A stretch of 64,000 nucleotides of DNA from Amoeboaphelidium protococcarum X5 (taxonomy: Eukaryota > Fungi > Aphelidiomycota), in assembly GCA_023515725.1 (NCBI GenBank), contig JALDTO010000146.1:310001-374000 (forward strand). Direction: 5' to 3'. Of this stretch, positions 1-64,000 are shown one piece after another. Both the position numbers and the translations under genes were made by a program. The notes beneath the pieces are model-generated. The model did not search any database. It was not told where the DNA came from and saw only the letters and a program-made list of their open reading frames with translations. Position 1 is the stretch's first letter. The number at the start of each line of letters is the position of its first letter.

Positions 1-2
1 TT

Positions 3-374
3 GCTCATGTTCTTCCGAGCTGGGAGATGTATGATCATGGAAATAGGCATATTGATGCTTTCGCACAGAGTAAGCTTCGAAGCCAGTTTCAGCATATTCC
101 TATTGAGCAGGTGTTGTGGGGTGTCGACAGGATGATTGATTCTCTGCCGGTTGGATTGAAGGTAATTAATAATGATCAGGGGTGGCCTATTGTGCAAAGG
201 CCCAAGTTTGGGGAGAGAATAGTTCAATATAAGGATATGGGTGTTCTTGTGGTAGCAGGGCAGCCGGGAGTAGGGAAGTCATACTTCATGAGGGACATGC
301 TCTTGGACATGAGTTTCTGTAAGAACCAGCCACGCAAATACATCAACTTGATGGTTGAGGATTAATCACTTTGA
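3..374 (+). CDS. Partial P-loop NTPase-like ORF, open from the window edge and apparently truncated
   Basis: Walker A GQPGVGKS after a hydrophobic strand (VLVVAG). TAA at 363-365 and TGA at 372-374, only ~28 aa after the P-loop. Confidence 0.4.
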
Positions 375-2659
375 TAACTTTGACATACTATGTCTAAATA
401 GATTTGCATTTATGTAGCAGCAAAAGGGTGATCAGATGGTGTAGACCGTGGTATGGCAGGCGCGTAGTGTCAAAATGATGTATATGACTTAAGGTATCAA
501 TAGTAAGATAATATTCAACGTCTGTTTCAACAGCCTGCAGTTGTTTATTTATTTTTTACATCTAAACATGAAGCAGGAATGGACCAGACAAATGTGTAAT
601 TCTGATTGCCAAATAATTAAATAAAAACTCTACTTCTATAATAGACGTATAAGTAATCGTTCAGTTTTATATTCTCCCTGGTAATGTCAATAAGGTAAGT
701 TCAAGTTCGTGAAGTGTAAGAACGGTTGGCACTTCATCCGGAACAGTTAATTTTTGAGAACGACTCCGGAAGAGCTGACGTCTTTCAATATAAGCTGGTC
801 TTGTGATTACTGTATATCTGTTATAATCATCATCATATTAATTATACTTACTCTACTACCACCTTCAACAATAATGTCGACTGACTAAAATTAGATCATA
901 ATCCAACCGATTCAGCCAATCTATTTATAAGACACGTCATTACAGTGCATCAAATATAAATTTACTCTTCTCCTTGTTAATAATCTTGTACTTGGCTTAT
1001 TTTTTCACTTTCAACGTCCTGTGATAATTGCGAACCAAGAGGAGTGAGCAACGCGAACGGAACGGAGTTCGCTATTAAGCCAGTCGGTTTCAATGCATTT
1101 CCTCTTTGGGCGATTCGTTTCAAATCCTAGGTTGAGAGTTTCCGGAAATTCTGTTCGTCATCAAAAAAAAATCTTTTTCCTCAGACGTTCATACTATTTG
1201 AAAATGTGCATTCCTGGCTAATTTGACGCGTAGATTACAATTCTGTTTTCAGATTTTAAATAGCTTCATTAGTTTGGCCACAAAGCGGATTCACTTTTCT
1301 CACGAAGTTTCTTACTGTTTCACACTGATTGAGCTCTACGCGTCATTCTCTTTTGCACTCTGAAACAACAAGGAGAATTATGGATGATTAAGGCTTAAAT
1401 ACCATCACACGTCATTATAAGTGAACGAGTAAACTGAATGCTATTTATGGTCCCTCTCCTCAGTCGGCTAGGGAACATCAAGGACGCGTTTTAGTTTAAT
1501 TAATTTAAGAAGAGATAATCGATCAGTAACAAAAACTGTATATGAATATCGTGAATGATTAACAATCAATCCAGAAGAGGAGCTTGATTCTGTTAGGGAG
1601 TTTTGAAAAGCAGGTAGTTTTCAAACTTTGTTGGATAGCTGGTACAGACTTTCTTTGAATATCCTGGTAATAACTTCGCAATTATTAAGTTATGTGATCA
1701 TAAAGTATTTGGAACAGCGCTTTGCAATAGAAAACTGCCTCTAAATACCGTAGGCAAATGGCAAAGTATAATGTAAGCATCAGTAATCTATGTGGCTATG
1801 AATTCAAAAGTTGGTTTGGGTTTAACGGCAGCTTTTAAATGTGTTAGTTGTCATGAGTATGAGAAGTTGAGACGCGTTTATAGATTTTGAGCGGGCAACT
1901 TTATAAGCAATCATATTTTGACTAAAAGCTCCTGTCAATGGTTGTTGATTCAAGACTTCGGTGGATCAACACTATATACAGGTCATCATTTTTTATCGCC
2001 GTTGTCGTCTCAACGCTAACTTAAATCTACGTGTTGGAAACGTTTTATTATCGCACAGCTGAAGAGGCAGGATATAGCTTTGATATTTATATTTATAGTG
2101 TTAACACAGTTTAATAACACGAACATTATCTGATAGACTGAAGACGTCTCTCTTAAAAATTCTTTTTAATTTAGTGCGCAGGCACTGAAGTACTTGTATC
2201 CTTTGGTTCGCATTTAGGCCTGGCCTAAAACTATCTTAATATAAGTAATATATATTACAAGTAAAAAGCACCTAATGAAAACACTATTTGTATCATTTTT
2301 TTACTGCTAATGTTCTATGCGCAATTTTATACTTATCCTCGCGTTTCATCTCAGAAAACGTTATTTTTCCGCCATGTGGTTTAAATATAGGGTTTAGTAT
2401 CACTATACAAGAAGTTGACCCATGAAGCATAAGTATAGCCCTGAATCCGAGTTCAGCGATGTATCATCCACGGTTTCTCCGCACGACAATTGGCATTACA
2501 GCAAGCCGGCAATCATGCAAGCGAAAACTAAAACAACCAACCCCATGAGATGAAAAAGGAACAATAACAGAACAGCAAGCACCAAAATGAGTTAAAGGAA
2601 GATGGGCTTACTCAAAGAGCTCTACGAGAAGCAATGTTGGCAGTCCTTGGCAAACAAAT

Positions 2660-3929
2660 CAATTACTTTCTTAATCTTTTACTGTGTCTGCTATCAGGTT
2701 CAATACCTTCACGCTCACGAATACGCTTATCAGCTCTGTAGATGTCAAGTTGCTTTTGCCTCAATGAATTGTCGATATCTTGACTTAATGGGGGAAACCT
2801 TCAATACTTCAAACAAATTGAACTTTTGATGCTTGCCTTCTACGCAAACACTATTCAACCCCACTTTTTCAACAATAAAAACTTTCAGTGTGAATCGCTG
2901 TCCTTCTTTCTCAAACGCGCCTCGTTTCTTCAATAATCTTACAAAGTCACCACGTTTGATTACAGAATTGGTGACGCGATTGTTGTGATCAATACTCTTC
3001 CTTATCAGTTCCGCTTCATCATACATTTCTAACTGTTCAGGTATCTTTGAGATGCTACTATGAAACGATGAATTGTAGTTTTGAACAAAGTCACCGAGAT
3101 TATCTATCCATCTATTTTGTGTTCTTACTTGTCAGATACTTTTCAATCATAAGTTTTATAGTGCGGTTGAATCTCTCTGCTACTCCTAAACACTTCTTAT
3201 TATCCTTATCACAATATTGTGATGTTATATTATGCTCAATCATCCAATTCGCAATGCGATTGTTTTGAAACTCTTTACCATTATCCATCTGCAGCACTTT
3301 CAATGGCCGCCCATCATTGATTGATTTCTGGCGGATTCTGTCCAATGCATTCAATACTGTTTCCTGAGTCTTATCCTTCAGGGCAGCGACATATGCATAC
3401 TTTGTATTCACGTTAATCACGATTAGTAAGATGTGATGGTTGGAGTTTTGTTGATATTTGGTATTCAAGAAGTCCAAGTCTTGGCTTGTTACATGATGTG
3501 CTGCTGATCAAGAACCAGTGACGCGTATCGACTAATCAGAAGAAGAGCCAAGGTTGCATGTAACTAGAGATCTGGATGACTTCCAACTTTGAACAGTGAA
3601 TTACTTCTTTCTAATTGAGAATAAACTCATAGCTTAACCGCACTCATATTTTACTAAAATCAACAAGTTTTGCCTCTGATATCGCGTGAGAAAGGTTAAA
3701 TCAGCCTGGTAATGACCTGACTTACCATGAATCTTTGGTGCGAGCTTTGAATTCTTTGGCTTCTGAAACACTTGATTTATTGGATTCTGGGCGAGGAATT
3801 CCTTCACCTGTTTCATGGTAATCTTTGAGTTGATGACTTTTGCACGTCTCAATAATTTTTCAGCACCCACAAAGCCAGTCTTGGGATCATTAAAGAGTTG
3901 ATTAGCACTTGATTAACACTTGTCGTCAT
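2660..3929 (-). pseudogene. Polinton/adintovirus-type rve (DDE) integrase, frameshifted and interrupted
   Basis: FNDPKTGFVGAEKL...VKEFL N-terminus, YQADL (D1), LQMDNGKEF (D2), VAERFNRTIK (E), RWIDNL...NYNSSFHS, GDFVRL C-terminal part. Frameshifts near 3900, 3113 and 2790. Left boundary approximate. Confidence 0.9.
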
Positions 3930-3966
3930 GGTATATTTCAAAAAAGATAATCTTTCATGATAATAA

Positions 3967-4484
3967 TTATTTATTCGAAGGAATAGAGGCATGGAAATGT
4001 GGCACTGAATTGTTACCAATGAAGTGTCTTCTCTCCCATTGCACTGTATTGATTTGTTTGGCTAAAGTATCCAGTTTTAAAATACTAAAGTTGTCAATTA
4101 GTTGTTGCTTTGAACTTCGATTTACATCTAACACGTTTGAAATCACGATGCATATCGATGGTAATTGACTTACCCAGCATCATTGATTCAAACATCTCCA
4201 CATTCAATTGACTTTTAGGTATACCTTTGCCACGCAAATGATACTTGATCTCCTCAACATCACCGTGTTTCTCTACGTACTCTAAAAAGTAAAGTTTTGG
4301 GGCAATCCATCCACCATATAGAATTTTACAATTGTCACCAAGATGATCACTGATCCCTCCAATCTCATTATTTAAGACCAGCCCTCTCAAATTCCTCGCA
4401 TGGATTTGAATACTATCAGTATCCGTATAATACGGAGAGTTTGCTACCTGGTTCTTGGTATCATTACTATTAAAGAATGGATTT
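3967..4484 (-). pseudogene. Protein-primed family B DNA polymerase, 3' half
   Basis: NPFFNSND...YYTDTDS catalytic motif, IAPKLY, LRGKGIP, C-terminal RRHFIGNNSVP. One frameshift near 4130. Confidence 0.9.
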
Positions 4485-4639
4485 AATACAAAATAAACAA
4501 ATTAAAGCAGACAACGTTAATAGCTATTAATCGATAGGTAAAAATATATTAAGCAATCCTCCGCAATATTACCTCCTTTAGGGGGTAAATCACTTCATAA
4601 AAAGCGTTGGAACTAAACAAGTCCGACCTCTTGACTGTC

Positions 4640-5884
4640 ATGGAGTTACCAGTAGTACTAACAGAGTAAGCGAGTAGTGACGCTCCCTGTCTGTCCGAAA
4701 GTTAACTTACTCCAAACATGATATCTCAATGTCCACTCAAGTCTAAAAACATAACCCCATAAAACACAGCAATAGCCAAATGTAGAGCTGAAAATATCCT
4801 TGTCCTAAACCTGCTCATCATTCCAACATATAGGCACAACACCCATACACTCTTTAGCGGTCAATGGCCTCAGTCAAAGTCACATAAACGCCTCATTACT
4901 AAATACGCCTCCCACATTTTCTACGACAGGAAGTTCAAGTTGGCTTACTCCCCTCCGATAACTTCAAGCGATCAAACAATCAACAACATGCCAGATCAGA
5001 ACATAATAGATCAAGAAGACGCGATAGCAATGGACCTAGATTTTCCACCTGATGATCCAAAAGAGCTCGAAGAGTTATCCAAAGAACTAGACTCTCAAAG
5101 AGAAACTATGATCTAATAAATGAAGGCTCAAGAATAAGCAGGAGATCCAGCTGGTATGTTTCAACGCGCTGTAGATGAAGATAGAGTGCATGAACTAGAG
5201 TAGTACCAAACTCCTCACCAGCCAAGAACGGCTGTGCCTGCCGATAACTATGAAGATGAGACTGAAATGGCAGTTGACCACCAAAGATCCCAGAGTCGTC
5301 CTTACAATCGCGTACACCTAAACCACCGTTACTGGATCTGGGCCCCCGATGATTTCACCAATGAAGTGGTATAAACTAAAGCCTCATAACTGCATCGGGA
5401 GTTAGCAGCCCGCCATTACGTTTGGAATTTCCGCACTTCGGAAGTCACGCATACTGTAATGGGCGAGTAAAACGACTTCACTGTTAGGCGCATTACAGTG
5501 ATGGTGGCTAAAGAAATCAGAGGACTGAATGGTAAAAGCCTAAACGTCAGAGTTGCAGACTAAAATGGTAAGATATTCATTCATGACGATCACTATCTGC
5601 CTTATAGCTTTCGTCTGGGTGGTTCTATCATTGACAAGGAATCTAGAGTCCTCCACTCTCAGCGCATCGAACACTTTTTTAAAGCTAACTAAGTCAAAAT
5701 CAAGCATTATAAATACTGGCAAATCACTGAAAATGCAATGAAGATAGAACTGTACTTTGACAATGCATAGAACCTGAGAAAGGCGCTGTAGTTCTCCCAG
5801 AACGGTTTCGTCTTCCCTCAAAGTGGATACAGATCTCCAGCCCTATATTGCATCAGGCCAGAGAGTCAAAGAAGAGCAAGTTGA
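4640..5884 (+). CDS. LINE ORF1-like protein, 414 aa with TAR=Gln
   Basis: Uninterrupted ATG-to-TGA frame when TAA/TAG are read as Gln, at the 5' end of the element. No recognisable motif. Confidence 0.65.
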
Positions 5885-6074
5885 GCATATCAGTAGGAAG
5901 GTGTAATGGTGAAAGCATTTACGAAATGAGCAATGAGAATATGAGAGAAAACATCGTAATCAGTAATCGCAACACTTTACCCGACTCTCCTCATTCTCCT
6001 TCTTCTCTCTCAAACAATGAACCCGAAGACCATTTTGATTTACCAAACAATAGCAGACAATCCTAGCGGAATGA

Positions 6075-9000
6075 CATGGACATTAAACTCAGATTACTAT
6101 TGAAGCCCCCAAAAGATAAGTTATAGAATAGAAATTAAATTAAATTCATATCATACATCAAAATGTGTAGAGCCTTTTTGGAAAAGCAGATGGCACGATA
6201 AAGAAGTCAGCCATATTAAACACCATGCTCCAGGAAGCTGCCCTTGGTATCACGTAATAGATTGATTTTCTTATACTGACGGAGACGTGGGCACCTGCTA
6301 GTGATATCACGAAATGGATTAAAAAAGACAGAATTCTTAACCAGTACTATGGCATAGTCACCGATCATAACGAGGACTCTAATCATTACGACAAACATGG
6401 AAAAGGCACTGCCATCGTATACGCCAAATGCTGGTAAGGTTACATTCAAAAAGTGTATAAACTGGAAGGAAGAATAACATGCATGTAGCTTAGATGTAAA
6501 GACAAGGATATACTGATCGGCTGCTTCTACTTACCATCTGCGCCTAATAGGAAGGAGAACTACCCAGAAATGAAGAAATTCTCAGACAAGATGGAAGAAA
6601 TTCTCTCTAAATCTGATAACTCGATACACACTATCTTTGGAGGAGACTGGAATTGCGCTCTCAATCCATCTATAGACAGATCAACACAAGGAGACAGTAA
6701 ACCGCGCCAATGCACCACCAAAGCTGAGGTTAAAATAATGCGTTAAATTATTAGCGACGAACATAAGCATAGGCTGACTGACATTTGGAGACTACTCAAT
6801 CCAAATAAGAGAGAGTATACTCATTCTGTATCATTGGTAAAGGTGTTAAATCGGAATCACGAATAGACTATTTTCTTATGAACGATAAGAGTATATCAAA
6901 AGTCCGAGAATGTAATATCATTACGAACATTAATTTGGGGTCGAATACTCACCATAAAGCTATCACTTTAACTCTGGAGATAGACTTCAATAGAGATATC
7001 ATATACACGCGAAAGCAAAATGCTGAAGCCATAAGAATTAACCTCAGAAAAGTGCAGTAAAAACACATTTAAGCATACAACGAGAAACTCGCTGCGTAAC
7101 TTATAACTGCCCCACCTGTCAAAATGAGCAATTTGGATCAGGTCAGGACCCTCCCTAATTAATCACTTAAGAAAAACATCAGATGCTTGCCTATGCGTAC
7201 TCCTTGTCTCAGCCTCACATCCATCCTAACACGACGTTATGACTACAAGTCTGTTAAATACTATGCTCAACTGAAAGATATATAACGTCGTGCGAAAACT
7301 GAAGCAATATCATAAAACGACATAGAGTTGGTATAATAATATCTGAAATAATTTGACACAGACATTAGCGAATCTCAAGTAACTTGCAGAGATAATCTAA
7401 CAGAAAGAATTAAGGCCTGCCTCAAGTTGATGAACTAATACCTGAACAAGAAAGCTCTAGAACAAAGGTAGAAAGCTCAATAGATGAAGGACTAAGGATT
7501 CATTCTTAACCGAAAAGCCACAATGAAGAACATATTTAACCCGACGGTGTCTAATGAACTGCAATATGTAACTTTAGAAGATGGCACTCTAATAAATGAT
7601 CCTGATGGAATCAAACAAGAACACAAACGCTTTTGGCAAAGTATCATGTCACGCTAGGCTCCAACAAAAGAAGAAGAGATAGAATATTAGGCCGAATGGG
7701 GAAAATACTTTCGTCCTCTCTCAGAAATCAATCCAAATATATATGAGAACATAATGCGCGATGTTAGTATGGACGAACTACAATGCTGTATAAAGATGCT
7801 CCCAAATGGTAAAGCAGCCGGGCCGTCTAAAATCACCAACGAATTTTTCAAACTTCTCACCGAATAGTCTGTACTCCAACTGATCCTGGACATCATAAAC
7901 TGCATCATTGAAAATAAGACCGTCCCGTAAGTAGACAGGCTAGTTGAGATTGTTCTACTGCCTAAGAAAGAGAACCATTAAGGCAAACTGGGTAATTTCA
8001 GACCTATCTCATTGATTGATTCGCTGAAAAAGTTGCTAAGCTCAATCATGACTAAGAGAATAAAATAAACAAGGTGCTGAACTAACACTAAATTCTTAAA
8101 GCTAACAACAATGGATTTAAAAGCAACCGCTCTACTGCAGACTCTCTACTCGACATAAAATTAGCAATGGACTATGCCCACATGAAAAAAAGAAACCTAT
8201 TTATTGCTGGAGCAGATGTATTTAAAGCTTTCGACTCTGTACCAATAGAAGGCAATGTTAACTCTCTGCGAAGAATTAAAACTCCAGAAGATCTAATCTA
8301 ACTAATAGTGGCACTACTGGTTTAAAGAGAAATTACTATTTAAACGGTAGCAGGCCATACTGAACCTTTTAAGCCAGAGAGGGGAGTGGCTTAAGGCGAT
8401 GCACTGTCTCCAATACTATTTATTATATTCTACGACCCATTATAAATCGCAATGGAAGATTAAACAGAAGGACTCTAGTTCAATGAAAATCTTAAAATTA
8501 CCTCTACTGGATTCGCGGACGATTTGGCTCCAATAAGGGAAACTGCAGAGGACTGCTAAAAGCAATTAGATTTGATTGGGTCGTTCCTAAAGTGCCACTA
8601 AATGAATGTGAATGCCAAGAAAAGCTATGTGCAGACAAACATTAGCTTCACCTAACAGAGTAAGCTAATTTTAAAAATTAATGGATAAACTATAGATTAG
8701 ATCATAGGGAAGACCGAAGTGGTCAGATACTTGGGAGCGAAATGGTCATTAGTAAAATCAACTACAAAGGCTACTAAGCTAGCAAATTAAAGTCTCAATT
8801 TCTGCCTCCGTTCAAGGAGAGGATAGTAAACTCGTGGCATTTAAGATGTTTACATCGTCAACCGCAAAATAATCCCGCTCATTGCATACCAACTATAGCT
8901 CTCAAACGTTTCAGACTCCAAGACCGCCTAATGGGACTCCAAAATTAGGAGCCTTATTAAGCAGAAATCAGAACTACCACGTACAGCTGCTACATCCATT

Positions 9001-11075
9001 CTATACTGTAAGTGGTATAACTTTAATCTCTAGAATTTAGGTATGGTCAGGGAAAGAAGGGCTCTAAATGACTTTATTGTATGGATTAATCGAGAAAATA
9101 ACTAATCCCAGATGATTAGAATTATGCTCTCCGCCATTTAATCGAAAATTAAATCGGAGTATTGTATTACTGAAAGATTCCCATCATAGAACTTAAAAGG
9201 GATCACTGGGTACTATCTAGTGGGAATTGCGAAAATTCTGGACAAACATGGCCTATCTGTGAAGGACTACAGTCTAAAACACAACTCCTTCTTCGAACGG
9301 ATTCCTGCTGAAGACTACAACACGCACTGTAAGATCTATGAACAGTTGAAAATAAAAAGTATCAACGATATTAGACTGCCGACAAATCCTAGAACGTCAA
9401 TACCGTTTGCTCAACTGGCTGACAATTGCAAGAATGCTAAGCTTAGAGATAAACTCATTCAAGAATTTTAGACTCCGCTGTGGTACAGAAGTATTCTAAG
9501 CAGTCATTGTTAAGATGTAGACTTAGAACAGCTTGATAACATTAATGCAAGTTTTAATATTAGAGAAATATCTGGTAAAGAAAAGCAAAACGTAATACAA
9601 AAGCAAGCGGTAAGCTCACATGTATCTGTAGTTATTGCAGTCCACTAGATGAAAGACTCTCGCATAGGAATAGCCTGGACTACAGAGGATGTGTTCACGT
9701 GCGAAGAAATTTAATCAGACACGTTACAAGTCAAGACTACATTTGGTACCAAGCAGAGAGCCTAGCTTATGGGTATCTATGTCACTGTGAACTAGCTTAA
9801 GAGAAACCAGATCATCGAAATTATTGGAATCGACTCAACTACGAGTAAACTCATTTGCTCAAACGCTGAAATGAAGACTCCCAACAGATCATTCTTTAAA
9901 TTAGATAATCACGATATCCTACACAGTATTGGCAATCTATTCAAAGAGTTTGAGTTTACTCCTAGCTTCGAAGAAAGTCGCAGTCAATCTTTATACCAGG
10001 ACATGATGGAAAATGCAAAAACTGCAGCTAGTTAAGATCGCACCATGCAATATACTCCTTAAGCTCACCACATAACTATCAAACTGATGCACTGGCAAAA
10101 TAGGCCTATTCAATTCTACCCTGGTCGCCATATCAAAATCATGCACTAAGAGAAAATGAAAAAGCAATGCACCGTCCAGTTAGTTGGTCTCCATCAGAAT
10201 ATAAATGACATCAATGTGTAGAACACCATTACCACTGCAACCCAAGGTCTAGACTCAGAGAACATTCTGGATGCATCTAACACTAAAGAAATAGCATTCA
10301 GAATAAAATTTCTCCACAAGTACTGCCTACACTAGATCGATTAAAAGAATTTAAATTAGAATATGGCTCCACTATATGCCCTAGATGCAACCTTAAGGAA
10401 GAGACACACGAACACATCCTAAACTGTACTCATGCCCATTCAGTGCAAGAAGACATCATTAAGGACTGGACAGCAATACTACAAACCAGAAAGCTGACAA
10501 GTCGACACTGGAGGAAACTTCAAAATATACAAATGCCTCCACCTCAAATGCTCATAAATCTGCTGAAACTCGACACACCCACGTTCGGCTCGCACAACGT
10601 CCACAATATGATCATAACTGACAGTGACATACAACAAGCGATAACTATAATTGACAACTCACACGCAATAACTTGGCTGCGATACGCGTGCGACTGTCTA
10701 TACTCGGCTATATATAAGAACATCTGGTGCCACAGAAACGAGGAACTCTAGACTAGAAACCAAAATATAACCAAAAGCCTGAAAACTATAACCTTTAAAC
10801 ACTCAAGATACAGAGCCAGCCATTCCAATGGCAAAATTCATATATCGAAACAAACTGTCACAAACAAGATTAACATCAAAAGAAAGCGGGTCGAAACACA
10901 CAGTAGCATCAAGAAATTAAGATCACTCCTGTGACTAGACCACCGATATTTATTAGGATAAAGAAAGATGCGAAGGTCTGATATAAACAGCCATGCCTTT
11001 GAAACGCGTAAAGTCGAGGGATGCAAGAAGAGAAAACCACCTGACTAGGAAGACGGATAACAGACTCAGTTATGA
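6075..11075 (+). pseudogene. LINE ORF2: AP endonuclease, reverse transcriptase, RNase H-like domain, zinc finger
   Basis: APE motifs IIHQNVQS, LILTETW, GGDWN, SRIDYF. RT motifs KAAGPS, FRPISL, DVFKAFDSV, GVAQGDALSP (Q=TAA 8392), FADD (8512-8523), YLG. C-terminal CPRC...ETHEHILNC. Frameshifts near 6840, 8062 and 10322, and in-frame TGA at 10932. Confidence 0.93.
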
Positions 11076-11109
11076 GCCGCCCGTCGCGTTGCGTCGCTGA
11101 GCCGCTCTA

Positions 11110-12610
11110 CACCGCCAAGTTGGAATACAGCGGGAATACAGGCGGTTTGTTTCGGGTGAATTACAGGTTAGAATTACAGGTTTTTAGGACATATTCCAAA
11201 GCGATGTATTAGAGTGGATTTCAAGCTGTAATACACGACAATTATAAACCTGTAATCAATAATAATTTCAAAATAAGGTACAGTCATTAAAGCTACTTAG
11301 ATTGTCAAAGGAACTCTATTTTATTCAGATAGTCATTCATACACTAAAAGAGAACCAGTATCACTAACGCTGCACCATAAATACTTGTTAATTCGCCGTA
11401 AGCCATTCATATGAGAATCCAGTTATCACACTGACCAGTCAAGACTCTTATACAGATATTTATTGTGAGGCACGGGAGAAATATAGAGAATCAATCATAA
11501 CACAGATAGTACTAATCAGCCTTTTACAACTTATGACCACCATGCAGCTAAGGATAAACGTTGAATGGTCGATTTTCTAATGGAGGGCTAACAGTTTGAC
11601 TGCTGTAGTTACCTACAAGATGAACCACAATAAGGAGATTAACGACAATTGATGTTGCAATGAACCTTACCTTTTAAGAACTCTTACGATCACTAGACCA
11701 ATAAACTTCAACAACCTACAACCACTAGTTAAATAGGAGAAGACCTGTCTTGAACACAAGCAGATTGCGGCCAGACCATGGATTCAATGCACAGTCTAAA
11801 GCTCATAAAGACTCATCACAAATAGCATCACAGATCAGATAAATAGCTACAATTTGAGTCTTCCGAGAGTAAATCATACCTTGAAAAGTAAAGCATATCC
11901 ACAGCATTCATTCTCTAAGTCATGCCTACAAACTAAAAATGAGAACTACAAACATACCTTTAAACATAATACGATGAACATGGCAGCTCAATGGTACCTA
12001 CGAAGAGTAACCTTTTAACAATGAGTCATTAGATATAAAATTGTCACCACTCAGACTTCAACGGTATCCCAAAGCCTACCTCAGTATATATTGAAGAGTA
12101 CATATTGCCAGCTGAACTATAATTAGAGTGCAGAGTCTTATATAAGGAGTTGTTTTGCAGACCTGAATACCACACGATGCCATCGACAACAGCTAGCAGA
12201 CTTGACCAAGCAGATGAGGTAGTTTTACCATACAAGGATACTGCTCATATCTAAAAAACATGCAGCATGTACTCGTTAAGCTTTACCATAGAATGAGTTT
12301 GAGTAATTATAGGATTTAACACTAACTGGATGGTGACCAGGTCCTTTATTGAACAATGGATTGCTGTTGCAGAGAATGAAGAGAGAGAGTGTGTGTGACA
12401 ACAAGAGATAGCACCATCGATGACTCATTCTATATAATATCCTCTAAATACAGTTATCATTACATGAGAATACAGAATCAGCAATTTTCACTGTAATTGC
12501 TGCTGTAATTGGGGGCGAATCTGGAAAACACGGAATAAAGTGGAATACAAGCGTAATCAAGTCTAATTTCACTTTAGATCTGTATTCCGCTGCATTCCAA
12601 CTTGGCGGTG
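11110..12610. mobile_element. Non-autonomous TIR DNA transposon (1501 bp) inserted in the LINE 3' UTR
   Basis: Near-perfect ~31-bp TIRs CACCGCCAAGTTGGAATRCAGCGG(G)AATACAG at 11110-11141 and 12580-12610, TA on both sides (11108-9, 12611-2), subterminal AAT(T)ACAG repeats in both orientations. Confidence 0.9.
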
Positions 12611-12786
12611 TACGTCGTGGGTTGACAGGAAATGAATTTTTTGGTCGGCATGTCCGGGACGTTGCTGGATATTCCTTTTGGCTATAGCCTAATGACAGTG
12701 ATATCAAGGCTCCTCTCGAGGAAGCAAATACTGCTGTGTTCCCGGATAAAAGTGAATTGAGTGTGTTATATAGATTACATTATTAT

Positions 12787-13510
12787 TATTAAAGAATGGA
12801 TTTGTCTTCTGCAGATACTGAAGCATTATCCTCCGACTGAAACCCGATATGAAACTCCCCAAATAGCATGGTTTCGAAATTTTTGAAGCTAGATTCTCCT
12901 CATCCTGATACTTTAGATAGAAGCTTCCATCACTTAAGGCTCTCATTGATACACCTCCATACTTGACATGGTACTTGATGAATTCTTCATGGAGATGAAT
13001 GATCACGTTTTCATCAAGTATTGGTCTTTGGATGGTCTTGCCATATAATCCATTCATCATCAACTTTGCAAGGTTATACAATGCCGTGCCCTTTCTAGCA
13101 TTCTTTTCGAACTCATACAGATAATTGATATAGTTCCCGAAAACATTTTGAGTCTTCTCCCAATAGTAGCCTTCTACTATTGTCACGGTGTACCCATTTG
13201 CCAAAGCATTGTCAATATCAACAGAGTTGTAGATTCCATATCCATCACGCAGATCCCATATCAAACGCCCTTCTTCTCTGCGAGGGAGTATGCCATCCAA
13301 AAGATTCTTATTAGTTACGTAGTTAATCTGATAGATGCCTACTTTAGGACATTTGGCAGTCTTCTGAATCAATTCGTTAAAGTATTTAACAGATGGAGAA
13401 TTTGGTTTCAAAGTGTTTGGAATACCTACAGGAAATTCATTCTGCATAGCTGCAGGATATAGTGAGTTCACGTCTGCATCAACAAGATAATCATCATAAT
13501 TATAACTATC
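12787..13510 (-). pseudogene. Protein-primed family B DNA polymerase, middle part (exonuclease region absent)
   Basis: DVNSLYPAAM (motif A), KLMMNGLYGK (motif B), YLGSFISGFSR. Joins in frame to the 3967-4484 half once the insertion and one TSD copy are removed. Confidence 0.92.
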
Positions 13511-15236
13511 GATTGTATTGTTGTAGTGTCCGATTAAATTCATATATCAAGCGATGGGTATAGAGTGGTTCTCATAGCGCGTCCAACTCCCAGAGTCATT
13601 CAAATGTATTGGATTTACGCATCAGCGATCTGAGATAGGACACTGCAATTGATATTCCATCTGATGGCTAGGTGATCCTTAGACAAGTGAGAGTCCATGC
13701 TGTGCGAGTGACTAAGGGTTAATGCTTTATCATTCTACGTCAGGGTGGCGAGACCCTTTAGGCTATCGTGACAGTAGATTAAACTGGATCTACAGCTTCG
13801 TTATTTAAATAGTGTCAAAAGTAAGTGTTGTATTAAATCATCATCTAATTCTTTAATGTGTAATTTTATTGAATTTGTGCAAATTGTAGACTAAAGATAG
13901 AGTCGATTGTAAATGTTCGAGGCAGATTGGCTCATTTGGATAATGGACAGCGGATCAAAGCATGTACTGTACATGGATATGAACTACACGCGACAGCACT
14001 TGATATCGTCAGTGCTCCGACTTTGGAGAAATTGCCATTCAGCACTGCCGATGCTAATATTGTTGATCGCATCCACTTGGACACGCGTCTAGATAATCGA
14101 GTACTAGATCTTAGGGTAAGAACATTTAGTGTATAATCTCTCTAAACATAAATCCATATGATTTATAAAGATGTACTTTTTTAATGTAGAGCAGTGTTAA
14201 CTAAGCCATATTCTAAATTTGACATGGTGTGACTTAAGCGTTTAGATAGTTTATGCTGTAGAATGACTTTATAGAGATTCATACACCTAAATTGATATCT
14301 GCTGCCAGCGAAGGTAGTGGCTCTAATGTATTTAAAGTTGACTACTCTTTTAGTTAATAATCTTTGGTTGATGGTTCGCTCTTGTCTAATACATATCAGG
14401 ATGGAATGACTAAAAATGCTGTTACTAAATAGGATACGTAGAATGCGTACCTAGCTTAGTCTCCATAGCTGTACAAGTAGATGATGATTTGTGCCGATTA
14501 TGAACGCGTATTTGAGATTGGACCAGTGTTCAGGGCGGAGAACTCTCACACCCATAGACATTTGACTGAATTTACTGGATTGGATTTCGAGATGTAGCTT
14601 AGAGGGGATGATGCTGTGGATTAGGCTGTTCATATGATTGACCGCTTGTTTAGATATATCTTTACCGCGCTGGATAGAGAGTACTATCAGTAAGGAGACA
14701 TTGTGAATAGATCGTTTTAGAGTTAAGCCTTCTAATTATCTAAAGAGACTCCGATACTGGAGCACAGAGATGCTGTCTAGATGCTTCTAGATGCATGTGT
14801 ACACATGGACCCGATGGATGATTTCAGTACAGAGAATGAACGACTGCTTGGGCGTCTCGTCAGAGATTAGTTCTAAACTGACTTTTTCATTGTCAAGAAC
14901 TTCCCACTGGAGGTGAGACCATTTTACACAATGCCTGATTAGCGTGGTGATGATAGACACTTATACTCGGTGTCTTATGATGCATACATGAGAGGGGAAG
15001 AGATACTGTCTGGTGCATAGCGTATTCATGATTACCGAATGCTTGTTGATAGAGCTGAGAAGAAAGGTGTTGATGTGAATTAGATTCAGAGCTACATGGA
15101 TGCTTTCCGCTACGGTGCACCACCTCATGTAGGTGCTGGTATTGGCTTGGAGCGCGTGGTGATGCTCTATCTCGACTTGAAGAATGTCCGCCGCTCTTCA
15201 ATCTTCCCGCGAGATCCCAAGCGTAGTACACCTTGA
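13510..15236 (+). pseudogene. Aspartyl-tRNA synthetase (eukaryote/archaeal type), lacking a start codon and with a premature TGA
   Basis: OB-fold CFIILRQ...[63 protein letters not shown]. Introns 13821-13889 and 14116-14189. In-frame TGA at 14220-14222. Confidence 0.85.
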
Positions 15237-15330
15237 TTGTACTAGTGACTATTTGGCTAGATGAATAGAACTTAGATTTGAATAATGTTTGTATATTTCA
15301 AAGATACATGTTTAATTTTTAACAATCTAA

Positions 15331-17457
15331 TCAATTTATAAAAGGATTCTAGAGTAGTTTGCGCCGTAACATTATACTTAAAACAATTCCACACACTGAG
15401 ATTACCAAGTAGAAGACCAACATTGAATCGTACTGTCCATTATATTGAGAGACACCAGATGGTACGCGCTTTGCTTTAGGAGCTATCGATATGAGCCATG
15501 CTATGAATATTGGCGTAGTAAAGAACGTGGCATTAAGCAGACACGAAGATACACCATATGCACTAGCCACTTTAGCTTCTCGCTGCGTTTTCGGATGAAC
15601 AAGAATTGGCCTTGGAGATACAATATTTTTATCGCATAGATCCACTGTGTTTTCAATACTTGTCTTTATCAACTTGCTGCTGCTGACACCATCATTATCC
15701 AGTAATAGAGGAGCAGCGGATGGCAATTCAGATGCTGATTAATCAATCACAGCCAAGTCGGGAGATAACTTTGTGTATTTCGATGCATCATGAATAGTCT
15801 CTGCCATTAGGCTGTATATCACAGAGCCAAATGTAGCATATCCTGCGCCCAATATAATCAAAATGGTTCCTGGACCAACGTGGCTGATCCAAAACAGTAG
15901 ATGAGCAATTGATATACAGACACCGCTGAATATTAGTTGGCTCGCTTTAACAACCTGGCGACCGCGGAGAGATGACAGCTACTGCTCACCGAATATGAAC
16001 GGCTTCTCTGCTAGATAGGCTATCACGGGCATTGATATCACAGACAGAGTATCCGGAATACTGACGAGAGATGATGCTTTGACACCACTGTTCTATGCGG
16101 ATGAATCTTAATCTGAAAAGTACTTGGCATCTATAAATGCAGTAGCCATAGGAAGAAATGATATTGTAGCCGTAGAATAGCAGATCAGTATGAGAATAGT
16201 CATCCAATAAGTAGCTGGTAAATCTTCAATATCTCTGGGCAGTAGTGACCGAAATTGATTAGTCATTGATGCTAGTACTCGACTTGTCCATGTAGACCGT
16301 CGATCAATGGTCGATGATAAAGACTCTTGAGAGGAAGTCACAATATCAACATGGCTATGATTATAGACGATATTGGAGGAGTTGGTGACAATGTTTAATA
16401 AATTTATCGCCTCCTTTGAAGATTAACGACTTTATTACCGAGATTAAGTTCTCCTTCTATTCGTCTCCAGCATTGGACTTTCTACAACATTGGGCACTCT
16501 ATCCAAAAGGACACTTTTATCGCTTCCTGGAAATTGCTCAGCTATAGACTTGGTCAAAACTGTTTAGGCATTTACTTATTATTCTACTCCTAAAGCTGCA
16601 TCCGCATTATCGTTAAGTGCATCTAATTATGGCGCGGATTAAATATTATCACCTAGATAGATCATAGCGAAGGATGATGCGACTGATATCAGACTCACAC
16701 CACATATAAACCAAGCAACCTGCGTCAAACCGACTGTTGCGGCCATAGGAGGTAGAATATTATAATCGAGCACGGATGTAAGTCGCCCAACACTAATTGT
16801 AATAGCCATTGCGAAGGATAGAGATATAAAATTGACCGACTGTACAGACACAGTGCCTTTATCATCAGACGATCCCGAGTCATCCATAAAGTGCTTGGCT
16901 ACCAGAGACGATTACACAATAGCTAAAGTTTCTGATCCAAGGCCCAGGAGAAATCTACCTACAAGCATCACAATGTACCCAGCCACCTATTAATCCTTTA
17001 GCTAGAGACCAGCGGCGAACACTATCGCGCTCACAAACACAGTGGATACTAGTATGAGGAGACTTTGGTTGAATCCAAATCGCCCAATAAGAGAACCAGA
17101 GTAAATGGGCAACACGATATTAGGCAAACTGTAGATAGAGTACAGCGAGTTGAATCTAAACTGGAAATTCTCCAGATTTTTATCATTAATCTCTTGTTAC
17201 TATTGCTACTACTACTAGTCACCCGGTCGACTACTTCCCAAGTTCCAGTAATCTTACAGGCTCGTAGCCACGGTGGCGGGATAATCGTAACTTACAGATG
17301 AGCCAAACATCACAGCACACGCCAGTAACAGAATGCTATATCGCCGCAAGTTCATCAAATCAGTCGGTGTCTTGGCCGCCATCCAAAAGTATATGAAACT
17401 TGAAAATATACCACCGACAAGCACCACGCCGAACACTAACATAAACGACAAAGCCAT
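15331..17457 (-). CDS. MFS transporter, MFSD1-like, 708 aa
   Basis: FGSSVSYDYPA, LYSIYSLPNIVLP, GRFLLGLGSE motifs and multiple hydrophobic helices in a single TAR=Gln frame. Confidence 0.85.
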
Positions 17458-17794
17458 GTTACGACTTCTCTAAAGCGGATTATTGATACTGATGGCCAGA
17501 ATTGAATGCCAACTAATTATGGAAGGATACTTATACAGCAATATTTAGCTCTTACAACAGAAATGAGAGGATTTAAGGTGCTAGTCATTCATTATCAGTC
17601 AGGTTAGAGTAAGCACCATGGCAACAGACACGATAGACTTTCAATCAAGACGATTAATCACTCAAGGCTTATTGCCCATGTTATAATCTTTTATGCGTGA
17701 CAATTAAAGAGGTAAATGGTAATGATATAGTTAGAAATCAAATATTATAAGAATGCGTCATAAATTTAATAATTATATATGCGATAATAAAGTA

Positions 17795-18851
17795 TCACTA
17801 CTTCAAGCCATGATTACCGGCGTTTGGTTCTTACAGAGATGCTCTGGAATCGGCAGCTGGACGATTACCCAGACTGCCAGCCACACCAGCAGCCTCTTGA
17901 ACTGCACGAGCAATCGTTGAACGAACCTTACCATCTTCCAGACACAGGATACCGGCAATAGTACATCCACCTGGAGTGATAACTTCATCTTTCAACTCAC
18001 TAGGATGTTTGCCAGTCTTGAGATACATCTCTGCGGCACCCTTCATAGCACATGCAGCAAGTTCCAGTGCCACCTCACGCGACAGTCCCATCATCACTGC
18101 ACCATCAGCCAGAGCTTCCATCATGACACATGCAAAAGCTGGACCACTGCCACTCAGAGAAGTGCAGGCATCCATGTGCTTCTCATCCAACACCTTAATC
18201 CTACCAAGAGGCTGGAACAGAGTGGTGGCAATCTTCTTGTGAACTGACGTGGTGTTTGAGTGTGCAGCGGTACTTATCACAGTCATACCTTGCCTGATTT
18301 TACATGGAGTATTAGGCATCGCACGAATGACCACAGTCTTAGGTAGCCACTTCCTAAATTGGGCAATCCTTAAACCACTACATACACTGATAAGCATCTT
18401 GCCAACCAGAGCATCCACCATCTGACCATTTCCGTGTGCGATATCCTCCTCAAACATTTATCTGGCAATGTGAGGCTTGGTGCATATCAATACAATATCA
18501 GCCCATTTACAGAGCTGAACTGCTGCGGATTCATCGTTATCAGCAGACTGGACATCCAGCACCGTATCACTGCTCCCATTAGGCGAGTGTCCATTCTGAG
18601 CAGTGGAAGACTATGATGAATGGGAAGAGAATTTCTCTTGCAGCAGTTTTGCAGACTCTTCAGACCCAACCAGACACTTGATATTCTACATACCAACCAC
18701 ACCAGACTCTATCAGGCCACTTAGAATAGCCTTACCCATTGTTCCACACCCAATACTACACACCCACACACACACACAATGGATGATAACAATTTCAGAC
18801 ATACTAAACCATATATACTTACATTGCCAACTTTCCTACTTGATCCTGCAT
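17795..18851 (-). CDS. PRO3: Pyrroline-5-carboxylate reductase
   Basis: IGCGTMG, RAMPNTP, LSGSGPAF, VITPGGCTIAG. Intron 18756-18822. Confidence 0.95.
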
Positions 18852-19287
18852 TGTATCAATAAATCAATTCTGCTACCGCTAAATGTAATAATAAAGACTA
18901 GTAACAAAAGTATATTTGACTGGGTATTGTTGATGGAAAGGAGAAGATTCGATCGATTGAAATTTGTGTTTAACTGTTGTTTGATCTTCAACGGGCGGGA
19001 GGCAACAACAATAACAATAAAACAATCCCTTGACTCGGGAAACCAGGGCCGATGTGAGCTGTGATTGACGCGTCACTACTCGATGGTTTTTTCTGTGCCA
19101 ATCGATGATCAATGACTTGACTGACGGCGCGCAATGTCTCTCTCTCTACAGCGCGCCTGCTTTGTCGGGTCACACAGCCGAGAGACGCGCGCCGGATGTG
19201 ATCAGAGACGAAGCCTGAGCCAAAACGATGTTTAAAGCACAGGGAGAAGATTGAAAACTACTCATTCACGGAAAAGACCGATATACG

Positions 19288-19863
19288 ATGACAACTGGTG
19301 AAAGTGAAAATTCAAAGGGAGGATTATCACACGCTGAATAGGAAGCACTGTTAAATTATACGTGGAAGCAGACGTTGAATGAGGTGGATCTGTGCTTTCC
19401 TCTTGGATCCGCAATTCAGCTGAAAGGTCGCGACTTTAGTATTGACATCAAGAAAAAGAGCCTTAAGGTGGCGCTGAAAGATAAAAGTCGCGTGCTAGCA
19501 GAAGGAGAACTGTATGGAGAGATTTTAATTGATGATTCCACTTGGACGTTGATGAATACCGCAGCTGGTCAAGTGTTGGATATTCATTTGGAGAAGGCGA
19601 CCAGTGCGTCAATGAAATGGTGGCCGCACGTACTTACCCATGAACCTCAACTTGACACCTCCAAAATAGAGCCAGAAAATAGTAAACTTAGTGATCTGGA
19701 TGGTGAGACACGTGCTGTAGTTGAGAAGATGATGGTTGAGCAGAGAGCCAAAGCGGCCGGTCAGTCTGCGGTTGATGATAGTGAGCGCAAGAAGATGGAG
19801 ATGCTTGAGAAATTCAAAGCTCAGCATCCAGAAATGGATTTCTCGAATGCCAAATTCAGCTGA
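19288..19863 (+). CDS. nudC: Nuclear movement protein NudC
   Basis: YTWKQTL, DDSTWTL, PENSKLSDLDGETRAVVEKMM, FKAQHPEMDFSNAKF. Confidence 0.95.
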
Positions 19864-19926
19864 ATTGTAATAATATCATTAAATACTTTGCGTTAGCAGT
19901 AAAATCTTATTATTTTTTTGTATTTA

Positions 19927-20328
19927 TCATTGCATAGCAGTCTCCTTCTAAACTCTAGAGTGATAAGCTTTGGACACAATATTCCACGCGTCCATGTATC
20001 TGTCCATGCACTTGGCAAGACATGTCTACTCAGAGCTATCCAGCTTGGTACCAGGCTTGGTGACGCACTTCTTGAAGCATTTATCATTCATTGTCTACAC
20101 ATGAAGAAGATACGGTTCATAGCGCGAACGTAGAGTAATTCATAAATTAGAATATCATAATGAGATAGGACGACTTACATTTAAAAGCTCCTGGGCATTC
20201 AACACGGCCATCTCGGCGCGTACTTGGTCCATAATTTAATCTTTCTACTACAGTACTTACGCGCCATTTAGTCCACCCATTGAAGAGTCGATATCAGGCG
20301 AAGAGCTGGCTGTCGATGAGAAATCCAT
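19927..20328 (-). CDS. TIM13: Mitochondrial small Tim chaperone Tim13
   Basis: AVLNAQELL, twin CX3C (CFKKC, CLAKC), MDRYMDAWNIVS. Intron 20095-20178. Confidence 0.93.
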
Positions 20329-20526
20329 TCTTGATTATTGTAATTATTTGGCGTTTAGCAAATGCTGAATGATTAAAAAGTGAACAAAAGATGGATGAAA
20401 AGCGAGGCCAGCGAGAGACCGACTGACATCTCAAGGTAAATTATAAACGGCAACTAAAAAAATGATTAACGCTAATTAAAATACTTTGATTTACAACAGA
20501 AATATAGATTCAAATGTACATGATGA

Positions 20527-22056
20527 TCAGCATTGGAATTAAGATACGCCGACTATGGTCCAACACTAAGAGTCAGACAAGGAGTCGACATCGGCTCTCA
20601 CACGAGAAGATGGACACAAAGCGGTGAGTGGCAAAGATACTGACTAATCTTGATCAGCCCGACTAGTACCTAGATATTTAATAGCGTGCCCATTTTATGA
20701 TATTTCAGCGACTTGTAAAGCCACTCGGTGCATTTAGCTCACGTAACAATCAGTCTGCTACGAGTCCAAAATCACTTGATTGTCCTTTCCCAGTCTGACT
20801 ATCCTGCAAACAACATCCATGTTCAATGCATCCGTCTCCACAGGACTGAGAACAACATATGTATTGTAAGCAATCGGTGTGCCAGCAGGTGCGTAAACTC
20901 TCGAACCATCACGGCAAGAAAGCAGAGAACGAACAATCATTGGAGTCCAGTCTTACGAGTCAGCAGTTAAGTGTCGTCGATGTTATAACTAATTCTATGA
21001 CAATGTCTACCCAACATTTATGTAACGCGTTCGCACATTCTAACAATTGATACGATTAAAGAATGCTACATTATCACCACATAAAATGGACCCAACTGGT
21101 GCTTTAATACCGGGCCGACCCAACGCAGCAGTCTGTCCATGCTGTTTAGATTTGGTCACTTTCTTGGAAGGCTTAGATATAAGCTAGATGTTGCATGATA
21201 AAGCTTCATAAATGCCGCCATCTACATTTGCACTAAGCTTAAGGTTCACATGACCAACTTTATGACTATCATGACCAGCTTGCGACGACCGCGAGGTAAC
21301 AGTGGACGGAACATGAAGAGACTTGAAGGAACATGTTGCAATACCATTAGCAGGCAAACTCAATTTACTCAACTGATCAGCAGCCGATATCTCTTGGCTA
21401 TTTATACTCAAACCCAATCTGAGAACACCATTAACATCTTTACCAAATCTTGACTGATCAGATACGGCTACTTTTGGTGGAGGACACATAAAACGCTTCT
21501 CTTGTCCATAAGATTTCTAAACAACAACCGCGTGCCAGCATTCAAAACGATAATGTTAAGCTCTCTGAATATAATCTCCAGACAAAGGGGAAATTGACTC
21601 TTGTATTGAAGCAGGTAGAGCAACAGGATACGGCATCTATACAGCGCACAGTCTAGGAGAAGGCGTGGGTGCAATCTATGGAGGCGACGCATAACCAGAT
21701 CTTCTGTCAAAATCCGAAACAACTGAAGATGCATCAGACGATGTGTATTCATCATGTGGGGTCTCTGAGTAGAGCAGATTCTAAATCGCTAATCGGTTGC
21801 TATGAAACTGGCGACGATCCTTTGATAAGCAATCTTTGCCAAATGATGATAATCCTTGAACGTTATCTGCAGCTTCAATAGCCATTAGAAGAACATCAAG
21901 ACCAGTCTGCTATTATTGATGCGGTACTGGAGCGGTTTTCACACAGATACGTTTCGTACTAGCTAACTCGCCATGATCACTAGAGTCGAGACAACGCTTC
22001 AACAAGCCAGATTAAGCGGGCGGTAGTGACATTTAAGCAGAAGCAGGCGGAATCAT
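20527..22056 (-). CDS. CSL (CBF1/Su(H)/LAG-1; Cbf11/12) family transcription factor, 509 aa
   Basis: HAVVVQKSYGQEKRFMCPPP (first Q=TAG), FKSLHV, ISKPSKK, VAFFNRINCQNVRTRY, VSQMHRVAL, WTIVG. These are LAG1 DNA-binding and beta-trefoil motifs. No C-terminal IPT domain evident. Confidence 0.92.
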
Positions 22057-22162
22057 TATTTATACAGAAAGACAGAGTGTTATATATCCCAATAGTTGAT
22101 AGATAGATAGATAGATAGACAAAATAAAGAAGTGAATGAACAAGTAATGACGATAAAGAGCC

Positions 22163-22651
22163 AGTGGGAAATATTTGAGGCAAGCCGTGTGAAAGATCGA
22201 TTGTGATTTTCAACAATCGTGTGGAGTCAACTCCGCCTGCGTGATTTTCCGTTTCGTCGGTTCCCACGATTGTAATGGCAGCGCGGCAAACAACGGCAAG
22301 TGAAAGACGCTTATAAGACATAAACTCCCGTGTATTAATTTGACAATCAAATATAGACAATGCTAGTGACCAAATTAAAAATTAGTGTTTAAGCCCATAT
22401 AAATAGACACATGAAGCCTGATTAACGAGGTATCAAGGTTTGTGTGAGAATCATTGTTGGCGTGGGAACAGCTGATGCTCATCGATCGATGGCGTGTGAA
22501 AACTTTCCTCGTCATCACATCATCCAATTTCACACGGCGATTTTCACACGCTTTTAAAGTTCATTAGTGTCGATACTATGATCATGCAAGAGTTAAATCC
22601 ACCTCAACTAAAATCATAGAAGCAAGAAACATTCATTGCGATTTTCACACG
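22163..22651. promoter_or_regulatory. Cluster of CSL-type binding sites upstream of the CSL gene
   Basis: YGTGDGAA at 22186, 22443, 22461, 22493 (+) and 22261, 22529, 22543, 22644 (-), plus AGTGGGAA at 22163. Confidence 0.7.
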
Positions 22652-22738
22652 CTTTTAAAGTTCATTAGTGTCGATACTATGATCATGCAAGAGTTAAATC
22701 CACCTCAACTAAAATCATAGAAGCAAGAAACATTCATT
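22537..22738. repeat. Perfect tandem duplication, 2 x 101 bp
   Basis: Unit GCGATTTTCACACG...AAACATTCATT starts at 22537 and again at 22638. Confidence 0.95.
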
Positions 22739-22752
22739 ACGATCAAACACAT

Positions 22753-23811
22753 TCAAATTTACAATGTAAGATGTTATGATACTGACTTGGAGTCATCATC
22801 TACTAAGTACTTGGCAATGATCTCCTCCGAAAGCCATTGCTATTCAATTTGCATGTGGCCGCCATCTTTGATGAGTAAAATCAGGCGATCGCTCTCATCC
22901 AACTGTTTCAGACCAATCCAATCATCCTTATACAGTTCAGATTCGCGTAATGACACTAAGCGCTTACCACTATCACTCCATTGTCCAAACCAGGCAGTTT
23001 CTTTAGGAATAGCCATAGTGTCATTGCTGAACATCACCAATACCAACTTGTTTAATTTAAGCATATTGTTCTTGTAAGCTTCATTCTTACCGGCCTTCTC
23101 ATTATTGATGTCTGGTAGAAATATGTTGGACCATAAGTATGAATCCAACTACTAAATATCGCGATAGTATTAGGCCTGAATCACGCGAGATTGAACTTGA
23201 GGTAGGTATACACCCCTCTTAATTGCCATTCTAGCCAAGCTACACCACCAAGAGCTTTAGACTACATCGTTAGAATCGTCTCCAAGTAGTGTCTCTTGTA
23301 TCTCATCACAATTAGGCATAGCAGATTATCCGCCGTGCTGAGAGCCAAAAGTGATCAAATTATGAACTTGAACAGAGTTGCAACGCTCAACATAAGCCCT
23401 CAAAACCTGTCCACCTTATGAGAATCCGAGAGCATTAACACCAGAAGCTTTTAACAGATCCAAATCAGATTAGGATACTGATTTCATGGTGCGTAAATTA
23501 ATCACATTGACGCCTGAGTTCGATTTACCATTCATAACATTACACAATCCCTGTACTTGATCATTCAGATTGCCAAAGAAGGAAGCTTTTTAATCAGAAT
23601 CTGCACTGCCATCACCGATTTGTACCGAGTAAACATTAACATCTGGTAAATGATCCCATATAGATTTAGCCACACTGAGCATTGATCTTTCGTTGCAACA
23701 ACTGTCCCCCATACCATGCCACAGCAACACTGGCTTTCCCTGTTATGACGCGTTGATTACACATTGAGACAGAGCTATAACTGTCAATATAATATTTTTT
23801 GCAGACATCAT
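22753..23811 (-). CDS. PPT1: Palmitoyl-protein thioesterase
   Basis: Signal peptide, LWHGMGDSCC, GFSQGG (Q=TAA), NLITFGSQHGG, FLPDINNE, DWIGLKQLD. Confidence 0.95.
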
Positions 23812-24247
23812 AGCTATTTAGTAGAATTTTGGTCAATTGAAAACAGAAAGATTTAGTAGAAAAGGCTAAAAATTTTAGAAATAGTTAAAGCTCCTCCTGA
23901 ACTGAGATAGATGTGTGTGATTGGAGCACAATTCAGTCACCTTTGGTAAAGCCACAATAACAGGCCCAGAACTCAGTTACCTATCACATGACTTTCGTTT
24001 CAGGAATTGCCAAACTTTCACAAAATATCTTTGAAAAGAGAAGCAATGACTGAAATAAAAAAATATTAATAATAATGCCTTTGACTTGATTCTCCTCCCC
24101 TCTTCATTATGTGTAAACTCCTCCATGCTAAATCTCGCGCGCGTAATTCTTTTCTTTTCCTCTCAATTCAAAACACTTTACAACAACAGTACTTTATACG
24201 AGTCTTGCGCATAATTATATACTGCCGCTGTGTAGACAAAAAGTACC

Positions 24248-25387
24248 ATGAAATATTTTTCTACAGACATTGTGGATGCTTTGAATGCTAAAATGACAGA
24301 GATGGAAGGATCTAATTGCCTCATTAATGGGCGGATGGAAGTATATGTGGGAAAACGGCCTGACAAGAGTGAGAAGTAATTGATTAAAAAACTGGCACAT
24401 CTCCATGATGTCCATGCATAGTAGTAGTAGTAATAATAATAATAGTAGTAGTAGTAGTAATCAAATACCATTAATCGGGGTGCATAATCTGATTTAGATG
24501 ACATTGAGTATTATAGAGAGAACAAGAATCTCATACAGCTGATTGAAATTCTCAATTTCGCTTATCCAGATTATGATTTTAGTTGCTCTGGAGTTGATTT
24601 GAATAATGCCTTCGTGGAGTGTACCGGGAAATTGGACGACATTATGTAGAACATTGCCTAATGTCTTGGCGCAGTAGCTGACTAGCAATTATCATCCAAG
24701 ATATTTCATGCTCTCAACCTCGTTGTTGGTCCGTATGCGTTGTATCCTCTGCCAGAGTCTGAGCCGTAAAATCCTGCGCCTCCTCAGCCATCTAGTGCTT
24801 CTTCTACATCTACAGCTAGAAAACGCACTAAAGGGGCAGTTCAATAAAAATCTAGTACTGCTAGCTCTAAAGAAGTCTAAACAAAAACTGGTCGCTCTAG
24901 AAAGTCTTCCATTCTAAAGAAGCATCAAGACGTGGCTTATGAATATTAGAAAACACCAGATTCAGAGTTCATTGAGCGATGGAATAATGAAGTTGAGATT
25001 TATTAATACCTGCCTGTGGATGAGAATTCAGATCCACTTAATGAAGATGGGAACTCTCTCTGGACCTTTCATTATATCTTTAGGAATATTAAGTTGATGC
25101 GACATGTCTATCTCTGCCTGTGTGCTTACATTGATTCTGGCAGTAGTAAATCTTCTGTTTTCACGGCCGATACCGCGAGTTTATCAGGAGATGTTGGCCT
25201 TACTCAGAATTCCCATTTATAGAACTACGCATAGAATACTATAAAGGCTGGAACGTCATAGTCTGTATCACCTTAGCCAATTGTCATTCAAAGTGGAGTA
25301 TCCTCTCCATCCCCCGTGTAGCTCCCAATATCTGATTCCGCTTCTGTTACTGATTAGCATCCTGTTAAGAAATTGCGCGTTTAATGA
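24248..25387 (+). CDS. MAF1: RNA polymerase III repressor Maf1
   Basis: MKYF...INGRMEVY, LIEILNFAYPDYDFS, SDPLNEDGNSLWTFHYIFRN boxes. Internal poly-Q written in TAR codons. Confidence 0.88.
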
Positions 25388-25721
25388 TTCTATACTTGTT
25401 TACATGAGCTTTGATATTTGAATTAGCGTGATTCTATCTGCAATATCATTTATGAATAATCTCTCATATTCTTGTTCACCATTGCGCTCACTGTAGAAAA
25501 TATATCGGAAAAATATATCGCAGCTAAGCTTAAAGATTTATCGGCGTATCCCACAATGACTTTATTTTGCAACATGGAGCAAACATGATTAACTATAGAT
25601 TCATCAGTACGACCAAGGGGCTGCAAGAAACGCAGTAAAGATCTTAGCGCGTGACACACGTGACAATGAGCATTACAATTTCTCCAACCCTGGTAGTGAA
25701 AATATCAAGTAATTCATCATT

Positions 25722-27091
25722 ATGATTCTTGCAGTATTATAACTTGTTTACTATTTAGCGGCAATCATTAATGTCATATCAGGCGCTCATTTACGCGTCT
25801 TTCACTGGTAGAAGCTGGAATTACCTCTCGACCTTGCGTGGTAGGACGATGGTTATACCGGATCCTCCAGTGTGCGTGTTGGCATCGATCTAGCCGCATG
25901 TGCAAGTAGTTTGTTAAAAGAGACTGTGGCAATTCCTCTTAATGTCCTTATGATTATTTGTCCTGCAAATCATTACAGCATTGAAATTGGGGTAACTACT
26001 TTGACAAACTTGCATTCACCTAAAGTTCATCGTATGACTGTCAGTTAATCGTCGGGCGCGAGCTCACGATAACGGGGCTCGGCATTAAAGTCTTATATCC
26101 AAGAGACAAAACGATTCTAAAAATGTGCTGCCCTAGAACAGGATCGGATAAATAGTCGTCTGATAGCCAGACTGAAGATGGTATTTTTGAAAAGCTGAAA
26201 GACGTTTACTATTTTTACGATTTCCATGAAGATATGGAGTAACAGTAGATTCTGGACCAGTTTAACGTTCGGTTTGAAGCACAGTGGGGGAAGTATGATA
26301 TCGACTACTCGGTCGCGTTTCTTAATGAGATGCCGCGTTCTGACTAGTTTAGGCATTTGCGGCGTGAAGTCTATTCGCTCTCAATGAAATGTGCTGAATT
26401 TTTATCTGCTAAAGGTGTCGAGTTTGAGTAAATCTCCAGTAATACTGATATTTCTTCTGCGAGTGGTGGAATGCCAGTAGTTGCCATTCGTCAGAGATTT
26501 ATTAAATCTGAGAGGTCGGGAGTCCGGAAACCATTTAGATAAAAGTTAATGAGCGTATCGTATAAACTGACACCGAAGACTGGACGTGACTTACATCCAC
26601 GCGAGAGTTGGACGCTGAAAAATGGTAAAGATTAGATTAAGGTGTCAGATGCATTTTTTCGACAGTGTTTTTAGTTAACATTGCTTTGTGGGAGGTAGGA
26701 GGATTGCATCAAGCATGGGGTTTTATCTATTGAAAAATTCAATTTATAGAGCATTGCACTTATTGATGCGATTACGTAGGACCAAGTCTAAGTAGGAAGC
26801 CTGCAGCAATTGAATGTCGAATAAATGGCTACTGTTTTAATGACATTGGACTTCTTGTTAGTGGCAGATGTATTTGCGATATTTCTGCAAAAAGTTCTAT
26901 TTCCCATTATGGAAATGTATAATGTCAGGCAGTCATATAGATTGTTACAAATGCTGTCCTTAAGCTCTCAGTTGGCTCCATACAGGCGGATTTTGCGTGA
27001 AAAACTGAGAGCAGCTGTGTTGAAAGTATTAGATGAAAAGGATTCATTTGAGAATATAATGACTTGGAATATTTGGGAATAAGAAGCGTGA
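25722..27091 (+). CDS. Hypothetical secreted protein with an apparent frameshift or unrecognised intron
   Basis: Signal-peptide-like MILAVLQLVYYLAAIINVISG. First frame open to ~26197, second frame open from ~26060 to TGA at 27089-27091. Confidence 0.45.
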
Positions 27092-27500
27092 GCAGTCTTT
27101 GCAAAGGTAGATTTATTATTAGTTGTTCTACAAGTGTTTGAATAGACATGTATCTAAAGTTTTACATAGTATTAGTATTAGTATATGTCTCGATCATTAT
27201 TCGGCGCAGAAACTGTTCTTGTCTTACACACACGTGAGTTTTGTATACGGTTTTGTGCAACTATAAAAGTTGTAATTGTGGCTTAGTATCGTGTTGGCAA
27301 TTATCAGACAAATTTCGATGAATAGAACAAAAAACACTTGCCATACACCAATAAGAGCGATCGATATCTTACTTCACTATATCCGTTAAATAATCCACAC
27401 ACAAATTTTTGGGTGTCGCGTTCAAGTACAGTAGAGTGAGCAAATGCGAAAGCATCTCTTTCTTATCCGCGAAGAATTAATTTTCATTCAAGGGACGCAG

Positions 27501-30488
27501 ATGAGGATTTCTGTTTCTTAGTAGCAGTAGTTTATTGCAAGAATAGATCATGCTGGAATCTATCTTACAGATTTACATAATGTATAAAAGTAGTATCAAC
27601 TATATACGTTTGATACTGCAGATATTAGAAAGTTGTACCATGTCCCCGCTGGAAAGTTGAATATTATATTGCGGCCGCATTAAGACTACACTGTTGCATA
27701 TTCTGTTAGTACTGGAGTTCATTTGTTGGATGTTTAGAAATAGCAATTAATTTACAATTCTATTTATGGTGATGGTAATGTTACTGATCTTTGCTGGTTA
27801 TCTGAGAATGTTCTCGCAGTGTCACATACGTCAATGGACTCTATTCGGATACTCGATGTAAGGTCAGCAGTGTGTGATGTCTAATCTTTCTCTTTGTATG
27901 ACTCTGCTCTATATGCCAGTTGTCTTAAGAAGCCTCCTGGTGTCAGAAATAATAATAATAATAGTGATGAATTGTGGTCTCTCCATGGCGGTCAAGTTGT
28001 GTGTAAGTGGGATTTACGCAATACTTTAGAACCTATTCGCTAGATTTAGCATCCAGCTTCAGCTATCTAAGATTTCGCACCTATGGATGATGACCGAGTT
28101 ATTATTGCTGGTTGGAGAAATTTGTCTGTATATTCTCAGTCTGATGATGCTGATTAATATGGTCCACGTTCTGGTATTGAATGCGGCCCTTTGGAATGCC
28201 TTGGAGTTGACACTACTGCTGATTAGAATTTAGATTTTGTTTTGTATTATGACATTAAGCAAAAGGTATTTGTAAGAAGATTTATATCTGATTTAGATTC
28301 TATTCAGACATAATCTTCAAGTATTGAACATCTACAGCCAGTAGACAGTATTGCGATAGGGAACACTTCTTTTGTGCTACTCAGCGATGCTTCTTTATGC
28401 AAGGTATAATTTGAGTTACAAGAAGGTGCGACGGATTATATTGAAGAAGAATAGGATAAAGAAGGTCGGTAGTCGAAATCTAATTTAATATAGCAAGAGT
28501 GGTTTGTAAATGTTGTATAAAGGGACGCCATGCGCTCTATCAAAACACTATTCTCTTAATCCGTCTTTACTAAAGTTGTCAAAGTTCAAGGCGTTTCCAT
28601 AAATGGACCTCTACTCAATGTTAAGCTGTTAATTTATAGTAAAGTTGTGTTGAAGAAGCTAACACTGACTTTGGACTATGATTGTATTGAGCATAGCAAG
28701 TCGTAATTGTCTGTGTTTGACTATAATGGTGTGATTGTTGAGGTGCCGGAGCACATGCGGGACTTTAAAGATGGCCCGGTAGAAGTGCTTAGATTATTGC
28801 TGGAACACTTTTGCATTTCTCCAAACTCAGGAGTAAACAACAATAGAAATGCATTAGTTCTTGGATAGGAAAGTCCGTCCATGTTTACTCCAGCGGCTGA
28901 TGTTCCTGCACCTCGACCGCTGTTTGCCGTCTTTCATCCATCTGGAAAGTGTCTGCTGATTAAATATCAGTTATAAGGTGGTAGTGGTAGTTGTAGTCCC
29001 GACAAGCCACAAATACGAACATTTGCAGATCATCTTTCAAGTAGGTAGTATACTCACTCTCCAACTTAATCTAGTGTTAGTGGCGATGTTAAAGGAGTTC
29101 TTTCTGGATCTGCTGAATCTTCACTCTCGCTCGGTGGGCTGGATTAGCTTCATATCCACCCTCATAGAATCTATATTTTTGAGGATACAAGGATTTGTGG
29201 TATGTCTCTATAGGAAGCAAGTCTTTACCAAGCTTGGAGTGATGATGGACAATTAGCTGTTGCGGAAAACAATCAGTTGGTAAAGTCTAAATTTCAGTAC
29301 ATTTGGCGAGTATTGACTCAAGCTATTAAATTATTTTATTCGGATTGGCGTCGTAGTAATGTCGAAGTTTTGTTGTATACTTTAGTAAAATCTTTGCTGA
29401 GTTAGGCTGAGTCTGATATTATGCACTTTGCGCTGATATCTTGTTTATTTGATCAGTAAAATCGTAAGATGTGCCATAAATTAATGTAGAAAATAGTATA
29501 AGCTGTGGAAAGAAGAAACTCATTGCACATTAAGGCGCCTGTCAGAGAACGCAGCGATTTGAAATTGGTCGAAAAGATTCCCAACTTTGTCAGATCATTA
29601 TTTATCCCTTTGAAGGATTCTGATGGAGATGAAATCGAACGGATTGCTGATCGCGAGGACATGAATCCCTCAGGCTTGTCTGATTTTGGAAAGAGTATGT
29701 CATTTGGCAATTCCTAGTAAGATCTGCGCGTAAATGCTGTCAAAGATATCCAGTCTTAACATGCTTCCCCTAAATTGAATCCTGTGACAAGTTTCAAAAA
29801 CTCTTAAGGTCAGTTTACCAGCCTGGATTCTCTGCAAGTTGGCGCTTCTGCTAGTTCTGCCCTCTAAAAGGACCTGAATGCTTCGCGTCTTAGAAAAACC
29901 ATTAGTGTTGAGAGATTGTCCTCCGCTCAGTCCAACTTTCCAGATGGTGAAGATGAAGTTCTGAATTTGCAAGATAAAGATGTTGCTGATCAGAAGGGAA
30001 ATTAAATTCAAATTGTGGTAGGAACTGAGTTGATTAAATAGCGGAAACGTAAATAATGGACATCGAAAGTTGGTAGATCTTAAGTTTTGACATTTGACTT
30101 TAAAGACTCAATGAAGCATTCCGTAAAGAGATCCCAGTATGTTCATTTCCTAGAGAGTAATTGCATGCTGTAGAAAGCGGCAGAAATTCGGTAGTTTACC
30201 GACAAGAGAACGGAGCCACAATTGTAAAATCATTGTGGTGAATGTGACGCGTTATTAGTAAATGATAGCGTTTGTCATTCATGTCAGGAGAGAATGCCAA
30301 AATGTGTAGTGTGCCAACTCAGTATTAAGTAGGAACTATTCGTATTCTGTAGCAAATGTCTTCATGGTGGTCATCGAACGCATTTAGCTAGTTGGTTCTA
30401 ATAAGATTGTGAATGTCCTTTTGGTTGTGGCTGTTAATGTACGCTCACCTCTAATGTCATATCGCCCACACTGAGTAGTTCAGATTGA
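27501..30488 (+). CDS. WDR59: GATOR2/SEA complex WD40-RING protein, WDR59/Sea3-like
   Basis: N-terminal WD-like repeats, DVPAPRPLFAVFHPSG, C-terminal CVVCQL...CSKCLHGGH...WF...CPFGCGCQC. About 995 aa in one frame. Confidence 0.8.
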
Positions 30489-30848
30489 TTATCTCGTCGT
30501 ATATACTATACTGTACATAGCTAGTTGTTATCGTATTTATCTTTGCGCCTTTCTTACGTTGCTCCTCAACGGTCATGCTATGCCGAAAGTGGCTCATTTA
30601 GCTAATTTCTAATTATTTGGCTTTCCGAAGTTTTATACTACTAGGAGTAGAACGCAGTATTAGATATCATCATAGTTTTAAGATAGAGTCTCCAGCCACT
30701 AGACACTAGATTGGAGGTGAAACTGAAACTTCACACGGCTGGTCTTTCGCCTTTTTTGTCTCTTTTAAGTCTGTCTCTCCGTTCTCTCTTTCAATCATCT
30801 TCATTCATTCTTACTCGGCATTTATTTCAATGCAGATTGGCACGCAAA

Positions 30849-32942
30849 CTGGCTTCGTATCACATTGTTATCGAAGTGCTGGATTTTAGCAAGTGCTCAT
30901 CCTACATAACGACTGGCCAGCTGTTCAGTGAGCATTTTCAATCAGTGTTTGCTGTACTAGATTCTGGTGACGATTAATAATCAGTAGTCTTTGACAAGGT
31001 TGACCCTTTTGGTATACTTGCCGAAGATTTGACTTTTATTAAGAGTAGAGCATTAGAAGAAGATTCACCTCTTTGTATCAATTTATACAGCTCTATTGAG
31101 CAGGATTACAGGTTTGGTTAGATTTAGATTGAACTTGTCGATATGAATGAAGATGATTAGATTGAGAGGGACGGCACCGATGCGGATGAAGCTTCGGATG
31201 GTGAAATATAGTTTGTGTCTGGCCATACTGAACTTTCTTACGGCGTGTTGCATTTGTATAAAGATACTGTAAGTTCAAATATAACACAAGTAAATGATAT
31301 CACGTTGCAGTCCTGGTAACTATTGTGTGTTCTAGCTGTGCCTGCCTTTATGACGACGTCCGATTTCTTGCTCTTTGTCTCTTCGTTCTAGTAATATATT
31401 TCACATTACCGAGTGATTAGAGACAGTCAGCCTAACAGATACATGGTGTTAATGAAGTTCAAATAGAAAGGAATGTAGTTTATGTAAGAGTATCAAGGTA
31501 GACAGTTTTCTATATTGTCGGCAGAGACGTGTCACGTTGTGCGTGTGAAGGAAATTGATGAATTTACTCATCAGCAAAGTCTACTACTGAGCCCAGATAG
31601 TTTCTAATCTCCATATCTGATATAAAGCACATCCAAGCAGTAAAAGATATCCGATATAGAATAGACATTGGATCAGAATTTTAAAGATTAGGCGTCTCTT
31701 TAACAACCTCAACCTCGATAGTTTTAGCAAGTGTAAAGACAAGAAGCTACTCCTCCTCCAGTTGTAGAATTGCCGACATGTCCTGTCTGCTTAGAACGAA
31801 TGGATGCATCTATATCTGGTCTTGTTACGGTACTCTGCCATCACACCTTTCACTGCCACTGTCTTACTAAATGGTCAGATTCCACGTGTCCTGTATGTCG
31901 CTTCTCTATTATGCATATTGATTAGCTTGGTGGTGGTGGGGCATCTGGATCTTCATTCAATGTTTGTAGTTAGTGTAATACTCAGAGTAATCTCTGGATC
32001 TGTCTTATTTGCGGCCATTTGGGGTGTGGTCGTTATCATTCGGCGCATGCGTATGAACATTTTACTCTGACCAATCATGTATACGCCTTGGAGTTGGAGA
32101 CTTAGCGTGTTTGGGATTACGTTGGCGATGGCTATGTTCATCGTCTGATTCGGGATAGAAGTGATGGGAAAGTGGTTGAATTACCAGCGCCGTTGAATAG
32201 CAATAACAACTTGGACATGATGATGTTGGATGGTTCTCAAGCGGCCGGTGTATCTGCTGCAGCGGCCGAGCAGATGAAGTTGTCCAGCTAGAATTACATG
32301 CATCAAGTTAAAAAGGCTGAGGATAAAATGGATAGGATGACTTTTGAATTTACGTAACTGCTCACCACGTCTCTAGAGTCTCAACGTGCATTCTATGAGC
32401 AGTAATTGCTCGATGTTGAGAATGAACGAGATTCTGCCATAGCACATTACTTGCATATTGAAAAGGATCTGACTTCAACTATGTAATTAAATCAATAACT
32501 CGAGAGCGCCGTATAGCTTATGGAGCAGCATATTGAGAATTTAAAGTCCTAAATTCAGGAATCGGTTAATAGTCGTGCCTAGTAAGATAAATAAATTTAA
32601 GAGTTGCAGATGCAGATTATAAAGTTGAAAGATAAATTCAAAGAGGAGCTGTTGATGAATGAACAACTGCGCTCTAATCAAAAGATATTCACAGACAAGA
32701 TTTAGAATTTGGAGTAGATTTTACGGCAGAAAGACATTTAAATCCAAGATTTGAATGATCAAGTGTTCGACTTGATGGCCTACTTTGATGCTTAGCAGAA
32801 GGTATAGCATAAACTTGATACAGCCAAGACGGAAGAGGAAAGGCAGGAGATTGTGAGCGGAAATTTAGTCGTTTAGTAGAATCCGCAGTCATCATAGTAA
32901 TAATCTTCTTCAAAGAATAGGAAGAAGTCTAGAAAGCAATGA
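30849..32942 (+). CDS. BRAP: BRAP2/Etp1 RING and UBP-finger ubiquitin ligase (start uncertain)
   Basis: [55 protein letters not shown] zf-UBP, QRVWDY, C-terminal coiled coil. Confidence 0.92.
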
Positions 32943-32981
32943 TTACATTAGTGCTTATTATTTATTCAGTCCGCTTACATA

Positions 32982-34694
32982 TCACTGCCAAAGTTTAATA
33001 TTGGAGTCTTTGCAAGCAGTCAGGATGCCAAACTATTGCGTCCACAGAACCTGATTTATGGAAGTCTGATGTGCTTTAGCCTTCCTGACCATGTCTGTGG
33101 TATGGTAATCATAAATGATCAGGCGGCCATCATTATCTGCAGTGGCCAGGTATTTACCATCAGGGGATATACAGAGTCGTGAGTGATACTTGGCAATAGA
33201 TGTACTTTCTATGGAGAACAATTACTTTCTATTCACCCTGTAGTTTTAATCGCTGGAATTGCTAAACTTACATAGTCCGTCGCATGTCTAAACGACAAAC
33301 TCTTTCCCATCAGGATGGAGAGCCATCGATGTGATATTGAATCTACTACCAACACTATTCTTCCTCCTCTTTTTATTATTATTACTCTATTAACTGTTAT
33401 TACTCATACCATCATGAGCACCATCTTTCTCTGTATTAAACAGTCTTATAGTCCGATAGCGTCCGCATTCCCACACACGCAAAGTGCCATCAGCTGAAGT
33501 GCTAACGAAGTGAGAGTTATCAAGAGCCAATAGATTATTCACATTGGCAATATGACTATTATATTCGCACTACACCACACCAGAACTTATACTCCACTCA
33601 TTCACTAAGCCATCTTCATAACCACTGAAAAAACGATCAGCAAAATCATCCTTCATCACGGCAAGAGACAGAGCACCTTAATCTGATACAAACTGCTTCA
33701 GACACTGACCATCTCTGAGATCCCACAGCCGTACAACACCATCCTTTGAAGATGAGAGAAATTGGAGTTCATCACTCAAGAATTTAACATCAGTCACAGA
33801 GTGGTTCTATTACTTTTTCTACTGCGAAGCGGAGGCAATGACGCGATAATCACGCAGCAGTTTATAATCTCCATACAACTTCCATACTCTAACTATACCA
33901 GACGAGTAGGCAGCGATTAGCAGATGATTACTACGTGGATAAAGATCTATTGCGTTGACCGGAGAACTGTCACTTTGCACTGAAAAGTTGTGCCTGCACT
34001 TAGAAACTTGACTTGTAATTTTGGAGACTGATGACCCCTTTAGCTCTTGATCGCTGGGCGCCTTCCACCAGGAATTCAAAAGCGACTAAGGACCATAGTA
34101 TATGCTAGCATATTCGCGTGATTAAGTCTGATCTATATCAACAAGTTCTTATTACTTATCTACATCTCTATGGAGTAATAAGGAATCGCTTTAAGCTGTA
34201 GAATCCAATTAACCATCTCTTTACATCAGAAATCTCTGTAATTCAGAATCGCCGTCGTCATCATCATCTTGACATCCTCTCCATGGGCCGAGATAGTTTC
34301 CACTGATAGGATCTTATTATTCAGCTTTACGCTTCTTTATGGATGCTGATTTAGCGCTTTAATCGCCAGCAGTACCACGAAGCGTTTCTTCACGTCCAGT
34401 GGGTGACTAACTGTCGTCTTACACTTACAGCGGAACTCCATGCTTAATTAAGTGCATTCGACGCGCTTCAAAGTCTGCAGCATTCATTTCTATTTAATTT
34501 ATATTCAAAGGTACATCATCCTACTTCTTGTTTATGCGGTCGACAGCTAAATTCTTACTGTATGGCACATCAATGTGACTGCTCTGCTTCACCTACTATG
34601 AAAGCTATTGACGCACCGCTTAATAATTAGACTCAGCGATATCACTTTAACGCGCAATTTAATTATCTGCTTACTTGGAGGTGTTATCTGACAT
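32982..34694 (-). CDS. WD40 protein, divergent Prp17/CDC40-like
   Basis: RKRKAE...YLGPW, VNAIDLYPRSNHLL...VRVWKLYGDYKLLRDY, ISPDGKYLATAD, terminal IKLWQ. Confidence 0.75.
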
Positions 34695-34958
34695 AGTTTG
34701 ATGAATATTGATTTGACTACAGGCTAATCTCAAAAAATTCGTCAAGCTTTCAGGATTCGCCAACTGATCTCGGCAGAAAAGGAAGATGATTTGATTAAGA
34801 AGTCGCAACAAACCCGCTAAGTAATAATAAAACTATTGCAACGTACTATTTCTAAATAAACATTCTTTAATTGAAGCACATCTTAGTAAAAAGCCATACT
34901 TAATATACAATATCAAAATCTGTTCTATTGAGGGACGGTGTATCAAAAATCTCAAAAA

Positions 34959-36053
34959 TCATTCTCCTTCTCTTCTCCACTGTGGATAAGATGTAAGAGT
35001 GTCTACGCGCCAAACTCCAAGTAGATAGGAGAGACGAAGTTCAAGTAGATCCACAGCCATCCTGATGGCATCTCTAATGATGGACAATTTGGATCCGGGC
35101 ACCTCATGCCAGTCCACAGGAACTTCCACACAACGTAAACCTTTCTATGAGGCGATATGTAACAACTCAATATCAAACAGCCAACCTTCTAAATGCATGA
35201 ATGGGAATATCAGGTGTACGGCACGGCGAGTAAACAACTTAAATCCACATTAAGTGTCACGTATCTATCTAATGTACGGTATAGACAGGCAGTATAGAAC
35301 CAGGTGAAAGGCTAGCATTAAAAGATTCCGTATCCGCGATCTCTTCACCACACTTTCAGTCTTGACCAAATAAGCTCTGCTTCCAATAGCGATATCAACA
35401 TTATTACCATCCTCATTATCTCGCTCAACTTATTATTATTTTCTTTTAATACTAGAAATAAGTTTAGATAAATCAGAAAATTCAGTAGCACCATCAGCAT
35501 CAGCGAATAGGCACAACATTCCAGAGGCGCATAACATTCCACAGGTCACCGCTCGTCCTTTACCCCGATTGACGTCCAGTTTGAGCACTTTCATAGATAT
35601 GAGTCGGTGCCTAGTAGTGTAATCTAGAGATTTTATAAAGTCCACCACCACATCAAGTGTCTCGTCTTTAGAACCATCATCCACCACTATAATCTCACTT
35701 CTTAATCCCATTTACACCAGAGTTTCAACACACGGACCCAGCATGGCAGCTATTCTACTCTATTCATTATAAGCAGGGATTATTACAGAAAGATCGTACT
35801 TGGAATGTTCTTTAGTTTAACTGTATATGTCAACAGGCAACTATTGTTCATTATCCTCAGTAGAATTACTACTACAATAGTACCATTTAGCCTCGCTTAT
35901 AGTCAAGGGATGTGTCGTAGGAGCAATGATCCGCATTAACCATCTCAGACTTTTCATTATCAACATTGGAGCAGCCAATAATCCAATAGTAACTAGTAGA
36001 AATTTAGTTTCATAATTCTTATAAAAATCAAAGGCTAAGAATGGGGACTTCAT
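34959..36053 (-). CDS. ALG5: Dolichyl-phosphate beta-glucosyltransferase
   Basis: [42 protein letters not shown] (Q=TAA), WLFDIEL. Confidence 0.95.
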
Positions 36054-36242
36054 ATTTATATAGTGTTTAATACTAGATTTGTATTATTTAGTACCAGTCC
36101 TAACAGTCCCGCGTTTGATGAAAAGAGAAAGACAAGACCGTAATGAAGACCGTATGTGAGATAAACCGGTATGATACACAAGAGGGGGAAATGTACAATA
36201 ATAAACATGAAATATATTAACGATACAAAATGCAGACATTAA

Positions 36243-36572
36243 TCAGCCTGGACCTACTTTGGGAACATCGTGATGTTCAGTCAATTTCTCCAATTTTTTG
36301 TTCAGTCGTTATACCCTTTCCACGTGAGTTTCTTTAGCCAATTCGGGCAGTTTATCCATCAGTCGCTTCCGTCGTAACTCTTACGCCTATCTCTCCGATT
36401 CTGTCATTTTTAAAGGTAATTCTTATTTAGGATGGATAACAGTAATTTCTTCTCCAGCAGATGGTTTGGATACTTAATTTTATGATTTCTTGTTATACGG
36501 CACCTGCTTACTACTGCCTTTTAAATTCAATGACTTGCGCACTACATTCTTATACGCGTCGTCTTTTGGCAT
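36243..36572 (-). CDS. FAM32A: FAM32A/DUF1754 protein, 109 aa
   Basis: LNLKG, [28 protein letters not shown] C-terminus. Confidence 0.9.
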
Positions 36573-36976
36573 TTTCTATCAAGAGAGACTCCTATCTTTC
36601 ATTCAATCGAACATCAGAAGTAAAAGATAAGAAGAAGAGATTCGCGCGCGTGACTTCAAGTGATCCTGTAAATTTGTGTTAAATTGTTTTATCATCACTG
36701 ACTGACTGACTGTCTCAGCTCGGCTTTATTCTGAATTAGAGATAAGCTTGATTTGATCAGAGTACTACTTACCACACACGTATAAAGAAATTTCGTTTTG
36801 TTGATAATTTTTTCGCGTTTCGACTATCACCATTGTTCACTTAAAGGCGATTACAATAATGATGAATAATCGTTTGAGATTCATCTTGTTCTTTGTCTCG
36901 TTTACGTGCAGATAGATATAAAGCTTGATGACCATATATTGATTATATACGGGATTGAAACAGAGATAAAATAGAA

Positions 36977-37804
36977 ATGAAAGAACTGGCTCTTCAAGTG
37001 TCAAAAGCTGTTGTTTTGTTGGGGTCGATTTGTAAATTGCCACAGCTGAATGCTGCACGTAATTATAAAGTGAATATTGGTATTATTGTGGTTGAGACAT
37101 CGCATTTACTGCTCAGTCTGTGGTTCTGCAGTCATTTGAATAATTTATCAATTTGGCTTTATGGTGAGTTGTATCCATTGATTGCTTTTAATATTATATC
37201 GCTGTGCATGACATGTATCAAGAGTGATAAGATTAATGTCCCATCTGCTATGGTCGTCTACTTTAGTATTCTATTCTATGCTTTAAATCGATACGCTACT
37301 GATATTCTCGTCTCAAAGTCCATTTTATGCTTAAGCAATCTAACGCTCTTGCCTTTAATGACTTTACTATCAGCCAGGAATTTGGTTAAATCTAATGATA
37401 AAATACAGCTTTGGGACATTATATTTTCTATCGTTGGGGTGCTTATGGCATCTGGTCGCGTTCTAACTGCTTTTATGGAACCTTTAAAGTCTTCATCGAC
37501 TATTGCTAATGTATATTCAGTTGTTGGACATTTTGTAGATTATGCTCTTGTGGGTAAGAGTTCCTTAATAGCTGACTATGTACACCTTGACAGTCTTCAG
37601 TCGTAGTAGAACTAATGGCTTTAAAAGCTTACTCGCGCTGATATCATTCTGACGTCTGCATCATTGTATGGCTTCGTCTTCTCTATCACGTCTGCTATTA
37701 TTATTTTGTATAAAAGTTTAACTTAACAACGATCTGTTGAATCTAGAATACAGGCGAAATAAACAGCTACAGCTGCTCATCTAAAATACAAAAAAATCAA
37801 GTGA
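36977..37804 (+). CDS. PQ-loop-like multi-pass membrane protein
   Basis: GSICKLPQL motif, several hydrophobic helices, basic KKIK end. An upstream exon is possible. Confidence 0.6.
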
Positions 37805-37869
37805 AAGTGAAAAGCTAATATTAGAAGAGTAGTAGAGCCATTATATTGAGAGACAGATGTAGGATTGAT

Positions 37870-39375
37870 TCATGAACGAATATAGTCTTGAACAATTTCG
37901 TACTCCTCTTCGGGTGGAGCTGGATAAAATACTACCCGCATAGCTTTTGACACGTAATATCGATACTCTTCTATGAGTTCCAAATCTTCATCCATTTGTA
38001 CATTATCGCCACCACTGCCATCCGCCTACACCTTGGCGCTTATAGATTTTCGCCGCTTCATACAACTTCGCCTTGAGATGGAGAAACTGATCTATATAGC
38101 GTGCCTCAGAGCACCTCTACCACCGTCTTGGAGTTTTATATACTGACGCTGACGGATCATGACAGACGATTGATTATCCGGAATATCGCTGAGATCATAC
38201 GAGACAAAGAACAACTTGGCCACACTGCCACCATGTTCAGTGTTCTTTATCATGACCTACAGACGGCCTCGCGCAGGAATACGATATCCGAGTGGACTAG
38301 ACACTTTTGCAAACGATGTCACTGGAGATGATGTAGAGAGCACCGAAGACGCGTTACGAGCTGATGATTAAGCATCGAGAGACATTCTAGATTTAACCGA
38401 TACAGCATCGCTAAGCTGAATGATACCAGTGTATGGACTTGATGAGACAAAACTGAAATCTAACTATGACGAATTTTCTTCAGCAGATTATTTCGAAGTT
38501 GGCATTTATGATGAAGTTAAGACACGCCCAAGGAGAGATGACTAGCTAGAGCAATTGGATCGAGGAAGAGGAGAATCTGGCCTGGCGGTCGAGGACGCGA
38601 AAGGACCTGATGAACTGAAATCACAGGAAGAGAGTCCATACTAGTAATAAGATGCCTTGAAGGGGATCATCACATGAGATGGAGTCTTGAACTTCCGCTA
38701 GCTCTTCTTCCTACTCTTCCCACCACCATTATTGATATTGCCGTTTTTAGATGATGAAAATCTACCATCAGACCCACCAGAGACAGATATCACACCCAAA
38801 TCACAAATGAATGCAATAGGCCGAGATGGACAAGTTGACATTCTTCCATTGATAATAGATTCTTCATATGATCCAAGAAGAGATTTACTCCTCCCCCGAT
38901 ATATATCATCGTTATTATGTGTAATGACTTCATTATCCACCGCAAGCGTATTTTACTGATACAAAATCTCCGTCTAAGATTAATCTGCCAAATGCAAATT
39001 CTAAATCTCTATCACAGGCGATGAAGATGCTGTATGGCTATCATCACACAACAACAACTCTCCCGATGGAAATTACGGTCTACTTGATTTCAAATGATCA
39101 TCAATATCTCGTTAAATACCGCGATATTTTAAATCTAACGGTGAAGGCTTCTTCAAAATAATCTTTTATGACATTTGATGCTTCATTACAAACTTTGCAT
39201 GTTGTTACTATCCAACGAAAGTGGCATCGACACAACCGTTTGACTTTCTATAATCTCTATCAGCCAGATCATTTGCCATAGATACAGTCTACTACTGTTA
39301 TTACCCAACAAAATCTTATTATAACTATTATCCTTCTTAATTATCCTCTTTTCTTTATTTTCTATGCATTGCCAT
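37870..39375 (-). CDS. FAM214/Atos-like (DUF4210) protein
   Basis: LLGSYEESIINGRMS, SPYTGII, LQVMIKN, KLFFVSYDLSDIP, IRQR, LRHAIQISF. Confidence 0.85.
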
Positions 39376-40077
39376 TCTTCAATTACCACCACTGTTTGAT
39401 CAGATTACTAAAATGTCAGAGTGTTTGTTTGTAACTGTGATGTAAATATGATAAAGCTGAGATGAAAAGAAGCTTTGCACAACAACAAACTAATAAAATC
39501 CGAATTTTGTGTTTGAGTGAGTGATTGCGACGGAAAAGGAAATTTCAATGTTTCACATTTTTCAGATTCAGCCAACGATCAAGTGATTTCAGTGTTTCAG
39601 CTGATCAAACAGAGATCATGTGACACAACGCGTAATATTATTCTTTAAGGCGCTGTATGTAATGAGTGACAGGATATATTAATTTGTCTACCATGGCCTA
39701 TCTTATTACTGGTGTATCACTTTATTATTGAGTATTTGATAATTGAGTGATAATACACTTGGTAACCATCTTGGCAATATCGCCTGTGGAGGTTAGAATG
39801 ACGTGATGACGCTTTTAACTCGTATGATAGTTGGAGAATTACACATGTAGCATTTAATCGAAATAGTATATTGTTTCAGTATTTCTACCATTAACGTTTA
39901 TTCTCTACAGTATACTTTGCTCTGTGCCGAAAGTTCAAACTATTTCTTCTTTTCCTTTCAAGTTTCCGAGCGTGTTTCAAGTTGTTTCATTCAGTTTTGC
40001 TTGTGTTGTATAGTGCAGACTATAATTTAATTTTATTTTGTATCATTTTGCTCTCATATTCACATTAGAATAAGATT

Positions 40078-42321
40078 ATGGATTAAGAGAGTAGTTTGTA
40101 AGAGTTAAATTAGAAGGCTTAGTAGGCATTGAAGGATATTGATGATGCCCTGTAAGATGTGTCTTTATCGTTCAATGATGCAGATTTTTCATTGACCAAT
40201 CAGGTGCCTCTCACTGAACAGAATGGGAGTTCATAGCAGCCACTAAGTCAAACATTTAATTAAGATGAGTCTATTGGTAGAGTGGATAACTTGACGTTTA
40301 GTGCAGACATGTCTTTTGGTAATATATCTCATATGGATGGGCATCTTAATAGTAAGAATGAGCGTTTGGTTGTGGACAAGACTGAATAGCAACAGAATTC
40401 CACAAGTTTGGATATTGCTGGTATTGATGCAGCACTGGATGATGCTCTCAATATGAGCATGGACATAAGTATGAGGCACTCTGTAACTAGCGATAAAGAT
40501 AATGCCATGTAAGCTGCTATACCGCCTGCTGAAACTGAACCAAGCTTTTAGTAGGAATTATATCAGAGTCATGATGCTCACGTTCAAGCAGTGTAATTTA
40601 GTGAGACCAATGAACGTAAGAAGGATGATGATTTGGTGTCTTCTTAGAAGCCATTACAGAATAACATTGTGGATATCAAGTCTCCTGATGGGTCCGTTCA
40701 TTCATCAAGTTCATCTGATTCCATGGTGGATATCAAGTCTTACTTGAAGAACGTTGAGGCTAATTTGAATAAGGAGCTCGCAAGAGTGGATTAGAATCTG
40801 TAAAATATTACGATGAATGCCTCGAATGTTTTGGTGCCAAAATTGAAGGTGAAGTCTTATAAATTGCCGGCGGTTAGTCAGATTGATGATCCTGAACTTC
40901 AAGCTCTGTTCAATCGTCCTACTTAAATGCCAGATGAGACCATACTGCTGGACTCACCAGGTATTAATTAGAAGAATGCTAAAGCGGCTCATAAGAAACT
41001 GCCTGAAGTGAATCAAACACCACAAGGCAAGTCTTAATAGTCTGCGAAAAATGTGAATAGTGGATAAAGAAAGCCGACTTTGCCTCTTCCGGAAGTTTAT
41101 TCTGAAGATTTCACTTAGTAAGTCTCTTCTAAAAGTCTGAAGAATAATGATACTGACTTGACTAAGCAGATCAAGGAAGCTGAGTTAAAGTTGAAAGCGT
41201 CTCTTTAGTAATAATAGAATAGTAGTTTGAAGTTGAATGGTCAGGCTAATCCATAATTTCGAGATATTGAATTGGAAAATAGTCTCTTTGGGCCATAGGA
41301 GATAAAGTTACCCGCAGAGGATGATGTCGTATTATAAGAGGATTAATATGAAGAGAAGTGTGAGTTTGAGCGTTCATATCAGCGATTGCCTGCTGCTGTT
41401 GTTACTGCTGTAGATCACTTGGAATATTCACACACTCAATACTAACCTCCTATGCAACAGACATAGCCGCAATATAAAACCAGTTCTCCACTTTAGAAAA
41501 TTGCTGGTAATGAGAATCCTCCTCCTCAAATCAATATTGATATTTCTGCTAATGGTGATTTACTTTAGAATGATATTGTCCACCTTTAGTAGTAACCTTC
41601 CATATCTAGAGCTCCTACTTTAGTCAATATGGAACATTAGGCCCCGCCTGTCTTTGGACGTTCGGATGTTATAAAAGAGCAGTTGGATATCAATGAGCAT
41701 CGACACACTATTGATCGCCTGATGGCTGTGATTGCAAAGTAGTCCGAGATGATATCTCACCTGCAGTAGGAAGTTTAGTAAATTCGCATCCAGCAGTAGA
41801 AGGAGAATTATATCGTCGGCAATGGAAAGTTGTAAAATCATTAACACGAGTCTGGCAGTGAAGTTGTCGTGTTGAAGAGTAAAATCTAGTTGTTGGAGAG
41901 GAAGCTCGAGTACGCAAATCTCATGGTGGAACAACACAGACAAGATAAGGAGCACGCTATGAAGGAGGCTGAATTTTGGAGAAGTCAGTCAAGGGATTAC
42001 CGGCCTCAGGGTGGATCTTTCCCAATACATCAGGCAAATTTTGTAAGAAGCACTATTCAAAAACATTTGCGCTCCTCTGTTCTTGCAGGCAATAGAGTCT
42101 ATTCATAGTCTACTAGGATCCCCTCTTACCCTCTAAATAGCGCTCATAATGGTAATTCTGCTAAAACTGGAGCTTTCACTAGAAGCCGTCACAATCATGG
42201 CGTTGAAGATAAAACTAAAGGAAAGTACAAGCCATCCTCAACCTCTAGGTACACTCCTGCGGCATCATAATATTAAAAATGGAACCAAAGTCTTGGTAGA
42301 AACTCTCAGTCCCGTCATTGA
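40078..42321 (+). CDS. Hypothetical low-complexity/coiled-coil protein, ~747 aa
   Basis: Long ATG-to-TGA frame with TAR=Gln (spot-checked). Q/S/D-rich, with a heptad-like segment near 41850-41990. Confidence 0.7.
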
Positions 42322-42420
42322 ATTTGATAACATTATCCTCGATGATGTAAATGTAAATAAAAGCTCTACTATTATAATAAGACTGTATTCATTTTTTAAC
42401 CACTTCCATGAGAATCAAGA

Positions 42421-43771
42421 TCACTTCTTTTTACCTGATGTGGTGACATTGAACTTAAAGAATATAATGTCTCCATCCTCCACAACGTACTCCTTACCCT
42501 TCTGTAGATATTTACCTTGTGACTTGACAGCGTTCTCATTACCAGCCTCTTTCAGATCATCAAACTTCATAACTTCAGCCATAATGAAGCCACGTTCAAA
42601 GTCAGTATGAATAACACCGGCAGCCTGAGGAGCCTTGGTATATCGACGAAGGGTCCAAGCGCGAACCTCATCGGGACCAGCAGTGAAATAATAGACCAGA
42701 TTCAATGCCTAATATCCAGTGGTGATAATGCGCGGCAACTGAGACTTGACTTCATTCTATGGCGTGATAGCAGCACCCTCCAGCCAACTTTCCTACAACT
42801 GCTTGAGGTACTGCTAACGCTCAGTGTCATTCGCAGCTGTCGACAGCTAGTATTCCATCTTCACAGACAAAGGAATAATTGGCGGTTTGTAGTACGAATC
42901 GTTAGTCTTATCACCATCATCAGCAGACAGTGATGCATTACTATTCGCATCAACCCACGCCTTAATCTTGGCTAGCCACTTGTTCTTCTTGCGAACAAAG
43001 TCACGCTCGGACAGATTGACCAGATACACAACAGGTTTAGCTGTGATCAGCTGGAATGGATTCAACACCTCAATCTCCTTGTTGGACCACTCAAACGTTC
43101 TGATATCCTTCTTCTCTTCGGTGAGCAGTTTAAGTGCCTTTGCAGTCACCTCCAGCTCGAGAACCTTATTCTTGTCAGCATTCTTACCGGCACGTCTAAC
43201 AATAGGCTCCAGCGAGTCGTGATGGTTCTGCAAGAATTCAATATCCTTCAATCTCAACTCTTCGTGGATGATGCTCAAATCACGGATAGGATCAACTTCA
43301 CCCTCGACATGGGTCACTTCATCATCGCTGAAGGCTCGCACCACATGAAAGATACCATCCACAGCCTTGATGTGGGATAAGAACGCGTTACCAAGTCCAG
43401 CACCACTAGATGCTCCCTTCACCAGACCGGCAATGTCGATCACGGTAAGAAATGCGGGAACCTTAGAGGACGGCTTGTACATGTCGCACAGCCAATCAAA
43501 TCGCTCATCGGGCACAGCGACGCGCGACTCTTCAGGATCAATCGTACAGAAGGGATAGTTCTCTGCAGACGCAGCGCTATTAGTGATGGCATTAAAGAAT
43601 GTACTCTTACCAACTACATACAATTACTCAGTTTACATAGATATAAGAGGTCAGCTGAAATGCATATCATAAACGCGACTTACCGTTTGGCAGACCGACC
43701 ACACCCATCTTGAGATTATTGGATGGTCTTCCCAGAAGCAGCTTCTGCTCAACAACCTTTTTAGGAGGCAT
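42421..43771 (-). CDS. OLA1: Obg-like ATPase OLA1/YchF
   Basis: GLPNVGKST across intron 43614-43683, [49 protein letters not shown]. Confidence 0.97.
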
Positions 43772-44069
43772 CTTTCTTGTCAACTTTTTATTATTACTAT
43801 TATTACTCGTGTGTGCAAGTCTATAATTTAGCCTAAGCAGCAAAGCACGAAAAGGAATCGCGTTTAGAGTTGTCGTTTTGTAAATTTATGGTTATCAGAG
43901 CTGGTCTTTCAACTCTCTCTCTCTTTCTCTCTCTTGGATAGCGAACGAAAAAGATTCAGCGAGCGATTGAGATTCAACGAAAGAAAGCTCCCACGGTGAG
44001 GCGAGTTCTCCGCTTTTAAAGTTATTGTGTCAATTCACGGCAACTATTTCAATGCATTAAATATAAATA

Positions 44070-44815
44070 TCATTTACCAGGCATTTCGCCGCTTTAATTA
44101 AGACTTAAAGTTGATGCAACTTCAGCCATGGCTTTGTCGATTCTATTGTCAAGTTAATCTACATGCAATCAATACATTGTTGGAGATACAGCGAATGTGT
44201 CAACCATACCTAAGTCTTATAGTTCTTATTCAATTTAATCATCCAAACGCGTGATGGTTGACACCAGTGACGTTATACTCTCCATCTACACTCAGTTAAC
44301 AATACATTATCGAACGATGTAAAGCGATAGCGCATTATTTACCCGAGTAGGATCTGTGAGATCAAAGTCTGCGTTTCCATCATCGTCATTTTATTCATTA
44401 GACACCATCAATTCAGCGCGTAAAGATCCATCAATGAGATCTTGAATCCGTCGCGACACGTTGCTGATGTCTGTTGAAAATGATTGTACTAAACTCTCGC
44501 ATTTAGCTAATTGTTCTCTCTCTCTCTTTATAACTTCTTATGGATCCTTCGATGATGTATCTCCACCAGCCAAGTTGTGTTGTACCTCACCACTAGCTCT
44601 GAGTCGATTTAAGGCTTACAAAGTTGCCAGAGCTTAAGCTTCATCGCCCGATCCCACAAGATCAGTCGCCGGGCACTCTTACGCCAACACTCCCAATGAA
44701 TTGGTATACAATTACTTTAACTACAATATCTTTATGATATTTAACTATCGAACTACCTTCATAACTAAAATTTTACCTGCTAGACGCATAATTGCATCTC
44801 TGAAATGGCATCCAT
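44070..44815 (-). CDS. MED21: Mediator subunit 21 (Srb7)-like, three short introns
   Basis: MDAISEMQLCVQQ|LKQLYTNSLGVL resembles the Med21 N-terminus. GT-AG introns (first 44721-44776) restore the frame. Confidence 0.65.
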
Positions 44816-44969
44816 TGTTCTCAACAGCAATGATTACTGAAATTTCGAATTGTAGCGAAATTTAACGCTCACGAGCAAAAGAGTTTTGCATTGAATTCGA
44901 AGCATTATGGTATTTTGAAAGTAAATACTTGCAAAAATTACATTAAAAGCATGTATATATTCTATTAAA

Positions 44970-47033
44970 TCAGACAGTTAAAGACTCACACTCTTATAAA
45001 GTGGTTTGCAGTTGCTTAAACTGTACAGGCTTGCTCAGAAAATCTTTGGCTGCAACACATTTCTCTCGCTCAGAGTCGAGAACATTGCCAGACATTATAT
45101 ACACCAATGGTAAGGTGTTCCTAAGAGTGTCCATCTACTAAGGAGTGATTTAATCGATACTGTCGCACATGATACCAAGCTACTTGCATTTAGACATAGT
45201 GAGTAGATTTAAACAGCTAAAACCATCCATTACGGGCATTTGCAGATCGAGAAATATTACATCAGCATTATTCTGTCCATTATTCATGTCATTCAGAGCA
45301 TCAGTGGCCATCATGTACTCTTAGACATGGTAATTCCATTTTTTTAGAATACGAACCATCAATGACCTGACTATAGAATCATCATCAACTATGAACACTT
45401 TCATTTTCTTCCTTTTATTACCATATAACCTACACAAATCAATCGCAGAATCTGATGAACTTTCAGACTGAATAGCTAATTCACCATTTCTTTCATCTGA
45501 CACAGTCGATTAATTACTAACAGGTGATTATACACGTCCATCTGAATCTGAAGGCACATGATTAGTAGAGTCAATTTACAAAGGAACTTGGAAAACAAAG
45601 CAAGCGCCGCGGTCTCCAGCCTGTTCGCGATCATAAGATAAACATCCACCCATAAAGTCAGCCAATTCTCTACTAATATACAGACCAAGTCCACTTCCTC
45701 CATAGTTTCTCAAAATGCTATTATCTTATTGGGTAAACTTCTAAAATAACTATTTCTCAAACTGCTTAGAAACACCAATGCCAGTGTCTTTTACAGTGAA
45801 CTGTAGTATCACAGATGCATCATCTTCCTTCTATACCACAGGGACTTTTTCAATTTTTAGTGAAACAGAGCCGCTTTCTGTAAATTTTATAGCATTAGTG
45901 ACCAAGTTATTAAGGACCTACTAGATTTTACCTTCATCGCCCAGAAATTGAGTTTATTTGCACCAGCGCATGATATCATCTCTGCCAGCAGAGACGAACT
46001 TATAGTCCAAACTCTTGGCTTTACATAGTGACGCGTAAATGCTATTCAATCTTTTAATCAAATCATAAACACTAAACTTCTGGACAACAAATTTTGGTTG
46101 CGAGGACGAAATCTTGGAAGCATCAAGAACATTGCCAATTATAGAGGATAGAGTGGTAGTACAATCTTTCAACGTGTTCACTAGTTCTTCCTGCTCTGCG
46201 GTCATATCAGTCTATTAAAGTAGATGAAGTGAGCCATTGATGCAATGCAGTGGATTACGAAGTTCATGAGAAACTGTATTAAGAAAATTATCCTTGGCTA
46301 TATTACTCTCCTCAGCCTACTTAAACAGACCTTAGACTCTTCTGTCATACCACTCATAATTACACACCATTTAGTAGGAAATAAGACTAACAAAAGCACA
46401 ATGATAGAAGCATATACCAATTTTGACATCTACCAAGTTTTGACTAGCAAAATCCGCAGCATCTATAATGTTCAATACTAATCCCAGAACCAAGAAGGTA
46501 TATATATTAATCAGTATAAAGAATCGACGAGAATAGGCCATAGTATACGCGAGCAGAGGCATGTTACTAATAAATATTATATTCACAACCACCAGAATAG
46601 GATCAAAATAAGCACATAACGCAGTGAGGCCGCCATAAACAAAGATATATACAAAACAGAGCACCTCGATAATATCTGTCAGACGCCCGTATAAATCCTT
46701 ACAATTCCTAGTGCATATAACTGTGAATTTCTACATTAAAGAATTCAGTCGACGCGACTACAGGACAGCCAGAATCTTACTTATCCTCGTACCACTCTAG
46801 ATTGTATGCAACTCATTGATACTCAACAGGGCATTGGCGATAAAGAGGAGGCACAAGTAAATGAAGAAGCAGGCCACTTGAGCCATACGACTTAGAAATT
46901 GCGGTGTTCCCAAAGCTCCCAATATTGTGAATATACAGCAAATGGCCATAGCAATCTTGAGTCGATACAGGCACTGCCGCAGCTCATCTCGTCGGTACAC
47001 TTCTTGTAGGGGCACAACATTCTTTGGAGCCAT
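44970..47033 (-). CDS. Membrane-bound hybrid sensor histidine kinase, 687 aa
   Basis: Multi-TM N-terminus, SHELRNPL H-box, NLVTNAIKFT, DTGIG, GGSGLGL, receiver IVDDD...FLDLQMPVMDG...KP. Confidence 0.95.
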
Positions 47034-47605
47034 ACTGAATAATGGATGATAAACAGTCTTCTAAAATAAATACAATTTAAAAGGAAGAACCTAGTGCTAT
47101 ATTAAAAAGCGATTGTAGACACTATCGTAATAATAATAATAATACAATGATGAAATAGTCCAAGAGGAATCTCCCAGGAGAGCAAAGAAAGCAATTTTGA
47201 CAGCCGAGTTGTTGGGAAGCTCTCAGTTCGCTCCGATACGGCGCTAATAGGAGCAGGCAGATTCACATGCGTTTAATGATTCACTACTTCCACGTGGTCG
47301 GTTAGATTTGCTACTTGGAGATGAGTTTGAAATTTTTTTCCATTGGTTGTAGTAAGAATCGATGGACTGTTGGGAAAATGGTTTTTAATCTACATCTCAT
47401 TCATGATCTTTTATTGATTATCAGATTGATGACCAGTGAAAGCTTTTGATTGATACAACGCATTGCAATTGTAACTGGATTCTATCGCGCTCAATCTCAT
47501 CATGTGTAACATTCATTGAACACTTCTCTTTTTAATCTGTCTTTCGTGTACAATAACTTTTTCAACCACTGTTTGCACAAGTAGGTGCACATACTCAATT
47601 GTACT

Positions 47606-48490
47606 ATGTGGACAAGTATTAAGAGTTGGTCATTATTTTTTATGAAGTACGGATTTTCTATTGCCGCGGTGCTTGTGGCTGCGTTTGCGGCTGCATTATA
47701 TGCCAATCAGCGCAAGATTGTCTACCCGTCCTATATGCCCGAAGGTTCGCGTCAGTTTGTTGATCTGCCTTCACAATATGGTCTAGATGACTTTGAGGAT
47801 GTGAACTTTTAGAGTGCGGATGGGACTTAACTACACGCGTACTACATTAAACACCCATCCAAGGCGGCCAAGAGTGTTATGTTATTCTGTCACGCCAATG
47901 CAGGCAACATGGGACATCGACTCCCGATTGTGAAAAAGATCATGTCTGAACTTAGTGTGGATGTGTTCATATTTTCTTACCGTGGCTATGGCAAGAGCGA
48001 AGGATAGCCTGACGAGAAGGGCATCAAAGAGGATGCTGTTGCGGCCATGGAGTATGTGCAATAAAGAACTCTGGAATCGAAGTTGCCTATATCTGTATTT
48101 GGTTAAAGTATTGGCGGTGCGGTCGCTATATATCTAGCGTCTAAATATCCTCAAATCAAGATGTTGATCATAGAAAACACGTTTCTTAATATTCCACTAC
48201 TGGTTCCTAGAGTATTCCCCATACTCAAGTACTTTTCATTCCTGTGCAGCGAGATTTGGGCAAATGATTAGATGATCTAAACACTGGATGAAAATATTCC
48301 GCTGCTTTTTCTTAGTAGCACTGGCGATGAGCTCATTCCTGTGGAACATCAGCGAAAATTATTTTCCCTCGCCCCCTGCAAGGTCAAACAAATGGTCAAC
48401 ATTAATGGATCCGGTCACAACGATGCGCCTCTAAAACCAGAGTATTGGGAAGGATTCTTTCAGTTTTACAGGCGTGTCTTTTAAAAATGA
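47606..48490 (+). CDS. ABHD13: Alpha/beta hydrolase, Bem46/ABHD13-like
   Basis: YANQRKIVYP, HANAGNMGHR, YRGYGKSEG, FGQSIGGA (Q=TAA), ENTF, GHND. Confidence 0.93.
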
Positions 48491-48795
48491 GTCAATATAT
48501 ATATATATAGTGCCTTGTTGATAATTCATCATTCTTTCCACAACATTGCTGCATCAGCTCATCTTAATATCTCCAGCATAAATTCGATCAATCAAAGAGG
48601 GCGTTTCACCTTTAGATGGAGAAGCCGCAGGGAAAGAGCGAAAATCATCAAACAAACAACGTTTCGACACTCAGCTGAGGAACATTCTTTATAAAAGTGG
48701 CTGAGTCCCTTCTTTCTGCATAACAATATTAAATTGTCTGCGTCATCTCACACTATATTATAGTAAATTTCACCATATTTTATTGAGGATTCAGT

Positions 48796-51700
48796 ATGGA
48801 AGAAGAGTAGTCATTTGTAAGATTTTAATCTAAAGTTTCATTTGTAATTAACTTTGTTATACTAATTCAGTGTTGTAGATTGTGCCAGTGTATTTTGCTG
48901 ACAACTCTTCCAAGTCCATCTCTGTGAAGGATTCATTTACCGTAAGGGATGTTATCAAGGTGGTGACTCAGATGTCTCATCATTAGGCTGCCAACTCCAT
49001 GTCGGACGTGGAGGATGGAGCTGAGAAGCAGCAGGAACGTAAGTCGTCTCAGGCGGCGCAGGAGGATTCATTACTTTAGGATAAGTTGGAAGATTGGAGA
49101 ATGCTAGTTGTTAGAAGACGCAAGAGAGAAAGTCTTGTGTTCACTCTACCGGAGTTGAATGACGATACTGCCATCAAGGTGCTGGATAATGAAGTTTAGT
49201 TAAAGGATGAAATTGCTGGCTGGCCTTCCAGTAGCATATCCGATTCAAACAATCCCCGTTTGAAGTTGGTCAACTCATCATTTGTGGCTCGTGTGTAGTT
49301 TAAAGGTATTGCTGAAATGCCTGAAAATTACTTGTGCTAGGTGTATGTCACACCGACAATGACGGCTGATCAGATGTTGGAGGTCATTATGGATGAGTAT
49401 CAGTTGAAGCCTGGTATTCTTGGTACTAAAGAGTCTACCGATAAGAAAGTGCAAATCAAGTATAATATTGTCGAAGTGAAAGAATTCTCTGCGGGCGGTG
49501 TTGATGTTAAGAAGCTGAATGATACTGATAGACCGCTGCTAATGAAGGCTGAAGTTTAGAGTTTAATGGCCAATTAGAGTGTTGTTTAGTATTATTTCTA
49601 GATCCAGCTTGGTGGTAGCTGGTTATCTAGAATGAATTCTCAGGCTTTGCGTGTGAAAGATAAAATGTCTCGCTCTATAAATAGTGCCGGCAGCATCAGT
49701 TCGGGACATGGCAGTGCTAGAGAGCCGTCTCCTCTATCTAATGCAGTTGTGAGTGATGTTGGCGCATCGACTGCTCTGACTTCAGAGTCTTCGGATGTAT
49801 CTGGTCCGATGGTGGAACATGCTTCTCCAAGTAAGAAGACATCTCCGAGAAAGGGATCTACCAAGACTAGTGAAATTATGAAAGTTTTGGCAGAAGGCGG
49901 TAACAGTGATGTGAATAAGGCCGAGGCAAAATCTATGCTGCTCAACCTGCCAGATTCAGAATTTGACCATTTATTCACAAAATTGTTGGATGACTTAAAT
50001 TTGAAGAATGAGAGTGTGAGGAAGAGCATGTTTGCCTATGACAAGGAGAGAAAAGCTACTTTGCTGGTTTAGAATTTGAGATAGGCTGCATTGAAAGGAG
50101 GTTACAACGAGAGTCGCTCGCAGTCTCCTACAAAGACTAAAATCTCGTCTGCCAATTTGCTCACCAGTAATGAAGATGTTGATGATAAGTCTAATCCTAC
50201 AAGTCCAACTGCAAGTAATTCGAATACTACTAGTAGCGGCGGTGTTGGTTTATTTGGCAAGAGTAAGGGTGTCACTTCCAAGAAGGATATCTATGAGAAT
50301 TCTCCTCAGTTTTACATTGATAAGTTGTCCGCATCTTCTATTAATGCCAAGTCGCTGTTGAAGCTGCTGGTCAATTTAAGAGTCACTCTGTCTACCGCGA
50401 AAATTACATGGGTCCGTCAGTTTGTTGAGAATGGTAAAGGCCTTATTGCTATTGGTACTGTTTTAGATAGAGCTAATGGACTTAAGGTGCCCACCAAGCT
50501 ATCTCGTGCTCGATCTGACGTTGATGAAGAGATCCGTGTGGAATGTATGAAGTGCATGCGTTTTCTTTTGAATACAGAGCCTGGTTTTACCACCGTCCTC
50601 ACCAGCTAGTTGATTATCTCAAAGATTGCTTTCTGTCTGCACTCTACCAACGACAAGTTGAGGACCACCGTGACTGAGATTCTGGCTGCTTTGTGTATCT
50701 TGAGCACGGAGGGTCATAAAATGGTTCTTGCCGCTATGTCCGATTTCAAGGGTTTCTATAATGAGAGAGCTCGCTTTGAATATTTGGTAAAGAGCATTGT
50801 TGATGAGGATCCATTGGTTAAGGGATTTTCTGATGGCAGAAATCCAGTCTCCACTTTTGAATATAAAGCCTCTGCTCTTACTCTGGTTAATGCAATTATT
50901 GGTGTTCCTGAGGCTCTTGATAGCAGAGTTTAGCTGAGAGAGGAATTTTTTAGACGCGGTCTAGTGGCTGAAAGAGTAAAGTAAATGAGAAAGAATGCTA
51001 CTCCTAATATGATCACGCAGTTGGACATTTTTGATGAGGAGATGTCTCAGGATATGAAGCTTGCCCAGTCTGTAATGTTGGGTAAAGGTGTGGATTTTAG
51101 CAATCCTGGGGATGTTGTTAAGAAGGTCATGTCGAGATTGTCGAATGACATTATTGCGTAGACTTCATTCATTTCTATCCTCTAAAACTTTCTGCTGCTG
51201 GTGGGATACGGTTCGGAGTCTTAGGACCAGCTGGATTAGTAATCGACGTCACATTTGAAAGATGGATATTAGAATCAGCAGCGTATCTGGAAGTTTTGTG
51301 AAACTTTTGTGCAGAAGCTCATCAGCCTCGAGTAATAGAGTGGTGAGGATGGTATTAATGTGGCGACCTTTTCTTAATTCATGAAGGAGTTTATCGAACA
51401 GGTGGAGGAAGAGTTAAGTGTTGATCAAGGCTCAGCTTTGGGACAGATATCTGCACTCTTGTCTGCCAATTAGAGTGACGATTAGCAAATCATCGAGCTG
51501 CAGAATGTGATCTCCTAATTGAAGACTGAGAATGCAAAGTTGCTTCAAAGTGCGCACAGTAACGCTTTGAACAGCTAAAGAGAGGAAACTCTGCAAGACT
51601 AGAATGAAGATGCAGATCAGTTGCGTCAGCAGATTGTCTAATTAGTTGAGGAGAAGAGTGCACTGGAGAAGAAAATTGCTGTGCATTAACAACAGGTGAC

Positions 51701-54521
51701 TGATCTGACCGCTCAGATTGGTAAGTAAAGTTCGCCAAGCTCTGCCCCTGTTGTCCAAGCCGTGTAAGATACCAGTGCATTTGAAAAGTCCATTGCTGAC
51801 TAAAGTAAGAGGATCTCAGAGATTGAGTAGTCTAATGCTTTACTCCGTATCTAATCAGAATAAACTTCAAAAGATTTGAAATAATATCAAGACAAAGTCA
51901 CTAGTTTACTATCCGAGAATAGAAGACTATAGGAGCAACTTGATGAGAAGGTTGCTTAGATCCAAGAACTCAGTCTTGTTGTTAAGGCCAAGGATGCCGG
52001 TAATGCAGAGTCTGCTTCTTTGGCTCCACCTGCTGCAGGCGGGCGTGCTCGTGGTGAATCTATGGCACCTGGGGATGCCAAGTCTGCGGCTTCTCTGAGA
52101 CAGGAATCAATGGCTAATATTGTCACTCGTCTGGCAGCTAAAGAGAAGGAGTGCGAAAAGTTATAGAGTGAACTTGACAAGATCAACGCCCGTGCCAGAG
52201 AAAAGAGTGAGATGGTTCAAATGATGGTTAAGAACTTTGAGGCCTCTATGGCTGAGCGTGCTGCCAAAGGAGGCACTGGCCCTGTTGAAGTGTTTGATAG
52301 TCGTATCGGTGCTGTCGTCGAAGAGCTGGTTCAATTCAGGCATAAAAATGCAGATTTGTAGTCCCAAGTTGATCAGAAGGGACAGGAAATCACACGTCTC
52401 TCTGAGTAGCTTAAAACTTTGTAGAACCCAGATACTGCCTTTTTGCCAAAACATGAATTGTAGTCCCTATAGGATAATCTCAAGCAGCAGTAGGAGAAGC
52501 TTGCTGCAGCTGAGCAAGGTTTATCAAAGGCATCTGGTGACTTACAAGGTTCTTCTGTGGTATTGTCCGCTATTACCGAATTTTTATCCGTTATTAAATT
52601 GGGCGAAGATAACAGCTCGCAGTTGAATAGCATTGCTGAAAAGTAGAAGCTTAATGATGATTAGAGAAAAGAGCTGAATAAGATTGTTGGTGATATTGGC
52701 CGACTTGCGCAAGATGCTGTGTAAAAGGGAATGTCCGGTCCTTTAGTGTCTGATGCTGCAATATCCTCTGTCACCTAGACTGAAGCTTCCACTGGCGGTG
52801 CTCCACCTCCACCTCCGCCACCAGGAGATTCAGCAGCTGGGCCACCTCCACCGCCTCCACCTGGAATGGGAGGTCCTCCTCCTCCACCTGGAATGGGCGG
52901 TCCTCCTCCACCCCCGGGAATGGGTGGTCCGCCACCTATGCCTGGTGCTCCTGGTGGTGCCAACTCAGGATTGCCACCAAAGCCTAAAATTAAGCCAAAG
53001 GTTCCTATGAAGAATGTCTTTTGGAATAAAATTCACGCTTCTAATGTTAAGCAGACTATTTGGAAGGATATTGATGAGAAGGAGATTATAGATTCGTTGA
53101 ATGTGGAAGAGCTTTCAGAGCTGTTTGGCAAAAATGTATTGGCTCCTCAATAGAAGGCCGCTGATGAGAAGGTTGACCCGAAGAAGGCTGTGGTCAGCAT
53201 CGTTGATTTCAATAGGGGTAACAACGTTGCTATCCTATTGGCTAGAATTAAGATGCCGTTCGAAGACATTAAGAATGCCTTCTTCTCTCTGGATGATCGT
53301 GTACTGTCTTTTGATCAAGTTAAAGCCTTGAAGTAGTTCACTCCTACCGATGATGAAGCTGATCAGATTTCTGAAGTAGCCAAGACTGCAGAAGGCTTTG
53401 ATTCGCTCGGAGTTGCGGAAAAGTATTTTCATAATATTGCTCAGGTACCTAGACTGGCAAATCGTATCGAATGTTGGCTGTTTAAACGCAAGTTTGACGG
53501 TGATGTTAATGAAATTGATCCTGAGCTTGACTCTGTCATATCTGCTATCAATGAGGTGAAGCGATCTACCAAGTTTAAAGTTTTGTTGAAGACTGTGCTT
53601 GGTGTTGGTAATTACATGAATGGTGGTAGTGCTAGAGGTGATGCGTATGGTTATCAATTGGAGGCGCTGATGAAGTTGAAAGATACGCGCGCTAATCCAG
53701 TTGCATCCGTAAAAGATGGCGGAGACAAGAACAAGGTTGGTATGAGCACACTGTTGCATTATTTGATTAAATTCTCTGATAGCAAGTAGGCAAGTGGCGG
53801 CTCATTTATCGACTTTATGGATGATCTTCCGCATTTGGAACCTGCATCGAGAATATCTTTGCAAGCTAATTAGTCTCAAGTTAGAGCCCTCAAGACTGGA
53901 ATTGATTTGGTCAAGAATGAGATCACAGCTTTACAAGCTCTTGGTGATAAATAGAATCCACAGGATAAGTTTATTGAAGTTATGACTAGCTTTTTGGAGT
54001 AGGCTCAGATACAAGTCACTTAGATTATGGAAAAGAGTAAGAAGGTGGAGGATGCATCCAGTCAGCTACTCATTCTCTACGGTGAAGATCCGGCCACTGC
54101 CAAAGTTGAGGACATGTTCAGTCTGATTCTCAATTTCAATCAGCAAGTTGCCAGATGTCGTAAAGAGACCGAGGATGCTGTTAAGAAGGCCAATCAATCA
54201 CAGCAGGCTGCTGCAAAGAAGACTGCTATGGCTCAGGCTGCTTCCACTCAGTCAGCACCTAAAGCTGGTGTCATGATGGAGAAGGGTGACTTGGAGAATG
54301 CCATCAAAGGCCTGAAATTAGGTGCTGGTCTAAGGAAGCCAAGAGCTTCTATATCCGAGAGTAATGGTGGAAGCGACCTTCCTGGTTTACAGTTTCCAAA
54401 GCTGAGATCAGTTGGCGGTGGTGGTGGTGCAAGTGGAAAGATTGATGATGAAAAGAGCGGATCCACGGAAACTCTGGCACGTTTGTAAAAGTAGAGAGCT
54501 GCCATTGAGAAAGGACTATGA
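48796..54521 (+). CDS. Diaphanous-related formin, ~1887 aa
   Basis: GBD/FH3 (LRVTLST...WVRQF), coiled coil, FH1 poly-Pro at 52800-52950, FH2 (PMKNVFW, GNYMNGG). Intron 48817-48878. Confidence 0.95.
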
Positions 54522-56417
54522 TAGGCGTTGATTTAAGATAAAGTTTTTTTGTTATAATGGCTTATTTTTTACTTCATGTTCTTGAATGGATGGATGAGTA
54601 TTTGTTTTGTTGGCGTGTATTTTGGGCGCCCAACCATTCAGGTACGCTGTAATATCCCAAAGTCTGGTGTCAAAAACAACAAGAAAGTGATTGAAACTAT
54701 TCTATTCCAATGTAAGAATCAATTATCAGTAAATCTAAAGCAATATTCAAGCGCAATATGACAAGTACCTCCGTGATTCTTTGAAACACGTGTGCTATTA
54801 CGGCGCCTCATATAATGACAACTTTAGGTCTCGGACTTTATCCTTTTACATTTAAACCATGCCAGCAAGCATAAAGAGACGTCAGCATATGTAAGCACCT
54901 GCTAAAGTGATACAGACATAGTCCAGACCTTGAGAATTAATTTAAATTTTCAGCATCGATAATGGCCGTTGAATTTTCAATCTTGCCTGAGGAGATTTGA
55001 TTACCCATTTATGTCAATAACGCCTAGCTCAACGGCACATTCATTTTTTACAGCGTATAGAATGTCCATCAAGTAAATGGGTGTTCCAGTGCCAAATGCA
55101 GCCGGATATAGTTCAGTCAAAAGGATATAGTCATTTCTCACTTTCCAATGACATATGTTGCCTGGTATTTGAGCATGTTCCCAAAATGCCTTCAGTTTCT
55201 ATGGCCATCATCATTCAGGCTTTAAGCATGTCATTTCCGTGGTGTATTCCATTATTAAGCTAATGTACAAAACCAGTTGGCAGCGTTATACTGTCATCTG
55301 CCACAAATCTAAAAAAGGCCGAGTTAAGCGGATAGAATTGACCACCTAGTCGCATTGTGGCTGATCGACGAATCGTAGAAACTGAACTCTGATGACCCAA
55401 TGTGAATACATCATGCGCAATAAATCATTGGAGGTGTTGACAAACCTAATTTTCGAAACATTTTAACTGGCTTATTTATTGCCACTCAAACGTGGTGCAG
55501 ACGCTGATTAATAGTTGAAACAGGCAATGGCCCAGCCAAGTTGAATATACCAGTGAGACGAGTTGTTTCAGACTGACTCAAGCCTGGATTGGAAAGTCTG
55601 CCTGATAACTATGAGAGGCGGCACTGAGACTCATGGAGTATACACATCGCTTGGAAAAGCTGAGAAAGGTTAATAAAAGGGGGAACCGCCGAGGCCGGTA
55701 CATCATCACGATGCAGGAGCACTATCGCCAATGCCTGAGTATGCGATAACAATAATGAAGAGAAGAGTAGACAAGAAAGAGAACGAGGAGTGGATGGGCT
55801 TTTATAGCCGAGTACAACAAATAAACAAACAAAGGAACTCGCGCGCGCAACGCACTTACGCACTCGACAAAAACAAAGACAACATGGAGTGTAAAATATG
55901 TCACTAGAAGGATTAACTAAAACACCAATGCAGGATGCAATTACATATTATTTTGAACCATTATTAGTGTTTCCCGAACATGTCGAGGTATCCTTACACA
56001 GCTTTGGGCATGACTAGCCATAACCAAAGGCAGGCTCAAATTGAGAGACGATTGGAGTATGCTGAACTGAGAACGTTTCATCGAGAAAATCAGAACCATT
56101 CTCTATCGAAATCTTCTTTACGTACAGAATGAGTAGTTCAAAGGATAAAATGACTCTCCTGGTGACAACGTGGTATGTTATTTAAACATTTTGCTCCATA
56201 CAAAAGCGATGTTGAACAGACTCACCATTGTCTATTTGCACTCCATAAACCAATTGTTCTTCAACTATACCAATTAATCTGACCAAAGGTCTGCATTGCA
56301 TGAGATTCGTTGATACTCGCCATCTGCATTTCCACCACTTGAAACAAGATCAATAAAAGTAAGTAGCTTCGGGTATCGATTAAGCTCCCCGCTAGCGGCA
56401 TCCAAAAAATTGTATTG

Positions 56418-56502
56418 ACTCCAATAGCTCAGATGGAAGAGCGCTCGACTGTAATAGCATCCAGTAATCGATAGGTCGCCTGTTCGATCCAGGCTTGGAG
56501 GA
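56418..56502 (+). tRNA. tRNA-Tyr(GTA) with a 12-nt intron
   Basis: Cloverleaf with A-box TAGCTCAGATGG, anticodon GTA at 56451-53, intron 56455-56466 after position 37, GCCTG-TTCGATC-CAGGC T arm, downstream T5 run. Confidence 0.85.
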
Positions 56503-57007
56503 TGTGTTATTTTTGATCAGAATGTCTTTGCAAGAACGGGGAAATATACTTGGTCGGTGGATTACAGATTGGTTTTAGTTATCCTATTCCAATCTGAGAA
56601 GGCATTGTAAGTTCTCTATAGTCGGATTGTAAACGCGCTGAATTTAACAAGATATTGCATGTATTATTTCTACATGTAGCAGAAGTTTTGACCCTGTCCT
56701 GCACCGCGCTTTTATGGTCTTTATAGCTGCCTTCAACGGTTTACTTTGTATGTAGATCAATTCTGTACTAAGAATAACCATTCTGTAACAGCGCATCTTG
56801 AGATTACAAACTTAAATATCACGTAAATAGCATGCCATTTATCAAAACTTAGCTTACCATTATAAGGTGTCATTTGAAGACTTCAAAATGTATTGTACAG
56901 TAAAGAGCGAATGAGGCGGACTCGTTCGATCGATTGTTTCTCGCCAGCCAGGTTAGTTGCTTTCTATTCCATACATTTACCAGTTATCTCTTCCATTAGC
57001 CATTGTA

Positions 57008-59762
57008 ATGAATAGAACAACACCTAAAGGCGAACTTAAATAGGACATACCTAGGCATTAGCTGTCCGTTTCAGGCTCTAACTTGGACAGAGATTACAAT
57101 AAGGATGTCGTGCCTATAGTGTAAGTTTTGCTCTGACCATTGTTTTATGGAATCTTGTATTCAACCGCTATTGTGTAAGTGTAGAGGCAAAAATGCTGTC
57201 AACTTGAGATTAAAATAAAATCATTAGATTGGATAGAAGGTGTTCTTTGATGGCTACCTGGAGGGAGTGATGTAACAAATCTATGAAAGTTAGTCGTTGC
57301 ACCAATTTCTTACTGCGGAAGCTTAGCGCGAATTGTCATGTCAAGGTATGCGGCCTCCTAAATTTCATACTTCTATGTAGTAGACTAATTATGGTAATGA
57401 TATTTCACGGCTTCAATCAAAGTTCAATCTTGTTGATGATCATGATGAATATCAGAGTCTCACTCAATAGTATCAGGATCAGATCACTTTGACAGCAGGG
57501 CGACTTCGAGATAAAGCTCTGAAGCTTGTAAATGGGATGGTGGCGGATGTAAGTAGTTAGTTGGTGGCCGACTTTATGGAGAGTACGGTGGGTGTATTTT
57601 TGAAGAGACTTTATAATCAAGGAATTCATGTCAAGTTGGGACAAGTTGACGCGGTTAAATAAGTGGCAGTTGATGCTGAACGTCGCCACCTCCCTCTTTT
57701 ATTCTTACCTGGTCATAAGAGTCATATGGATTATGTGGTACTATCTTTTGCTCTTTAAAAGCTTGGCCTCGCAGTGCCTCATGTTGTGGCTGGTGACAAT
57801 TTGAATATTCCGCTCATTGGATACCTACTGCGAAAAAGTGGGGCATTCTTCATCAAACGCTAATTTGGCGGTGATAGATTGTACCAGCAAGTGTTTAAAG
57901 AGTACATAGAATGTCTACTTTAACGTGGATATAATTTGGAGTGTTTCGTTGAGGGCACACGATCTAGAACTGGAAAGTTGATGCAGCCAAAGTTTGGCGT
58001 CTTGAAGATTGTAATGGATGCCATATTAAGTGGTAAAGTTGATGATGTTGTAATAGTGCCCGTCAGTGTGGACTACGACAAAGTGATTGAGACAGAGACT
58101 TACGTTAATGAACTGCTAGGAACTCCCAAGGAGAAGGAGAGCTTGGTTGGTCTGTTGGAATATGCTGCTGGTAAATTCTCTGCCAAATTAGGTCGGATTG
58201 ATATCCGATTTGCTTAGCCTTGGTCACTGAAGCAGTTTATCAATGAGCAGTGCATGAAAAGATCAACATCCATTGCTCTATTTTCTCCTCTTAAAAATCA
58301 AGATGCTCAGGTACTTTTGCTCAAGACTATGGGCTATCGCGTGCTGGCTGCTATCAATGGGGTGTGCACTATAACAACATCCGCTCTGGTGGCCACTGTA
58401 CTTCTTACACTGAGAGGACGTGGGTTGGGAAAGTAGGAGCTATGCAGGCGAGTGGATTGGATTAGACGTGAGATTATACTCAAAGGTGGACGCGTCACTG
58501 ATTTTGGACATCATGATACGGACAGTGTTGTCACAAAGGCATTGAACGTTCTATCGTCATTGATTGGTGTGCGCAGAGAACTTGTGGAGCCGGTGTACTT
58601 TGTATAAAAGAGATTTGAACTGAGTCTATTTCGCAATCAACTGATGCACCTATTCATTAATGAGTCCATTGTCTGCTGTGCCATGTATCAGACCATCAAG
58701 AAGGGTCAGACTCATCGAACGATATCGCGAACGTAGCTATACCGAGATGTTGTGTTTATATCACAACTTTTAAAGCTCGAATTTATTTACACTCCCGGAA
58801 CTATGGATTAGAATCTTGACACCACCGTGCAGCTTTTGTGCGAGCGTATGGTGATTGAAGTTGTAAACGGTGAAGGGAATTTGATTAGTATAGGCGGTAA
58901 TACTACAAGAAGTGACTCTACTAAAAGTACATATGAATACTTTGTACGTCTAAGTGATCAAGAACGGTCGATTGGGCGTGAAAATTTTGACTTTTACTGT
59001 TTCCTTCTGTGGCCATTTATTGAGTCTTACTGGCTGGCTACATGTGGACTATTTTGTATCATTCCGACTCCAACGTTGCATGGAGACCACATACGGGGCA
59101 TGACAGAGTCAGAACTGATGCAGAAGGTGCAATTGTTTGGCAAGACTTTGTATTATAATGGTGATCTGGGTTATTTTGAGTCGATTAATAAGGAGACGCT
59201 GAAGAATGCATTCACCCGTTACCAGTATATGGGTATTATAAGCGCTCACAAGGTGGTATCAGCAATGCTCAATGCAGGTGGAGTCGAAAAGACTGAAATT
59301 TACTACCAAGTGAGTCCTGAATACGAATGTGGAGCTATTGAATTTATCAATCAGCCCATGAATGTATATCGAAGCGCATACAAGTTTAGTTAATAAGCTG
59401 GAGCTAGTGTCCGGAATGATGTTGTCACCAGAGATGACAGTAATATGGTATAATAATCTAGTAATTAAAGGACCAAGCGCGACACTGGGGCTTCCTCTAG
59501 TCATAAAAAGGTGTATATCAAGAATGATTAACAATTAAAGGAGAAATAGAGAGGCTCAAAGTTGTGGGAATTTGTTGAAGGAATAGGCAAGTTTCGACGA
59601 GAGGGTAAGCATCGAAGAGATAATGAAGTCACTGGTAAGAGGACCATGCGCATAGCAAGGCTCATTCGAATGACTATATCTGATCAGTATCAGCACGAAT
59701 AAAAGTCATCATCGTCAATGTCGGAGAGTTTAGATCCTTATAATATTAATTCAAAACTATGA
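57008..59762 (+). CDS. GPAT/DHAPAT-family acyltransferase with C-terminal PTS1 (GNPAT-like)
   Basis: [33 protein letters not shown] motifs. Ends SKL-TGA. Intron 57121-57184. Confidence 0.92.
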
Positions 59763-59901
59763 AATCAATATAAATTTATCAGAACTGTGGATAGTTTCCA
59801 TTTTTACAGGAGATAGTCCTCTCTAATTATGCAAAGCTTTAATCAGATTGCGTATCAAGTAAAAATCTATTTGCTACCTGGTAGTACGTGATATCGTTGA
59901 A

Positions 59902-62157
59902 ATGCTCAAGTTTAAAAACGTAATTAGTTAAAGGACAGTAATGTATTCTTTGACATCAAAACATAGTAAGCAAGGCTTTGATAAGAGTATGCTATTGAAT
60001 GTGAGACGAGGTAGATTTGAAGAGATTGTTAAAGCTGTTAAATCTCGTCTGGTGAACAAGTCATCTGCTGATATCGAGCAAGTGCTTCAGATATAAAATA
60101 TTATAAATGGAGAAATAAATATTATTGCATCTAAAATACTGTAAAGATAAAAGCTATGTCTGGTAGAGCACGCGATAAAACTGCCTGCAGCTACACTGCG
60201 ACGCGTCGACTAGGCTCTCATGTTGGCCAAGTTATCCACTGCAATTGATAGACAATTATAAAAGATTGACATCAATAATGCGCCTGATAGTGATCATGAA
60301 TATAGAATGATGATGGCTGAGTGCTAGTTATAATTGCAATGGCTATATCTATTGAAGCATATAAAATCATAGTGGCGATAATATTATCATGAAAGAATTG
60401 GCTGGTAAACTTCGACGTATACTATGAGTGACGCGTTCTAATAACTGCCAGATGATTATCGCGTTGATCCAGTTCATCTTGAAGAGTCTATCCAATTGGC
60501 TTTTTAGTCTGAAGGGTTGTCTACCTTGTCATTGCGATTGTTGGCAATTAGACATTTAAGTCTTACTCGGCATCTGACGGACAGTCACTTAAATGCTTCT
60601 GCCGTGTGGAATGATGGTGATTCCCCATCGCCTCTCTACGATAATTGCCTTTCCATTCTTACTGCAGAGTCATTAAGGTCTGCACAATCTATAGCCAGGC
60701 TTAAGAACTTTCTATCCAACAATGATACTGTGATACCTTCTCATTGTTATCTCTCGGTGATTTTGGAATATCAGTATAGTCAGATTGTGAATTTTGTTAG
60801 ATATAAAAATTATGGCGATAGACTTTTAAATTAGTCTTATATTCAAGATCTGATCAGGTGGGTATAATTGAGAGCTATCTAGAAGTAGTAGTAGAACTCT
60901 GTGACATTAATCAGTTTGGTTGACTTGATAGAATTGCAATCTTGGTTTGTAAAGTATTATTCCAGATTGTGGCAGTTTCATTTGATAGAGAGCAGAGATT
61001 ATAGCCGTCTATCGTATCATTTGGGTAAGCTTCGGTAAATGGCAAAGATTTCAACTGCTCAACGTATTTCTAACTCACAAGCGATTGGGTTTGAACGTAT
61101 TAGCGATTCATCTTCGTAAATTTACAGTGGGTTCTATCAGAATGACATTAATGGAGATTTGAAATTGGCAGCGGATTATTTGGCCAATTTGGGTACCATG
61201 ACTTCAAAGCCTTTGACTGGTTAGTCCGATATATAGTAGGGGGTGTTAGAATTGTGGACCAACTACGTCTTGAGTATCTCAATGGCTTTACCTCATAATC
61301 GTACGCCAAAGCAGGACTAGCAGATGAAGTCGATGATTGCTACTGAACTGTCGCTATCATTTAGAGATCTCATCTCCTCAATGCCAGTGTAAGAATTATG
61401 GTAGGATATACGTGATTCTCATAGCAAGTAAGACTCTGCATAAAAAGTGGGTCCTCTGAGAAAGACGATTAAAAGTATCATGGATGTAGCTAGTAGATGT
61501 GACCATCATTAGCTAACGTTTGAATTATGGAATATGCTACTGGAGAATAATAGTCGGATTGATGGTTTGCGGAGGTTGATGATATTTTCTGGTTCATCAA
61601 CAGCAATAACGAATAAGGGAGGTCTCAGTTTTGATGAGCAGTTTATGGTTAGTACACTTGATCAAGCATATAAAGAGTGGTAGTAGCAGAATTCTTAAAA
61701 CCTAATCTCGATTGATGGGCCTATAGTGTCTATTGTCATTGATAGCTTAGGATTCAGTAGTGATAGGTAGCTCCTACTAGAATTTTATCGCAATTTGACA
61801 CTGGAGATGAAGTAGGACCATCCTGTAGAATAACATGGTAGATTGAATATCGAACAGAACCATTATTGTTCATTAATAGAGGCATTTGCTCGTAATCAAA
61901 TGTTTGAGTAGGCCATAGACGCTCTAATTCGTTAATAATAGTCTTAGGAGAAGAGATCAGTAGTTGGTTAGTAATCATAGGATCAAGATAGCGCATAGGA
62001 CATTAAAGATAATGGAAATACTTCACCTCCGGTCTCATTCAAGTCTGCATCTGCAATATACTCATTTATGAAGCGTAATAATGAAGTGTCTAGAAAGTAT
62101 GATCACATCATGATATACCTGGAATCAATTCACCCCAAATTGTTATCATAAATATGA
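59902..62157 (+). CDS. Helical-repeat, PPR-like protein, ~751 aa, possibly mitochondrial
   Basis: Long TAR=Gln frame, basic N-terminus, PPR-like NHYCSLIEAFARNQMFEQAIDAL near the C-terminus. Confidence 0.6.
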
Positions 62158-62239
62158 TTCCTCAAGTTGATAGTGAGTTATAAAAAGATTTAATACAATC
62201 TGTAATTTGATATTTATTAGCAAAACGCCATTTCAGTAT

Positions 62240-62311
62240 TCATGCAGTTCTTGCGGTGGAGTATTCAGTTGGTACATCAATAGAGACGATACCTTTACTT
62301 GCACCTTTATC

Positions 62312-62355
<44 letters not shown>

Positions 62356-63199
62356 GCTGAGACTAAAATAATGATTATGAAGCGGTAAACTCTTGCATGA
62401 ATCCAATTTACGGCCCCAGTTCCCATCTCAACTCCAAACTGACATTCTTCAATCCCTTCAGCTCTTCATAATCAGCCTTGACTGCCGCCTTTTACTAGGA
62501 AGTTAATGCAATATATCTAGGATCCTTTTTATTCGCACCAGATGGAGCATAAGGTGTCAGAAGATCACTCAGAGGCAAATGACAAACTGGCAGAGCCCAA
62601 TGAGAATAGCGGACATTACTCAACTTCTCACCATTGAATACCGCCTGATCAGTCCAATTCTACTTTCGATACTTGGTAGTCTTCAGTGCCGGTATAGACA
62701 AGGAGTTGAACAGATCCCCAATGTAATCCATCTCCCTGCTATAGCCCATCTCATTAACATTGATCACCTTGTACCAGACAACCATCTCATTGACAGGCAA
62801 AGCCTTAGTAGAATATGACAGCACTAGAGATATGGTCAACTACTTGGCATTCCAAGTCATAGACTGCAGGAAATCCAGACCTCCCTTCTCAGCATAGCCC
62901 TTGTTCCTATCTGCGAACGATGGCAAGTATGAACTGAGGTCGGCATTCAACTCCACATCCAGAAATAGATACTCTTTACTCTTGGCATTAAAGTATCCAA
63001 CATCATGTTTACCATGCATCAGCGACACTGATCTGACTTGTATATCGAATCCTTACTACTATTATTATTACTAACGGTGATGAGACACTGAGTACCGAAT
63101 GAACAGCGGATTCAAGAGGGAGACTGCCGCAACGAGAACCATCGCCACAGTAAGTCCATGACTAAACACAGCATTCAACCTCTACCACACAGAGTCCAT
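62240..63199 (-). CDS. SPC3: Signal peptidase complex subunit 3 (SPC22/23)
   Basis: MDSVWQRLNAVF plus TM helix, LNADLS, WNAKQL, NEMVVW motifs. (TAG)14 poly-Q near the C-terminus. Confidence 0.8.
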
Positions 63200-64000
63200 C
63201 TATTCTATAATGAATACTGAAACTACAAAAAGTTGAATTTACTCGACAAGTAGAGATTTGTTTAATTTAAGAGACGCGGCGCTTATGGATGGAACGATCG
63301 CGCGCTGAGAAAAATTCTGAGCTTGATTGAGCCAGAAGGATCTTCGGTGGAAAAGAGCGACCCTGCCAATCCCTTGGTGAATAGATTATCAATATATAAA
63401 GAGCCTTTTTATGCGACTTGTGAATTGTTAATCGTGCAAAAATTTAACATGAGTGTACAGTATCAATGATACAGATACAAAGGTGATAGGTGTAAAGGTG
63501 CATATCGCCAAGTTTAGCAGCCTGAAGCTCAGATGCTTAAAATCATCGTTATACATCAAAGATGCAGCTATGTGACTAGACAGCCGCGAAAAGTCAAATT
63601 GCAACAGTTCATTTATTATTCGGATAAAATATCGCCAATGTCGAATTACTATTGAATGAGTGGATGTCGGGTTAACCATCAATCTTTGCCAACTGCAAGT
63701 CTGACTTACACGCCTTCACCACACAGAAGCTCGTGTTTTTACCAGGAAATTCAGAATTGAACGAGCTTTTGGTAAAGTATTTAGCTTGCAGCTTGCGGAC
63801 AAATATGATATGAACCTTTGAACTTGCCGTGACTCTTTCAATCATACCTTTCATTTTTAAGAGATCAATAGGACCATTATTATCTTTTTGATTCGCCAGT
63901 AAGATTAAAATCAGTAGTCAAATCTAGTCGCGTCTGATTTTTAGTTCTATACAAATGACCAAATCTACTATTAGGGATAGCTCGAACGCATTGAGACCAT

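Follow-up and report, generated by a model that had tools for sequence, protein, structure and literature searches.

A dense cluster of CSL-binding motifs lies directly upstream of CSL-1, a gene for a member of the CSL family in the aphelid Amoeboaphelidium protococcarum, and this cluster probably acts as a promoter module to which CSL binds in Notch-independent auto- or cross-regulation. Nine GTGDGAA cores, eight of which conform to the fuller pattern YGTGDGAA, are found at positions 22163–22651 of the window (the whole 64,000-nucleotide stretch of DNA that was analysed, C146:310001–374000 of a 23.6-Mb genome), that is, 107–595 bp 5' of the CSL-1 start codon. CSL is best known for its place at the nuclear end of the Notch pathway, which raises the question of the role that it played before Notch. 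To our knowledge, Notch is not expected in fungi and aphelids; a six-frame search of the genome for Notch-LNR gave no candidates, and the controls were without a match too.

CSL autoregulation is known from Schizosaccharomyces pombe cbf12 and Drosophila Su(H), so that the kind of circuit is already familiar. What is new is an aphelid case with the densest cluster of its genome, in which both CSL paralogues are marked and CSL-1 itself has a truncated architecture. Also new is that the motif is enriched at CSL genes across fungi, no report of which was found in the literature consulted.

The CSL-1 gene and its product

CSL-1 occupies positions 20530–22056 of the minus strand and consists of a single exon of 509 codons, recognized by its reading frame and its LAG1-DNAbind matches. 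The frame extends from an ATG at 22056 to a TGA stop at 20530–20532 and includes 22 in-frame TAA or TAG triplets that are read as glutamine, TAA and TAG being sense codons here while TGA terminates. These triplets coincide with glutamine positions of related proteins, and in the second paralogue, CSL-2, one same position is TAR in one copy and CAR in the other. The Pfam profile LAG1-DNAbind matches the stop-free piece of CSL-1 with 32.7 bits (cut-off 25) and reaches 46.5 bits in a six-frame search, where profile positions 2–150 of 152 are covered. It scores 55.1 bits (cut-off 25) on P0001, the product of the second copy, or homeologue, of CSL-1. The last two scores bear out the identification of the gene as CSL in a preliminary description of this DNA. 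P0001 is a public model of 509 residues, deposited as a hypothetical protein of A. protococcarum; it is the exact translation of the homeologue with TAR as glutamine and is identical to the CSL-1 protein of the window at 464 of 509 residues.

The similarity to animal CSL proteins extends well beyond the N-terminal domain. With phmmer, residues 174–506 of P0001 align continuously to residues 27–311 of Drosophila Su(H) (E 8e-11), an alignment that spans the beta-trefoil domain as far as the domain-bridging strand. The Pfam BTD profile scores 14.2 bits on P0001, under its cut-off of 25, and has a match in the relative P0004. Pfam and PDB searches on short beta-trefoil pieces of CSL-1 gave no match, and six-frame genome searches with BTD and TIG_SUH produced no candidates, their controls being without a match as well. 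The residues that contact DNA can be compared directly: FNRLRSQ of Su(H)/RBP-J corresponds in the alignment to FNRINCQ of CSL-1 and FNRVKNQ of CSL-2, so that Arg218 and Gln222 (mouse numbering) are retained in both paralogues. The equivalent of Gln222 in CSL-1 is encoded by TAG, and the N-terminal domain block KSYG-EKRF-CPPP is intact. The substitution R218H abolishes DNA binding in mouse CSL and in both fission-yeast CSLs (PMC3598750).

The C-terminal Rel-homology/TIG domain is missing from CSL-1: in both homeologues the frame ends 7 residues past the CWTIVGV strand. At least 129 residues follow the bridging strand in 117 of 121 fungal CSLs. The downstream neighbour, a small Tim gene (Tim10/DDP; 19951–20334, minus strand), starts ∼200 bp past the CSL-1 stop and therefore leaves too little space for a C-terminal CSL domain. 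The early end of the frame and the proximity of the next gene together argue that the C-terminal Rel/TIG domain is lacking, and CSL-1 is, as far as its alignment and gene structure indicate, a truncated variant of the CSL family. As this domain is absent and the BTD score stays under the Pfam cut-off, the competence of CSL-1 to bind DNA is a prediction from alignment only. When the window is compared with the second copy of the gene on C207, the divergence is 15.4% at third codon positions and 4.9% at first and second positions, a disparity which indicates that both copies of CSL-1 are under purifying selection.

Organization, density and conservation of the site cluster

The intergenic region that holds the cluster measures 783 bp and is bounded upstream by the stop codon, at 22840, of a palmitoyl-protein thioesterase gene (last exon and stop 22840–23148, minus strand; Palm_thioest 114.5 bits). 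The three sites closest to CSL-1, namely AGTGGGAA (22163–22170, plus strand), CGTGTGAA (22186–22193, plus) and CGTGGGAA (22261–22268, minus), are contained in a proximal conserved block (22137–22283) whose 148 aligned columns are 100% identical to the homeologue. The distal block (22442–22550) accommodates five sites in 108 bp: TGTGAGAA at 22443 and CGTGGGAA at 22461, both on the plus strand, followed by CGTGTGAA at 22493 (plus), 22529 (minus) and 22543 (minus). The adjacent sites at 22529 and 22543 may have originated by a 14-bp microduplication. A ninth site, CGTGTGAA at 22644–22651 (minus), is supplied by a 101-bp tandem duplication (22537–22743; 2.0 copies, 99% identical) which is missing from the homeologue and hence recent. 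Between the cluster and the CSL-1 ATG lies a (GATA)5.5 microsatellite (22098–22119) that is not in the homeologue. All site coordinates and strands given in the preliminary description, eight for YGTGDGAA and one for AGTGGGAA, proved correct, as did its attribution of the 22644 copy to the 101-bp duplication.

Five of the nine sites are CGTGTGAA, and the other four have GTGGGAA or GTGAGAA as their core. The base that precedes the core is C in 7/9 sites and the base that follows it is A or C in 8/9, flanks matching the animal consensus YGTGDGAAM. Head-to-head Su(H) sites in the SPS elements of animals are set at a characteristic spacing; the CSL-1 cluster is without a head-to-head pair at 15–17 bp, and the sites at 22493 and 22529 form a pair 28 bp apart. 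The Posakony laboratory defined Su(H) sites as YGTGDGAA, leaving out TGTGTGAA (PMC3390367), a variant that is not present among the sites of the CSL-1 cluster. Mouse CSL has been crystallised on CGTGTGAA (PDB 3IAG); the protein binds with nanomolar affinity whichever base stands at position 5 and prefers at position 1 a C, which is read by Gln222, and CGTGTGAA is weaker than CGTGGGAA yet functional in reporter assays (PMC4176381). The admission of D at position 5 in the preliminary description is justified by this definition and by the crystal structure.

The cluster stands out against the density of the motif in the window and in the genome. YGTGDGAA occurs 18 times in the 64-kb window: 8 occurrences fall within 466 bp upstream of CSL-1 and the other 10 are scattered, in keeping with the isolated copies mentioned in the preliminary description. 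Genome-wide there are 3671 occurrences in 23.65 Mb (3861 for a reversed control), equivalent to one per 6.4 kb, close to the one per ∼5.5 kb that had been expected. At this empirical density, the number of 7-site clusters within 365 bp that is expected across the genome is about 1.6e-7. The whole genome was also searched for triples, defined as three GTGDGAA cores with gaps of no more than 60 bp, in all eight orientation combinations; clusters spaced wider than 60 bp would be missed by this search. Nine loci in 23.6 Mb were recovered, as against four for reversed-pattern controls, and four or more sites, visible as overlapping triples, are present only at the CSL-1 locus (C146:332444–332549) and its homeologue (C207:843759–843871). 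An equal density elsewhere, one of the weaknesses that the preliminary description had anticipated, is thus not observed. Another, membership in a dispersed repeat, is ruled out, as the 640-bp cluster region matches only itself and the C207 locus (86%) in the genome.

The diverged copy of the CSL-1 neighbourhood on C207, which is either a homeologue or a deep allele, provides a comparison over 10.7 kb. Identity between window and C207 is ∼90% in the genes and 78% in the intergenic columns that do not belong to the sites, and all 8 non-duplicated sites are retained in the C207 copy. The 148-bp exact run that includes the three proximal sites is the longest in the 10.7-kb alignment and exceeds any coding run; the five distal sites are located in a second, near-exact block, in which one spacer has a 5-bp indel. 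The exact blocks are identical in spacers as well as in sites, two short palindromes included. As the spacers are conserved along with the sites, the conservation of the blocks is not motif-specific, and it could reflect additional bound factors or a gene-conversion tract. At 22196–22236, inside the 148-bp exact block, two perfect palindromes (CGATTGT..ACAATCG as well as GGAGT..ACTCC) are accompanied by two occurrences of GTGATTTTC; these elements, interposed between CSL sites, may be sites for partner factors. The 148-bp block has no Rfam match and no AUG on its sense strand, and its predicted RNA folding is no better than that of shuffled sequences (z −1.6 and −0.03). The absence of an Rfam match and the non-significant folding scores speak against a non-coding RNA as the explanation of the exact block.

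CSL sites at CSL-2, at other aphelid loci and at fungal CSL genes

Four loci in the genome carry a LAG1-DNAbind match, corresponding to two paralogues in two copies each. CSL-2 has ∼918 residues, more than 300 of which lie past the bridging strand, where the C-terminal domain would sit. Both copies of the CSL-2 gene display the arrangement CGTGGGAA-N4-CGTGAGAA ∼75–100 bp 5' of the ATG, within a 58-bp exact block. A census of CGTGDGAA pairs no more than 30 bp apart was carried out over the whole genome: direct pairs number 19 vs 0 in controls, convergent pairs are found at 6 loci vs 1, and divergent pairs are not found in this census. Eleven of the direct pairs sit in a family of LTR retrotransposons. 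Once the retrotransposons are removed, five single-copy loci with paired sites remain, each of them in both homeologues: CSL-1, CSL-2, a sestrin/RhoGEF locus, a mitochondrial glycerol-3-phosphate dehydrogenase gene and a C1-tetrahydrofolate synthase gene. The chance that five random promoters would include both CSL genes is ∼3e-7.

The three loci other than the CSL genes differ in the arrangement of their sites. In the divergent promoter between sestrin (PA26) and RhoGEF, CGTGGGAA-N8-CGTGTGAA is kept in both homeologues (C98:1851881 and C264:1653681), and this promoter is a candidate CSL target. A convergent CGTGTGAA pair is situated ∼225 bp 5' of the mitochondrial glycerol-3-phosphate dehydrogenase gene (DAO and DAO_C; C155:376045, homeologue C25:71265). 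Directly upstream of the C1-tetrahydrofolate synthase gene, the arrangement is CGTGGGAA-N16-TTCACACG (C244:373346, homeologue C98:13212). The paired sites supply, for an organism without genetics, a short and explicit set of candidate CSL targets.

As regards the retrotransposons, an LTR element in C146:454500–462500 has identical 241-bp repeats (1213–1453 and 6140–6380 of this segment) 4927 bp apart, with RVT_1 and integrase matches inside the element. Copies of the family are located at C206:124234/129160, C207:2379/7185, C192:698303, C192:698873, C13:4312 and C233:223440. The LTRs carry paired canonical CSL sites in the form CGTGAGAA-N24-CGTGGGAA, and related copies in the form CGTGGGAA-N20-CGTGGGAA. 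The sites suggest that the retrotransposon may borrow host CSL for its transcription.

Relatives of CSL-1 were sought by several routes. Homologue searches with P0001 alone or with an alignment of P0001 and P0004 returned almost nothing, a search of a representative library returned the homeologue and two weak matches only, and a metagenome search with a 110-aa stop-free piece of CSL-1 gave pattern matches with no confirmed relative among them. A region search with P0004, a relative of 594 residues from a Logan assembly, yielded 854 fungal CSLs. Nine loci were picked from the top of this match list before their DNA was inspected: two environmental contigs, the P0004 contig, two loci of Basidiobolus and one each of Cokeromyces, Jimgerdemannia, Saitoella and Hypsizygus.

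The 1 kb upstream of the nine ATGs contains 15 YGTGDGAA sites vs 2.6 expected from the remainder of the same nine loci (Poisson 1.2e-7), and at least one site is present at 8/9 loci. When the positions of the motif are permuted, the true motif ranks first of 3360 permutations (15 vs a mean of 1.63, SD 1.45). The 19 neighbouring promoters contain 5 sites over 18.2 kb, so that their rate is lower by a factor of 6 (binomial 1.4e-4). The upstream sites of the nine loci are mostly TGTGGGAA. At a tenth locus (P0015), two sites fall within 1 kb and the total rises to six within 2.3 kb, which brings the fungal CSL loci with sites to 9/10 overall. The enrichment spans Mucoromycota, Zoopagomycota, Taphrinomycotina and Basidiomycota; it is based on a small sample of 9–10 loci with start codons as annotated, and its direction is clear. 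Orthologues were a further point raised in the preliminary description, and the motif is present at the homeologue and at both CSL-2 copies, besides being enriched upstream of nine distant fungal CSL genes.

P0004 and P0005, the nearest relatives of CSL-1, and CSL-1 itself (20530–20560; L006 5849–5880) end 7–13 residues past CWT(I/M)VGV, so that all three are devoid of the C-terminal Rel/TIG domain. A quick tree places the two aphelid paralogues apart and groups CSL-1, P0004 and P0005 together (SH-aLRT 96), with very long branches. The three proteins may represent a subclass of CSL without the C-terminal domain.

A proposed CSL feedback loop, its alternatives and known systems

The most probable account is that the interval between the thioesterase gene and CSL-1 serves as the CSL-1 promoter. 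The elements would form a homotypic cluster composed of two modules, the nearer one spanning −107 to −212 and the farther one −387 to −494 relative to the ATG, and of the duplicated site at ∼−590. On this reading, transcription would start downstream of the sites; some of them could, however, lie in the 5' UTR. The predicted occupants of the elements are CSL-1 itself and probably full-length CSL-2 too; the level of CSL would therefore feed back on the transcription of CSL-1 with no input from Notch. Few of the sites are strong (CGTGGGAA in two instances, TGTGAGAA and AGTGGGAA), the five CGTGTGAA sites being weaker; such a mixture suggests a response that is cooperative and of the threshold type. 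By analogy with S. pombe cbf12 and Drosophila Su(H), the sign of the loop is most likely positive. A Notch-independent CSL feedback loop had been put forward in the preliminary description. The tests of density, repeats and orthologues speak in its favour; the loop is less new than was implied, because autoregulation of Cbf12 in fission yeast has been published (PMC3516552).

Cross-regulation alone, which we regard as rather unlikely, would assign the sites to CSL-2, with CSL-1 as a target or as a competitor that damps the output of CSL-2; the two genes would then form a cascade, or the loop would be negative, and there would be no self-activation. CSL-2 possesses all three domains and CSL-1 stops 7 residues past the bridging strand; sites are present at both genes, and in fission yeast Cbf11 and Cbf12 are antagonistic on shared targets (PMC4569565). 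However, DNA is contacted by the N-terminal and beta-trefoil domains, which CSL-1 retains together with Arg218 and Gln222, and the codon positions of CSL-1 bear the mark of purifying selection. Moreover, no sequence feature separates the specificities of CSL-1 and CSL-2.

The likeness to CSL elements could also be a coincidence, the CGTGTGAA-rich cluster being bound by a different transcription factor with an overlapping motif, be it a T-box protein (half-site AGGTGTGAAA) or one that is unknown. This is improbable. The GTGTGAA of five sites is a T-box core too, Brachyury-type domains are encoded in the genome by a homeologue pair (C162:246832–247522 and C154:45800–46496), and the exact blocks hold further conserved sequence that does not resemble CSL sites. 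In T-box half-sites, however, a G precedes GTG; this base is found there in 0/9 sites of the cluster, and C in 7/9. Four sites, with GTGGGAA or GTGAGAA, do not fit the T-box motif, and CSL-2 carries only the canonical CGTGGGAA and CGTGAGAA. TGTGGGAA accounts for most of the enrichment in the nine fungal loci, and chance would have had to produce the same likeness at both paralogues and in more than one phylum.

Even less probable is a non-regulatory origin, in which the blocks are gene-conversion tracts, 5' UTR or non-coding RNA and the density stems from local duplications: the region is prone to duplication, as the 101-bp repeat attests, and the spacers are identical as well as the sites, but that repeat accounts for only one site and a microduplication for no more than one other, the remaining flanks are unrelated, the 148-bp block has no Rfam match, no significant fold and no sense AUG, and the sites at CSL-2 and at other fungal CSL genes would be left unexplained.

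Binding of the cluster by CSL for auto- or cross-regulation thus remains the preferred reading, and it bears on the history of the family. Aphelids form the branch next to fungi, and in the present species the concentration of CSL sites on the CSL genes themselves is, in silico, very clear. Together with the fly and fission-yeast cases and the enrichment in fungi, it turns the proposition that CSL feedback predates Notch into a concrete hypothesis. More tentatively, self-targeting of CSL might be ancestral: an auto- and cross-regulatory switch of two paralogues would descend from the aphelid–fungal, possibly the opisthokont, ancestor. Its aphelid arm would have lost the C-terminal domain, a small regulon (sestrin/RhoGEF, glycerol-3-phosphate dehydrogenase and C1-THF synthase) would be marked, and the motif would have been captured by an LTR retrotransposon. 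If so, animals would have put Notch on top of a pre-existing CSL feedback loop.

The aphelid arrangement can be set beside four known systems. In the SPS elements of animals, for example that of Hes1, CGTGGGAA and CGTGTGAA are used together, as in the CSL-1 cluster, and the N16 arrangement upstream of the aphelid C1-THF synthase gene shares their head-to-head orientation and their spacing of 16 bp; in contrast to the aphelid sites, the function of SPS relies on the dimerisation of Notch ankyrin domains. The lipid-metabolism targets of Cbf11 in fission yeast offer a second parallel: canonical elements of the metazoan type are located in promoters bound by a fungal CSL, and glycerol-3-phosphate dehydrogenase is among the few other aphelid loci with paired sites. 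However, the Cbf11 target promoters have single motifs, and self-targeting of cbf11 was not found (PMC4569565).

The Drosophila module Su(H) ASE5 is similar in its compactness and position beside a CSL gene: it measures 0.4 kb, contains five YGTGDGAA sites next to Su(H) and maintains Su(H) expression (PMC3390367). ASE5 is located downstream of its gene, is switched on by Notch and depends on inputs from Vvl and the A motif, whereas the predicted aphelid module lies upstream and has 8–9 sites, mostly CGTGTGAA. Positive autoregulation of S. pombe cbf12+ shares with the aphelid case a Notch-independent fungal CSL at its own promoter, binding being predicted in the aphelid: Cbf12 binds its own promoter in ChIP-chip experiments, and its ectopic expression raises native cbf12 more than three-fold (PMC3516552). 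For cbf12, in contrast, no dense homotypic cluster has been reported, and motif searches on the Cbf12 data gave none (PMC3516552). The proteins differ as well: Cbf12 is long and has three domains, whereas the aphelid CSL-1 is short and without the C-terminal domain, and sites are present at both aphelid paralogues.
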